Shown here: piece by piece, positions 1-64,000 of the stretch
Layout of the letters: each line of letters opens with the position of its first letter
Position numbering within the stretch: position 1 is the first letter of the stretch
Assembly (NCBI GenBank): GCA_964036045.1
Contig: OZ038378.1
Coordinates: forward strand, 181,102,001 to 181,166,000
Direction: 5' to 3'
Length of the DNA stretch: 64,000 nt
From: Eutreptiella sp. 'Long Island Sound 2002'
Lineage: Eukaryota > Protista > Euglenida
Translations under genes and position numbers: made by a program
The notes under the pieces: generated by a model
What the model was told of the DNA's origin: nothing
The model's database searches: none
The model's input: only the letters and a program-made list of their open reading frames with translations

Positions 1-1730
1 CCTCCAGCCCTCAGTAAAGCGGCCCAATGTCGTTGCCAGTGCCCGCGTTGGGACTGGCCTTCGCCATAGCCCTGCGCGGCCCAACAAGACGTTGAATGTC
101 AACACCAGTGCCACTGCGATTGTTGTTGCTGTGCAGTCAGCCGACGCTACCAAAGAGGCTGCCACACACTCATACATCGCTGCCACAGAGGATCCGCTGC
201 GGTCTGTCGCTGCGAAGGCGCCTGCACAGCCACTTGACCCCCCGGCAAGCGCCACTTCAAAGCAGAATAGCGATACACCAAGTTCCAACACGGATGTTGC
301 TGCGTCGTCTTACGCACAGTGCCCCTGGTCGAAGCCGGCGAATTTCAAGTATCCTGCAGACTCCACGTCGCGCAGGTACGCGGGATCTTCGCTTGTGGAT
401 GCCTTTTGTCGTGCAAGGGGGACATGCAAGGCACCAAGCCTCCTTTTCACAGTGTGCAGCAATGCTCAGCATCTCAATTCTACTGCCTTGGGCCTTGGGC
501 CCGCTCTACTCGTGTTGCGTAGATACATCGTTAGATAGATTAGAACTAGACGTCACTGTGTTCCCTCTCAATTTTGTTCGTGCTTCCAGTGCAGTAATGA
601 ACGTCCAGTGGACCACAAGCAGCCACTACTTTCATGTGTTTTGGCCAATGCACCCTATTTTCAAGCCCTTCTGGGGGCGTATTTTGTGCTGTGCGCACGC
701 TGTGCACAAAGTTTGTACCGGAACATACCTAAACTCGATAATGCTGCCTAGTACCCCTACCTGTGACCCTTTTGCTGCATTTATATGAGTTGCTACACCA
801 AGAGCTGCTGGTAGGATACTATTACGATTGAAGGACCCTATTGAAGGACCCCATTGACTTACAAAATCAGGATGTTACAAAGGGACCGCAACACCATAAC
901 CCCCCCCCCCCCGAAAATGGCAGTAATCCACAAGAGCATAAGGCTCAGCCATTAAACTGACAGTGGTACAACCACAAGCTCCATTGTCAAGTCAGGACAG
1001 ATAGGTCTGGCTAGCAGACAAATGGGGTGGCCCCCTCCAAGGCGCCTTCACTCAAGTTTGTGGGGGCTGCAAGCATTCCCCACACCCAGAGCACAGCATG
1101 GCGGTGAGCTACCGTGCATACTGGAGAACGAGAGGAAAGAGGTGGGGGAAACAGCCAACTAGCCATGTGTTGGTAAAGATCCACAAAAGGGCGATATGCT
1201 GCCGTTGCCACAGTGCACTGTTGCCGCAAATGCGCTTGTGAACGCACTCTGAGGAGTACTGCAGGGTAAAGAGAGACACTCTGTGCGTAAACAAAGCGGA
1301 GAGAAGGAACTTGGCTGCATAAGTTATTCTCATAAGTTACAAACACAACATTCCAGGCCCCGATTGGCTCAAGTGGTTTCAAATGGTGTTGAAAGGGGAC
1401 GTTCGTGCACAGCGCGTGCACAGCGTGCACACAGCGCGCAGTTTCTGGGGCAAAATTGGAGAATTTCAGAATAATTAGCAATATTCTTGCCTATTCAGAC
1501 AATACTACCCCCACACAATGTTACACAACCCCATGTTTCAACTCCCCACATCCAAGCCACCCAAGCCCCTAAGTTGCACCTTGACACCACCTCACAACAC
1601 ATTTTGTATGACGGCCTCTTGAGATGGGTCGCTTTTGTCAATTGTGGTGTTTGGTGCAGCAGGTGCAAACGAAGAAGGATCTCTAACAATTTCATCTTCG
1701 CACTTGATACTAGCAACTATAGCAACCATA

Positions 1731-1754
1731 CTCCTTCTCCTCCTCCTCCTCCTC

Positions 1755-1810
<56 letters not shown>
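1731..1810. repeat. Compound trinucleotide microsatellite (CCT)n-(GCT)n
   Basis: Directly visible. It explains the poly-P/poly-A and poly-L ORFs at 1487 and 1635. Confidence 0.95.
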
Positions 1811-2940
1811 ATTACTACTAGATACTACTACCAGATACTAGCAACACTGGCAACTCGTGTGCATGTGCATAAATGTTATCATCCTCCTCATATTGTTGGT
1901 CGTCATCAAGGTCATGCACAAAATGGACATCACGAGATTTCCATCGATGTGGGCATGAGGGTCTGAGAGATGGCGCAGCAGTGGAGACCCTGGAATCACG
2001 TATCCCAAATGCATCACCATATTATCAAACCGGGGTACCCTTTTTCAGTGGCATGCACAACAAAGCAGTAAAAACTGTGCTAGAAATGAAGGGGAAACAT
2101 ACATCGCAACCAAGACCCGCATTTCTGGGGGGTACACGGGGGTTGGGGAGGGGGTGGCAGACAAAATGCTGGGTCGCTCATGGCCGCTAGGCGTTACCGC
2201 ACGGCCGAATCCGAGCCAACAATTTTTCTGTATGTGGATCCCCTGCACAGGCAGGGCTGTGGGCCATGTCTCCCAAAATCTCAGATTGCTCCATCCATTC
2301 CTTAAATTATCCGGGTTGCTTGACTTGATGGGAGCAGTGGAGAATGCCCGGCTATCTGCCTACGTACCTCCCGATTGCACACGGGAGAAACACACGCAAC
2401 CACCACTTCTTGACTCCTGGCCGTGCATTAAGGCACGAAGAAGGGGTAAGACGGTAGCATTCCCAGTAGTCCCCTGTCCCGCTCTCCGCTTCTCAGGTGC
2501 AAAAACAGAAATGAAACAAAAAGAGGACCAGCTCATGTCAGTTCATGTGTTCCAGAAGCTCCAGCTGGAAATCTCTGTTGAACAGTGTCAGTCTTTGCGA
2601 GGCTCCGTCTACACAGACAGCATATGTTTCAGTGATGTCTCCGCTCTATGGGGGAGCGTTAGCGCGCCGGGCGCGTGCCGGGCATGTTTTTTGACCCGTG
2701 CCCCACCGGTGACCTTTTATGGGGTGCACTAAGCGCAGTGCGCGCGCAGTGCAACTATTTGCACGTCTAGCCCTCCTAGAACCCCATACTTTGTCATACT
2801 ATGGGCATTATTGTTGTTTGACAACGGGTATTTTGATGCTTCTTTCACATTCGGGATATGGAATATTTGGATTCTCACCCAGTTTCACCAATTTTCTTCC
2901 ATTTTTTGCTCGTTTCCACCACATCCACTCCTTACTAGGT

Positions 2941-3041
2941 TGATTTCTCCCCACCATGGGGACCCCAAGAAAGCAGGGGTAATGTAGCCATATTGATTTC
3001 TCCCCACCATGGGGACCCCGAGAAGGCAGGGGTGATGTAGC
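2941..3041. repeat. Two ~53-bp tandem units of the GGGGACCCCGAGAAGGCAGGGGT minisatellite family
   Basis: tgatttctccccaccatggggaccccRagaaRgcaggggt occurs twice. The same core recurs at 47897-48127 and ~50720-50805. Confidence 0.85.
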
Positions 3042-4849
3042 GAATACTGAGTTTGCGCTTCGCTCTTGTGACGTGAGGCAGAAACGCCGTCCAAACCGCT
3101 TGCGGCTTGGGGACTCATTACCATAGCAAAATCTATGGGAAAGGTAAAGGCAAAGTACCGTTTGTTTAGTACAATACAAATGACATTTGGAGTTGTTGAA
3201 TTCACAGCGATTGTCTAATTATGCAACGTGCTTTGTAGGGATGGTGCGCAGTCCATCATGGTCTATTTGGGGGGCCTTCTCCATCAGAGGGTAACTCTCG
3301 GGCTGAAGTCGGGATAGTTAATGTGCGTGCCGGGCAAACATTCCCCCTATACATACCAAAAGGGCCCCTGGTCAGCTGAAACATTCCGTCACTTCTTGCG
3401 GTGACGCACGCTTGCAATGGAATTTTCATGCTGCATTCTGTTTATCAACGAAAGGTCGCTGTGGGGGCGTGCAGTGTATTAACCTGACATCAGTTTGAAG
3501 ATTGAGCCGAATCAAAATCAGGAACGCAGGTTTTGTTTTGGGTACTTGTAGCACATTTTGCCCTGTGATTTTTAGCAGTGCACCCTGTCCCTGGGTCAAA
3601 GAACAGTGCAAGGTCCATTGAGTAACCCATGCCCTTGTCTCAGCAGTGCTAGGGGCTGGTCCCGCTGTTGGGACTCGTGCCACTGCTTGGACACTGGCAG
3701 TGAGGCAAGCTAAGTAACAACAGCCAAGCGTGATGTCGCTGCTGTTGTCCTTAGGCCCAAGCGTCTCTTGACTCTGCTGCAGCACGTTGACGACGTGTGG
3801 AGGGGGCAGTGGGGCTATGCCTATGCCCTGGCAGACGGTTCGTTTTTGGGCGCCTGGAGGAATGGCGGGTATGCATGCCCCACGATCTGTGCTTTGCCAG
3901 CGTTGCATCCTGCGTTGCACCAAGACGCTCCCTAATCAGCCAGTGCCCTGAAGAAGCGCCCCTTATGGACCAGGTTCACCAGGTATCCTCAGGACTATGG
4001 CATGGCATACATTAGTCACACAATCCCAGATACAGTGAAGGACTGTGAAGGCTTGGGGCCGACACTAAATTTTTCGTGGGACCCTTCGGACTACCATCGG
4101 TACTGGCCAGGCATTCTGTCCTCCAGGTCCCCTAGACAACATCCCTTGGCCTGCACACCTGACCCAAGGCACGGCACATGGCCATCCCTACAGGTACTGG
4201 CCGAGGGAACCGTGCGCGTGCTGAGCCCAGTGGTCTGCAACTGGGGGAACCCCTGTTTTTAGGGAATAATTTGTCCGAATTATCTGTCCCACAGCAATCT
4301 CCTCATTGCAGAGGCAGTGATCAGCACAATGGTTTATGACAAGGTGATAAAACATTATTGCGGATGCAAACCCAGCTCTAGGACTGTTTAGCGTCGTGAG
4401 GGCTGGATGCCTCACTTTTCTTGGGGGGTGCCCTGCATTGCGCAGTGCATAGCGTGGGCAGACATACGAGCACATTAAGTTGGTGTCCTCTTCTAAACCA
4501 TTGCTGTTGTGGCTCAGCAGTCGTGTTGTAGCCGTCATGATGTCGCAGTCGTCGCAAGGTCGTTGTGATAGAGCATTAATGGCACTGCATACAGCCACTC
4601 TCATTGCGAGCCCCAAGGTTTGGGGTGGTGCTGGGATGGGCGCGTGCGCTCTCTCGCTGAGCTGTGTGTGGCTCTGGGTGGCTCTGGGTGGCACCACCAG
4701 GAATCTGTCACGAGGTTGCCGAGAAGTTCTTGCTCCGGCTGCTGCAGAAGTCGCACTGTCTGTGTTTTGTGTATGTGGGTGCCCTGGGCAGCCCTGGGCA
4801 GCAGCAATTCGCAGGAACGCTGTGCATGCTTCGCCGCAATAACATAATG

Positions 4850-5280
4850 CTGTGCACATCCCATACGACGCCGAGCATGTTCACCACCGCATGCTGTGCA
4901 CAACCGGCTGCCACAACACAACTGTGCGTAGGTTCATTCCGGACGACACAGACGTTGACATCTTCTTATTTCTCAAGCCCGGGCAGACACGTGCCAGCTG
5001 GCGGGAGGAGGTTGCTCCTCAACTGCCTGCGCAGTACAAAATCAGGTGCTATGCCCTGGCGGGTGGTGTGTTTTCGTAGTCGGAAGGAACGGACCACTGT
5101 CCCAACGAGAGTGGCTGGAAGGACTGGGCGCCAGCAATACTTAGCTTGCCGCCGGAGATTTGCACAAAGGAGGGTCAGCGCAACCGAGGCCTCCGAGGCT
5201 TGTGTTGCCATCGCTGACTCTTGGGGAGCCGGCAGTTACCGTCGGTTACACCTGCGGTTGCCGGGGAAGACAGAGTAAGG
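4850..5280 (+). pseudogene. Decayed Ty3/gypsy-like pol fragment (RT thumb/connection to RNase H)
   Basis: Frame 4852-5079 has VRRFIP...KPGQTRASWREE, resembling YYRRFIP...LK...W..E. An overlapping frame has YLACRRRFAQRRVSATEASEACVAIADSW, resembling AYASR.L..AQ..YS.TE.E..A. Stops and frameshifts are present. Confidence 0.6.
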
Positions 5281-8200
5281 CAGAGCACGGCTCGGTGCGT
5301 GTGGGCGTGATCCTTTGCCCTTCCAGTGCAACCCTGGGGTTGGGGGTTCGGGTCCCTGTGTGGGTGCAGCCGTGGCACAGTCATTGCTGCGGGGTCAGTA
5401 GGTCAGGACTGCAAAGGACGTGCGGAATGGATTGTAGGCCCGCCGCCCGCGCCGCGCCAAGGCGGCCTCATGACCTCATGCCCAACCTAATCAGAGGGGC
5501 AGGGGGTCCAGGAAAGGGGCCGTCCCGTGTGCTGAGGGGTCTTCCTTCGGTATCACAGGAGCACGCGGCCTCGTCCTGTGGTGTGCAGCTTTAACCGCAA
5601 CCGCATGGGCCCGCATTAGGCTTCGATCACAAGTGGCATTGCGCGTCAGCGCTGCGTGTCGCGCACGTCCTCCAGCAACACCCGGTCGGACCTGAGTCCA
5701 CCGAGCTGCAACACTGTACCCTTTCCACACAGGGATGCCTCTGGTATCCGGCGCCTCGGGGACAAATTCCATCATCACTATTCCCCGACAAGAGGGCATC
5801 TGCAGCTGCTGGACACTGCGCTGAACGTCACCATTGATATCAATGTTTATGAGCCAGAGAAGTTGCACGACACCCAATTTGGGCCCCTGTGCAGGTTTGG
5901 TAGCCCGCTGTCGCGAGGTGTCATGACCATGTTTGCAGGCTTGAGTGGCAACTCATGCTTTTTGGTGACGAACAGACCACCCACGCACATTTTGTTTTAT
6001 GTCTTCATCTTTTTTTTGTTGAACGGACATCCCTACAGGACGTGGCCATCCCGTTGCCGTCTGTGTCTTTTCAACCGCCGGCCGTTACCGTTCCGTTTGC
6101 CATTGGCTGGTGTCCGACCATCTCAAGTGTCACCGGGATTTGGTGCCCTCCACTCCGGGTCTCTTACGCTGTAACCGCCATCAGTCAGCCCAACCGTCAT
6201 TTCTTGGCTTTCAACTTCCGCGGTACTGAATGTTGCCGGGCTTGGTGCAACAGAGGCCGGCAGTATTTGCTGGTTTAGTGCCGCCAAGGATCAACCCGGT
6301 GGTCGCGCAGACTGGATCATGGACTACGAAGGACAGACACACCGCGGCCCCAACGAGACAGGGCACCCCAGTTTCAGCGATTGCGTGTGGGGCATCGGTG
6401 TACAGGCTGCACGCAGGGCAAGTGGAGGTGCACAGGAGGGGCTAGTGGTCGCAAGCACACAAATTGTGTCACGAGCAGGTACTCTGTGCAGGCATGAGAC
6501 GCCTGTTCTTTCCCATTACTGGTTCACAATAGTATAACAGTGGAGGGCATTGCAGGGTGTCGGAATGGCTTAGTGAATCTCGTGCCTGGGCACCCATTGC
6601 GTGCCCAAGCACGAGTGCAATGGGGTCGGACGCTCCACCTGATGCTGTGCCCTGAGTGGTTTTTTTGTGGGAGTCCGACAAGCGCTCGTGTGACACCATG
6701 TGGGCGGATGTTTTTTTTCATTCAGTGTCTTACAAATGGGCCAACAACCCATACGCATTCAAAGCACAAAATTTTTTCCCTGCTACAGCGGCCCCTGTAC
6801 TGCAGGGCCTCATACTGCAGAGGCTATGTTGCCGGTGATACACACAATGTGTTGTTTTTTATCGGTGCAACAGGGACCAAATGTATGATGGCAGTCCTTT
6901 CAGTACTACCCGCCGTCTCCTTTTATGCATCGGGGGCATCGCAGTGGCATGTGACGCAGCATCAGTCCTGTTTTTGATGAGGAGGGGCTGATTGTTGCCA
7001 GAGAGGAGTATGCACATGCACGCTTCAAACGCCCGAAAGAGCACACGTTTCCGCATTTGGTCCCTGTCTACCGCCAGTACGTAGCTCGAGGTGCATTTGC
7101 CACCCGTAGAGCTGATGATCCCCCGGCACAATGTAAAGTGCCCTCAACCCCCGCCCGCCCCTGTTTGAATGACCCTTGGCATGCACTCCTGGCACTCAGC
7201 ATGCTCTGTGTGCCTCTTTGTCGCTTGAAGCGTATGGCTTGGCCTGTGCATGCCCGTTTTGATTGCAGGTGCCTGTTCAAGCCGTTGGTGGTCAACTGCT
7301 TGACCAAAGCTGAGGCTTTTTTGCAGTTGGCATACGGTGTATCTTTTCGTAAGCCTCACATGAAGCACACGGAGCACGTCTGGATTCTGTGATTGTCGCA
7401 CGCCACGGCTGCGCTTGAATTGGCAAACCGCTTGGTGGCAAAGCACGTGCATCCCTTGACAGCAGATCCCGGGCGTACGGCGGCAGCAGCCCCCGCACAT
7501 GGGTACCAGAATGCGGTCTGAGCGGTCCTGTGGATGCCCCGCTTTGTGTTTGGACACCTCTTTGTTTGTACTAGAAGCCCCAAAGGACTGTGCGATTGCA
7601 GTGGTCCCTGCGTTGTACACGACAGGAACGTGGGAGGACGCTGTTTCATGCCAGAAAATCCAGAAAAAAACAAACAGCGAGTCAAACGTGTGGTTCCAGA
7701 TTGATGAGCGGTGTTGTTTTGCACGCAGGGGAGGGCCGAGGGGCACCATCACCACCAGAACCTGATCCGTTGCCAGCCGTAGGTCCGGGCCTTGTACCCT
7801 CACGGGGGTTGAGACAGTTATTGTTGCTGTTGGGCCAGTTTCGGGACCCGGGCCCCCGAAACGGTCTTCTCCGTGATACATGGCTCAGCACGATCAGTGC
7901 GACAAGGCGATCTTGTTGATTGAATGTGCCCCCCCCCCCTGCCCCCCTCCCTGGGATTATCAACAGATCGTTAGGGCGGGGGGGGGTCCTGAGTGCCTAT
8001 TTTTTTTTCGTGGAAGGCGCCGTGGCCATGGCCCCGACGAAGCACACCCTTTGTGTTTTGGGGCTTGACGGTCTCTTGTGCCTCCGTGGTACAGGGCTTG
8101 GCACTTGCATCTGCATCCACAGCAGGCGTCGGTTGCAGCGAAACCGGGCCCGGCGGCCCGCATTTGTGGCAGAAGATCCCTCCCGCCCCTGGACCTGTTG

Positions 8201-8877
8201 TGGGGTCGTCGGCGTTCAATCCAGGGCGGCTTTGGGTACTCCTGGAGGTGTGTGTGGGTGTGCCTGTGCGCACATTCGTGTGTGTGTGTGTGTGTGTGTG
8301 TGTCCGCGCGCGCGTGTGCTTGTGCATGTGCACGCCTGCGAAGCTGGCACCCATCAAAAGAGATCAGGCAGAGGGATCCCATCAGCCGCTCTCGGGGCTG
8401 AGGATCGGTTCAGCTTCAGGGCCCAAGCCCCGTCTGCGTTCCGATGGGTGCGACATCTCAGCCGACGATTTCAGGTAACAGCGCGTTGAGCCCTGTCTTG
8501 ATCGCTTCAAATTTGGCTGTCGCACCTCTGCACCCCGCCCGAGTCGTGTGTGTGTGTGCATGCGTGCGTGTGCGCGCTCGCGCTCAGGCGCATGGCGTGT
8601 GCAAGTATGTCTGTGTGTGCGCGCACGTGCACACACACACACACGCACGCACATAAACGTGGGTATTCTCACACACAAACACAAATCGCATCATTTTCAT
8701 TGACCTCAGCCCTCTTCACAATTTTCTTGGACGACACGCACACGCACGTACGCACATGAACGCACGCACATTCACACACAAACGCACGCGCACGCCTGCG
8801 GGCACACACACAGAATAGCGTAAGTACTGAACACGTTGCCAAAGGATACCTCAGGATCTCTTTAATGGGATTGGTTC

Positions 8878-9255
8878 CCAATCGAAGCGTTTTCTCCTGA
8901 CGCATTTCTTGTTTGAGGGATTGTACCCGACCTCCTTTCGGACTCATCATTTGCCCCTTGCAGTGTCTCGGGGATGGTGCCCTTGAAAATACAGTGTTCT
9001 TTGTTCGTTCGTCGCTGGTGCGCAATGCACAAGAGTGATTCCAGGCCCTCAAACGACTGTTGTGAAGTAACCCAGAGCCTATGCCCATCAAAGGCACGCA
9101 GCTTGGTTCCCAGTCCCAATCCATAGCTGTCCTTTCATAACCCTCCAAAGCGACAACCATCAATGACAGCAACAACCCTCCAACCAGTAATGTCGCCATC
9201 CACAGCCGTCCTTCAACACCACACTCTCAACAACCTCAACAACCCTCAGGGACCC
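8878..9255 (-). repeat. ~378-bp dispersed repeat, copy A (inverted relative to 15675-16052)
   Basis: Reverse complement of 15675-16052. The ORF track shows near-identical translations (MDWDWEPSCVPLMGIGS...) at 8669(-) and 15806(+). Confidence 0.9.
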
Positions 9256-11046
9256 TGAAGGACCCTAAACGACCCTCAACAGCCCCCAGCTCATTTTCAC
9301 CATCTTCAATGACCATCAGGCTGTCCAACCAAATTTGATCTATTGTACCCTCAAAGGTAGAGGGATGGTGCCAGCACATTTCCAATCTGCAGCGTCGCAT
9401 GCTCAAAGCCTGTCACGTGGTTCTGAAACATGTTTCGTGTCATCTGTGAAACCCACAATGTTTCTCACTGCAATTTTCCATTGTCAGATGGTGAATGAGA
9501 ATGCGAGTGCGTTATTTATTATGGCGAGCAAATCTTGTTGAATAACCTCCTATGGCAAGCCTACTTTACTATTGTGCCACGTCCACAACCACATCGCCTC
9601 TCACATCGGAATTCACGGCAATGACAGGGCTGCCCATCTGGTGGACGTCAGTCAGAGGAGCTTCCCCCTGCTCTTTAGCAGAATACCCATGTTTCCTGGC
9701 CCGCGGGATGACGAAGAGGACCACGAAGTGTCGGAGGGCGAGTTGTCGGCGTGAGGCTGTGAGGGAGCCCCCCCCCCCCCCCCACGCGCCCAAAGCGCAG
9801 TCAACCCAAACATGGGACACCGAATGCACGACACGACCCGAACCCCGGACTCAAGCGGCACAGTGACCAAGGCGATAAAGCCCTGAACCCAAAGCCCTGA
9901 CCCCAGCCAGGGAGGCAGGGACGGGAACCTTTGGACAATGCAGCAGGCCACCGGCCACAAGCCCGCACTGAGCACTGAATACGCAAGGAAGGCCGTGGGG
10001 CGGTTCCACACCTGACCAATTGCGGCCCCCCACACGCGCCAGAAGAGATGCCCCCCACCTCAACCGCCTGGCACACCGCAAGTGATGCCATCCATCCAGG
10101 GACAATAACGCGAGAGGCCCAGGCCCTGTTGCGTCTCCGCCGTGCAGGTTGAGGTGTGTACGCTGGTGATGCAAAAGCAAAGTCGCAAGATCAGTCACCC
10201 ACGCCGTTCAGCTTCAGGCCGCCACAGAACTCCCAGCCCATGCCACAAACAGTGGGGCTGCTGGACACACCGAGAGTGGTAGGACCAAGTAGGTGCACGT
10301 TTCGAACACTGGAATCACCCTCCCCACTCACACCACAGGCACTGCTGAGCTTGCTGGATTCATGGAATTTGATGGAGATAAGGCGCGTGCATGGGGAGGG
10401 GGGGGCAGCAGAATGTCATCGCCGTGTGGCCCGGTCGAGGGGTGCTGGAGTACATGGATGAAGACCCCTTGCCGAGACCGCATCACCAATGTCGTGCAGC
10501 ACAGTGTGCTCGACGTGCCTCACCCGCGGAACGTTGAATGTTGTGACCCCTAACCAAGGTCCTATACCCAGTGGAGTTTTCAACCTAAGGCCCCCAAAGT
10601 GCCCTGAGCAGTGCGGGCCGGGTGGGGCAAGCAATCAGGACCAGCCCAGGGCTGACCACTGACCGGTATGCACGCCTGACCTGGTAGAGTCCCCACACCG
10701 GAAGCCCAAACCAATCAGTAGGCAACAACAGAGACAAGGGACAGGGTATGAACATCAAACGCCAACTGCATTCATTGACTGCGCTGATGATCGGCGGACT
10801 GAAGGCTGAATGAGTGAACAGTGGGTGGTGAAGGCCACGGGGAGCAAGCGCTGTTGGAGCCTAATGCAGACATTGCAACCTGGCTTTATTTCAGCCACCT
10901 AACACCCAATTTTTCTTCGGGGGGGGGGTGTCAAAAAATGTCTAACAGCAGACCTCCCCGCCCCTTCAAACATCCTCCCCCCGCCCCTTCAAACATCCCC
11001 CCCGGTCGAACATCATGAATATCTTTTTTTGAGCCGACAAAGTGGT

Positions 11047-12414
11047 CTTGGGGAATGCCATGCACGCAGCGTGCACGCAGTGCGAAGGTTTGGATGTCGG
11101 CAAATACTCGAACCCTAGTTTCGGCCCCTTTTCACAAGTTTTTGGTTCCGTGCCAGGGTTTTTTTTTTAGCTTCCTAAGCATTTAGGATGTGGCATATTT
11201 GAATTGTCAACCATTTTTGCCCATTTTCAACCATTTCCCGCTATTTCCTCCCCTGCATGGGCGTTAGCGCAAGGGGTGCGCGCCGGGCATCTTTGAGGGA
11301 GCGATATTTTGGGCCTTCAACCTTCCGGTGCTATTGAGGAAACTCGGCCAATTATCCAATCCACGCTTTGTTGCGTGGCCCCTTGAGTTGGGGTTAGGGA
11401 CTCACAATCCACGCTTCGGTGTGGCCCCTTGAGTTGGGGTTAGGGACTCGCAATCCAGGCTTCGGTGTGGCCCCTTGAGTTGGGGTTAGGGACTCACAAT
11501 CCACGCTTCGGTGGGAGGAGAGACGTTCACAGGACAACCATAATCCCCACTTCCCCTATTTCGTAACACATTTTACCGACAACATGCCCATATGCTCGGT
11601 GGGTGGAGATTTGTCGGATGTCCTTTTTAATCCCAAGTACGCAAGCCATGTTTATAAGATAACCGTGGCTGTGGACAATCTCGGGAATATAGTATAAATA
11701 TGTGACCTTATGCCGGGAACCTCCGCCGATGTTATGATTTGGGATCAACGTGGTCCTTCGCGAACACATGGGTAGTTTTTCAACTTTGAAATCGGTGCGC
11801 ATGACGGCCGCTTGCACACCGCCGTACCTTATATTGTTTGGAAAGCTTTGACCAACGACCAACAAGAGTATAATGATGTAATGCTTCTATCGTGCAAGGG
11901 TGGAGCACCTCTTTGCACCGTTGTGGCAATGGAGGATTGTCCGCAATGTCTGGACACGCTCTGCAACGGAGCTGCACGGCCATGTGCGTATTTTGCTCCA
12001 CCTTACTCAGTTTTGCATTCGTAGACAGACTGGGTATCAACCCTATGGACCTTGGCCTCATGTGCCACAGTCTGTATGGGCACAAGAGGAGGCAACCATT
12101 GTAGAGGAGGAAAATGATGACGGTGTTTGTTGCCAATTGTGTGGCCATCGTCCTGGTGATATATCGGAGTGTGGCACTTGCCACTTGAACATGTGTGCAT
12201 CTTGCATGCCCTTGCATAGTTGTACTCTACAAGGCTGAGTGGCTTGTTCATAACGACATTGATTACCAAGTTGAAGGCAGTTTCGTTGTTCTCATGTGGG
12301 CTTTGCTGCTTCGCCGTGCTACTAAATAGGTGACAAGTATTCTTGAGTGAGTATCCCAACCTCTAGGTGCGCAGTATGCACGCAGTGCGCACGCAGTGCA
12401 AGAACTTGGCCTTG
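11047..12414 (+). mobile_element. Repeat element copy 1 (both end blocks shared with 32530-33199)
   Basis: 11047-11234 matches 32530-32715 and 12214-12414 matches 32975-33199 at high identity by eye, while the interiors differ. This interior ends in a Cys-rich frame CQLC-x8-CGTCHLNMCASCMPLHSC. Confidence 0.6.
11357..11513. repeat. 46-bp minisatellite x~3.4 containing TTAGGG
   Basis: Unit caatccacgcttcggtgtggccccttgagttggggttagggactca, read directly. Confidence 0.9.
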
Positions 12415-15400
12415 GGACCAACTCCATGGGTTTGTTTCTAGGCGCTGTGGGTGAGTGCTAGTGTAGTTTATGCAGTTTACAACCATTTTTCTTATGTTGG
12501 CAGTTTTGGCGGTTTTAATGACCGTGTGGTATCCCCCTAGAGGGGTGGGACTTGGGATGTTGTGATAGTTTATCAATGCTAGAATGTAAAGGGATGTTTA
12601 TTGCAGCCTGGTTGTTGTTCTTTGTTGTAGCTTTGTCTCGGGCGGCTCATCACTCCTTTGGAAGACACAAAATCACCGTTTTCGCTTGAAATTGCCCCGC
12701 ATTGGTTGGCTGAAAAATGTGCTGTTTTGGTGACCCATGGCGACCGCCCGGAACACTTGGTCCAGGCTTGGGTAATCATGTGGTGACAATGGAACGACGT
12801 ATAAACACGTGGGGAGCTATGGAGCACAGATGGGGCCCTCCTAGTGCTGCTTTTTGGCCCAAAGCAGCACCGTTTTGGGCCTATTTGCACCATGGTGGGC
12901 AAAACCTGGGTGGGCTGATACTTACCAATGAGGGTGCTGACCAGCGGTGTGCGCGGTGCAGCGCGCGTGCGACATCAGCCCGGCACACACAATATATGCT
13001 CACACTAAAAGTTGCTGAAACGTGGCCAGTGTGCATTGTATGCAATGGTTAGATGATGCTATTGGTGTGTATGGGTAAAACATGCTTTGGGGGCATTATC
13101 TGGGGGGAAGTGGTGATGATGCATGCACAAAAGTTTCCCATTTCAATGTACTTTCTCCGCGTCCCTGCCTACCTTCCGAAAGGGTGTACATTGCACTAAA
13201 GCGTTGCATCCTCTGACGCACGCAGTGCGCACGGTGCAGTGCGCGGTGCGTTTCAGCACCCTCAATGTGTGTTGATGCAGGAAGCAGGTCCCATTCCACT
13301 TTTTTTCTTGTCAATGAACCCCATAACCAATTGTGCGGCACCCGGGCTCTATCTCCAGGTACCATGGGTTGCCCCCCCCCCCCTCCCCTTAGCGCCCAAC
13401 AGTGCGTATTTGGCTGTTTTCTGGCTGGCATGGGTTGGATGAACAATTGTGATTCTTGGGTGACCTCCAATGAGTGGTCTTGGGTGGTCTTGGGCAAGGT
13501 TGGGGTGATCATATGGTGGCAGCGGTATCCCTGCCCCCTCCCCCGTTGCAATCCCCCCCCCACCCGGGAGACCGTCACTTCCATGTTTTTCTAGTTAACA
13601 TCTATTGCGCTGGTTTGTGTTGCCCATCTGCTTTACACATGGCCTTGCATTGCTTTCCCATTACTTCAAATCAATCACCTGTGTGTATTCTGCGATGATC
13701 TCTCCCCAAAGGCGTTGTATGGGTGTGTTGTGTTGCTATTTGAGATCCAAGATGTTTTCTCCCTGTGACCGTGTACGGTACCACTCACACACACTTGGTG
13801 CACATGTGTTGGCCACTGTCGTGGGCCCTTCACCAAATGGGCCACAATTTTGCCACATTCGGTACATACGCCTTAGTGGGGTCACTCCTGTGGATTGTGA
13901 GAGCGCCCAACTCTCAAGGCTAGAGGCTGTGGCGGTTGAATCACCCAAGTCTCCAGAGTCACCGGACGCTGCCCAGTTTGCCTTGAAATACCCTTGAAAT
14001 CCCCCCCCCCCCGCCCGGGAGACCGTCACTTGGCGACCGTCTCCCCCCCCCCCACCCGGGAGACCGTCGCACACTAATGTGGGAGATTGCAAGGGGGGCG
14101 GGGGGTATAAATGCATGGGGAGCCATGTCGCACCAACTGGGCCCTCCTAGGGGCCCCTAGTGGTGTCCATCTCAGCCGAAGATTGCCATTCTCGGCTTAT
14201 TTGTAAGGTGGTGGGCAAAACTTGGTTGGCCTATTGTTGCCACAATGCTTGGATCCAAGCCCTGGTCCAATTCCACCTTTTCCCTTTACATTGACCCCAT
14301 AACCAATGGTGCGGTCCTGGGCTCTATCTTTGGGTACCTGTGATAGTCGACCAAAAACCGTGGTTTAGGGGCTTATTTAAAGTGTGGTGCGCAAAAGTTG
14401 GTCGGCCTATACCCACCACTGTGCATTCATTCACCCTGGTCCCAGTCCTCTTTTTTCTTCTCTCTAGACTCCCTAACCAAGGGCAAGAGTCCTGAGCTCA
14501 ATCTCTGATTATTCTTGGTCGGCCAACCATTGTTGAGGAGTTTGCTGTTTTCTAGCCAGTATGGTTTGGTTGAAAAAAACTTTTTGGTGCCCTCTGATAA
14601 CCTCCAAGGACCCTTGTGCCAAGATTGGGTCATCAATTGGTAACAATGAAATGACATAGAAACCCATGGGTAGCACCAACTGGCCACTGCTACAGGTGCC
14701 CACTATGGCCTAAAAGCGCCATTTTGGGTTTATTGCAGCGTGGGGGGCAAAACTTGGACCGCCTTTAGCCACCACTATGCGTGGATCCAGACCCTGGTCC
14801 CATTCCATATTTTCTTTAAATATGGACCCCCTAACCAGTGGCAGGGTCCCAGATTGTATCTCCAGATACCCCTGATTGCCCCCCCCATGGGCTCAACCGG
14901 TGAGGACTCAGCCATTTTCTGGCCTGCGTGGGTTGGCTGAAAAATAGCGATTTTTGGCCAACCTCCAATGACTGTTAGTGGCCTTCGTCCCAGCTGGTCA
15001 TCATTTGGTGACAATGGGAGCACCATGGAGAGCCACGCAGCACCAAATAGGCCCACCTATTGGGTGTCTATGGTCCCGTGAGAGCTAGTTGTAGGCAATA
15101 CCTGCGCATATGTGTGGATGGCTAGACAACAGCTCTGAGGCCACTTGGTGGTGGTGCTCAGGGCCAGTTCTCTGCGAACTGGAGTTGCTGACGGCAATAG
15201 AATTTTGAAAAGCATGTTGTACGCCCTCTTTGCGTCTCTTTTGGCCATTCGGTGGTGGGGAGGGGATCTCAGGAGCCTGGTGATGCACACTGCACAAAGA
15301 ACCGCACCACACTGCGATGCACACCACGCCATGGAAAGTGCACATCATGTAGGTGTGTGCGCTTTACAGAAATTTCCCAGCTTACCGGCACGAGGAAAGT

Positions 15401-15674
15401 ATTGCTGCAAGCTTCCAAATGCGCTATCAGTATGTTCTGCTCAGATGACGACAGATACGAGATTTAGCTTTCCTAGTGCCCTGGACGCAGCACAGTAAAG
15501 AGGCAACAATCATCATTGGAACAAAAAGCCTGCAACCTCCGGTAATTTCACCCCTCCATTTCTTGAATAAGTGGGTGGTGGCATCCTTGCCCATCTTGAC
15601 CGACACATCGAGAACGTTCCATCCATTGAGGGGGCAATGGCAGTAGAAGATTCTTGGTCCTGTGGGGGCTCCTT

Positions 15675-16052
15675 GGGGTCCTTGAGGGTTGTTGAGGTTG
15701 TTGAGAATGTGGTGTTGAAGGACGGCTGTGGATGGCGACATTACTGGTTACAGGGTTGTTGCTGTCATTGATGGTTGTCGCTTTGGAGGGTTATGAAGGA
15801 CAGCTATGGATTGGGACTGGGAACCAAGCTGCGTGCCTTTGATGGGCATAGGCTCTGAGTTACTTCACAACAGTCGTTTGAGGGCCTCGAATCACTCTCG
15901 TGCATTGCGCACCAGCGACGAACGAACAAAGAACACTGTATTTCCAAGGGCACCATCCCCGAGACACTGCAATGGGCAAATGCTGAGTCCGAAAGGAGGT
16001 CAGGGGCAATCCCTCAAACAAGAAATGCGTCCGGAGAAAACGCTTCGATTGG
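15675..16052 (+). repeat. ~378-bp dispersed repeat, copy B
   Basis: Reverse complement of 8878-9255. Confidence 0.9.
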
Positions 16053-16772
16053 TTACATTTTGCACCTGGACATCGACATGTAGGCGGTTGTAGAGCGTCA
16101 TAGACAAATGCAGAGAATGTAGGGAATCGTAGACATTTGTAGGGCATTGTTCACAGGATTTTTCACGGTTGTGGAGGTTTGTAGACAATTGTGCAGGGTT
16201 GTGGAGGATTATGGAAGGTGAGGGCATTGTGGAGGGCTACAACAGATCAAAGAGGGTTGTAGAGAGGTGTTGAGGGTTACGGAGGGTTGTGGAGGGTTGG
16301 AAGATTGCAGAGGGGTCTACAGGGTGTCAAGCGACTTTGACAGTTGTAGCAGGTCACACGTTTCTGTCCGTGCAATTTGAACGATGCACGTACAGATTCC
16401 TCCAGCAGCAGTGAATGGCAATGCCGGGGGAGCATTGACAGTGAGTGACACAATTGTTGACAAGGTGTTGCAGTCTCTGATGCGAACACCCGCCCTTGTA
16501 CCTGCTGAATGCTCTGTGTGTCCTGCCATGCATCAGACCCAGCCAGGCTGCAGGCTACCCAAAACATCCGGTTTATGGAAACCTTTTTGTGATTTAGTTG
16601 GTGCCTTTTTTGTGACCAAAGGGGAGTTGGGGGGGGGGGGGGTCCCGGACAGAACCCCCCTGTTATATGCATCACTGAGTGGGTTGTAGTGGTTGTAGCC
16701 GACGAGCACAATGGGCCCTCACAGATATTTTGCTGCCCCATCCGGTCCAGCCCGTGGGTGTGCACTGGTCCA

Positions 16773-17364
16773 ATGGGGGCATCTTTCTCCGAGATGGTCG
16801 TCCGACAGTTTTGTCCACCGCCAACAATCGAATTTTTGGTCGAAATTGTGATACTCCGGGGTAGAGACCTGCCACGCAGGCCCCACAGTCCGAACAGCGC
16901 TCACAGCAACGAGCCCTTTGTGGCGGTCTCCATCGGGGATCAGTCGTTCCGCACCTCCCTGAACGGCGACGACCGCAACCCCGACTGGAACGAGCGAATT
17001 CTCACGTTTCTTCCGAATGACGGGTCTGCGGAGACCGTGACGCTGGCAGTGTACGAAGACGATGCGTCCCAGAAGATGGATTTGATTGGCCGCCAGGGCC
17101 TCGCGCTGAAGCCCCAGCCCGTGAACAAGTACCAGGAGGTCAGTCTCGCGTTGCTGGGCCCCGATGAGGCGCCCTCCGGCTTCCTGGACCTCTTGATCAA
17201 GAAGACGGACCGCAGGGGCGTGGACTTATACCTCTGGGGGCACGCGTTCCGCCTTGCAGACCCCGATGGCCATGGGTTGCTGAGCCCGGGCGAGGCGCGT
17301 GCGGCACATTGCATTCTGACGGGTGGCGAGTCGCTCTCCGACGAGGAGTTGGATGCGTTCTGTG
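16773..17364 (+). CDS. PSD2: Phosphatidylserine decarboxylase (PSD2/3-type), exon 1: MGxxxS N-terminus, C2 domain, first EF-hand
   Basis: MGASFS start; C2-like FLVEIVILRGRDL...PFVAVSIG...NPDWNE...VTLAVYEDD...DLIG; EF-hand loop ADPDGHGLLSPGE. Donor TGTG|GTGTGT is phase 1, matching exon 2. The start codon choice is inferred. Confidence 0.85.
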
Positions 17365-20017
17365 GTGTGTCCGCCCCCCCGATGCCTCTGGGAACCGGGG
17401 GAACCAACAGACAGGCACCGATCGAGCAGCCCCAGACACCGTTTTCCGCAACCAACCGAGCGGGCACTGCAGGAGGAACCCAAGGCCGCGTGTTTTACTG
17501 GGCAACATTTTGCCCTCAAGAAGCTTCCAGTCCAACCACCATCGGTTGGCCCACCGCTGCCGTCGGTTGGCCCACAGCCGCCGTTGGTTGGCTCAGAATG
17601 GCCGTTGTTCTCCCCCGATTGGCACCAAGTGAAGAGACCATTGTGTTCTCTCTTTGTGCCACCGACCACACCACACCACCGCAAGGGTGAGGCACCGTAG
17701 AGTTCTGTTCGAGAGATGCAACCAATTGTTAAATGGGGGCTAAGGTGAGGGATGATAACAGGTGGCGTTCATACCCCGTGCTTGGACAAGGGCGGTGCTT
17801 GTCCAAGCACCACTACCCGGTGAAACCGTCATTTTTTGCACCGTCAATTTTACGGTGCAAAATGGGTTTTTAGTTTGTTTTGTGCAGTGTTGTGCCAGCC
17901 TGAGTGCCCAATTGTGTACCTTTTTGCTCAAGAAAGATTCCCATTCCCTGTCCTGCAGTCCTGAATGTCTCTTTTTTCACCTGGGTACCCCCTGAAGTAC
18001 AAGCCGTCCACTGGGGACATGGCAGAAGGTGTTGTTGTTGGTCCCTCGCCCCTTGGCGACAGGTTCATCCGCATCGACATATGAGCGTGGTGGTTCAGTG
18101 GTGCACCATGTCAGCCCATGACATGAGAAACTGTGATGCAGATTGACAGAGTCCAGAGTTCTGCAGTGGTGTGCTGCTGAATGTGTCCTTGCTTGTGTGC
18201 TAGACACACCCTGGGGTCCAGGGGACAAGTCACGAGTTGAAAACGGTTTTCGACCAGGGGTGCCGCGCGCAGTCACCGGCGTTGTCCAAGCACCACTACC
18301 CGGTGAACCGTTTTCTGTGCCTTTGGCGGTTCTTGGACAAGGGGGGGGGGGTTACCTGCTGGGGGTATGAAAGTGTGTGTGAGGCGGGGGGCGTGGGGGG
18401 GGTGTGTGGGTGCGACAAGTGGTGACAAGATTGGCTTTATAACGCGAACCAAGCACAAGTGTTCACCTCAGGGTGTGCGAACGTAGAGAGGTAACAAAAT
18501 GCTTCATGCATTGAAAAATGCCGCTTTGAGTCTTTTCGAGCCAGTCAAGGGGCAGAGGCTGCTGACAGGGGGGTGCGCCATGAGTATTGACAGCACTAGA
18601 GAAAGCCGAAATGACTATCCAAGGCTGTGTGCCACAACATTGAAGCCACAGCCGTGTGCATGTGTGTGTGTGTGCGCGCGTGTGCGTGTGATGCAATCCG
18701 GCTAATTTTTGGTTTGCTTTATTTTTATCTTCGTTTGTTTGTACCCTGTTTGTTCGTTCCCACACTTGATTTACCTGTCTTCACTTCGTTTGTTCATTTA
18801 AGTCTCGTTTTTACACGCGTTCTACAAGAATGTATTTTTGTTTGTTTCGTTTTTGACGCATGGTCTACATGAATGGTCATATTTATTTCGTGTGTGTCTT
18901 AGTGTGTTCCGGTCGTATGTTGTTTGTGTGGGACTATATTTGTTTTACATGAATGCACCCTTGTTCGTCCCATTACAACACATGGTTTACATGCACCTTC
19001 GCACCTTCGCTCGTTTTATGTTATGTTTTATGTTCTTCGACATGTATGTGCCTATGTACTGGTCACACGAGTTTACCCGTCTTATTTTATTTTATTTTAT
19101 TTTATTTCGTGTATGTTTACCTTTGTGTGTCCCGCTGGTATTTTACCTCTTCTGAGTTTGCCACTGGATATTGCGGTCATGGTGATTTCATGTATGCTTA
19201 CCTTTGTGTGTTCCAGTCATGTTTACTCGACTTTGTGTGCGTTCGCTGAAGGTTGCTCTAGCCATATTTATTTCGTGTGTTTCCTCTTTTGTGTGTTCCG
19301 GTCATCTTTACCTCCGGTGATCTCCTTTTTCTGTGTTCTGGTTGTACCCTCCCCCTCCCCCGTGTTCTGCCCCACCCCCTTGTCCTCCCCCCCCCCCGGG
19401 GGGGGGGGATGGGGGACCGTCACTTGGTCAACACGAAATTTTTTGTTACAGCTCACTGTGCTGTTGTGTGGGTGACTGTGTTGTGAGACACTGCCACTTG
19501 TATCCCTTGTACTCTTGGCAGGACGTTTTGCTCGCTTTCGCTGAAATGGAACTTGATAGCACAGCCATGTTTACCCCTGGGACGAATGTAATGTTCATCC
19601 GCTCCACAGGGGAAAGTGGTCAGCATGTGCAGGAGTTCAAGGTCAAGTGGAGCAGGACCAAGAAACCTTTACACCGAGCCAGTTAAGGAGTAGGTGTCAG
19701 TACATTGGCATCGCTTTGAACGCATCTTATGTTGAATTCTTTCGTTTTGCAGTGCAATTTCTGTGTCTGAAAATGTGCATGTACGGTGGTAGTTCCCCAT
19801 GGGGGGATGGGGGACCGTCACTTGGCAACCGTCCCCCAGGTGGTGACGGGCGACCATCTTCCCTGGGGTGGGGTGGGGAGGGTAAGGCAATTGGAGAAGG
19901 CAAGGGGGGAAGCTACGCCTCCCCGTACTCTTCTTGTGCTTGTCACTGCGCTGTCGCATGCGAGGCGGACGAAATGTACCATACACATCTCCATCATGAT
20001 CTCTCTGCATTCTTCAG

Positions 20018-20238
20018 GGGCTGCAGAGGAGGATGGCAGCCACAAAATATCTGCGGAACAGATGGTGGACTACATGGCAAAGGCAGACAAGCCAACCATC
20101 CCAAGCGCGGGTGACCACGACATCGTTGTCCGTGCCATGCACCTCCGCAGCCAATATCAAGAGAGGATGGGCATCGACCCGAATGCTGACCTGTCATGGT
20201 TTGTGGCCATGGACTTTGCAGAGCATGAGTCTGAACAG
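20018..20238 (+). CDS. PSD2: PSD exon 2 (second EF-hand-like loop and linker)
   Basis: Acceptor ttcttcag|GG (phase 1). The splice gives DEELDAFCGAAEEDGSHKISAEQMVDYM, a second EF-hand-like motif. Donor CAG|GTGGTG is phase 0. Confidence 0.8.
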
Positions 20239-20518
20239 GTGGTGCTCGGGCCTGCATTTCAGCTTGTTTGAATATCCTGCAGGGCATCCCTAGGATCCGT
20301 GTCGATCGGTTGCAGTCTAGGTCAATCACGGTTGGAGGGTAACCGACGGCAGGAGCGTTAGGGTACCTGATGGCGATTGAAGGGTGACCGAAGCAGCGCT
20401 TGTTGCCCACCATCCATGTCAGGCCTCGAATTTGAACCCACGACCGCTGGGTGCGCTTTTGAGCGGTGTTCAGGTCCTTCAGCTGACCATTGGCATTGGC
20501 ATTGGACTGGGAACATGT

Positions 20519-21200
20519 TTGGAAAACCATGGTTTTAACCCGTTTTTGAGCCACTTGTGGTCCCAAATTGGCCCATTTTCAAGGCCCTTTCAGCCTTGAG
20601 AGGAGCCAAAATTGCTCAACATTGGCTCAAAATGGACTCATTCCTCTTGTTTGTGCACCCCCAATAGTCCAAAGGTATCTTTGGAAAAACACATTTTGAT
20701 CCATTTTTGACTGATTTTTCGTCCCAAAACAGCCCTTTTTCAACGCATTTTGTGAGTTTGGAGTGGCCAAAATGGCTTGCAATGGGCTCAAAAAGGGCTC
20801 ATTTCACTTGTTTAGGCACCCCAAATGGTGTAGGATCATTTTTGGAAAAACACACCTTTGACCCATTTTTGACCCATTTTTGACCCATTTTTTGTCGCAA
20901 AACAACCCATTTTCAAGGCATTTTGTGACTTTGGAGGGGCCAAAATGGCTTGCAGTGGGCTCAAAATGGGCTCATTTGCTTGTTTAGGCACCCCAAATCA
21001 TCTAGGGTTATTTTTGGAAAAACCCATTTTTGACCCATTTTTGACCCTTTTTTTTGTCCCAAAACAGCCCATTTTCAAGGCATTTTGGGGTTTTAGGAGG
21101 GCCACAACGTGCCACAGCGAGCTCAAAACGCGCCAAAAACACTTCTTTTGGCATTCCATGTGGTCCAGGATCATTTTTGAAAAAAGTCATTTTTTTTTGC
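20519..21200. repeat. ~162-172-bp tandem repeat array (about 4 units) in PSD intron 2
   Basis: The ttggaaaa anchor recurs at ~20519, 20681, 20842, 21014 and 21177, with shared internal blocks (ccattttt, gggctcaaaa, ttgtttaggcaccccaaat). Confidence 0.85.
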
Positions 21201-22475
21201 ACCCGGTGGACCTTGTTGACCCATCTTGGCACCCACCTCTTTAGGTTACCTCCTGCAGCTTGCCGCAGCCCACTGGGCCTAGGTGCGGGGGTCTAGGCGT
21301 GGGTTAGGGCAATTTTGAGGGGTGGAGACCACCAAAAGTGGGTGGTTGCGGGTGGAATAGGTGCACTTGAAATTGCGTTTTGAGCCACGTAGCCCAATAT
21401 ATGGTCTGTTTTTGGTTTGGGGCTATCAGCGGCCAATGTGCACAAATTCTGGGGCTTTTGGGGGGCTTTTGGGGGCGGTTCGCGGACATATTGTGGAGTT
21501 AGAGGGCCCTAGAGGGCCCTTCGGCATGGGGAAGTCTAGCTGCATGTGTAGAGTCGCCACTATTTCCTTTCATTTGGCTGACAAAGCGCTGTTTTATCGC
21601 ATGCATACATCCATAACCCCATACCCCCAGATACACATCCCCCCTCCAGGTATGCATGTGGTAATAGTGGGTCATGCCAACTCCCCCCCTCCCCCTTGAG
21701 AAACCCCCCCCCAGCCATACCGCCAAACCCTCCCCGTTACTCTCCCACCAATCCCCCCCCCCCCGCAGGGTTTGACAGATAACGGGGGGTGGGTCACATT
21801 ACGAGTGGTTGTAGTCGCCCCGTGTCTTGGCTGTTATCTGCCACCCCATACCCGCCGCACATGTTGGCCGATTACAAGGACCCTGCCCATGCAACCTCCC
21901 CCCACCACCACCAACCGCTAGGGATGCATGTAATGCTGATGAGGTGAACATGCACGAGTTTGCGGATACCAGTGTTTGGAGGCATAAGTTCCCAGTCTGC
22001 GTGCATTGCACTTGCACAAGGCCAGGCTCCCCATCCTCAGAAGAGAGCATGTGCAGTCAGGAAACTCCTTGCAAGTGAGGCACACCCGAGCATGGCCCAG
22101 AGGCAGGAAAGAGCACATTGGATAATCCACCCTAGGTGCAGCTGATTTAGCGGCCCCAGATTCAGCGGATTCGGCAGCAGACTCAGAGGGATCCTCGTGG
22201 TGGTTCTGAGGCACAGGTCCACTGCGGGTGCTCGTCGAGTTACTATCCAAACAGGATGCAGACCGACCGCAGTCGTCGGTTTGGCGGGTACCCGACAGCG
22301 CTTGGAGTGTAATGGACGGGCAACCGACGACGGTTGGCAGACCGCGAGGCCGGTCGGCGACTTCCCCTGCGGACCGACGGCGGCTTTGGAATTGGCGTGC
22401 CGTACTACGGCAGCGCGTTGCGTACTGATGAAGATCCCTCGGAGACAGACTGCCCAACCCAAACTCTCATTTCAG

Positions 22476-23117
22476 GGGGACAACTCCGTGGCTCGGGTTC
22501 TGCTGTCCCAAAGCGGTTGGGTGACGGAGACAGGCCCCTCCTCACGACACCGGCTGTGGTGGCACTCTAAGCCGCACCCGAGCGCGGAGGGGCCCACGCA
22601 CGGGGCCGCAATCGTCGTGAAAGTGCGCGAGACCGGGGCCATGGTCGAAGAGAAGATCCCCAACTATTTGAAGGTCTCCATGTCGCTGATGTACGGGAAC
22701 CAGCGCCGCACGGCGCTCCTGGGCCTATTGCACGCGAAGGCGGTGCTGCGCCGGATGACCTGCAATCACACGGCGCGATTCGACCGGAAGGAGAGCGCGC
22801 GCGACATTGCGGGATTCGTGGAGTACCACCACCTGAACATGGACGAGGCACTGCATCCCGTGTCGCATTTTGAAACGTTCAATCAGTTCTTCTACCGCAA
22901 GCTCAAACCGGGGGTCCGCCCTATCCACAAGCCGGCAGACCCTTCGTGGGCCGTGCTGCCTGCGGACGCCCGCACGATGGTTTTTGACAGCCTGGCCGCG
23001 TCCCGAGAGCTTTGGATCAAAGGAGACAATTTTGCACTTGAGACCCTGCTGCAGGACACTGCCCTGGCGTCAGACTTCGAAGGCTGTGCACTCATGATCT
23101 CCCGCTTGGCCCCACAG
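22476..23117 (+). CDS. PSD2: PSD exon 3 (decarboxylase beta chain)
   Basis: Acceptor ctcatttcag|GGG. Motifs VKVRETG.MVEEKIP, FETFNQFFYRKLKPGVRPI, PADAR (catalytic Asp), LWIKG..F, ISRLAPQ. Donor CAG|GTCTGT is phase 0. Confidence 0.95.
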
Positions 23118-23455
23118 GTCTGTGTGCGGTGTGCAGGCCTGTTTGTCTGTGTGCATGGTTTTTGCTGTTCTCGGTCAGCCCCATCTGCATATGCGCCTGA
23201 GGGAGCGGGAGGCTGAAGGGGGGTTTCAAAAATGGTTGCCAACCTGGATACTGGGGGTTGCAAAAGCGGTTGCGAGGGGAAGCCTGGCGCTTACAAAATG
23301 GTTTGTGGGCTGCTGAGGGTGGACAGAAAGCGACTCGGGCACAACAAATGGGGTGCACCCTTCGCCCCATCCCCCACCGCCACCCAAAGCCATTTTGCCA
23401 TACCTTGGTGATTTTTTGCGGAAATGTTTATTTGTCAGCATGAGGTGGCCAGAAT

Positions 23456-23831
23456 CAGGGCGGTCCTAAAGGAACCAGATTTTTTTTTGTTAAGGACCGC
23501 CCCAAGGGACCACCAACCGCCAACCGCCAAATCCCACCAACCGCCAACCGCCACCAACCGCCAACCACCAACCGCCACCAACCGCCAGCGGCGACCAACC
23601 GCCAACCGCCAACCACTACCAACCGCCACCAACCACCAATCACCAACCACCAACCGCCGCCAACCACCACCAACCGCCAGTTGCCAAGTGCCAACCGCCA
23701 ATCGCCGCCAACCGCCAACCGCCAACCGCCAACCGCCACCAACCATGGTTGAACACATGGAGTGCCCGCGGGATTTTTTGGGAAAACTGTGTAACGGAAA
23801 CTCTTTTTTTTTTCCGCTAAGGACCGCCCTG
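23456..23831. mobile_element. hAT-type MITE (376 bp) filled with a (CCAACCG)n-like simple repeat, in PSD intron 3
   Basis: Perfect 12-bp TIR CAGGGCGGTCCT...AGGACCGCCCTG. The flanking 8-mers gccagaat / tccaaaat match 6/8, consistent with an aged 8-bp TSD. Confidence 0.75.
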
Positions 23832-25041
23832 TCCAAAATGCACCAAACAAAAATATGCGAGAAAAAGAAAATGATTTTCTCGTCATGCCCTGCAAAAAAT
23901 TTATTTCGATTTCTGCTTGCCTTGCCTTACTGCTGGCTGCTCTATGTTTCATTTTAAAGAATGTTCAAAGGGATAGGCATTCGGTTCATTCGTGCCAAAT
24001 CCCCTTTGCACATGACCCATGTTGAACATTCGACTTTCTGTCATTCCCCATGAATCAATCAGCTGCGGCGCGCTTTGCTGCTGCTGCAGACAGGCCACTG
24101 TGCTGCAGAGGCATTGTTATCGTTGTGGTCAATTCTGTTGCCAGCCCTGCAGAGCCTGGCCCTTTTTACCCAGTTGGGAGACTCTGTGGAACCCGCGGCA
24201 TCCACCCAGGTTGACAGCATCCACCCAGGTACCACCACCAATCAACAGCATCCAGCTACAAGAAGTAACAGCATCCATCTAAGGAGCACTAGGAATCAAC
24301 AGCGTACAACCAGCGAGCAACAAGAAGTACCAGGACCCACTTCGCGTAATATTTCTCCCTCTGCAAAGGTAATATTTGCCAACAAAATCGTAAAACAAAA
24401 ATTCTAGCTTTTTGGTGGCTTTCCAAAGTTTTTGCCCATAAGAAATTCAAAATCCCCTGAGCAGTAATTAGCGTTCCGCAAAACATTCCCAATTGTGCGG
24501 TACTAAAACATATCAAAACCAAGTGGCACTTTTTGAGCACATGCTCATGATCTTACGGTGGATGACACAACATACAACGGGGAATGGGGAGCATATTGCA
24601 AGAGTGTAAGCGAACTACCACCATAGTGCCCTGATCACACCATTGTAGAGCTTTATCTATCCTCCTACAGGTCTCCAATGCGCTAATTGCGAAAGCCTGT
24701 CTTCTGTTGCAGCATGACCACCCGCTGAAGCAGGTTGATGAATCGACCAAGGTCGACCTCAACCATTTCTTTAATAAATGGATAAAAGGGATACATTGCA
24801 CCAGATCAGAGAGAGAGAGAGCTTGTGCTGTGGCCTGCCTGTAAGAGAGTCTGCAAGGAAATAGTGCATGGTTGTGTCTTACTTGAGTTGCGCTTTTTCT
24901 GTGATACAAATACAGTTGTATCACGTGGGAATGGCTTGTATAGATGCGCATCCCGAACCCCAAGACGTGTCCGCATGGCTGTCTGTGTGTCCGTGTGTGC
25001 AATGGGTGTTCCGTCTGTACCCCCTCCTCTGTGTTGCACAG

Positions 25042-25458
25042 GACTATCACCGGTTCCATTTCCCGGTCACTGGGACCGTCACCGAGATCAAGGAGATCGA
25101 TGGCGAGTACTACACCGTCAATCCTGTGGCCGTGCGGTCCCACATCGATGTGTACGGGGACAATCGCCGGGCGCTGTGCGTCGTCCAGACCGAGTGCTTC
25201 GGGCCAGTCTGTGTTGTGGTCGTGGGGGCCACGATGGTGGGGTCCATCGTATTCACGTGTCGGGAAGGGGATCGGGTAGCGAAAGGCGATGAAATGGGGT
25301 ACTTTGCCTTTGGGGGGTCGACCCTCGTCACCCTGTTCACGAGGGGCACCATTGCGTTCGATGATGATTTGCGGCAGACGTCCCGCGTTCCTGTGGAAAT
25401 GTTGGGGAGGATGGGCACGTCTTGTGGGCGATCCCTGCTCAACGTTGGGGGGGCTTGA
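25042..25458 (+). CDS. PSD2: PSD exon 4 (His motif, GGST autocleavage site, alpha chain, stop)
   Basis: Acceptor gttgcacag|GAC completes RLAPQ-DYHRFHFPV. Also YYTVNP.AV, VGATMVGSI, KGDEMGYFAFGG|STLVTLF (pyruvoyl Ser at 25318-25320), and TGA at 25456-25458. Confidence 0.96.
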   Translation, partial: DYHRFHFPVTGTVTEIKEIDGEYYTVNPVAVRSHIDVYGDNRRALCVVQTECFGPVCVVVVGATMVGSIVFTCREGDRVAKGDEMGYFAFGGSTLVTLFTRGTIAFDDDLRQTSRVPVEMLGRMGTSCGRSLLNVGGA

Positions 25459-28400
25459 GGTCGGGCGAGGTTCGCGGGGGGGGGGGGGGGGGCTAAAGTA
25501 GAAGATGGGACGGGATGGTACAGCGTCGGCATCCCGCTCCTCGGGCGGGTCCCCCGCTCGCCCAGCCGTGCCTAGGGGCCTTTGCGACTGGCCAGGGCCG
25601 TGGTCCAGCAGCACCGGCATCGAGCCGGGGTATACCCGGAGCACCAGGCACCGATGTGGAATCCTTGCGCCTACCGCCCCTGTGGTGTACTACCGGGGGG
25701 GTGGACTGCAAGTACTCCAGCAGCGGAGGGTAATTCGTGCCATGATCGGTGTAGAGCTCGGTTACCCTTTCAGCATCGGCTCGCCGCACTTCCGCTGAGC
25801 TCCCAACCGGTGTTCAGTTGTGGCCTCAATTTTGACCGGTGGTGTGCGGCACATCAGACTTGACCACATGACGTTGGCCCTCTGCCGCGCCGTGCCGTGC
25901 AAACTCCGTTCCGTGCGCACCCAGTGCAGGCACTCCCTCTATAGAACACGAACTGCAAAGCACAAACACTACGCGTTGCATAGCACGCATCCTGTACATA
26001 CTGCGCGACGGACCCCGGGGGGACCCCCGGGTTGGATTAAACGGGCAAATTGCCCCCACACACCGCGGCCGCGCTCTGCGTTACCGCCGCAACGGCATCT
26101 GTACCCGATGGTAACTGCCCCCAACCGTTTGGGCATTTCCTCCAACCGTCCTCCAACCGCTCCTGACACCCATTGGCGTCCAATGCATCTCTGCCCAACC
26201 TCGAGGTATTTTCGAATCGTTTGGCCTTTTCGGAGGTTCGAGTCTTCGAGCCTGCGCAACCTCCCTGCAACATGCCGTTTAAGTTCCCATGCAGCTGTCA
26301 TCAAGCAATCTCTCCTAAACGCTACGCCAAATTACCCTTCACGTTATGTTTTGGAATCCGTGGAATGCAAACAGCATATCTCTCGGCCTCATCGACAATT
26401 GTGCCAACTCGGTGGGTTTTTGGGAGTCGGTGCCATTGTTGCCTCATTTGTGTCCACTGAGTGTCCCATAGGGGGGGGTATGTGGGGTATATTCGGAAAG
26501 CGCTTGAAAAGGGCTATTCAGAACACCCCAGGTTGGCATGCTGTACTGACAACGGTTCGTACGGAAACTGCGCATCTTGAAGCGCAACGATTTTTGGGAT
26601 GTGTCGAAATGGCTCGCCGGGGCCTATAAGTCTTCAGCCAGCCATCAGGACCACCTGCAGAAACCTGTGTGTTGATCAGGGATGACACAATAAAATGGTT
26701 GGATTTTGGTATGACGCCTGATCCTGAAAACCTGCAGCCCCATCCTGGCTTTGTCTGGGTGAAATCAGGGTACAGTGAGACCATTGCATGGTGAAAGGTC
26801 CAACTGACCAAACAGCGAAATGTGGACCTCACAACCGACGGCCTGTGGGCCATGCCTCTCAACACAGGGTGGGTGCCTGTGAAGGCACGCAGGCTGCAGG
26901 ATTGGGAAAAATTGAAGAAATATGTTCCCATCCACAAGCAGGGTGATGTGTGCCCCGATGAGGTCCCAGCCCTTGTGGAGAGGGACAACAATGGGATGAT
27001 TCGAATTCAGAATAATCAGTGGGCGCCTGTTCATTGCTCCGTCACGCGCAATTTCTGGCTCTGTGCTCAGAAATGCGAACACCTAACCCCCCCCCCCCCC
27101 CCTAATCCATATTTTTCTGAAACGGCCTTTTTGCGCAGATTTCAAAAAGTATACACATACCCCCCCAAAAGGAACAATATTTTGGCGCATTGGGCAAAAA
27201 GTGCAGAAAAACCGGGGAAAATGCCAAAACCCACCGTGTTGGCGCATTCTGAATGAGGCCGAGAGATATGTAATGTATTTTAAGCACCACCAATTACCAA
27301 TTAAACTAGCCAAATTCCCCAATCATGTTATGTATTGGATTGTGCTGCAAACAATGTATGCTGTTCGCACTGTGCTGTGCGCGCTAAGCTACACCAAGTG
27401 ATCCGGTCATGCGAAATATTGGGATATCTGGAATGTTAACAGTGTATGCCATGCAGTGCATAAACAAATGATAATTGCCGCAAATCCTCTACCCCACCCG
27501 CTGTGGTTGTTAGTGACACAAGCCACCCATACCAACCCCCCAGTCTCCGGCTCAAGCGAAGCGCAGGGCGACTTTTCGCTTTGGCATCGGCATATCCTGC
27601 GCATCATCTGCGGCCAAGGCTGTAAGAGCCGTCATCAAATTAGTTCGGGCTGGTTTCAGCGGGACACGCCCTCCCCCTCCGGGCCACAAAACCTGCGCCC
27701 ATGGGACGTGGCCTACGGCTCGTTGGGTTCTCAGGGAGGTTCTTTGGTGCGTCCGCCAGGTCAACAATGTTGTGGCCCCAGTCACGTGAGATTTGAACCG
27801 GGATTTCAAATGTGCAAAAAACCGAAACGTGTTCTGACCCCCCCCCCCCCCCCTTCCCCCTCACGCCACAGGATTTGGGATCCAGAATGACACTGACCGC
27901 TCCCCATGGCTGCTGCACAGCGCAATCTTCACAGCCGTTGTCCCAGGACCCACTTCCCTTCAAAACGCGTCGGCCGGCTCCACTGGTTGCGGCAGTGCTA
28001 GTTCACCAGCAGCGCCCTTGTCAGGACAGAACGGCAGAGGAAGGAAGTGGTCCCCAGCCAGCCACCAGGGATTGAGCCGAAATGTAACGAAGGCCTTGGT
28101 TCAGTGCCATGGGAAGGGCCGCTAATGAAGTTTGGGGGGGGGGGGGTGCAGTGAGCACACCGTGTTGCTGGAGAAGCGTGTAGGGCAGTCACGGGTACCA
28201 CTAAATGAGGCTGTGTGTGTCAGGCAGCTCCATCGTCTCGTCTTCCAAAATGCGCTTCGACGCGCTTGTCCAACGACCAGGACCCCGTCAGACCTGGCCT
28301 TTGCGGCTTGCGGCGGTGCCGATTGTTGGGCAAGTGGGAGGGGGGTCCCTCCAACGGCTCTCCATTCGGTTTGCCGTCAGATATGGTACCCCAACCACTT

Positions 28401-31400
28401 TTTGGCCAGTCCCCCTCTCCTCAAGCGCGTCCCGGAGGGGGCGCTTTTCCCTCACAGGGCCACCACCGCATGCGCCTTCATGACGACAAAGTGAATTTGG
28501 TTGGGGGTAGCACTGCTTTGGAATCGAAACGGCTGTGTAAAATTAATTTGTCGAATATGGTCCTCATGTCTGATGTGCAGAGGGCAAAGGAGTAGGTCAG
28601 GGTGGGGGCGAGGGCATTGCAAAGCCCACATGTCCCCATCCGCGGCCTTACCTCCCAGTCTAAGGCCTGCCTGGGTGATGCTTCTCTCTTGGAGGTTGCG
28701 TCTGAGCGTTCAGGATACCGATCCAGACCCGGCCCAAGAGCTCTGAGTCTTTGTTCAGCTCGTTTGCACGGCATTGTCTAGGCACGCCTACCCCATGTGA
28801 TCCTGGTTTTGCTGAATTTGCCTCTGCTTGCGCCGGGGGGTTATTGTAAAGCCACTGCCGGCAACATGAAAAGTGGCCATTGTCATGGGGACAGGCCACG
28901 GGCTATGAAACAGGCAACACATACACAACAACACCCGCGGCCCCACGGGAGCCCATGAGCAACACATTTTGACATTGAAAGGCGCAGCTTGCCACATCAT
29001 ACAACATGGTCATGATTTGCAGTGCCCAGGTTGCGCAAGCGCGAGCGCATCCAGAGGTGCGCTTTTTTTCGACCCAGGATACAACATGTGTGCGTGGACC
29101 CCCACTTTCCCGTCAAGGGACAAATCCACTCCCACTTGATGCCCCATGCCCGTGCCCTTCGTACGAATTCAGGTCCCTTTGAGGCAAATGGAGTGGGCGA
29201 AGACCTGCCCGGACCGCCGACCGTTGTCTGGCCGGCTCTGCATTCCCCCGCCACAGAAAGGTTGGGATCGCCTTTGTTCCCCACCACAGGTGCCTGTCTT
29301 TGGACAAGCCCATGCTTACGTGTAGCCCAGTCTGCATACCACACGGCACTGAAGATTACACAATATGACATCAGCATCCCCATGCTATCCCAAGACCCCC
29401 AGAAATGGGGGGGCACGGGTTGTTAACTCCCCAAAAGTGGTTGCTTTGGCAACACACAGCCGCGTTCGTGCACCACGTATTTGGAATGGCAGCCCTGCCA
29501 CAAACAGTGACGGCGCCCTTCAATCAATGGTCGACCTATACGGCAATCGGGGAGATTACCATACAAGCAGATGCCACGATTCGAACTCTCCGCCAAATCG
29601 TTTTCCATTTAAATTGGCCAATCCACCACAACAGCCCCTACACACTCCTCAGACCCCCCCCCCCCTTTATGGCACAACAAATCGTACACAGACCGCCGAG
29701 GACATGCTCTTTTCTGCCTCGCACTCATCAGATAAGGAGTCATGTGTTTGTCTCAACTCAAACCGCACAATATTGCCCTCTTGCCACACACATGCAAATC
29801 AATCTACCGGTTAGCCTAGCGGAAAATCAGGTCCTCCTCTCCCAGTGCGTGTCAGAAGTACCGCCTTTCCTCCCAGCCCCCTTCAAAGACGCACAGTGTG
29901 CGCCTAGTGCAAGACCCCCGTACCCTGACAGGACTCCCTCCCTCGAATAGATATGTGGGCTCGGGCACCGAGGGAACAAAATGGTTCTTTAACTGCGCTG
30001 TGAGTACTCACGATAACTCAGGGCAACTCGGGTCGTACTAGTCACAGTGGCCACCACCCGAAAGTGGCCACCACAATTGCCCCTGTCAGGGGTAGCGAAC
30101 ACAAGCAGACTAAAGATGCGTGGTTCCAGTGAGCACACTCCCCATACCAAAGTCACACAGATCTTTCCCATGTGAACTATTGTGGAACCAGCGAAGAACA
30201 GGTTACCAGCTGCGACACTGGTGGCTGCAGCTGCTTCATCGCCTTCTCCGCAATTGCTTCATTGCCCTCTCAAAGGAGATCAACACACGACAGAGCACGT
30301 GCTACTGCATTGAAAACACCTGCACAGAGTATGCTCTCTCTCAAACACAGGCTTTTGCCCCTTTTTGGCATAATGGGTATCGCATACGGTCTATTCCATA
30401 GCTTTTCCGAAAACACCTGCATACGTCCCTTTGGCATGTACCAGTCTTGGTTGCCTGATCTGCAGGTGTGGTTGCCTAATCCGCAGTGATTGCCAATTCG
30501 CATACCACTCACCTTGCATGTGAATTGCACCAGGTCAATTCAGATGCCCAACCCCAGTTTTTTTACGTCATGAATCGGCAGCAGAGATGCGACAAAAGAA
30601 GAGAGCCAGAGGCAGCTGAAAACTGTTCCTCAAAACCTTGGACAGCCTCTATGCCAGAGACATCAACTGGCTTTCAAGGAGGGTTCATCAAAGTTTCACA
30701 ACAATAATAGGTTCGGCATTTCCATCGCAAACAAGCTGTTAAGCCAAACAAGTCAGGCAGCAAATCAGGCAGCTGAAATGCTGGGTTCTTCTCAGTTCTC
30801 AGTTCTCAGTTGTTAACCAAAGCTAACATTACTGTTATCACAGACTCTCCATCTTCAAGGGCACAACACTTTGGGCTCGCAAATGGAAGACATAGAACGC
30901 AACACAGGCCTGTTCCCCTACTTGCAGCTATGGGATGCACTGCTGCAGCTAATAGGGGTCACACAAGAGTCTACTTGAGTGGCTTTATGTCCACTCCCAT
31001 CAAAACATTGAAGGAAACAAAAAGCCAATGATTTGACAGAAGAGGAGTGAAGGAAAACCCCGCTTAACATAGAGGACCCCTTCATGCCCCTCACCACCAC
31101 TATCCGAAGGCACCTTCCCTACTAGACTTGTCTCGTCGGTTAGACTTTAGCAACGCCAATTCTTTAGACACGCCTTTAGTGATTGATCCGTTAGAGCCGC
31201 ATCCCAACTTGTTGACACAGGACTGTCTTTACCAAACCTCAACTGGCAAATGCTTGACTCACCCACTGCACATTGGTCCCCAGGGTCCTCAGTGGACTCA
31301 GGCCTGTCCATGCCATCAATGCCTTTTTCAACCCGGGCTCTTTTTTCTCCACATCCACCAATATGAGTGACCACCCGGCCCTTGGTAAACGCCAGCTCCT

Positions 31401-32529
31401 ACACACACCATCCCCGGATGCAAGCCATAGGCGCACTAAAAAAAGCCACAGGTGTAGCTATGGTGCAGCTGCCCCACCCTGCCTTTTGTATTCTGGAATC
31501 TGGGCAACTTTTCTCGCCTTTGGGCACATAGGCCCAATGTCCTTTACTGCGGTGTACCGCCCCATGGTCGTACCGGGCCTCCGGGCCATCCCAACAATCA
31601 TGGTCGTGTGGGATCTGGGACGCAGAACAGCATCAACACCTTCAACTTCCAAATAACCAAATAACCATCCCACCATCATGGTCGACCTTACCTACAATGG
31701 GCTCACGATAGTGCTGGACTACACTAGCACAGCCACAGCTATCCGCATCATGCACGCCCTTGGATAGGAAGACAGAAGGTCAAAGGGTTAGCTGGATGAA
31801 TATGCGACCCCTCCCCCCCCACACACACAAGAAAGTTGCACACGGACAGGCCTCCACCTATATCTTGGTTCACAACATGAAAAGTCTGCTGGCTGAAAAG
31901 CAACATTTCACAGGTGTATTTGGGGACCAGTACACTCGACTACTATCTATCTACGCTGGTCACCTCTGTCCCTCCCCCCTCCCCCCTCTTGAGTGTGCTT
32001 GTGTGGGTCTATTGGTTGTTGTGCATGCAATGGCGAGATACATTTCTGAACTCTTCTTACTGTCTTTGCTACCGGCAAACCATTGTTGCAAGCTTTGGGT
32101 TCAGGAACCAACTACGCCATATATGTGGTTTAATAGCAGCAGAGCAAGTCGTGTATCATACATCCAGCGAGTCAGCCAACTACAGCATGTTGTATCATAA
32201 GGTGGAAGAAGTGCAGATGGCAAACTTGATTAGGCGAAGGGCATTCAGGCAATCAGAACCAACCATCACTCCCTATATAGCCACAGCTCGCCAATGCATA
32301 CAATGCCATGGATTGTGGCAGGGCGAGGGTCTAGTCTCTTGGTGGTACAATTGTGATTGGAGCTTGCTTGGGCATTGCAGAAAACTTGGAAAGTTGTGCA
32401 GTGGTGCAGTAGATACTATGGGAATGCTGTTCACGCAGTGCCCACACAGTGCGCACGTAGTGCAAAGTTTTGTATGTCGGCAACTACTTGAACCCTATTT
32501 GTTGTTCCATAACAAGTTGTTTTACACTT

Positions 32530-33199
32530 CTTGGGGAATGCCATGCACGTAGTGCGCATGCAGTGCGAAGTTTTGGATGTCGGCAAATGCTCGAACCCTA
32601 GTTTCGGCCCCTTTTCACAAGTTTTTGGTTCCGTACCAGGGCTTTTTTTTAGCTTCCTAAGCATTTAGGATGTGGCATATTTGAATTGTCAACCATTTTT
32701 GCCCATTTTCAACCACCTCCCTACTAAGGCAGTTTTTCTGTCAATTTGTTTTCAATGGGTGCCATGGACGGGCATGACATGCAACCACCTTCCGACTCCA
32801 GGGCATCAGTCAAGGAAGGTCTGACCCTCCCTCCCCCGTCCGTGCTAGAGTTGAACAAGGCCCTCGAACAACCCCAGCCGCAGTGGATGAGACTTATTGT
32901 GTCTAACTTGAAAGCCTATGCCAGGCTGAGGGCTGGAGAAGTCGGTGAGGTCCCGCGGCCAACGGAGTTCAAGGGCATAGTTGTACTTTACAAGGCTGAG
33001 TGGCTTGTTCATAACGACAGTTGATTACCAAGTTTGAAGGCAGTTTCGTTGTTCTCATGTGGGCTTTGCTGCTTCGCTGTGCTACTAGACAGGTGATAGG
33101 TATTCTTGGGTGAGTATCTCAGCCTTTGCGTGCGCAGAATGCACGCAGTGCGCACACAATGCACACGTAGTGCGCACGCAGTGCAAGAACTTGGCCTTG
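32530..33199 (+). mobile_element. Repeat element copy 2 (ends shared with 11047-12414, shorter different interior)
   Basis: See copy 1. Confidence 0.6.
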
Positions 33200-36100
33200 T
33201 GCATTGAGGATGTGGCACATTTGAAATACCATCCATTTTCACCCATTTCAACCAAGTTAACCCATTTTCACCCGGTTTTGCTGCCCGTTTTTTGTTTTCG
33301 GTGGATGGTGGATTATGATGATGGGAAATCACCGGACGTCTTGTACATTCACAATGCAACAAATTGGCAGGTGGGTTGTTACACACTCCTCAGTAGATTC
33401 CACCCTTTGTGGCCACTGCCTTGCTATCTGTAGTAGACAACGTCCTTTGTGGATTCGCTCTATGAGCCAGCACTTGAACCCTTCGACCGTGCTCTTGGAT
33501 CATCGCGAATCACTGGCACGGCTTATCGGTAACGGCCCACATAGGGTTGCTACAAGTTGGGCCCCAATAGGGTCAAGGCAAAAAGTCTATGTTCCTAGAA
33601 GGCTGCCACCATCTTCCAACACACTCAGGCAACAGCAGGTTGCGCTTGGCCATGGCTACCACCTGGGATATGAAGAACCGTGTGACGCTTACATAAATGC
33701 AGGGTAATTTCCTCCCTTCCTCCTTGGCTGGGTTTCATTGCGTGGGCACTGCACGCAGTGTGCACAAAGTACCCACGTAGTGCCCACGCAGTGCATTGAC
33801 ATGCCCCATAAGCAAAAGTCTATGTGCTCCCCTCGGAAGCCCATTGGGCTCCACAGCCAAGGGCAGTAAGAGAGGCCCAACCTTGGCAATTTGTAAGCCC
33901 ATGCACCAAGTAGGCTGTGGCTAGGATGCAGGCCACGGGGCGCCTTGAGTGTGCGGTGCAACTGTTTGGGCATCAGGGCAGCATGTGGACCTGCCTCTAA
34001 TGTCTCCCTCTTGGAAACACTTCTTGAACTCTTAGATGCACACTGTGGCACCATCAAATTCATCAATGTGAACATTCTAGGCAACCATGAAGCCGATCGG
34101 TTGGCTGACTAGGGACGACTTTCTCATCCCTGGTGCCTAGTTTTAACTACTCCTCGCAAAGACATTTCAAGCACGATGAACTCCCCACCATGCAAAAAAC
34201 GAAAGCAACATGCTCACACAAATTGCAAAGTGTTGTTCAAGCATTGGAAGCATTGCGGTTTCCCCCAGTACACCACACACCCTCACACACCGTGTTGGAC
34301 GCTCAGGACGCTCAGAACTCACACTCAGGTTAGAGCCAGCAATTTTGGAAGGTGACTGGTCCCCCCAATTGTCCGAGTGTAGCTCATCAGACCAGGGGGG
34401 ACACTCCAAACCCCAAAGACTGATACCCAATCACTCATTGAACGTTTAGCTCCCACCTTTGAAACCAACCATTCCACTGACACAGTACAGCCAAATGGGT
34501 GCCAGCTTTGCGCCAGAAAGGTGGTCTGTATTTGTGCATTGTGCACATCAGTTTTGTGCAGTTTGACGAATGAAGGGCAGTCTTTGGCTGCAATACACAT
34601 CAACACCCGGCGACCGTTGCAGGGACACCACATGTGATGTACATATTCGTGGAGCACCCCAACCAAGAAGGGGACACGCTGAAATGGATTTGGAATATTC
34701 CGAACTCAGGGCTGAAAGTGTCTATGGCGGGGACATTCAGTCTATTAGAACTGACCCCTTGAGTGTGCGGTGCAACTATTTGGGCATAAGGGCAGCCCAA
34801 GCACCCATGGTTTGAGTCAGGTGTGGGACAAAATCCTCATGTGTTCACCAACTACCACTCAAAGGTGGTTGCCAATGTGGTGTTGCACGCTTCCACCCTA
34901 TAGGGGATGGTGTAGGTTGGTTGTTTTGCCCATTCCACTGTCGCTCCTTGCATGCTAATCACTTCCCCCAATGGGTGGCACTTCGGGGGGGAGGGGGGGG
35001 GTCTGCATTTCCATTGCTTTCATCACATACCTGAACTCATGATGATATATGGCAGATCCAGGGGTCTCTGCTTAGCGAGAGCATCTGGTTGCATACCGCT
35101 GCATGACTCCTGCACACTTGTCGGTGTCCCACCCACAGGTTGTCTTCGCGTTGCACTCTTTGTAACAGAAAGGTACCTATGGTCTTTTAGGCCACTGACG
35201 AGCCATTTTCTTCCTGCGCTTTTTGTGCTGATTGCCTCTTGTGCGCACGTGCAATAGCACAGGCTTCCTCCGGGGTCAGCACTCTGCACTGCCAGCTGGT
35301 GGGCCTCCTTGTTGAGGAAAGCTAGGAGGCGGGTGCCATGGGTGTCATGCTGTGGTGAGACAAAAGTTTTGCAGCAGAAACTAATGTTCCTGAATTGAAC
35401 TGTAACTGCTTGACATGGTTTGTCATGTTTTCATTGCAGTTCCATTTCTTTTGACACGCTGTACCTTGGGAAAACGTCCTTGTCAGTAATGCCAACACTG
35501 CCACTGTGGGTGTGGCCGGCAATAAGGGTACATCTGTATCCACCAGAAGTGGTGGTGGTGGGGGGTACCCTGAGTTTCAGGGTGAATTTCTTTGATTTTG
35601 CCCAGGCCTACCTATGCCCCTCAGTTTACTGTGGTGAACAATTGTGCGGGCATCTGCTACCACCTAGACTTCTCCATGATCGTGTATGTTGATCCGCTGA
35701 AGCTGGTTCATATGCCGGTGGATATAGCGGCTTGTGAGTTGCAAGATGGGAGGGGGACTGGGGATCTGTTGCCATGTTCCCTGGCCTCTGAACGGTAGGC
35801 TGGCGAATTGGGTGGCTTGGTACAGCCCTGGAAGGAGTTACTTCTCTGACACCTCCACTCATGAGTACACCGATGGTGTGTGTACCCTGACTTCTACGGT
35901 TGGGGGACATGATGTTGTTTGCGTATTACTTTTCTGGCTAGGCAAAAATGCAGTCAACTGACAGCAGTTGGTGTTTGCTGCCGCTGTTGATAGTGAACCA
36001 TCGGCAGTTGCCACACCGAGCATTTGCTGATCGTACCATTTCTCTTTTTCTGTCCAGGAAAGTCTTGCTGGGGCCTGTATGATATGTAAATAGACACAGA

Positions 36101-36899
36101 GTTACACTGGCTGGGTACAGGAATGTGGGCGGTGTCAAATTGGACGGTCTCTGTTCCAAGGGGCTGGCTGTATCTGGGGTCCCGGGAGGGCTGCATGGTG
36201 CAGGGAGAAGGGCATGGACAGAGGGGTGGGCTAGGGATGGGCAGAGAAGCTGTGCATGCCCCGTTGTCCGCTTGTTTCGAACAAATTGCATCCCTGCGCT
36301 TTCATGTTTCTGCTCAGAGTTTTCGACGTGCATCATGCCCCCTCCTGGATATTTTTCGAGTCAGGTCAACAAATTCTTGGGAAGCCATGTGCAGCGCGAT
36401 AAAATGGCTCGGTATGTGTGTGTGTGTGTGTGCGTGTGTGCGTGCGTGCGTGCGTGCGTGCATGCGTGCGTGTGCCTACATATGGTATGGTCGCAGTGTA
36501 CGGTCGCGTATGGTACGGTCACAGTGCACACAACAGCCCCGAGGGCCCCGGGGCTGAATGAGGGAGATTGCAGGCACATGGAGACACCATGGGGCGCAGG
36601 GGTCAAATTGAGATAGTGCCCCAACGAGACTGTGGTTCGTAAAGGTCACACAAGCAAGCAGGGTTTCCTGAAGCCCGCTGACGGGGCACATGGGCATCAG
36701 AACTCATGGTTCGGTCGCATAGTGGTAGGATATAGTTGTTGAACCTCGCAGTTAGAGCATGATTTGAAAGATTTGGGCGTCACACACAGAGCTGTGGAGA
36801 AGTGATGTATCACGGCGAACGCTATTGCTTTGGTTGAAACAAATGGGCATCACACACTGATGCACACACGCACATGCAGCTTGAATTGAAATCATTCCG

Positions 36900-36900
<1 letters not shown>

Positions 36901-36980
<80 letters not shown>
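36901..36980. repeat. (CA)40 microsatellite
   Basis: Directly visible. Shorter CA/TG tracts occur at ~8278, 8550-8650, 18660, 36415, 38370 and 38700. Confidence 0.98.
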
Positions 36981-36981
<1 letters not shown>

Positions 36982-37581
36982 CAGAGCGGCGTTCTGGGAG
37001 CCGCCGGTCAGCCCCCCCTAGACCGCCGGGGGGGGGGGGGGGGACGACAGGTGGGCAAGCAGCGGGTCAAGAGGACATTGTTTTTGTAAGAACCAAGCAC
37101 CATACCGGTCACTCGATTGCCATGTGCTGTGGCAGGCTCGCCCACCACGGGCCCCTGTGCAGGGCACGGAGCACGCAGATTGGCCTGCAGGGCGCAGTGG
37201 GGGGCACAGAATGGCTGTATATAGTCTTGGTGTCGTGCCGAGAGGGAGGAAAGGCCGCGGGAGGCGGACGACCGAACATTGCTGCAGTGCGGACATTGCT
37301 GTAGAGAGGTGATGTATGATAGCGAACGCTTTGAGATTTCGGAAATGATTGGGTGTCACACACACACACATATGGAATGGACGTGACTCGCCCCCTGTTT
37401 GGACAAGGGCATGGAAGGGCAACACAGGAAATAACATAAGCAAAGCCCACACATAGAGGTTCCGACTCTGTGGAAGAGTAGGAAGGGTGCGCAGCAGCCA
37501 GCCCCGCCCACGTGCCGGGTTACTGGTGCACGTCCAGCTCACAGCCACATATGGGTCTCCCTCGTTAATAGTACAGGCAGG

Positions 37582-37845
37582 CTCTAACCCGCAAACCCCT
37601 AACCCTTCCGTCGCAAGAGCGGCCAGGACATTAAAAGCCTTCAACCCTCGTTAATTGTACAGTCCTTCCGCCGCGCAGCGACACACCGAGGGGCTAGAGG
37701 TGGGATAGGGCAGGCCACAGTCAGGCTCTAACCCGCTAACCCCTAACCCTCCGGTCGCAAGAGCGGCCAGGACATTGAAAGCCTTCAAACCCTCGTTAAT
37801 AGTACACGGCCAGGACATTAAAAGCCTTCAACCCTCGTGAATAGT
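37582..37845. repeat. Local duplication/triplication with CCCTAA-like heads
   Basis: ctctaacccgc.aacccctaaccct..gtcgcaagagcggccaggacatt.aaagccttca occurs at ~37582 and ~37725. Its tail (ggccaggacattaaaagccttcaaccctcg) is repeated again at ~37808. Confidence 0.85.
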
Positions 37846-38368
37846 ACAGCGCGCACACACACACAAGGCACCCAGGGCACTCCCGCCGCCCCCCGCCACG
37901 GCAGACCTGTGCAGCAAGGTACCGGCGGCGAGAGTACGCACCGGGGGGGGGGGGGGGCTGTCGACCAAACGGCACAGAGCGCAGCGGCGGCAGCTGCCTG
38001 AGGCCGCTGGGGGGCGGGCCCTAAAGAGGGGGAGGGCGGGGCAGCCCCCCCCCCCCCCCGCCAAACGGGCATGCACGCAGCCACAGAGCGAGGTACGGCT
38101 TGGATGTGCAGGGACGGAGGTGCCTTAAACCCCCAGACCCCAGAGGTTCTGGCTTAGGCGAGGCCCCCAGCTGAGACCCGAGTAGGCACTAGACAGGACA
38201 GCTGTACGCCAGACTGTATGCTTTTGGAGGCCCCTCGGGCGACCACTGGGGCCTTGGACCCATACGGGCCTCCCTCTACCTCTATAATATTGTTCTTCTC
38301 CCCCCCCTCCCTCCCCCCCACACACGCTCCCTCTAGCATTTTGGGCAAGATTGAAAGGTGTTTGGGTG

Positions 38369-38399
<31 letters not shown>

Positions 38400-38779
38400 C
38401 ACACACACACACATAAAAGGTAGGCAGCAGTGCCGGTCACAGACAGTGACTCAAGCAGCGACACGCCTATACTAATCCGCCACAGGCGGCGGGAGATGTG
38501 TACGGCGCCGATGGACATTGGATCCCGGGCCAGACTATAGACAGGCAGAGCGCCGAGGCACAGTGTATGTATGTGACCCATGAACCACGCATCCATCTGC
38601 AGCTAGTTTGTGTATAAAGTACCCCAGAGAACTGCCACAGGCATGAACAGAGCATGGATTGAATCGCCATCGCCGGGCAATTGGTAATTGGTGTGCGCGC
38701 GCACACACACACACACACACACAACGCCTTTTGGGCTCCACTATCCGGCCCTTCTCGGCACCGTGCGTACACCCACTCC

Positions 38780-40083
38780 GGAGTCCGTGGTCATCCGCAG
38801 CGGGCTAGCGTGGGGGCCGGGATGGAAGAAGAGATGCAATGAACTGAACAGAATCTCTCGGCACTAGGTGCCGGGCCCGGGAGAAGACCACCATGAGGCC
38901 AGACGACGGCGAGATGAACTCGCCCTGGCAAGACAGAAATGGGCAGAGGACGATAGCAATCCGCTGGAGCAATTCATACACAAGCTGCATGGCATGTTTA
39001 GGGCAGTGCTGCGGGCCCGAATGAGGCAGGAGGAAGAAATGAACCTTCTTTTTCCGGTGCAGCCGCGCAGGGCACAGCTGGAGGAATACCCATGGCACCA
39101 GCTGTGGGCCCCCGCCCGAAAGCTCAGCGAACGGCCCTGCCGGAAATGGGGGCGCTACCCAGAGACTGGAAATGGGGTGAAGACTTCCTGCCAGCCGTGC
39201 TCAAATGGCTGCAAGGAGCTACAATGGCTCACTACGGACGACACCCTGCCGCAAGGGCACAAGCGGGTATCATTCATGGACCTCGCCTTGGACTTCGAGT
39301 CACATGCGGGTCGGCCCCTGCCACCTAGCCCACAGTCCAGATTTGTGGGCACCGAGATGTCTCCGCAGGAAAAAGGCCGAGTGGTTCGGCTGGCGGTCAT
39401 TTTACTGGAAAGAGCAGCGGGGAAGGGATGCCCTCCTGCCGGCGGCGATCACCACACACTGCCGATCGCTGGTGCCGCTTGGGGCGGGCACGGTTGTGGG
39501 GGTGAAGGGACGTCCCCTCTTCACCCGGCCTATGGCGGTGTGGCATCACTTGAAGCGCCTACAGAAGTACATTTCCAAGCGATGGGCGCAACAGCAACAA
39601 TCAAGGGTGGCGCGGCAGCGCCAGAAGCGGAGGCGCGCCCAGGGGCAGACATCCAACGCACAGGGCAGGGGCCTGCAACAGCGGGAGCGGTGCCCGGGCA
39701 AAGGAGGGGCAAAAAGAGCGGCAAGGGCCTACGCCAACGACTTCTATGTGGGCCAAGTCCTGCCGGAGGGGACCCGCACAGGATCACAGTACCGAGTTGA
39801 GGAGCAGAGGGACGATGCAGCGGTGCACATACTAGGCGGAGGGGCCGTACTCTTCATACCACCACAGAGGTGCGCCAAGGCCAGGCGCCCCGAGACTCGG
39901 CCGCGGCTCCCGCGGCTATGGTTATGTGTGACAGACGATGCAGGCACGGACGTGCCGGCACGGAGGACACCTGAACCCCAGCCCTCCAGAGGTCCTAGCG
40001 CAGGTGAGGCCCTCAGCTGTGACCCCAGGGGGCGTCAGACAGGTCAGCAGGCAGTTTGCACTGTGCGCTGGCCTGATTTTTGA
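38780..40083 (+). pseudogene. Frameshifted retroelement-like ORF remnant (probable non-LTR post-RNase H region)
   Basis: Overlapping 310- and 292-aa frames with protein-like stretches (EEYPWHQLW, VSFMDLALDFESHAGRPLP, PLFTRP.AVWHHL), linked by apparent frameshifts. No RT core was seen and the family is inferred. Confidence 0.4.
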
Positions 40084-42099
40084 TGGCGCCCGAGGCTACC
40101 ACAGGGGCCCTGGACCCATGCGGGTCTCCCTCTTTAATATTCTTCTCCCCCCCCCCCCACACACACACATGCGTGCAGTAACACGCATCTGGGGTGTGAG
40201 GCATGTCAGCCAACCAGCACCCATCGATGCGTAGCCATTGCAGCGTGCTACGCTAGCCCAGAGCACCCTTTCTATCAGTCAAAGGCAAATACCATTGATC
40301 TGGTGAGCACAACCGCGGATGTGCACCGTGCGGTAAGAGCACCCTGCACTCTCCTTTAACTTGATGGCTCCATATTTCTCTGCATGCTACTTTGTACTCG
40401 CATGCATATATGTCCCTCCTGCCTAAGGTTCGTGATTGCGTTGTGCCGGCTGCTGGGCGAATTCTTCTCCAAGAGCAAGGACAAGAAAGAGCTCATGGAG
40501 AAGCTGAATGCGGTTTCAAATGCGCTGAAGGTCACACGACACAGTGGCCAGTGGCTAAGGTGATTCTGCGTCTTTTCTGTGGCGCTTGACTTTGATGATC
40601 AGAGATGAAGATGATCAAGATTTCGTTTCAAATAAGGTTCAGAATATACTGCTAGATGTACCGACCACGGGGAGGCAGTGCAATTTTCCCCTGTATGCAC
40701 ATAGAATGCCTACAACAACCCACAATGCAACACAGCACAACATGCCACACCACACCACACTGCATTTCATGTCCGCACAGCACCGCAAAAGAGAGCACAG
40801 CACAATGCAACACAAATGTGCCACAACGCACCACAATAGAACGCGACACAAATTGCTGTACTGGAAGGTGAGCAACACGCATGTTCCATTCTTCCCATTT
40901 CGGCAAGGTGCACGCCTGCAGGGTGTCCATTGTACGTTCGAGTGCGAATACGTGCGAGCATGTGCATTCATGCCAAGTTTGATGAGAAAAACGGTGTCCA
41001 GCAAGGGAGACCATGATTCGTCCGGCCTCTTCCGCTCAATTGCCCGAATTGTTCAAATGCATTTTCCCCCGCAGAGTTGTGGCTACCACAAGATTGTCAG
41101 CCCTCAACGAGTCAGCAGCCGGTCCCTCTTTTGCATCAACCCGCAGGAACACAGCATGTTCCACGCATGTAGATGCATTAGTTCATGCATGATATTTGCA
41201 TCATATCAGTCTGCCTGCAATTCTGTGCCTCCAGACAAATCACATGGTCATTTGCTGCATTTTGCTGTTTGTTTCTGCCTTCTAGACAATTCCCAATTAT
41301 CAACGGCTTAATGAACAAGAAAAATATCTCTAGTATCTCCGATATCTGTGAGGTGTGCATTTTCCTAATGCGGATGCCTCAGAGATTTTAAAGCCTAGAC
41401 AGAAGAGGAACATGGCAGGGGCTGATTCCGGCCGTTTTGGTGGAAGTCGCAGGTTCGTGCCATTGCGAATGACAGGGGCTAAATCCTCGTATGCGCGAAG
41501 TGCCCGTCCAGGTGGGCCAGTGCAGCCTGTCCTGTGCTGCAGTGGACCATGACCAAGACCGAAACACATTTTCACGGGGATCTCGGCTCAGCCATCCCGA
41601 GGACCCCCCCCCCCCCCCCTCTTTGGATGGCCCTCCGGGCCATGATAGTGCCACTTGGCCGAGACCTTTGGGCCACCTCTTCCCCGACGTGGGAACCCCG
41701 CAGACCGAGACGGTAGGGGTTATGTAGCCACTTCGATTCCTCCCCGTCCACTGATGCCTTACAATGGAGGATTATAAAACGCACACATGCTGACCCCGGG
41801 AACACCACCCCTCGTGTCACAAGGCCGTTTTGGCTGTGGAATGCTGTGGAATGACCCCCCCCCCCCTTCCGGGCCCCAAGATAGTGCGGACCAGCCGGTT
41901 CTAGACCTACTGAGCCAGGATTCCCATGTCACATTGTACGACAGCATCTCAGCAGCCACTGACGGACTAAAGAAGGTACTACGCACTGGGCGGTGGCGGG
42001 GGGGACGGGGGTGCATGGGGGACCCCAGACCCCCAAACCTGCACCACAGGAACCAGCAATTTTCCCGCCTACAAAGGGGGCGTACAAGAGCAACAAGGC

Positions 42100-43090
42100 T
42101 CACTTATTCGACCGCCAGAATTTCCTTTTTTCACTCATGGTGAGTGGTCAACACCTGTGTGGGGTCAAAATGCTGAATGAGGAATCCTTTTTGGAAACCG
42201 AAAAGAAATTACTATCCAGCTTAACAATTTATTCAGATAAAACTTTCCACGAAAAATGAAATTCTTTTCAATACCAACAACTTAACTTTTTCATACAAGA
42301 AAAACAAAAAACAATTAGATTTTGCAATATGCCAGAAAAGCACCCAAAAAGTGTTGTTGACCCCCCCCCCCTTTCACCGGGCAGGTGTTGGGGTCCAGGA
42401 TTACATTTCTGCTTGTGGGCTTTCTTGGTTGCCACTGGGCAAATAAGGGGTTGGGGGAGTTGGGGGGCTGGTTGCATCCACGGACCAGGCCAGCAGACTC
42501 CCCATTAAAGCACGGCTTTTTGAGCCCGACAGCAATTCTCGGAGACACGGAGCCGTGGGGAAAAGGGGCGATACAATTTTTCTGGGAGCTCGATTGCAAC
42601 CCTCCCGAAACAACAAAGATATTGCTCACGTCATATTCGGCGAAGTATGGAGTGAATGGGGAATTTCGGATATCCACATTCATGCCGGACTATGCACAAA
42701 CCAACAACACATCAGAGGGATACGGTGTGATTGCTGCTTTGCTCAAGGTATGAGCAGTGCTTCTACGTACCCTGTTGTGGGGATTCACGGCTACTCTGCG
42801 TTAGGCAGTTTTTTCTGGTTGGGGACTTCGGCAACCGACATTTCTGTAGAAAAGTAGGGGAGCAATAGGTGAACGGAGGAAGGTGTTCTGTAAGCTGGGC
42901 ATGTGTATGACGGTATGTGTGTGTTGAACCGTGCGTGCGAGAAAGGCCATTGGACTTACGGCCTGAATGTGTGCTCTTGTGCACAGGTGGGCGCCAGGTT
43001 CTGCATGGCCATGTATTTTACGCTGAAGAACTTGGAGTGGCTGGTCGCAACGAAGATCATGAAAGGGGATGGACCGGCCTTGAGCAAAGT
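42100..43090 (+). pseudogene. Decayed hAT-like transposase fragment
   Basis: Ordered remnants in shifting frames. VKMLNEESFLETEKKLLSSLTIYSDKTF resembles VE...F......P.Y..PS..T. GFLSPTA resembles YL.VTAH. LQPSRNNKDIAHVIFGEVWSEWGISDIHIH resembles L..SHT..NIA..L..VL.EWGI..I. It is followed by IRCDCCFAQ. Confidence 0.5.
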
Positions 43091-46000
43091 GTGCTTGGGC
43101 GGGCATTGTTTTGGCGCTCAGTTCTGTTCTTTGCTAGTGGAGAAAGGGGGGGGGGGGTGCTGCACGGGCAAATTTTGTGCACACATTCTGCGCGAAGGCA
43201 CTTATACGTAATTTATTTGCCTTTTTTTTTGAGGATTTGTGCAGCACATTTAGACATCATCAATACGCTGAAAAGGACACCAACCAGACGCCACCACAGG
43301 CCACAAATCAACGCAGCGTTAGGGTTAGGGTTACGCACAGAACATCAAGGCACAATGGAGTTCCTCCCATGCTCGTGTGGGGGCACGGTTGGGGGCAGAG
43401 TTGACGGTAGACTCCGGCAAGGATTTTGTCTGCGTCCGGCAGCCTCCGGCACAGAATTGGGTCGCATGCGGCAGCCTCAGCAGGGGGTGTCACAGTGATG
43501 CGCAGGGCTGAGCTACCATTTTCTAAGCCCGGGAGAGCGCCGTGCAACCGATGCACATCCACAAGTTCCACAACAACCCGCACCCGGCAGCCTCCGGCAG
43601 AGGGAGGGATTGCATCCTGTACAGAGTCGCATCCGGCGGCCATCGGATTGCTGGAGTTGAGTGTGAACTCTGGTTAGGAGGGGATCCCATTTGGAGGCTT
43701 TTTGGGACCACATGGCTTGAAACAGCGCTCAGCCCCCCCCCCCCCCGGGGAAATCTTTGAGGTGAAGGGTACGGCCGTATAGATCCTTAATGTTTTGGTC
43801 AACGCCACCAGCCACCATGGAGATACAGAAACGGCGGACCAAAACAGCGGCCTGGTGGACCTTCATTCAAGGAAAGAGAAGGGAAGGGCAGCAAGTGGCG
43901 ATCGGCCAATTGGTGCCGCCAGCTGCAGACAGAGAAACCAACTACGGCGCCATGCCAAACCCCCCCTGGGAAGGGCAGGGCGCACTGCACCACATGCCGT
44001 TGCAAGTGCTCAAAAGCATGCACGAATGCAGCACTGAGTTGTCGGATGTGAGTGTGCCCACGCCCCCGGGTGGCGACAGACATGTTGCGGCGCGATTTCA
44101 ATGGTTTGTGAATGGGCCGGTCGTGGAACAGGGGCAATCTCAGGCGCCCCGGGAATACCAACAACGCAGGCTGCGTGGAGGTGACAGAAGCGGGAGCGCC
44201 TTTGCTGAAGTGGATGGGGTGGCGTGGTACATGAGCTTGTTGGGGCGCGCAACGCAGCCCCACAGTTACGGGCGGGCGCAAACAGAATCGCCCCAAAGTC
44301 ACCGCGGGCAGTGCAGGGGGGCTTTGTGCCAGGGCCTCAATTGACCGGAACCGTCAAATGGTCACTATGCAATCCAGTGCCCTCAGGGGTCGTAATTGGA
44401 GGGAAAAAGATCCGTGAACCCCAGACAAACGATGCTTCTCCAGACCCCTGGATCACGCTGATTCCAAAGTCCTGTTTTCGCTTGTTCCAAAACCCAGTGT
44501 CAAAGTCACCTCCAGGGTGTCCAGGGGGGTTTTCAGGGGGTCTGGTTGATGGACCTGCCTTTTCCGGCCAGGCTCTTACCCCAGCCCCCCAGCCCACGTG
44601 CAATTGTTTACATGACTGGGCGTGAATACCTCCTTCCCGACAGCTGCCCATGCCTTGTGGCCCCCTCCCACGTGCCCTGTCTAATGGGGATGAGATGTGG
44701 CGGTTGCAGCCCCATTTCAAGCCACGTGGCGCACGGCAGGGGCCAAGGCGCACATTGTCACACAGTTGGCGTTCAAGTTCTACACATATTCATGGCTCTT
44801 TGAGTTGACCGCAGGCATTGAGCGATTCATTTCCAAGTCTACGGTATGTTAGTTCACCCGGTGTTTGCGCGGGCCGTGGCAAGGGCACGCCTTCTGTCCA
44901 TGACGTCTGGGGCAAAGGCAAGGGCACAGGGGTGTGTATTGCGCCCGCCGTACGGGGTAGGGGCAGGTACAGGAGAGTAGCCCTATGCCAGTGCCTCTGC
45001 GGGATACACACGGAAGTCCTGGGCTCCCAACAACAGAGGAGGTGAGCAACGACAGACCCCCCCCCTCCATCGCGGTTCTCAGATGACTTGAAAGTGGAAC
45101 AGCAGATCGCAAATCATGAGAACCCGATCAGAAGGATCGAGACAATGCAGAGAACCAAACAGGGCACAGGCTGGGGCCTTGAATCCACAGAATGGACGGA
45201 ATGCTGTACAGAATGATGGATGAGGGCTGATCAGCACATCCCCAGAGTTCAGTTGCCAAGAGCTTCTGCCCGCAGAGCTGTGAGGGGAAATGCATCGAGA
45301 GTACGGCGGCGCCCACCGGCCAACTGAATGCGATTGCCGACCCATCCTGGCGGTGAAGCGTCAACCGCCGTTGGGGACCCTCAACTGCTGCTAACGGCCG
45401 TCAGTTATCACCGACCTGTAGAAGCCCTGTTTTCCTTTTCCTTCCTTTGTTCCTGCAGGACCCAGGTCCCCACACCCCCGCCATTACACGTTGCGACCTT
45501 CGGGTTAACCGCCGACCGCTTTGCTGCCAGCTGCCGTCGGTCAACCGCTAACTGCTGCTTAATGGCAGCCTTCGCTCTCAGGCCCTTGGCTGTTTGCAAA
45601 CAATGCTTTGCGATTTGCTGTTATGCCGGACGTCCACAGTTATCGTTTTGCTTTCTGTTTTGGAAAAAAGAGCATGGAAACAAGTGGACCAAGGCCACTG
45701 GAGTGGGTGATGACGTGTCAGGCCGCGGGAAACGGACGACTGCGCTTTGGAGCGTTGTGAGGCTCACCGTCACCGTCGGTCCTCCATTCTTGTTCAGAGG
45801 GACCGATCCGCGAAGGATGTGATTGCGATTGTCCGCTCCACTCTACTCCTGATTGAGGGTATGTCCGTCACCGTCCAAGGAATTGCAGGAGCGCCGGGCT
45901 GCCACCCCCACCCAGTCACTCAATAGAGAAGGGCCTCCCCACACCTCAGATCCTCTGAGGCTTGCTGGCCCAAGTATGAAACCTTCGGGGCGGCGTCAGA

Positions 46001-47340
46001 GAGAGCTCCCCTCCCCCCAGAAAAAAACGTGAATGACACGCGGCGCCCTACCTCCTGTGTTACTTCCTAATAGGCTCGCTTGCGTGTGCATGGCAAATTT
46101 GGTTGGGAGGGCCAAGGCCACCTTTATGCCCAATATCCTGTCTTGAGGCCCCTTGAACTGCTGACCGACAAAGTGGGAGATACCGCCAAGCCTGCGTGTT
46201 TTAGTGAAGGGACGGCCATTTTTGTGGCTTGGGCTGGGCTTTGCTCCCTGGTTGAGAGGAACAGCACAGGCACAGTGTGTGTTGATTTTTTGGGGGGGGC
46301 TGGGGTCAGTTGAAGTGAAGGGTTTTCGATGAAAGCATGTTCGATACCATGGCTTGTGATCCCCGCACTGGACCGTGTGCCCCTACCCTCCATCTGGTTT
46401 CCTGTCTCATACACGTTCGTACCTCAGTGGCCCCTCGATTTCCCCCCTCCCATTTACCCCATCATTGGATCACAGTGCTACACTGGCTCCCACAGACCCC
46501 CATCACAACGGGGCACACACAGCTTGCAAGAAGAGAACCAGTCCCCATGCCTCACGGGCAAGTGGCTCTTGCTGCCACCGGCACAGGTACAGAGGCTGGT
46601 GGATGCCATTACAACTTGCCCCACACACCGGACACCATAGACACCACGGTGCCTGCAATTCCTAAGACTGTACAGCAAAGCATTCACTCTGTCGTCACAG
46701 CACCAGCTCTGTTAAATTGTACAGGTGGCCTTTCATGGGGCTTGCTGTGCGCAGCAATCTCTGCCTTCGGCACTGGTCTTGCGGACGGCATCCGGCCACC
46801 ACCCTCTGCTCATTCCGTTTGATGGCGCATTGCACAGCCGTATGCAGGCGCTTCTGCAACTCTGCTTGGCCCCGTTCATCCTCTCTTTGTAGTCGTTCCT
46901 AACAGCTTCCGCTTCAGCGTTGGGCGCAACATGGCATTGGTTTTTTTTGCCGTGTTTATGTGCATTTTTGAAATTTGGGGTGTGTGCCTGCGGTTGTGCC
47001 TGGGGTATGTACCAGGTCTTGGCGCCTGCTTCATGAGGCAGGTCTTTGCCTGCTGCTGGTGTCCTTTGGTGTTACTTTTTAGGTCTTGTCTGCTCATACC
47101 CTGGCCTCTCCTCTCGCCAGGTTCATGTGCCCAGTCTTGCTGCTGGTGGTACACTTGGCTCCTAATGTTTGTGTTTTTGGGCCTCCTGTTGTTTTGTTTA
47201 TTTTACTCGAACTCCGCACTAATGTGCACTGCGGGTGTGCTCGTTCTAGTCGTTGGTGTTTGGTGTTGTGTGTGTTTGCTATTTATTGGATTGCTGTGTA
47301 CACCCGGCGCCTCGACCGTGGCGCTATAGGATCCCTGAAG

Positions 47341-47440
47341 AGAAGGGAGAGGAGAGGAGAGGAGAGGAGAGGAGAGGGGAGGGGAGGGGAGGGGAGGGGA
47401 GGGGAGGGGGGGAGAGGGGGAGAAGAGGAGGGGAGGGGGA
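47341..47440. repeat. (GGAGA)n/(GGGGA)n purine microsatellite
   Basis: Directly visible. Confidence 0.95.
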
Positions 47441-47896
47441 GCGCCAACAAGACCACCGTGCCAGACACCTGGCATGGTCCCCCCACAGTGACCAAGTGAC
47501 CAAGAGTCGCTAACTGCGAGAGTTCTTGCTTGTCACCACCTTGAGCAATACAGTCTGCTCTGTCCAAACGTCAACATCCCTCTTGGCAGGCTGTCTAGAT
47601 TTGGGATGGTGGCATGAGCACCATGCTTCATCCCAATCCACCACGTTCCTTGGGCTCGTGAAAAGTTGAATTTAGTAGGAGCCCTTGAAGCCCTCCTGGG
47701 AATCCGGTATGAAGCTTGATGAGCTAGTTCTATGCAGAGCCTAATGAGCTGGGCATTGGTGTAGGACATTCCCTAAGACCCTCCTTTTTTTTCTCTCAAG
47801 GAACGTTGGTTGTAGGGTTACCCTGAACTATCTAGGACCCCCGTGAGGGGCTTTTTTCCACTTGCGCGGCGAGGGCCCTTTTTGAACGCCTGTTTG

Positions 47897-48127
47897 GGGA
47901 CCCCCGAGAATGCAGGGGTGACATAGCATTTCCGCCCTCTTTTGGGCCCCCGAGAAGGCAGGGGTGAGCCAACCACTTCTGATTTTGTTCCCTTTTGTTG
48001 GGGATCCCCGAGAATTCCGGGGTGACATAGCGTTTCCGCCCTCTTTTGGGCCCCCGAGAACGCAAGGGTGAGGTAGCCTCTTATGATTTTGTTCCCCTTT
48101 GTTGGGGATCCCCGAGAAAGCAGGGTT
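47897..48127. repeat. ~104-bp dimeric minisatellite x2.2 (GGGGACCCCCGAGAA family)
   Basis: Units start at ~47897, 48001 and 48105, each with two ccccgagaa..caggggtga subunits. The lead-in 47840-47920 matches 50720-50800. Confidence 0.9.
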
Positions 48128-51100
48128 TAGCTCGACATGGAGGGAGACAGACATTTTGTAGAAGGACTGGGGTGCGGTGGGTGGAGGTGGGTGGGTCGAG
48201 CGTGTTGAGCTGGACGCTTGAGCTGAGGATGAGTCAAGACATCTCCGTAGATGAGCTGGATGTGTGTGTAGAGCCTGCTGCACCAGAAATATCCGAGAGC
48301 TTGATGGAATGTTTGTGTAGAACCTGGTGACTCAAGCGAGAGAGAGTGGAGTGGGACCACGATCTAGAGCATGCTAATGGAAGGCAATTGCGGAATGGAG
48401 GGAGTGTTGAGGGGACCAATGGAAGCATGGCCGCCAAAAGATGGCCCCGGGTCTAGCAGAGCTGTCCTCGGTGGGTCCATAGGGGGCGATCAGGATAGCC
48501 TGGGAGATGTGATGGAGAGACCCTCAGTGAACGACTTGGTCACCCTCCCAATAAGGGTGTCTGGGTGTGGCGGGGTTTCCAGAGGGCGCCTGAGTGCCCC
48601 CCTTCCCCACAGTTGAGTTTACACCCAGCCCCAGTGTGTGAAAGGGCTGTCCGAGCACATGCATGCTCACCACATGTGCTAGGATAGCTCTAGTGCCAGG
48701 GTGTACCCAAACAGCCTTTTTCCCTTTGCAGGAGTTGGGACCGTTGGATGGCAGAAGGTGAACGGCAAGGCCCTGGCACTGATTGGCATGAGCACTTCTG
48801 CATATGACTGCTACAGTACCTGGTAATTGTGGGCTTTGGCAAGTGTCGCTATTGATTAAGCATCAGGGGACATGCACCAGTGCCCCTGCTGGGCTACATC
48901 TGGCTTCATTGGGCTGCAGACACACGGTCGCGTCGCAATACCGTGACACACCCCCCCCCCCCCCGCGCCTCCACACACACACACTTACCAGAGTGTCCTC
49001 TTCAGCAGATTGCCTTTTCAGGGACCGAAGGGACAGGGTCCCCCCCCCCCCCCCGGGGGGGGGGGGGGAAGGGCAAGGTCAATAACACAGTGCAGTAACT
49101 GCAGGGGGGGGGGGGTCAGGGCGCAATACAGCACCAGGCAGTTGCGACGGGTCCTGTTTTGCAGCATCTGGCCACGCTTTGGGGGCTGCCCCCCCCCCCC
49201 CCCCCGATGCTCATCACAGCCGCGGAATTTGCGGGTTGTGATGCAAGAAATGCACCTTGGAGCTCAGGGGATGGGTATCAGGCCATATGATCAATACACT
49301 TGTCTCCAAGTGTTGTGAGCTGCGAACATACTCGCGCAGTGTGTGTACCAGTTCCCTGGTGTGTGTTGGACAATCAAGAGGGTGTGGCATGGGGCCAGGC
49401 TGATGAATAGCTCGTCTAGCTGGGCTGTGCCCCCAAGCAATCGTTCCGAAGAGGGGCTGCAATTTGAGAAACCCACCTTTTTTTTTGTTGGAGCAAGGGG
49501 CATTGATTACACGCCCTCTCTTCCCTCCTGCTGTGATTGGCATTGTCGCCGCTGCCCCCTCCACGGCAGCACAATGAAACTAGTGGTGTACAGCAACTTT
49601 CTTGGCATGAAGTCAATTAACAGAACTGTTTAGATTGCTTGACATGGGCAGTCGGCCAAACATGGAGGAACAATTGTGCCCACAACTCCCGACGCACAGA
49701 AGGCGCTGAGAAGGAAACGTGATTGCCTCCCGAAATATTGCTTTGGAGGTGCCGCCTCCGAAGATGGCTTTCGTGCCGCTGCTGGTGCGACAGGTGCAGC
49801 AGGAAGGGGTGGGGGGGCAGGGGGCAAGAACATGCTGTGGAACACCACGGATGGGGTCAAAATACTGCAGCCCAACGTATACTCCTTTTATGTCAGCACC
49901 GTTACGATACTCTTCAATAGCCCACCTTTGGCATTGGCACAGCCAACCGATCTGTTGCGAGCAGCTGCATTGTTGGTGGCAGATATCATCCTCAGCCACG
50001 TCACATCATTCTTTGCCCGAAAAGCATACCAAGCAATTTGATGAACAAATATGCATGCTGTCACCTCAGGCAACGGGACACACACGTCGGGACACATGGA
50101 CGAACAATTATTGGCACATCTTACAACGCCCTTCAATGCACTGATGGATGTAGACAATATACCTGAGTCCATTTCATGCGAAACCCCCTGGGGTGCATTG
50201 TGTAAGCGTAGTTCATATATATTGTGCCACCTAGTTCAGTCTCTCCACATACACCCATTTTCTCTGCCCTGAAACTGCATCCCAATTTGTCCTGCACCAT
50301 TTACGCCATTCATCGCATGCTACATTCAGTCCGGAGGCTCTCCATAGAGTCATTTGCCTTAAGTCTCTTTCATGGGGTGACGTAACCCAAAGGCAAGAGG
50401 CACAAATATTTTGATGGACAAGGATCGCAAATAACAATTGACATGCTATGGTCTGGTAGCATTTTATGTTCATCGCAATCCCCTTCCCTGCTCTGCTCTT
50501 GATGGAGGGAGTTGTTGGAGGGTCTGGAGTAAAACCTAGTAAAATTTTGTTTCAATATTTTTTACAAGGTAACAGTTTACTAGGTTCACTAGTTTTTACT
50601 AGGTATCGGGAACGTAGTAAAAAAAAAGGTTTTTTTTTACTAGGTTTCAGAACCTCCAAAAATAAAAGGACTAGGCCTTTAGAACTTTCGGGCCACTTGC
50701 TGGCCACTTCTGATCTTGTCCCCCGCTCTGAGGGGCTTTTTTCCACTGACCTGGTGAGGCCCTTTTTGAACCCCTGTTCGGGGACCGCCGAGAATGCAGG
50801 GTCCGTGGTAAAACTTAGTTTTGTCTCATGGCCCTTTGAGTTGGTGTTAGGGATTGATTGTTTGTGACACTGTACCCTTGATCTGATGAAGGAGCTTACT
50901 CATCATTCATGGGTAAAGAGTCACAAACACAGGCTAAGGTGCAATGTATGCGGGGGACCGGCAATCACAATATATGCCCTCCTATTGTGGGCTGCTCCAC
51001 TCATTGCACTTTTTGGGAGTTATTTGAAGCCTCCGGTTTCGGTCTCTTCCCTGCATTGTATGTTGTATGTTATGTTTTGCTTATGCATATAGGTTGCCCG

Positions 51101-52870
51101 GCTGTGTTCCTGTCATGACTCTTCTTAGGTATTTGCACTTTTCGATTCTTTTCTATTTTTTTCAACCATGTTTGCCCCCAAGAGTGCACCCCCCAAGGGC
51201 ACCTACGGACATCAACGTATACAGAGAGGATCCAGATAAGGAAATCGAAGGGGCATTGCAAGCAGCGTTGGTGCAAATTTTTGGGGTTGAGGTTTCGGCC
51301 AAGAGCGCTATTTTGGTTCCCCGCCATCTAGGTGTTGTATGCATCTACGTTCAGAAGCACAGCCGAGCAACCCCATGTGCTCGAATGCTAGTGGGGGGTA
51401 ACCCCAAGCGTGTTTTGGCCACCCCCCCGCTAATGTACCCTTTGGTGTGGGGTATGTGGGGCAATATTTCTTGCGAGACAAACGTTGGGTCCGAGTGTGA
51501 GGCCGCACCACCCGGCGCCCGGTAACACAACACAATGATTTTCTTTGGCCAAGCTGTGGCTAATCTATCTCGATTGAACTTCATTTATCCAGCCGGAGAG
51601 GGGGGGGGAAAAAATACCACATGACTGGGGATGTCCGGGGCTCCTCATCAGCGTGGATTCGCAATGCCCAACCCCTTTGTAAAGTGGGCTAAGCGAGATA
51701 CCATTCGGAAAGTCTATATATACAACAGGGTAACGTGCCCTTTTGGATGTAACAGGTGCAAAACGCAATAGAGGTTGTGGGTGTCCAATAAGTTTATCTT
51801 TTTTCAACCCTCACATTGTTCAGAGTGCTCGATGACACACACTCCAAAGGCGCTAACCTTTCAAGGGCGGGTTGCCACCATTTTGAAGTTCAAGCTGCAT
51901 AAAGCGATACTGTTTGGGCAAATGCCACCCGCAACATGGTTAGTGATTCAATTGAGGCCCATGGTGCTTACCTGTAACCGAAGCACTCTTCCGCCTCAAG
52001 AAAATGTGAGACTGCTTTCTGGGCAATGCGGTACCGCACGGTACAGCTAAACTCCGACGCTTGGCAAGGAACGCACCATCATTCAACTTCTAAAGTTGCC
52101 CCGCATACCAACCATTGTTGAATGGTTTGCCAAAACCATAGAAGTTACCAACAACCGGGACGACTCTATACGACAAACATTTGCTATAAACGGCGCAATA
52201 GCAGTGGTGCCTGGGACACAGGAGTAGTATTCTTCATAAGATGAAATGAAAGTGTATGAAAAAAAAAGTATGCATTGCATGCATTTTGTGTGAATGGGTT
52301 CAAATAGAGGTACACACAGAGGAACGTTTGTGATGTGTTGTGTTGTCTCAACCGTCCTACCAGTAAGGGACCTTGGCGGTGATGCGGGTGAGATGCTGCC
52401 TCAGCTGGGATGTGATACATTGCAGTTTCTACACCTCATCGCAATGATTGTACCCATCACACAATGGGCATAAAGCGGGGTGCTTGGTTAGAAGAGGCTG
52501 GCCGCGAGTTTATCGGGCAGCAAGACTTTGAACATCAGCAGCCTCCCATTGCGATTGCACATAAGTTACAAAACGCGAAATATGTGTGCTACCAAATGAC
52601 CAACAGCCGCCTAAAAGAGAAGATAAGCACATTCTTACAAGGATGTCGTCGCAAAAGGTATGCTCATGGGATTAACATGACATATCAGAAATTCTGCAGC
52701 ATATTGGAAGCATGGCCCACGAGCAGTCAACTGCAAAATGAGGTTAGCTTGAATTGTGAGTAGTATGAATTGCTACTTGGAAATCGCGAGACTAATGTTT
52801 GCAGAATGCCGGTGATGAGGCCACGTAATGTTAATCGAAGTGGACCCGCTATCGAAATTTCGATAAAGAC

Positions 52871-53122
52871 CTTTGAGGTGACACTCGGTGAAGAGGCAAT
52901 GGAGTCGTTGCTCAAACGTATGCTCAGATCCGCCATGGGATGCCCGGTTGTGATGCCCAGCGAGGGTTTGTCGAATCCAAAACGGTGTGTCCGCACTCAA
53001 AATCAACCCGTCGTACATCCTTGTCCAATGAGGCGGTGTCTTGCCTTCTTCTTCGTACTTCTTTCGTACATCCTGGGTCCATTCGAAAGCATGTTGTCCA
53101 CCGAGACACTTGAATGTAGCGC
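52871..53122 (-). CDS. ParB/Srx-fold protein, exon 2
   Basis: Acceptor ttcctcgttag|GC (phase 1). The splice gives FPT-G-ATFKCLGGQHAFEW...GLILSADTP..RQTLAGHHNR, matching the ParB-N (D)GxH(R) motif and the later Asn motif. Candidate donor AAAG|GTCTTT. Downstream exons are unresolved. Confidence 0.65.
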
Positions 53123-53219
53123 CTAACGAGGAATCGTACAATCGAAATTTCGATAGAAGGTACGATGTAATCCGTAACGCAGCACGGTAATCAATCGAAA
53201 TTTTGATAGCAAGGTATAC

Positions 53220-53661
53220 CTGTTGGAAAGAGTAAACACTCGATGTATTTGTTCTTCGGTGGTGGAGCAGCAAGGATGTCATCACCAACCAACGCTTTCT
53301 TCTTGGTAGTAACCGTTCTTGTTTGGCCGAAGCTCATGTCGCGGTCCAGTTCGATCTTCGAGTAATGAACAAGTTCTCGGGACTCAACCCAATCGTCCAG
53401 ATAGACCTGAGAAGTATCGTGCCATTCCTCAACCTCTGCGGATGTCGCTGGTCTGCTCTGCTCTGCAACGATCTTCTTCTTCTTCTTCGGTGGAGGGGAC
53501 TGTGAGAAAGGCGCGGCCTCGGAAGTATCCGTTCGGGGGCTTGCAGTGTCCGTTGACTGCGAATACGTTTGAGATGGAGGCTCATCGGAGTCCCCTGCCG
53601 GCTGCGACCGCTTCTTCTTCTTGATCCGCTTCTTCGGTGACAAATGGGACTCACCGGACAT
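53220..53661 (-). CDS. ParB/Srx-fold protein, exon 1 (basic NLS-like tracts and start of ParB-N)
   Basis: PKKRIKKKKRS and PPPKKKKKI tracts. VHYSKIELDRDMSFGQTRTV...ILAAPP..YIECLL resembles ParB-N I..D..Q.R....L...I...P..V. Donor ACAG|GTATAC at 53219 opens a 97-nt GT-AG intron. The true start may lie further upstream. Confidence 0.65.
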
Positions 53662-54129
53662 TGGGCAAATGGGCTGAGGGTGATTAACGAGGTAAAACCT
53701 TTGCGCAAACGAGCTGAGGAACTCGCAAATGGACGATAGGGGCGACGAAAGTGCTACTTTGCTTGTGAGACCGGATATTTCTGTGAAGGTTTTTCAGAAC
53801 CTCTAAATGTGAAGCGATAAGCTCAGATTCATCGGTTACGTCCAACTTAGAGTCCAAATTTCGTAAATGCAATCGAATTTTCGATTGAGGCAGTGGTCTA
53901 TCGAAATCTCGATAGACCTCAGACGAGGTACCGAGAAACGTTGTCTGATCAGGTTTACATAGACTTCGCAGGAGATGAAATACATCCGATATGCATAAAA
54001 TAGATCGAAGGAGCATTGGACCAATTATTGGACCAATTATTACATGATGAAACGATTCGATCAAGTACTTAGGCACTGAAATTGCAACAAACAAACGCGC
54101 AATCGAAATTTCGATAAGCGACTCAAATC

Positions 54130-56223
54130 TCAATGTTCAGCGGCAAGAAGACGCGGACCTTCGGCCTCATCAACTATATGTTCGTCGTCCTCATCAGGTT
54201 CGCTCTCGCTGGATGGCGGGTCAAAAAGGGCAGGAGGCGGGCCTCGTGGCTGTCTACGAAGGCGTCCCTGGTATCTGTCCGGAGGGGGATATGCTTCAAG
54301 CGACCGTGTTGTCTGTAATTTTTTCCAAGCTTTCACATAGGAAACACGATCAGCAAGAGGTGTTCTAGGAATGTGGGTCATATATTGATGGATTCCCTCT
54401 GTGACATCTCTGTGTTTGCACATTAACTTGAGAGCCCGAATCATGCACATATCAAGTAAGGGGGAATCAACAGTTAAGTCAAGTGGAGGAAGGTAACTGG
54501 GATCCCATACAGGATCAGGTGTAACTGTCCTGAGTTTGGTCTGGAACCGTGTGAACGGCGTGTTGATATCCGCAGCCCGTTGAACAAATGAACGTATCGT
54601 AAAAACAAAATGTGTAACCAGATGTGGCTGGACCGAAGATTTGAGAACCCGTTCCTTCTGCAAGGGGGGAAGGGTGCAGTAAACATCACTTGCGCGAGAA
54701 AGATCTGTGACGTGTGGCAGCAGAGTGAGAGCATGTCCCAAACGTGACAAAGAGGCTTCACAACTTTCCTCAACGAACAGACAACCAGGAACCATGTCAT
54801 ACCATAACTGCCATGTACCAAATGCAGTGCATAAGGTCCGAACATACTCTATCTTGGGAGCATGCTTTTGTGTAAGGGAGACCAGTAAAAGCAGACAATG
54901 TTCAAGAACAGTGCGTGCGGTCTTCCCTGAATCCAGAGCAGCCCCGGCCCAAGTACATTCTCGAACCCCATACCCAATGGCCCAGATTGCAGGTGTGAAA
55001 ACAAACAACAGACTGTACAGGGATTGAATCTTTTGATATGCCACAGTGTTTTCAAGATTCATTGGTCGTCGGAGGGTCGACAATCTATCTCTAGCCTCGG
55101 TGATAAGACCTTTCAACACGTTGCTCGCTAACAAAAGACCGGCAAAAACCTTTGCCATGTATATGAGCTTCCGATGACAAGGAATGCTAGTCCGCACCGT
55201 GATAAATGGTTTGAGCAGCCAAGAAATAACGGGAAAGAAACGCCTCAAAGTAATGTGTACACAGTATTTGTACGGATGCCAAATGCCATAAAGCAGTGGA
55301 ATGCGTTCCAAATGTGACCGGTAGTCAAGACTTCTGAGCTTCGCACCGTACATGAAACGCAAAACCGATGCATGTATTTTCATGTCCACCAGCAAAGGCA
55401 AATCCCGGCCTGTATGAATCTGTATGCGACGCATCATCTCAATTAACTGCAGCAGCTCAGTGTTTGTGCTTGTTCGACACTCGTCCAGCAGCATAGGTTT
55501 CCAAATTTGTGGATGCACGATACCTCTGGCGATGTCGAGTGGCGCACGGATGAAATGTGCCTGTAACGTCCCATCCGTAACAGCTGCAATAGTGTTCAGT
55601 AGACCCCTGATGGAGGTCCGAATGCATCTCATGACACCTGGCAGTCTGAAAACTATGCGGCGCAATGTCAGATGTCCAGGAAATCGGGGCAGCAAGATTG
55701 TAAAGAGCACGGCTACGGCAGAACAGTCAAGATGTCCGGGCGGTCCATCCGGGTTCTGCAGGAATCGTTTTCTGAAAAAATTGTCCATCCAAATGCCAAC
55801 AGAAGCAATGCTCATTGCATTCCAGAGGTCCATCGCTGCTGCAACACCAGATTCCTGCAGAGTCGGTATTCGAGGTGGAACTATGCCAAACCTTGCGAGT
55901 AACTTCCGTTCGCGCTGCGAAACAGTAATGTCCAGAGCCGGGCGAAAAGCGAGGGGTGCCGCACGCGGGTGCAGCACACGCCAGATGTTGAAGAGCTCCT
56001 GCTGGAGTACGCTGAGCCATCTGGGCAAAGGTGTACAGTTTCTGTTTGCAACCACCTGCTCAAATGTCTGGCGGCGGCGTTTGGTTATCCTTATTCCAAG
56101 GACAAATTCAACAAATCGCCTTGACGTACCGCCTTCGCAAGCATCTTCAATAATTTGGCGTCCATTCTCCCAAGAGTGCGAAGCGAGGAATCCTCGCACG
56201 TAGGCAATGAAATGGCCATCCAT
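54130..56223 (-). CDS. Intact 697-aa putative DDE transposase, KDZ (Kyakuja/Dileera/Zisupton)/DUF6589-like
   Basis: Uninterrupted 2094-nt ORF. The motifs fall in the order expected for an RNase H fold with a helical insert: VGIWMDNF (D1), LPLLVDMKIH (D2), LYGIWHPYK (the GxxH equivalent), FVEESCEASLSRL (E), then a Pro/acidic tail. Family assigned by eye. Confidence 0.65.
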   Translation of the reverse strand: MDGHFIAYVRGFLASHSWENGRQIIEDACEGGTSRRFVEFVLGIRITKRRRQTFEQVVANRNCTPLPRWLSVLQQELFNIWRVLHPRAAPLAFRPALDITVSQRERKLLARFGIVPPRIPTLQESGVAAAMDLWNAMSIASVGIWMDNFFRKRFLQNPDGPPGHLDCSAVAVLFTILLPRFPGHLTLRRIVFRLPGVMRCIRTSIRGLLNTIAAVTDGTLQAHFIRAPLDIARGIVHPQIWKPMLLDECRTSTNTELLQLIEMMRRIQIHTGRDLPLLVDMKIHASVLRFMYGAKLRSLDYRSHLERIPLLYGIWHPYKYCVHITLRRFFPVISWLLKPFITVRTSIPCHRKLIYMAKVFAGLLLASNVLKGLITEARDRLSTLRRPMNLENTVAYQKIQSLYSLLFVFTPAIWAIGYGVRECTWAGAALDSGKTARTVLEHCLLLLVSLTQKHAPKIEYVRTLCTAFGTWQLWYDMVPGCLFVEESCEASLSRLGHALTLLPHVTDLSRASDVYCTLPPLQKERVLKSSVQPHLVTHFVFTIRSFVQRAADINTPFTRFQTKLRTVTPDPVWDPSYLPPLDLTVDSPLLDMCMIRALKLMCKHRDVTEGIHQYMTHIPRTPLADRVSYVKAWKKLQTTRSLEAYPPPDRYQGRLRRQPRGPPPALFDPPSSESEPDEDDEHIVDEAEGPRLLAAEH

Positions 56224-56310
56224 CTTTGGCGTACATGGAACTCGTACATGAAATAGAAGACAACAAATAGTCTAGCATTTAAAATCCTTGGACTCTGTCA
56301 GACTGTCACT

Positions 56311-56864
56311 ATCGAAAATTCGATTGCAGTTTAAACAGCCTATGCTTTACAGGGTAGTTATTCCTTTAGCGGCTATCTAAATTTCGATTGGACGTTCCTA
56401 TCGAAATTTCGATAGGAATTGAATTCCTTTTCTGTCGAATGCTCCTATCAAAATTTTGATTCGAGATGCTCCTATCGAAATTTCGATTGGTTTTAGAAAT
56501 AAATCGATTGTGTAGACATCTCCATCGGATAAAACATTCATATGTGTTTGATTTATTTTACCTCTTATTTCTTTTACCTTTATTTTTCTACAAAGTTGTA
56601 ATTTAAAATTCATATACTACTGTAGTACAACTATGTTCCGGTAAACCTTCGTGAAGGATTTTGATGGTTTGCTCTCTGAATGTCGTTAAAGACTTCCAAT
56701 CGAAATTTCGATTGATCCATGCAAGGCAAATTGTCACGTAGGTTCGACAATCGAAATTTCGATAGCATCATTGCTTTTTCATTCTAATTTTCACATACAC
56801 AGACTATCAGGAGTCGGGTGGACAAACAGTTTGATGTAGCTAATCGTGCAACCGAAGTTTCGAT
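56311..56864. promoter_or_regulatory. Right cluster of eight ATCGAAATTTCGAT palindromes, upstream of the transposase ATG
   Basis: Exact copies at 56400, 56474, 56699 and 56750; variants at 56311, 56375, 56447 and 56851. Five lie within 56311-56487. The 56400 copy extends to a perfect 24-bp palindrome (ttcct...aggaa). Function is inferred. Confidence 0.7.
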
Positions 56865-57529
56865 ACATGAGACTTCCTGCCTACATTGTGAACTTCCCTG
56901 CGTCTCTTTGCTATTCGAACAACAAACAACATGCAGCAATTCAAATGAAACACACTGAAGTGCATATATGCATGCGCGTGGTAACACGGTGGTACACAAC
57001 TGCTCATGTACTTGCACAACCACTGTCTTTTTAGGACATTTCTTCTTTCCCGGGATTGGCTTCATGTTCTTTAACCGTGTTTTTCGCACCGTGTGACACG
57101 TCCCTTTTTTGGTCCACTTTCCGGTGACAGGGGCCCATTTCGGGTGGACACTTGGTTCGTCTAAGTATATAGGCCTTACGCAGAAAAAGGCCCATCAAAA
57201 AATTGAGGGGTCAATATGCATGGCTGCACCAACAAAGCCCCCAACCAACAGCAAATAGCCTTTTTGGCAAACTGTACCACATATAAAAGTAGCACCATAA
57301 TGGCACATACATCGCTTAAGAACAACGCAGAGTGGAAAATGACCGATGCACAATGAAATTGTCTCAAATTCCAGCTCATTGGTCCCCATGCAGCACAGCC
57401 TATGGAGAACAGAACACCATCCGGGTATATGATGAGCACGGCAATGAGCTACAAAATCATGCTGAGACCCATTAATAGATTCCCACTCCAATTCTGACTC
57501 CACCTCTGATACTGAATCTAGCCATGGCC

Positions 57530-58585
57530 ATAAAACCACCCCCAGATGGGGGATAAAACTACCCTGGGTAGTTTTATCCACCCCTTTTAAGGGTGGTAAA
57601 ACCACCACTTCCAGGGGACAAAACCACCCCTTTGGGGGGATAAAACCACCCCCCTTGTTAAAACCACCTCCTTCGGGGTGATAAAACCACCCCTGGGTGG
57701 TTTTATGCCACCAGGACACAACAAAGCATTCAAAGGCAGTCTGAGCAATGCACTCTGCCAAACCACTGCACAACATATGGCAGATTTTCACTGTTCGCAG
57801 GATTCACAGGATTCACAGTCTCCTCAACCTCACCGTGAGTCTGAGTCTTGGCAAACGGTACTTCTTGATCCTCTTACCCTCTACAGTAGCTGGGAACCAC
57901 CTGTGGCCTCCACCTGATCCATCAACTAGAACCCAAGATACTGCTTCTCCGAACTACAGTAAACAACACACTTCACAAACCCCATCCCACACCACGTTGC
58001 CAAAGCAGGTCCATCTCAAACCCTATCCCAACCCTATGTCCCCGTGGACCCCGAAACACATCTCAGACCACACCCCATACCGCATGCCGCAACCACATTT
58101 GCAACCTTGTCCCCAGCCCGGTCAGACATCCCAAAACCGCCTGTCACCCACTTTACCCTGCAACACGCATACAAAGAGCAATGTGAAACAAAACACTCAG
58201 GATGCAATCACATGTGGTTCCGTCACCTTCCATCACCTCTCCTATCTCCATGTCTGAAAAGGAAATGGGGCAAAGCCAACCCCCCCCCATTGGGGTGCTG
58301 GAACCACCCCAGGCAGGTTGTAGGACTTCGGGCATGAGAGCCCTCCATACAGCACAACGTATATAGACATAAGGCAACCTGTCTTCCGGTACTCTGATTC
58401 CTGGTTCACATGGAAATGGGCCATACCCCCCCCCCCTGCCTTGAAAGGGTGACAACCCCCCCCCCCCCCGCCCCCTAAAGGGGGGAATAAACCCCCTAAA
58501 CGGGGGAATAAACCCCCCCAGAGATCAAAAATGGCTAAACAAAGGCTTGGGGGTGGTTTTATCCCCCATCTGGGGATGATTTTAT
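57530..58585. mobile_element. Non-autonomous TIR element (~1056 bp) with TAAAACCACCC subterminal repeats
   Basis: 35-bp TIRs with 3 mismatches (ataaaaccacccccagatgggggataaaactaccc versus the reverse complement of 58551-58585). About 7 taaaac(c/t)acc copies lie in 57530-57705. TSD unclear; TA is formally possible. Confidence 0.8.
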
Positions 58586-58586
58586 A

Positions 58587-59200
58587 CTAGTGCTCAATAC
58601 TGATCCGCAGTCGGACCTTGTAGATTTGTCTTGGCTTCAGCAAATTAAGGATTTCCCCTGATATGGTGATTTGTCTGTCCCACAGGTACTCTGTCCGGCA
58701 GGCAGACAAGAAATGCAAAAGTAACAAACAAACAAGTAACATCACCATCAACAGGCAGCACACTGTCACATTGTACATCCAGCAATCTGCAGGTGTATTT
58801 TGTGGCATGCACGCTTCCTCTGACATGGGCACCACGTGTGGTACAATATGCAGATTACATGCAAACAAGACGGAAACTAAAAGTGGCATACCATCACTTG
58901 CTGCTGGTTAGGGTGAGTGCAAAGCGATCACAAGCCAAAGATGCGCCAACATCAAGCTGTGACCACTGTGCACGGTGACCTCCTTGTATGGTACTCTGGA
59001 TTTCCTTTGTCCAAGAACCAGCAATGTCTCAGCTCTCCTTGAAAGCACGGTAAACAAGGTTGAGAGGCAAAAAGGTGCCGGCCAGTTCGCGAATGGGCGT
59101 GGCGGTCATTAGAGAAAGGGGCAAATGACGGGTTTGTGCTCTCTTAATGCGCAGGACGCGTGCTGTTTGGTTGTCTTGGCACACATTTGCTGTCCACCCC
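58587..59200 (-). pseudogene. Possible decayed Ulp1/SENP-like protease fragment
   Basis: FLPLNLV...GHRAQW in one frame and CMPQNTPADCWMY in another resemble Ulp1 P.N..HW and PQQ.N..DCG. Interrupted by stops and shifts. Confidence 0.3.
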
Positions 59201-62200
59201 TGCATGCACTGCGCATCAGTTGAGGAGATTGACACAGAAGACACACCAGTAGTATCCTCAAGCAGCAGGTGCCCAGCGGCAGGACCTGGACCCCCGCAAC
59301 CTTCTGGTGGTAGCTCAGGTTGCGAAATGGAGTTTGAATTCTGGGTTAGGGAGCAGGGAGGTAACAAGACACTGTTCCTTTATCATTTTGAAATTTGCCG
59401 TTTTCACCCTTTTCGGAGGCCTGGGTTCAATAGCTCCATATGAACCCGACACGTGAAGCTGAAAGCAATGCCTACGCGTGGAGCCAATGAGGGTGCCTCA
59501 GCGCACCGCACGCCCGCACCGTGCGCACTGCGTGCTGAGGCAGACGTCTCAAGCACCAGTTTACTGCACCACTTTGACTCGGTGACAAGGATCACGGTAA
59601 AACACAGTAATGGCAGAATGGGTGCTGTCATGGAAGTGTCTTTGGTCGTGTGTAGAAATGTGGAGGGAGGGTCTCAGCACACTCCTGAGCGTCAGCTGCA
59701 GGTGCTGCAGACCGGATATCAGCGGTAGGCGGTGGCGACGGACTGCGGTCGGAAGGAGGAGAGTCCGCGCAGACAGTAGGGAAGGTGACCCGCTCCACAG
59801 GGCAATCGCGGTCATACTCCGTATGCCCTGAGCACTCATAGCTGATGGAGACACACTCTGGGAAGGATGAGAGGCCCACAACAGTGGCAGGCACACGTTT
59901 CCCTGTGGTGCCTCTCAGGTAAAAGACACTACTGCCGGGCCCCAAAAGGTCAGCATTCATTGCCATGTGTCCTGCTGCCCAATCTTGCACCCCCAACATT
60001 CTTGATTCCACCCAAACACAAAACTTGGCCATCCATTTGTGATGCAAAGGCCCGTATGACCGCTTTTGGGCAACACCCATTGGTGCCGGCGTTCTACGCC
60101 AACCGGGCCTCAGTCACACCGCGCGCAACGCACACTCAGGGGGAGTATCCGCACCGCGCGCGCACCGCGTCCGCACCGCGTCAGGTATTTGAACAACTTC
60201 CCTCGGAGATGGTCTACTGGGAGAGGAGTTGTAAATGGTACCTGGTGGGCTCTTGAGGCATTACCATTCCCCCTGATTGGCTCTGGATGAAAGGGTCTAC
60301 GGAACAACCCCAGTACCCGCACCGCGCATGCACCGCGCGCGCACCGCGTCTGATACTCCCCCTCAATGCCTCGAGCTAATCCTGGAATTGATCACGGAAG
60401 CTGATGTTAAAGGGAAGAAGGGAGGCACTCAGGCCCCCACAGCCACTAGACAGGTGTGCATTCCGCTGAGCAAAGCCCTTCTTGGCTGGCCACCCTAAGC
60501 AAGGAGGGGTCCAAATGGCTAAAAACCCCCTAACATGCCAGGGTGCCAAAAGCGGGGGGGGGGGGGGCTCACACCGACTATATGACCCCCTTGTTGCACC
60601 TGCATCCCGTGGCGCCGACCGTGAATCACAATGTGGTTCAGGAACCCCTGATCACATTTTGAAGAAAAGACACTTGCAACCGAAATTGGCAAATGGGTGG
60701 GTGGGCCAACCCATGCATCTCAATAAACACAAAGTACTCAATAGTTCAGAAGCAAATCATATTCACACAAAGGTAAGACTGACTGACAAAAAGACCTCCA
60801 TTTGTCCCGAAGTGGGGTTTGCCCTTGGCAAACTCTACTTTGGGCCCAAGGCGTGGCAACTGGGTGGGGCTGGTGCATGCCTACTGGCCTGAGCCTTTGT
60901 GTGCACATGGGGTTAACTATTGTCATGTGCTGCCAGGCACAATACTGGCACCACCAGCCCCATACCTATATGTACAACATATGCCTATGTCACAGGGGGG
61001 GCGCCGCATGTTCGGAATTTACTGTGACTGCAAAGCACCTTCTGCGCACAGCATCAGATGCTGCGTCAAAGTCGCATCTTCTGCACATGCAGATCTGCAG
61101 TGGGGCATTACTGCAACGAACCGCAAAGGACACCACCAAAAGTTGGGGAACAAAAGAAAAAGGCCCAGAAAGATTCCTCTCAAAAGCGAAAAAATGACAT
61201 GGTCATGATATTGAGTAGGAGATCATGAAGACGACGAAAACCCCACTCAGTGTTCTACTGACCAGCACCTAGAGGTATTTCCCTGGATCGAAGGACAGCT
61301 ATTTACTGACGCAACGCCTCTCATCAACCGAGTTCGTGTTCATGCTTACAACAGACAAGGGCTGGCCATTGAGGTAGACGCCGGCTGCTATGTAGAGAAG
61401 TTTGCACAGCATGGACCCCAGCTGGGCCACAGGTTTCAATGCAGGAAATTTCGACGTTTGACCGTCAGAACCGAGGAACGGAGGTCCTGTGATCGAATCC
61501 CAGCACCCTTCCATTTCAAACAACCAAAAATGGGTGAACACGGGGGGTTTCTTGATAATTTTAGGTGGTCAAGGTATCAAAAAAATCGGTTTTGGAAGGT
61601 GCAGTGTTGATCACCCAAGGCTGAATGCAGGTGCTGGATACAAATTCCAATGTGCCCATATTATCGACAGCCAAAATGCATGGACACCGTGCAAATAGAG
61701 TCAAGATATCACAAAATTCCCTTATGGAAAATCCGGCTTTTCACACTCCAATGCTCAAAACGGAGGTGCTGGGTTCGAATCCCAACGTCCCTCCCAGCCC
61801 CCGCTCTCCCTTGGCCAAAGGGAGGTTAGGGACTGCGCGGCCGCACGCCTCTGGTGTTGGCAGGCCGCATCGAATTCGGATCTTCAGAGGTGCAATCAAG
61901 ACTTTGCGACTAGACCCCCACGCAGAACCAGGGTGACGTCCAGAAAGAATACGTACGTTTGCACATGCAGACTAACGCATGCGGCGTGAACGGTCCTGCT
62001 CGCGCAACTCCCACTCACCTCACAGTGCGGGAGTAGAGGACGACGTTTCACCGCGGCGAACGGAGAAACACAGGCTTCCAGTGGCAACAACGCAAGCTTA
62101 CACATACAAGAGGAGAAAAGGCAGAGGATAGTTTTTTGCAGCGTAGTGGGCTCCGCACAGAGATAAGTGGAGGACAGGGCAGTCTTGAATCACAAAAAAA

Positions 62201-63567
62201 AGGGAAAAGGAAAGAAATGCGGAACGCCAAACTTCCGTCGCCTCATCGCCAACCAGCATCAATCAACCGCCAATCGCCGTCAGCTCACTACATATGCGGC
62301 GCTGAGTCAAAAGAGACTGGCTCCTTGAAGCATGTTGGTGAAGTGTGTGATCTTCGAAGGAAGGCACTTTTGGGGACCTCCAGATCGTTCTCGGGCAGGC
62401 GCTATGTCCTGCCCAAGGCCCTGCCCGACAAACCGACCGACAGCGGCTGGAGGCTAACCGAAGACGGCTGAGGCCACCCGACGAAACTGCTCTTGTTCAC
62501 GAAAAGCGCACTGCTGTCCAGACAGGAGGCAGGGCGGCCAGCGTAAGTGATCCCCGGCTTCCCCAAAGGGCAAGGTCTCGGGCCCCCTCACAGCACCCAA
62601 CCTCAGTCCATCAGATGCTGACTGCAGCTGTACCGCCAGCTGTAGCAGTGTAGGGCTTCTGCAGGGCTTCTTTCACGTAGCTGTTGTAGGAATTCAAGTG
62701 GCGTCTCTACAATGCACACGCTCCAAGTTGTTGTAGACCCACATCGGGTGAGTACACACGCCGCGCGCACCCCTTCATTCCAGGAGCCCGGATCATTTCC
62801 CAGAATTATTTCACACCATTGCACACCCTCCGACATGCCCGGGTTGCCCCCAGTTGCCCTACCGGTTGCGCCCGCATCAGGAAAAATTTGATCTTCGCAG
62901 ACCACCAGAAAAAGGAAGCGCTAAATTCAATGCTTCCAAAAGATGCGGAAATAGGTCAGCCTATTTAGGTCCTGCACGCTGTGCGTACAGGGGTCAGCGC
63001 AGAAGCAGGACGTGGCAGAGCCACCGTGCCCCCCCCCCAAGCCTCACCCTTAGTGTACACGGCGCGAGAGAAGGACCCACGCCAAGGGCTCAGGTGTCTT
63101 CACTGTGGGCCCTCCCGTGCCCCTTGCCCGGGGTCTCCGATCCTCTCGCGGGCGCAGACGCTCTCCCCTTCCCCTCATCCCCTGGCGGCATCACAGCAGC
63201 CGATCTGGTGAAGCCCAAGCGGGGTCAGGGGGCTGCGGGGGCCGGCACAGCAAGCAGGGCACCAGCACCAGGACGCCATCGCCCAGCCGTGGCACGCGGC
63301 CTTTGCCAAAAGATGCGGAAACAGGTCCCCCTTTTAAGGTCCTGCACACTGTGCACAGGGGTCAGCTTAGAGGCAGGGGCTGGCTCAGCTCCAAAAGATG
63401 CCAAAACAACACCTCGTATTGTTCTGACGACCCGCAAAGTTGGGAGGGGGGGGGTTTACGACAGCTCAGTCTTCTCACTTATGCCCACCCGGCGTTCTCA
63501 GGGGCTCTGGGCCCAGCGTCCCGTTGCTACGACCGCGTGGCCACGCCACCCCCATCTCATATCTTTA

Positions 63568-64000
63568 CGGGGCCTGGTCCGGATAGAACACGGTGCGGCC
63601 CCGGTTGGCGGCGATGAGAAGGCTCCCCCCGGTCCCCCCGCTGCGCGAGGGCATCAGGCCGTGGGTGGGCACGTACGGGGCGTACGGGTCGTAGGCGAAG
63701 GGGGACCCTTGTGCAGAAGGGCCGGGGTACGGGCTGTGGGCCGCCAGGGTCTGGTGCTGCGGCGTTTGTGGGAGGGACCCGCGGGAGTAGCCCCCGTAGT
63801 AGTAGTCCTGCGCCGCGGGGCTCGACCAGGGGTCCCATGGGTCGAGGGGTGCGAGAGACAACGGGGGCTGGTACGCGTTGTGCGCGGGGTCCAGGTCGAA
63901 GGGGAAGTCCGCGAGCCGCATGGTCACCGTCCGCGCGGAGCTCTGGGCGTTGGTCGGGGCCGGCTGAATGGGCTGCTCGTAGTCGTAGGGCTCAGGGTCC
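63568..64000 (-). CDS. Pro/Tyr/Ser-rich exon of an unidentified host gene, running off the window edge
   Basis: The frame is open from 63999 (DPEPYDYEQPIQPAPTNAQSSARTVTMRLADFPFDLDP...). Third positions are strongly G/C, as in the PSD exons. It ends at TAA 63565-63567 or at a possible donor CC|GTAAAG. Confidence 0.6.

Follow-up and report, generated by a model that had tools for sequence, protein, structure and literature searches.

Structure and copies of the element

The window, a 64-kb stretch of euglenid DNA, contains a block on the minus strand with one intact transposase gene, the first two exons of a second, co-oriented gene and 14 copies of a short palindrome (Table 1). The block derives from an autonomous cut-and-paste transposon of 7.2 kb, of which it is a 3'-truncated, non-mobile copy. 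It measures 4.34 kb and was 98.3% identical to positions 9060-13404 of locus L001 in the same assembly. Complete copies of ~7.2 kb each were present at five loci of this assembly (L001, L002, L003, L013 and L014). Homology of the window copy to all five ended at 52823, a point within intron 2 of the accessory gene. Exons 3-7 and the inverted repeat of the 3' end are among the missing ~2.85 kb, no trace of which was found anywhere in the 64-kb window.

The complete copies showed the ends of a cut-and-paste DDE element at independent insertions, with a terminal inverted repeat (TIR) of 24 bp and a target site duplication (TSD) of 5 bp in 5/5 cases. The 3' end was the inverted 5' end with one mismatch in each copy, and the TSDs were AAGCA, AATTG, TTTTT, TTGTG and TTTTT. 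Only the 5' TIR is retained in the window copy. Identity among copies was 94-98%. Clustering at 90% identity placed the transposase in a cluster of 45 members and accessory exon 3 in one of 37. The full element holds two genes only, both in the same orientation. The description as a young eukaryotic DNA transposon in the initial annotation is therefore borne out for the family by copy number, identity, TIRs and TSDs, but not for the window copy, which is truncated and immobile, and the interval of 52851-56864 given there was too narrow for an element that runs from 57165 to 52823. The scarcity of C/G runs that had been noticed in the block was reproduced, with 0.23 runs of at least six per kb compared with ~2 per kb elsewhere; its GC content was 0.465 compared with 0.54 elsewhere. 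Rfam searches gave no match in the window or in L003, and besides the palindrome no other 8-10-mer was repeated in the terminal regions.

Table 1. Features of the transposon copy in the window.
Feature	Position	Strand	Basis
3'-truncated copy of a two-gene DNA transposon, full length 7.2 kb	52823..57165	-	homology to full copies
5' TIR, CTTAGACGAACCAAGTGTCCACCC	57142..57165	-	inverted counterpart at the 3' end of 5/5 complete copies
Eight palindromes upstream of the transposase gene	56311..56864	.	motif search; positions kept in all copies
Intact intronless DDE transposase gene, 697 aa	54130..56223	-	ORF and fold
Three palindromes in the spacer between the genes	53872..54115	.	motif search
Accessory exon 1 (predicted), 147 codons + 1 base; basic low-complexity N-terminus and first half of the probable ParB_N-like domain	53220..53661	-	
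Intron 1 (predicted), two palindromes (12 nt from donor, 18 nt from acceptor)	53123..53219	-	frame restoration
Accessory exon 2 (predicted), second half of the probable ParB_N-like domain, box LGGQHAF	52871..53122	-	homologous to L005, L006 and L009
Start of intron 2 (predicted), one palindrome (52851-52864), cut at 52823	52823..52870	-	complete copies

Transposase

The transposase gene is intact and intronless, as had been read from the sequence initially, and its pN/pS was ~0.25. The transposase profile found 1615 cluster representatives; D147, D280 and E485/486/489 were invariant. The fold is predicted to combine a DDE RNase H core with an all-helical domain inserted into it, which agrees with the DDE assignment made before and places the protein among the RNase H-fold transposases with a conserved acidic triad. 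The nearest solved structures were those of the P element, hAT and Transib transposases. In the AFDB, DUF6589 proteins were matched with an E value of 1e-7, and in Atlas features the transposase scored 0.92 against DUF6589. The first 120 residues were predicted to be helical at low confidence.

The earlier assignment to the KDZ class was not upheld. No Pfam family was found for the window transposase at E values up to 1 or for 39 relatives at E values up to 0.01, and neither the KDZ transposase model nor the CxC zinc modules were matched by any of these proteins. The Pfam model of DUF6589 (PF20231) also gave no score, so that the link to this family is one of fold and language-model likeness only. 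P element, hAT (Hermes), Transib/RAG1 and DUF6589 proteins have the DDE RNase H core with all-helical insertion in common with the transposase, but P element, hAT, Transib and DUF6589 showed no match to it at the sequence level. The TSDs of hAT and P elements are 8 bp long, and those of Transib are 5 bp long as in the present element. With a TSD of 5 bp and no BED or THAP finger or other recognisable DNA-binding domain found in the transposase, the element differs from hAT and P, while its TIR is unlike the Transib consensus. The lineage is unclassified and, judged by modelled fold, lies nearest to DUF6589 among the families.

Structure of the accessory gene

In the full element, the accessory gene comprises at least seven exons. 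Because the truncation at 52823 lies within intron 2, the two exons in the window represent only part of a far longer gene. Splicing is predicted from the genomic reading frames. Removal of intron 1 (97 nt, GT..AG, phase 1) rejoins the frame as ...FPTG/ATFKCLGGQH..., and the position and phase of this intron are common to the related families L005, L006 and L009. In complete copies, intron 2 runs on to ...TATCTATGCAG, and exon 3 comes next. The borders of introns 1-3 are ordinary GT..AG. Two palindromes each, 9-18 nt from donor and acceptor, are located in introns 1 and 3, and introns 4-6 carry none. The pN/pS of exons 1 and 2 was 0.1-0.4, with values of 0.1-0.2 for exon 1 in most pairs. Contigs from RNA runs gave patchy and low cover, partly over non-coding DNA, and contained no splice joints. 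The previously proposed intron-split ORF is thus supported by the restored frame, but it represents only exons 1 and 2 of the gene.

Probable relationship of the accessory protein to ParB

The accessory protein was homologous to those of the related families. Exon 2 aligned to L005, L006 and L009 with Smith-Waterman scores of 78-89 (shuffle mean 25, reached in 0/2000 shuffles), and the N-terminal domain with scores of 94-111 (shuffle mean 28). For the half-domain of L006, ParB_N or DUF6551 accounted for ~75 of the 100 named Atlas clusters that lay nearest, at scores of 0.90-0.91. A tblastn search of plasmids with this half-domain gave a match (E 2) to the GERR box of a genuine ParB_N protein whose gene neighbours that of a ParA-like ATPase. 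The spliced domain profile was colinear with the PF02195 region of the same protein in hhalign, scoring 32.8, whereas 200 column shuffles reached at most 18.3; this protein had been picked as subject of the hhalign and Smith-Waterman controls after the tblastn search (E 2). The window's own accessory protein scored 29 against the plasmid ParB_N reference in Smith-Waterman alignment, which is the chance level. None of the ParB evidence reached database-wide significance.

Several other candidates were discarded. The exon 2 profile produced only chance matches to PDB sequences, for example ribosomal protein S19e. Colinearity with the P1 ParB family in hhalign was not significant (E 0.61). The top phage match of the L006 half-domain in tblastn fell in a thymidylate synthase and was due to chance, and matches in Rhodococcus plasmids were rejected because they were on the strand opposite to the annotated genes. 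Single accessory exons of four families had no relevant match in Pfam, NCBIfam or PADLOC, and relatives of the ParB-like exon were absent from the JGI metagenome scan. No domain was recognised in the C-terminal two thirds by Pfam on exons 3 onward, exon 3 had no Atlas neighbour, and its AF2 model reached a pLDDT of 32.

The accessory protein probably starts with a ParB_N/Srx-like domain. The earlier claim of a ParB-fold protein is retained in this form on indirect evidence, namely the homology to L005, L006 and L009, the Atlas neighbours and plasmid match of the L006 half-domain and the colinearity with plasmid ParB_N, although there was no Pfam or PDB match and the box reads GGQHA. The GxxR or GERRxR box, which binds CTP in partition ParBs, was absent from the window family, where the window copy and L003 have LGGQHA or LSGQHA and the arginine is gone. 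One arginine is retained in some families; L005 and L006 have SGQHR at this place, and L009 has GGQHM. Because the box arginine is lost in the window family, no CTP-driven clamp of the bacterial ParB type is assumed, and the parallel to CTP-dependent clamps drawn in the initial annotation is weakened by the boxes of both the window family and its relatives. No ParA partner is encoded in the element.

Number, placement and conservation of the palindromes

The palindrome ATCGAAATTTCGAT was present in the window with seven exact, five one-mismatch and two two-mismatch copies, all at 52851-56864, as counted originally. Matches with at most one mismatch numbered 12, with 0.02 expected (0/100 shuffles). 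At up to three mismatches, the rest of the 64-kb window contained only three chance matches, each with three mismatches. The consensus is a dyad of 14-18 bp, C-W-ATCGAAATTTCGAT-W-G. Each of the five complete copies carried 18-20 palindromes, compared with none in 35.9 kb of their flanks, so that the palindrome is private to the element within its surroundings, as had been suggested. In the full element, the sites lie upstream of the transposase gene, in the spacer, in introns 1-3 and after the accessory stop codon, and the exons are free of them. Eight palindromes form a 5' cluster that lies between 300 and 850 bp from the 5' end; the positions of this upstream array are conserved across all copies of the element. 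Another four palindromes, at intervals of ~50 bp, form a 3' cluster that lies between 530 and 700 bp from the 3' end. In pairs with L003, palindromes differed at 18/728 sites (0.025), compared with 0.055-0.10 in the other non-coding classes (~0.07 pooled). The palindromes are under constraint and diverge ~3 times more slowly than other non-coding DNA.

The clusters in both end regions are consistent with binding by the transposase itself, which would help in finding and pairing the ends, similar to the subterminal motifs of Ac, En/Spm and P, with the accessory protein acting otherwise. The helical, low-confidence N-terminus of the transposase is compatible with this explanation, as is the lack of a recognisable DNA-binding domain that would point to another site. 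However, 8/20 sites are internal (spacer and introns 1-3), and none is closer than 300 bp to the 5' end or 530 bp to the 3' end, whereas subterminal repeats bound by transposases usually sit within these distances. A perfect dyad also suits a dimeric helix-turn-helix protein such as ParB better. Binding by the transposase is therefore considered unlikely.

Any two copies are mutually complementary, and the sites might act in RNA, either by zipping intron ends together, as in the non-conventional introns of euglenids, or as double-stranded RNA for silencing or self-regulation. The placement of the palindromes near the splice sites of introns 1 and 3 fits this idea, and the predicted fold of intron 1 pairs both copies and brings the splice sites together. 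L005 and L006 also have their own palindrome within the first accessory intron, and L005 has a further intron with complementary ends lacking GT-AG. The folding energy of intron 1 was unremarkable, however (z -1.07), and introns 1-3 are ordinary GT..AG introns while introns 4-6 lack the palindrome. Moreover, 12/20 copies are not intronic, and eight of these 12 precede the transposase gene. A role in RNA is accordingly very unlikely, all the more as the variation between families described below, with a fixed CG frame and changing flanks, is predicted by protein-DNA recognition and not by simple self-complementarity.

Palindromes of related families and proposed function

Related families of the same genome have palindromes of their own: GCGTAATTACGC in L005 and L006, CTCGTGATCACGAG in L007, GGGCGCGATCGCGCCC in L008, GCGCGAGGCCTCGCGC in L010 and GCGAAATTTCGC in L009. 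Counted from the centre, position -5 is C and position -4 is G in all of them. Half-site positions 1-3 and 6-8 thus vary between families and the CG at positions 4-5 is fixed.

Sites for a host factor, or multiplied promoter or terminator modules with no binder encoded by the element, would be another explanation. The array upstream of the transposase start resembles an operator or promoter region, and when pairs of palindromes at a distance of 20-50 bp were searched for, the same 14-mer turned up in pairs on four unrelated AT-rich metagenome contigs. These contigs had no homology to the transposase or the accessory gene, so that the 14-mer itself is not unique to the element. On the other hand, outside the elements neither the window nor 36 kb of flanks contains a copy, and a shared host factor does not explain a different palindrome in each related family of one genome. 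This explanation is highly improbable.

The palindromes are instead regarded as putative dyad binding sites for a dimeric DNA-binding protein encoded by the element, most likely the accessory protein. Each family would recognise its own DNA through this protein and coat, mark or regulate it. Specificity may shift between families through half-site positions 1-3 and 6-8 around the constant CG at positions 4-5. The joint interpretation, with a truncated transposon copy, a probably ParB_N-like accessory protein and palindromes that serve as dyad sites of an element-encoded protein, is slightly favoured.

Comparison with known systems

The initial annotation assumed that no described element combines these parts. 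However, accessory protein PAG3 of the EnSpm/CACTA element Plavaka from Bostrychia moritziana has an N-terminal ParB-like domain (Petroll et al. 2025, bioRxiv 10.1101/2025.02.11.637652; Curr Biol doi 10.1016/j.cub.2025.04.044). Inverted-repeat arrays adjoin PAG3 and differ between families, and PAG3 was proposed to bind, and perhaps modify, its own transposon (Petroll et al. 2025, 10.1016/j.cub.2025.04.044). The design is thus already known in kind, as the same idea has been put forward for red-algal Plavaka. Both systems combine a eukaryotic DDE transposon, a ParB-like accessory protein (probable here) and family-specific inverted-repeat arrays, which in the present element also lie beside the accessory gene. 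They differ in the transposase, which here is neither Plavaka nor CACTA and has no Pfam match, a 5-bp TSD and a P/hAT/Transib-like fold nearest to DUF6589. PAG1 and PAG2 are absent from the present element, and unlike in PAG3, no 2OG-oxygenase domain was detected by Pfam on exons 3 onward (exon 3 model pLDDT 32). The palindromes are spread over all non-coding parts including introns, and the host is a euglenid, not a red alga.

A ParB-like accessory protein with a DNA methyltransferase is also known from Sola1-1_Ec32 of Ectocarpus (PMC12477816). This is a giant element of 21.5 kb from the Sola1 superfamily with the accessory gene on the opposite strand, and the methyltransferase domain has no counterpart found in the accessory protein here; palindrome arrays are not described for it (PMC12477816).

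Likeness to bacterial ParB-parS consists in the probable N-terminal ParB_N-like domain, in several copies of cognate-looking perfect dyads of 14-18 bp, and in specificity that differs between related replicons or elements. The two-gene element differs in having no ParA, in ~20 sites over 7 kb and in a GERRxR CTP box altered to SGQHR in relatives and GGQHA in the window family. By all sequence searches run, the C-terminal two thirds were unrelated to ParB, and the accessory gene, interrupted by spliceosomal introns, is part of a nuclear transposon. The wider proposal is a DDE lineage with ParB/parS-like self-recognition, in which the accessory protein of each family would read only its own dyad at ~20 sites, within a fixed CG frame with variable flanks, and so coat, mark or regulate the copies of that family. 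Its specificity would diversify like plasmid incompatibility groups, and after loss of the CTP-binding arginine its mode of action would differ from that of bacterial ParB. It is tentative and held with somewhat less than even confidence.

With 1615 representatives, no Pfam family and a 5-bp TSD, the transposase lineage merits a classification of its own. If the accessory protein reads the palindromes, the families would form a compact natural set of orthogonal protein-DNA pairs in one nucleus, for which the fixed CG frame with variable flanks offers a direct handle for specificity swaps. If true, a prokaryotic segregation domain would have been reused by eukaryotic transposons for self-recognition.

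Element structure and copies

Five complete copies of the window's transposon family (L001, L002, L003, L013 and L014) were present in the same assembly, with 94-98% identity to the window copy across its whole extent. They continued 2.85 kb beyond the point where the window copy stops. A further fetched locus, L004, was the window itself (99.99% identity). The complete element comprised about 7.2 kb, with the 5' end CTTAGACGAACCAAGTGTCCACCC and, at the 3' end, the same 24 bases inverted with one mismatch. Direct duplications of 5 bp surrounded all five complete copies (AAGCA, AATTG, TTTTT, TTGTG and TTTTT). Based on the inverted ends and the duplications, the complete element is a real cut-and-paste transposon that has moved in the past, in agreement with the DNA transposon proposed in the initial annotation. 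The window copy was broken off within intron 2 of the accessory gene and has no 3' end, and it is unable to move, despite its intact transposase ORF. The sequence features that had drawn attention to the block, namely the palindrome copies, the intact 697-aa ORF, the intron-split ORF and the scarcity of C/G runs, were confirmed by counts, frame restoration and composition. C/G runs were about ninefold rarer in the block than in the remaining window, and the GC content was also lower.

Near its 3' end, the L003 copy held about 630 bp of additional unrelated DNA, probably a nested insertion. The sequence flanking this copy read ...TTTCTGAGTGTCTATTTTTTT / TTTTTTTCGAAA, which we take to be the spliced-leader sequence of a Euglena-type SL RNA, split at the TTTTT target; Rfam gave no match for it. 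This flanking sequence provides the strongest indication of a euglenid host. Just beyond the 5' end of the window copy, a motif resembling GGGGTGGTTTTAT(C/A)CCCC was repeated about eight times, with copies alternating between the two orientations. These copies represent a separate short repeat family outside the element. The element's sampled words were represented at 5-64% in metagenomes and metatranscriptomes from estuaries (runs X7 and X10-X14), so estuaries are a habitat of the host or of one of its close relatives.

Coordinates of the element, its parts and neighbouring features
Feature	Sequence	Position	Strand
3'-truncated transposon copy	window	57165..52823	minus
Breakpoint of this copy	window	52823
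Transposase ORF	window	54130-56223	minus
Accessory intron 1, predicted	window	53219..53123
Palindrome copies	window	52851-56864
Palindrome with both CpGs altered	window	56447
Short repeat motif	window	57540-57740
Additional DNA	L003	~11150-11780
Spliced-leader-like flanks	L003	4040-4064 and 11888-11905
Second accessory intron	L005	4798-5024
Protein P0009	L009	10001-11365
Chromo plus RVT_1 retrotransposon	L010	18340-21545

Transposase

Clustering at 90% identity placed the transposase in a group of 45 members from one ENA assembly, and a profile search retrieved 1615 cluster representatives at E <= 1e-3. Invariant positions in the alignment were D147 (in W-x-D-N), D280 and E485/E486/E489. The AF2 model (mean pLDDT 62, core 70-90) showed an RNase H core of beta-beta-beta-alpha-beta topology, with a long helical insertion after it. 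Its nearest named proteins in the AlphaFold DB were DUF6589 proteins (E ~1e-7), and DUF6589 was also returned by the feature search in Atlas (score 0.92, 186 features in common). No Pfam model matched the window transposase or 39 relatives; the lineage is unclassified, with KDZ, hAT and P membership all lacking support. Between copies, the transposase showed a pN/pS of about 0.25, indicating that the copy differences arose under selection for function. With values of 0.1-0.4 for accessory exons 1-2, both element genes are under selection.

Accessory gene

Downstream of the transposase gene, the split ORF regained its frame once a predicted 97-nt GT..AG phase-1 intron was removed. The complete copies continued past the two exons of the window with a predicted exon 3 of 346 codons, intact in L003, L013 and L014, followed by at least four more predicted exons with GT..AG introns and a Lys/Glu/Ala-rich tail. 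The predicted protein should thus comprise about 800 aa. Exon 3 and the later parts, the C-terminal two thirds, had no matches in the searches run, and AF2 modelling of exon 3 failed, with a pLDDT of 32. In the related family at L009, protein P0009 consisted of a transposase fragment fused in frame with accessory exon 3 and is therefore an internally deleted derivative. The second accessory intron of the metagenome relative L005 had complementary ends (ACAGGG ... CCCTGA) instead of GT..AG borders, by which it resembles euglenid non-conventional introns. It also contained its own family's palindrome.

The N-terminal domain straddles the exon 1/2 junction. Compared with the related families at L005, L006 and L009, the window domain reached Smith-Waterman scores of 94-111 (shuffle mean 28), with both halves contributing, and intron position and phase were identical across all of them. 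Judged by sequence, these regions are clearly homologous. The family pattern, i-x-L-D-x-d...hGQxRxV...L...P...G-x-y/f-x-I-i-s-G-Q-H-(R), resembled ParB_N on visual inspection. Among the 100 named Atlas clusters closest to the L006 half-domain, about 75 were ParB_N (PF02195) or DUF6551 (scores 0.90-0.91). A tblastn search with this half-domain against plasmids gave 13 weak matches (E 0.2-10), three of which were near-identical Paraclostridium ParB N-terminal-domain proteins aligned exactly at the GERR box. The Paraclostridium protein matched PF02195 at residues 33-118, and its gene adjoins a ParA-like ATPase gene. The spliced family profile was colinear with its residues 24-149 (hhalign 32.8, maximum of 200 column shuffles 18.3), and spliced L005 and L006 scored 78 and 83 against it (shuffle mean 32); as this protein had itself been chosen by a search, the shuffle controls carry a bias, and none of the ParB comparisons was significant database-wide. 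The window's own accessory sequence had no direct match to the Paraclostridium reference, and the alignment of the family with the P1 ParB family was colinear and not significant. Altogether, the domain is probably ParB_N, which upholds the ParB-fold product of the initial annotation in part. The box, GERRxR in partition ParBs, read SGQHR in L005 and L006, GGQHM in L009 and GGQHA in the window's family. The CTP-binding arginines of partition ParBs are thus partly or wholly lost, and the CTP clamp is therefore not to be assumed.

Palindromes and their candidate binders

The 14-bp palindrome ATCGAAATTTCGAT occurred in 14 copies in the window: seven exact, five with one mismatch and two with two. 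At up to one mismatch, 12 matches stood against 0.02 expected, and outside these copies only three matches, all at chance level, appeared in the 64-kb window when three mismatches were allowed. Including its flanks, the full site was an 18-bp dyad, C-W-ATCGAAATTTCGAT-W-G. The complete copies held 18-20 palindromes each at conserved positions. The 5' region contained eight, at distances of 300-850 bp from the end, the intergenic spacer three, introns 1 and 3 two apiece, intron 2 one, and the stretch after the accessory-gene stop codon four, spaced about 50 bp apart. None was found in exons or in 35.9 kb of flanks, and the terminal regions contained no other recurring 8-10-mer. Relative to the most divergent copy, per-site differences amounted to 0.025 in palindromes, 0.055-0.10 in other non-coding DNA and ~0.09 at synonymous sites; the palindromes are therefore under constraint.

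Within the 14 window sites, 24 of 28 CpGs were intact. At one site, both were altered symmetrically (to CA and TG), leaving a perfect palindrome, and a one-step intermediate occurred in L003. The 14-mer is also used elsewhere in nature: four AT-rich JGI metagenome contigs (L015-L018, GC 0.30-0.43) without homology to the transposase or the accessory gene carried it in pairs 25-45 bp apart.

The clusters in both end regions would fit binding by the transposase itself, but all sites kept a distance of at least 300 bp from the 5' end and 530 bp from the 3' end, and eight palindromes were internal, making this reading unlikely. A role in RNA is very unlikely: the pairs in introns 1 and 3 lie 9-18 nt from splice sites and a predicted fold zips intron 1, but the energy of this fold did not stand out, the introns are bordered by GT-AG and 12 of 20 palindromes were outside introns.

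Related families, with transposases 27-35% identical, had different dyads: GCGTAATTACGC in L005 and L006, with outer bases differing between the two, CTCGTGATCACGAG in L007, GGGCGCGATCGCGCCC in L008, GCGCGAGGCCTCGCGC in L010 and GCGAAATTTCGC in L009, the last having the CGAAATTTCG core in common with the window's palindrome. At L010, a retrotransposon adjoined the sister element, which carries the 22-bp dyad AGTGCGCGAGGCCTCGCGCACT. Aligned at their centres, all dyads had C at -5 and G at -4, usually A at -1, and varied elsewhere. Family-specific sequences inside one genome make binding by a host factor highly improbable. A constant frame in which the specificity bases vary would be expected from a homologous dimeric DNA-binding protein co-evolving with its sites.

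Comparison with known systems

In red algal Plavaka transposons, the accessory protein PAG3 combines a ParB-like N-terminus with a 2OG-oxygenase domain, is adjoined by inverted-repeat arrays that differ between families, and was proposed to bind and modify its own element (Petroll et al. 2025, bioRxiv 10.1101/2025.02.11.637652; doi 10.1016/j.cub.2025.04.044). The Ectocarpus Sola1 element encodes an accessory protein with ParB-like and methyltransferase parts, and the same study cites comparable proteins from green and red algae (PMC12477816). New relative to this work are the unclassified DUF6589-like transposase lineage with a 5-bp TSD, the probable euglenid host, the spread of sites across introns and both end regions, the site constraint, the CG frame conserved across families, and the loss of the box arginine. 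We suggest that an element-encoded protein, presumably the ParB_N-like accessory protein, binds the dyads. The outcome may be self-recognition, with the element being coated, marked, regulated or assisted in synapsis.
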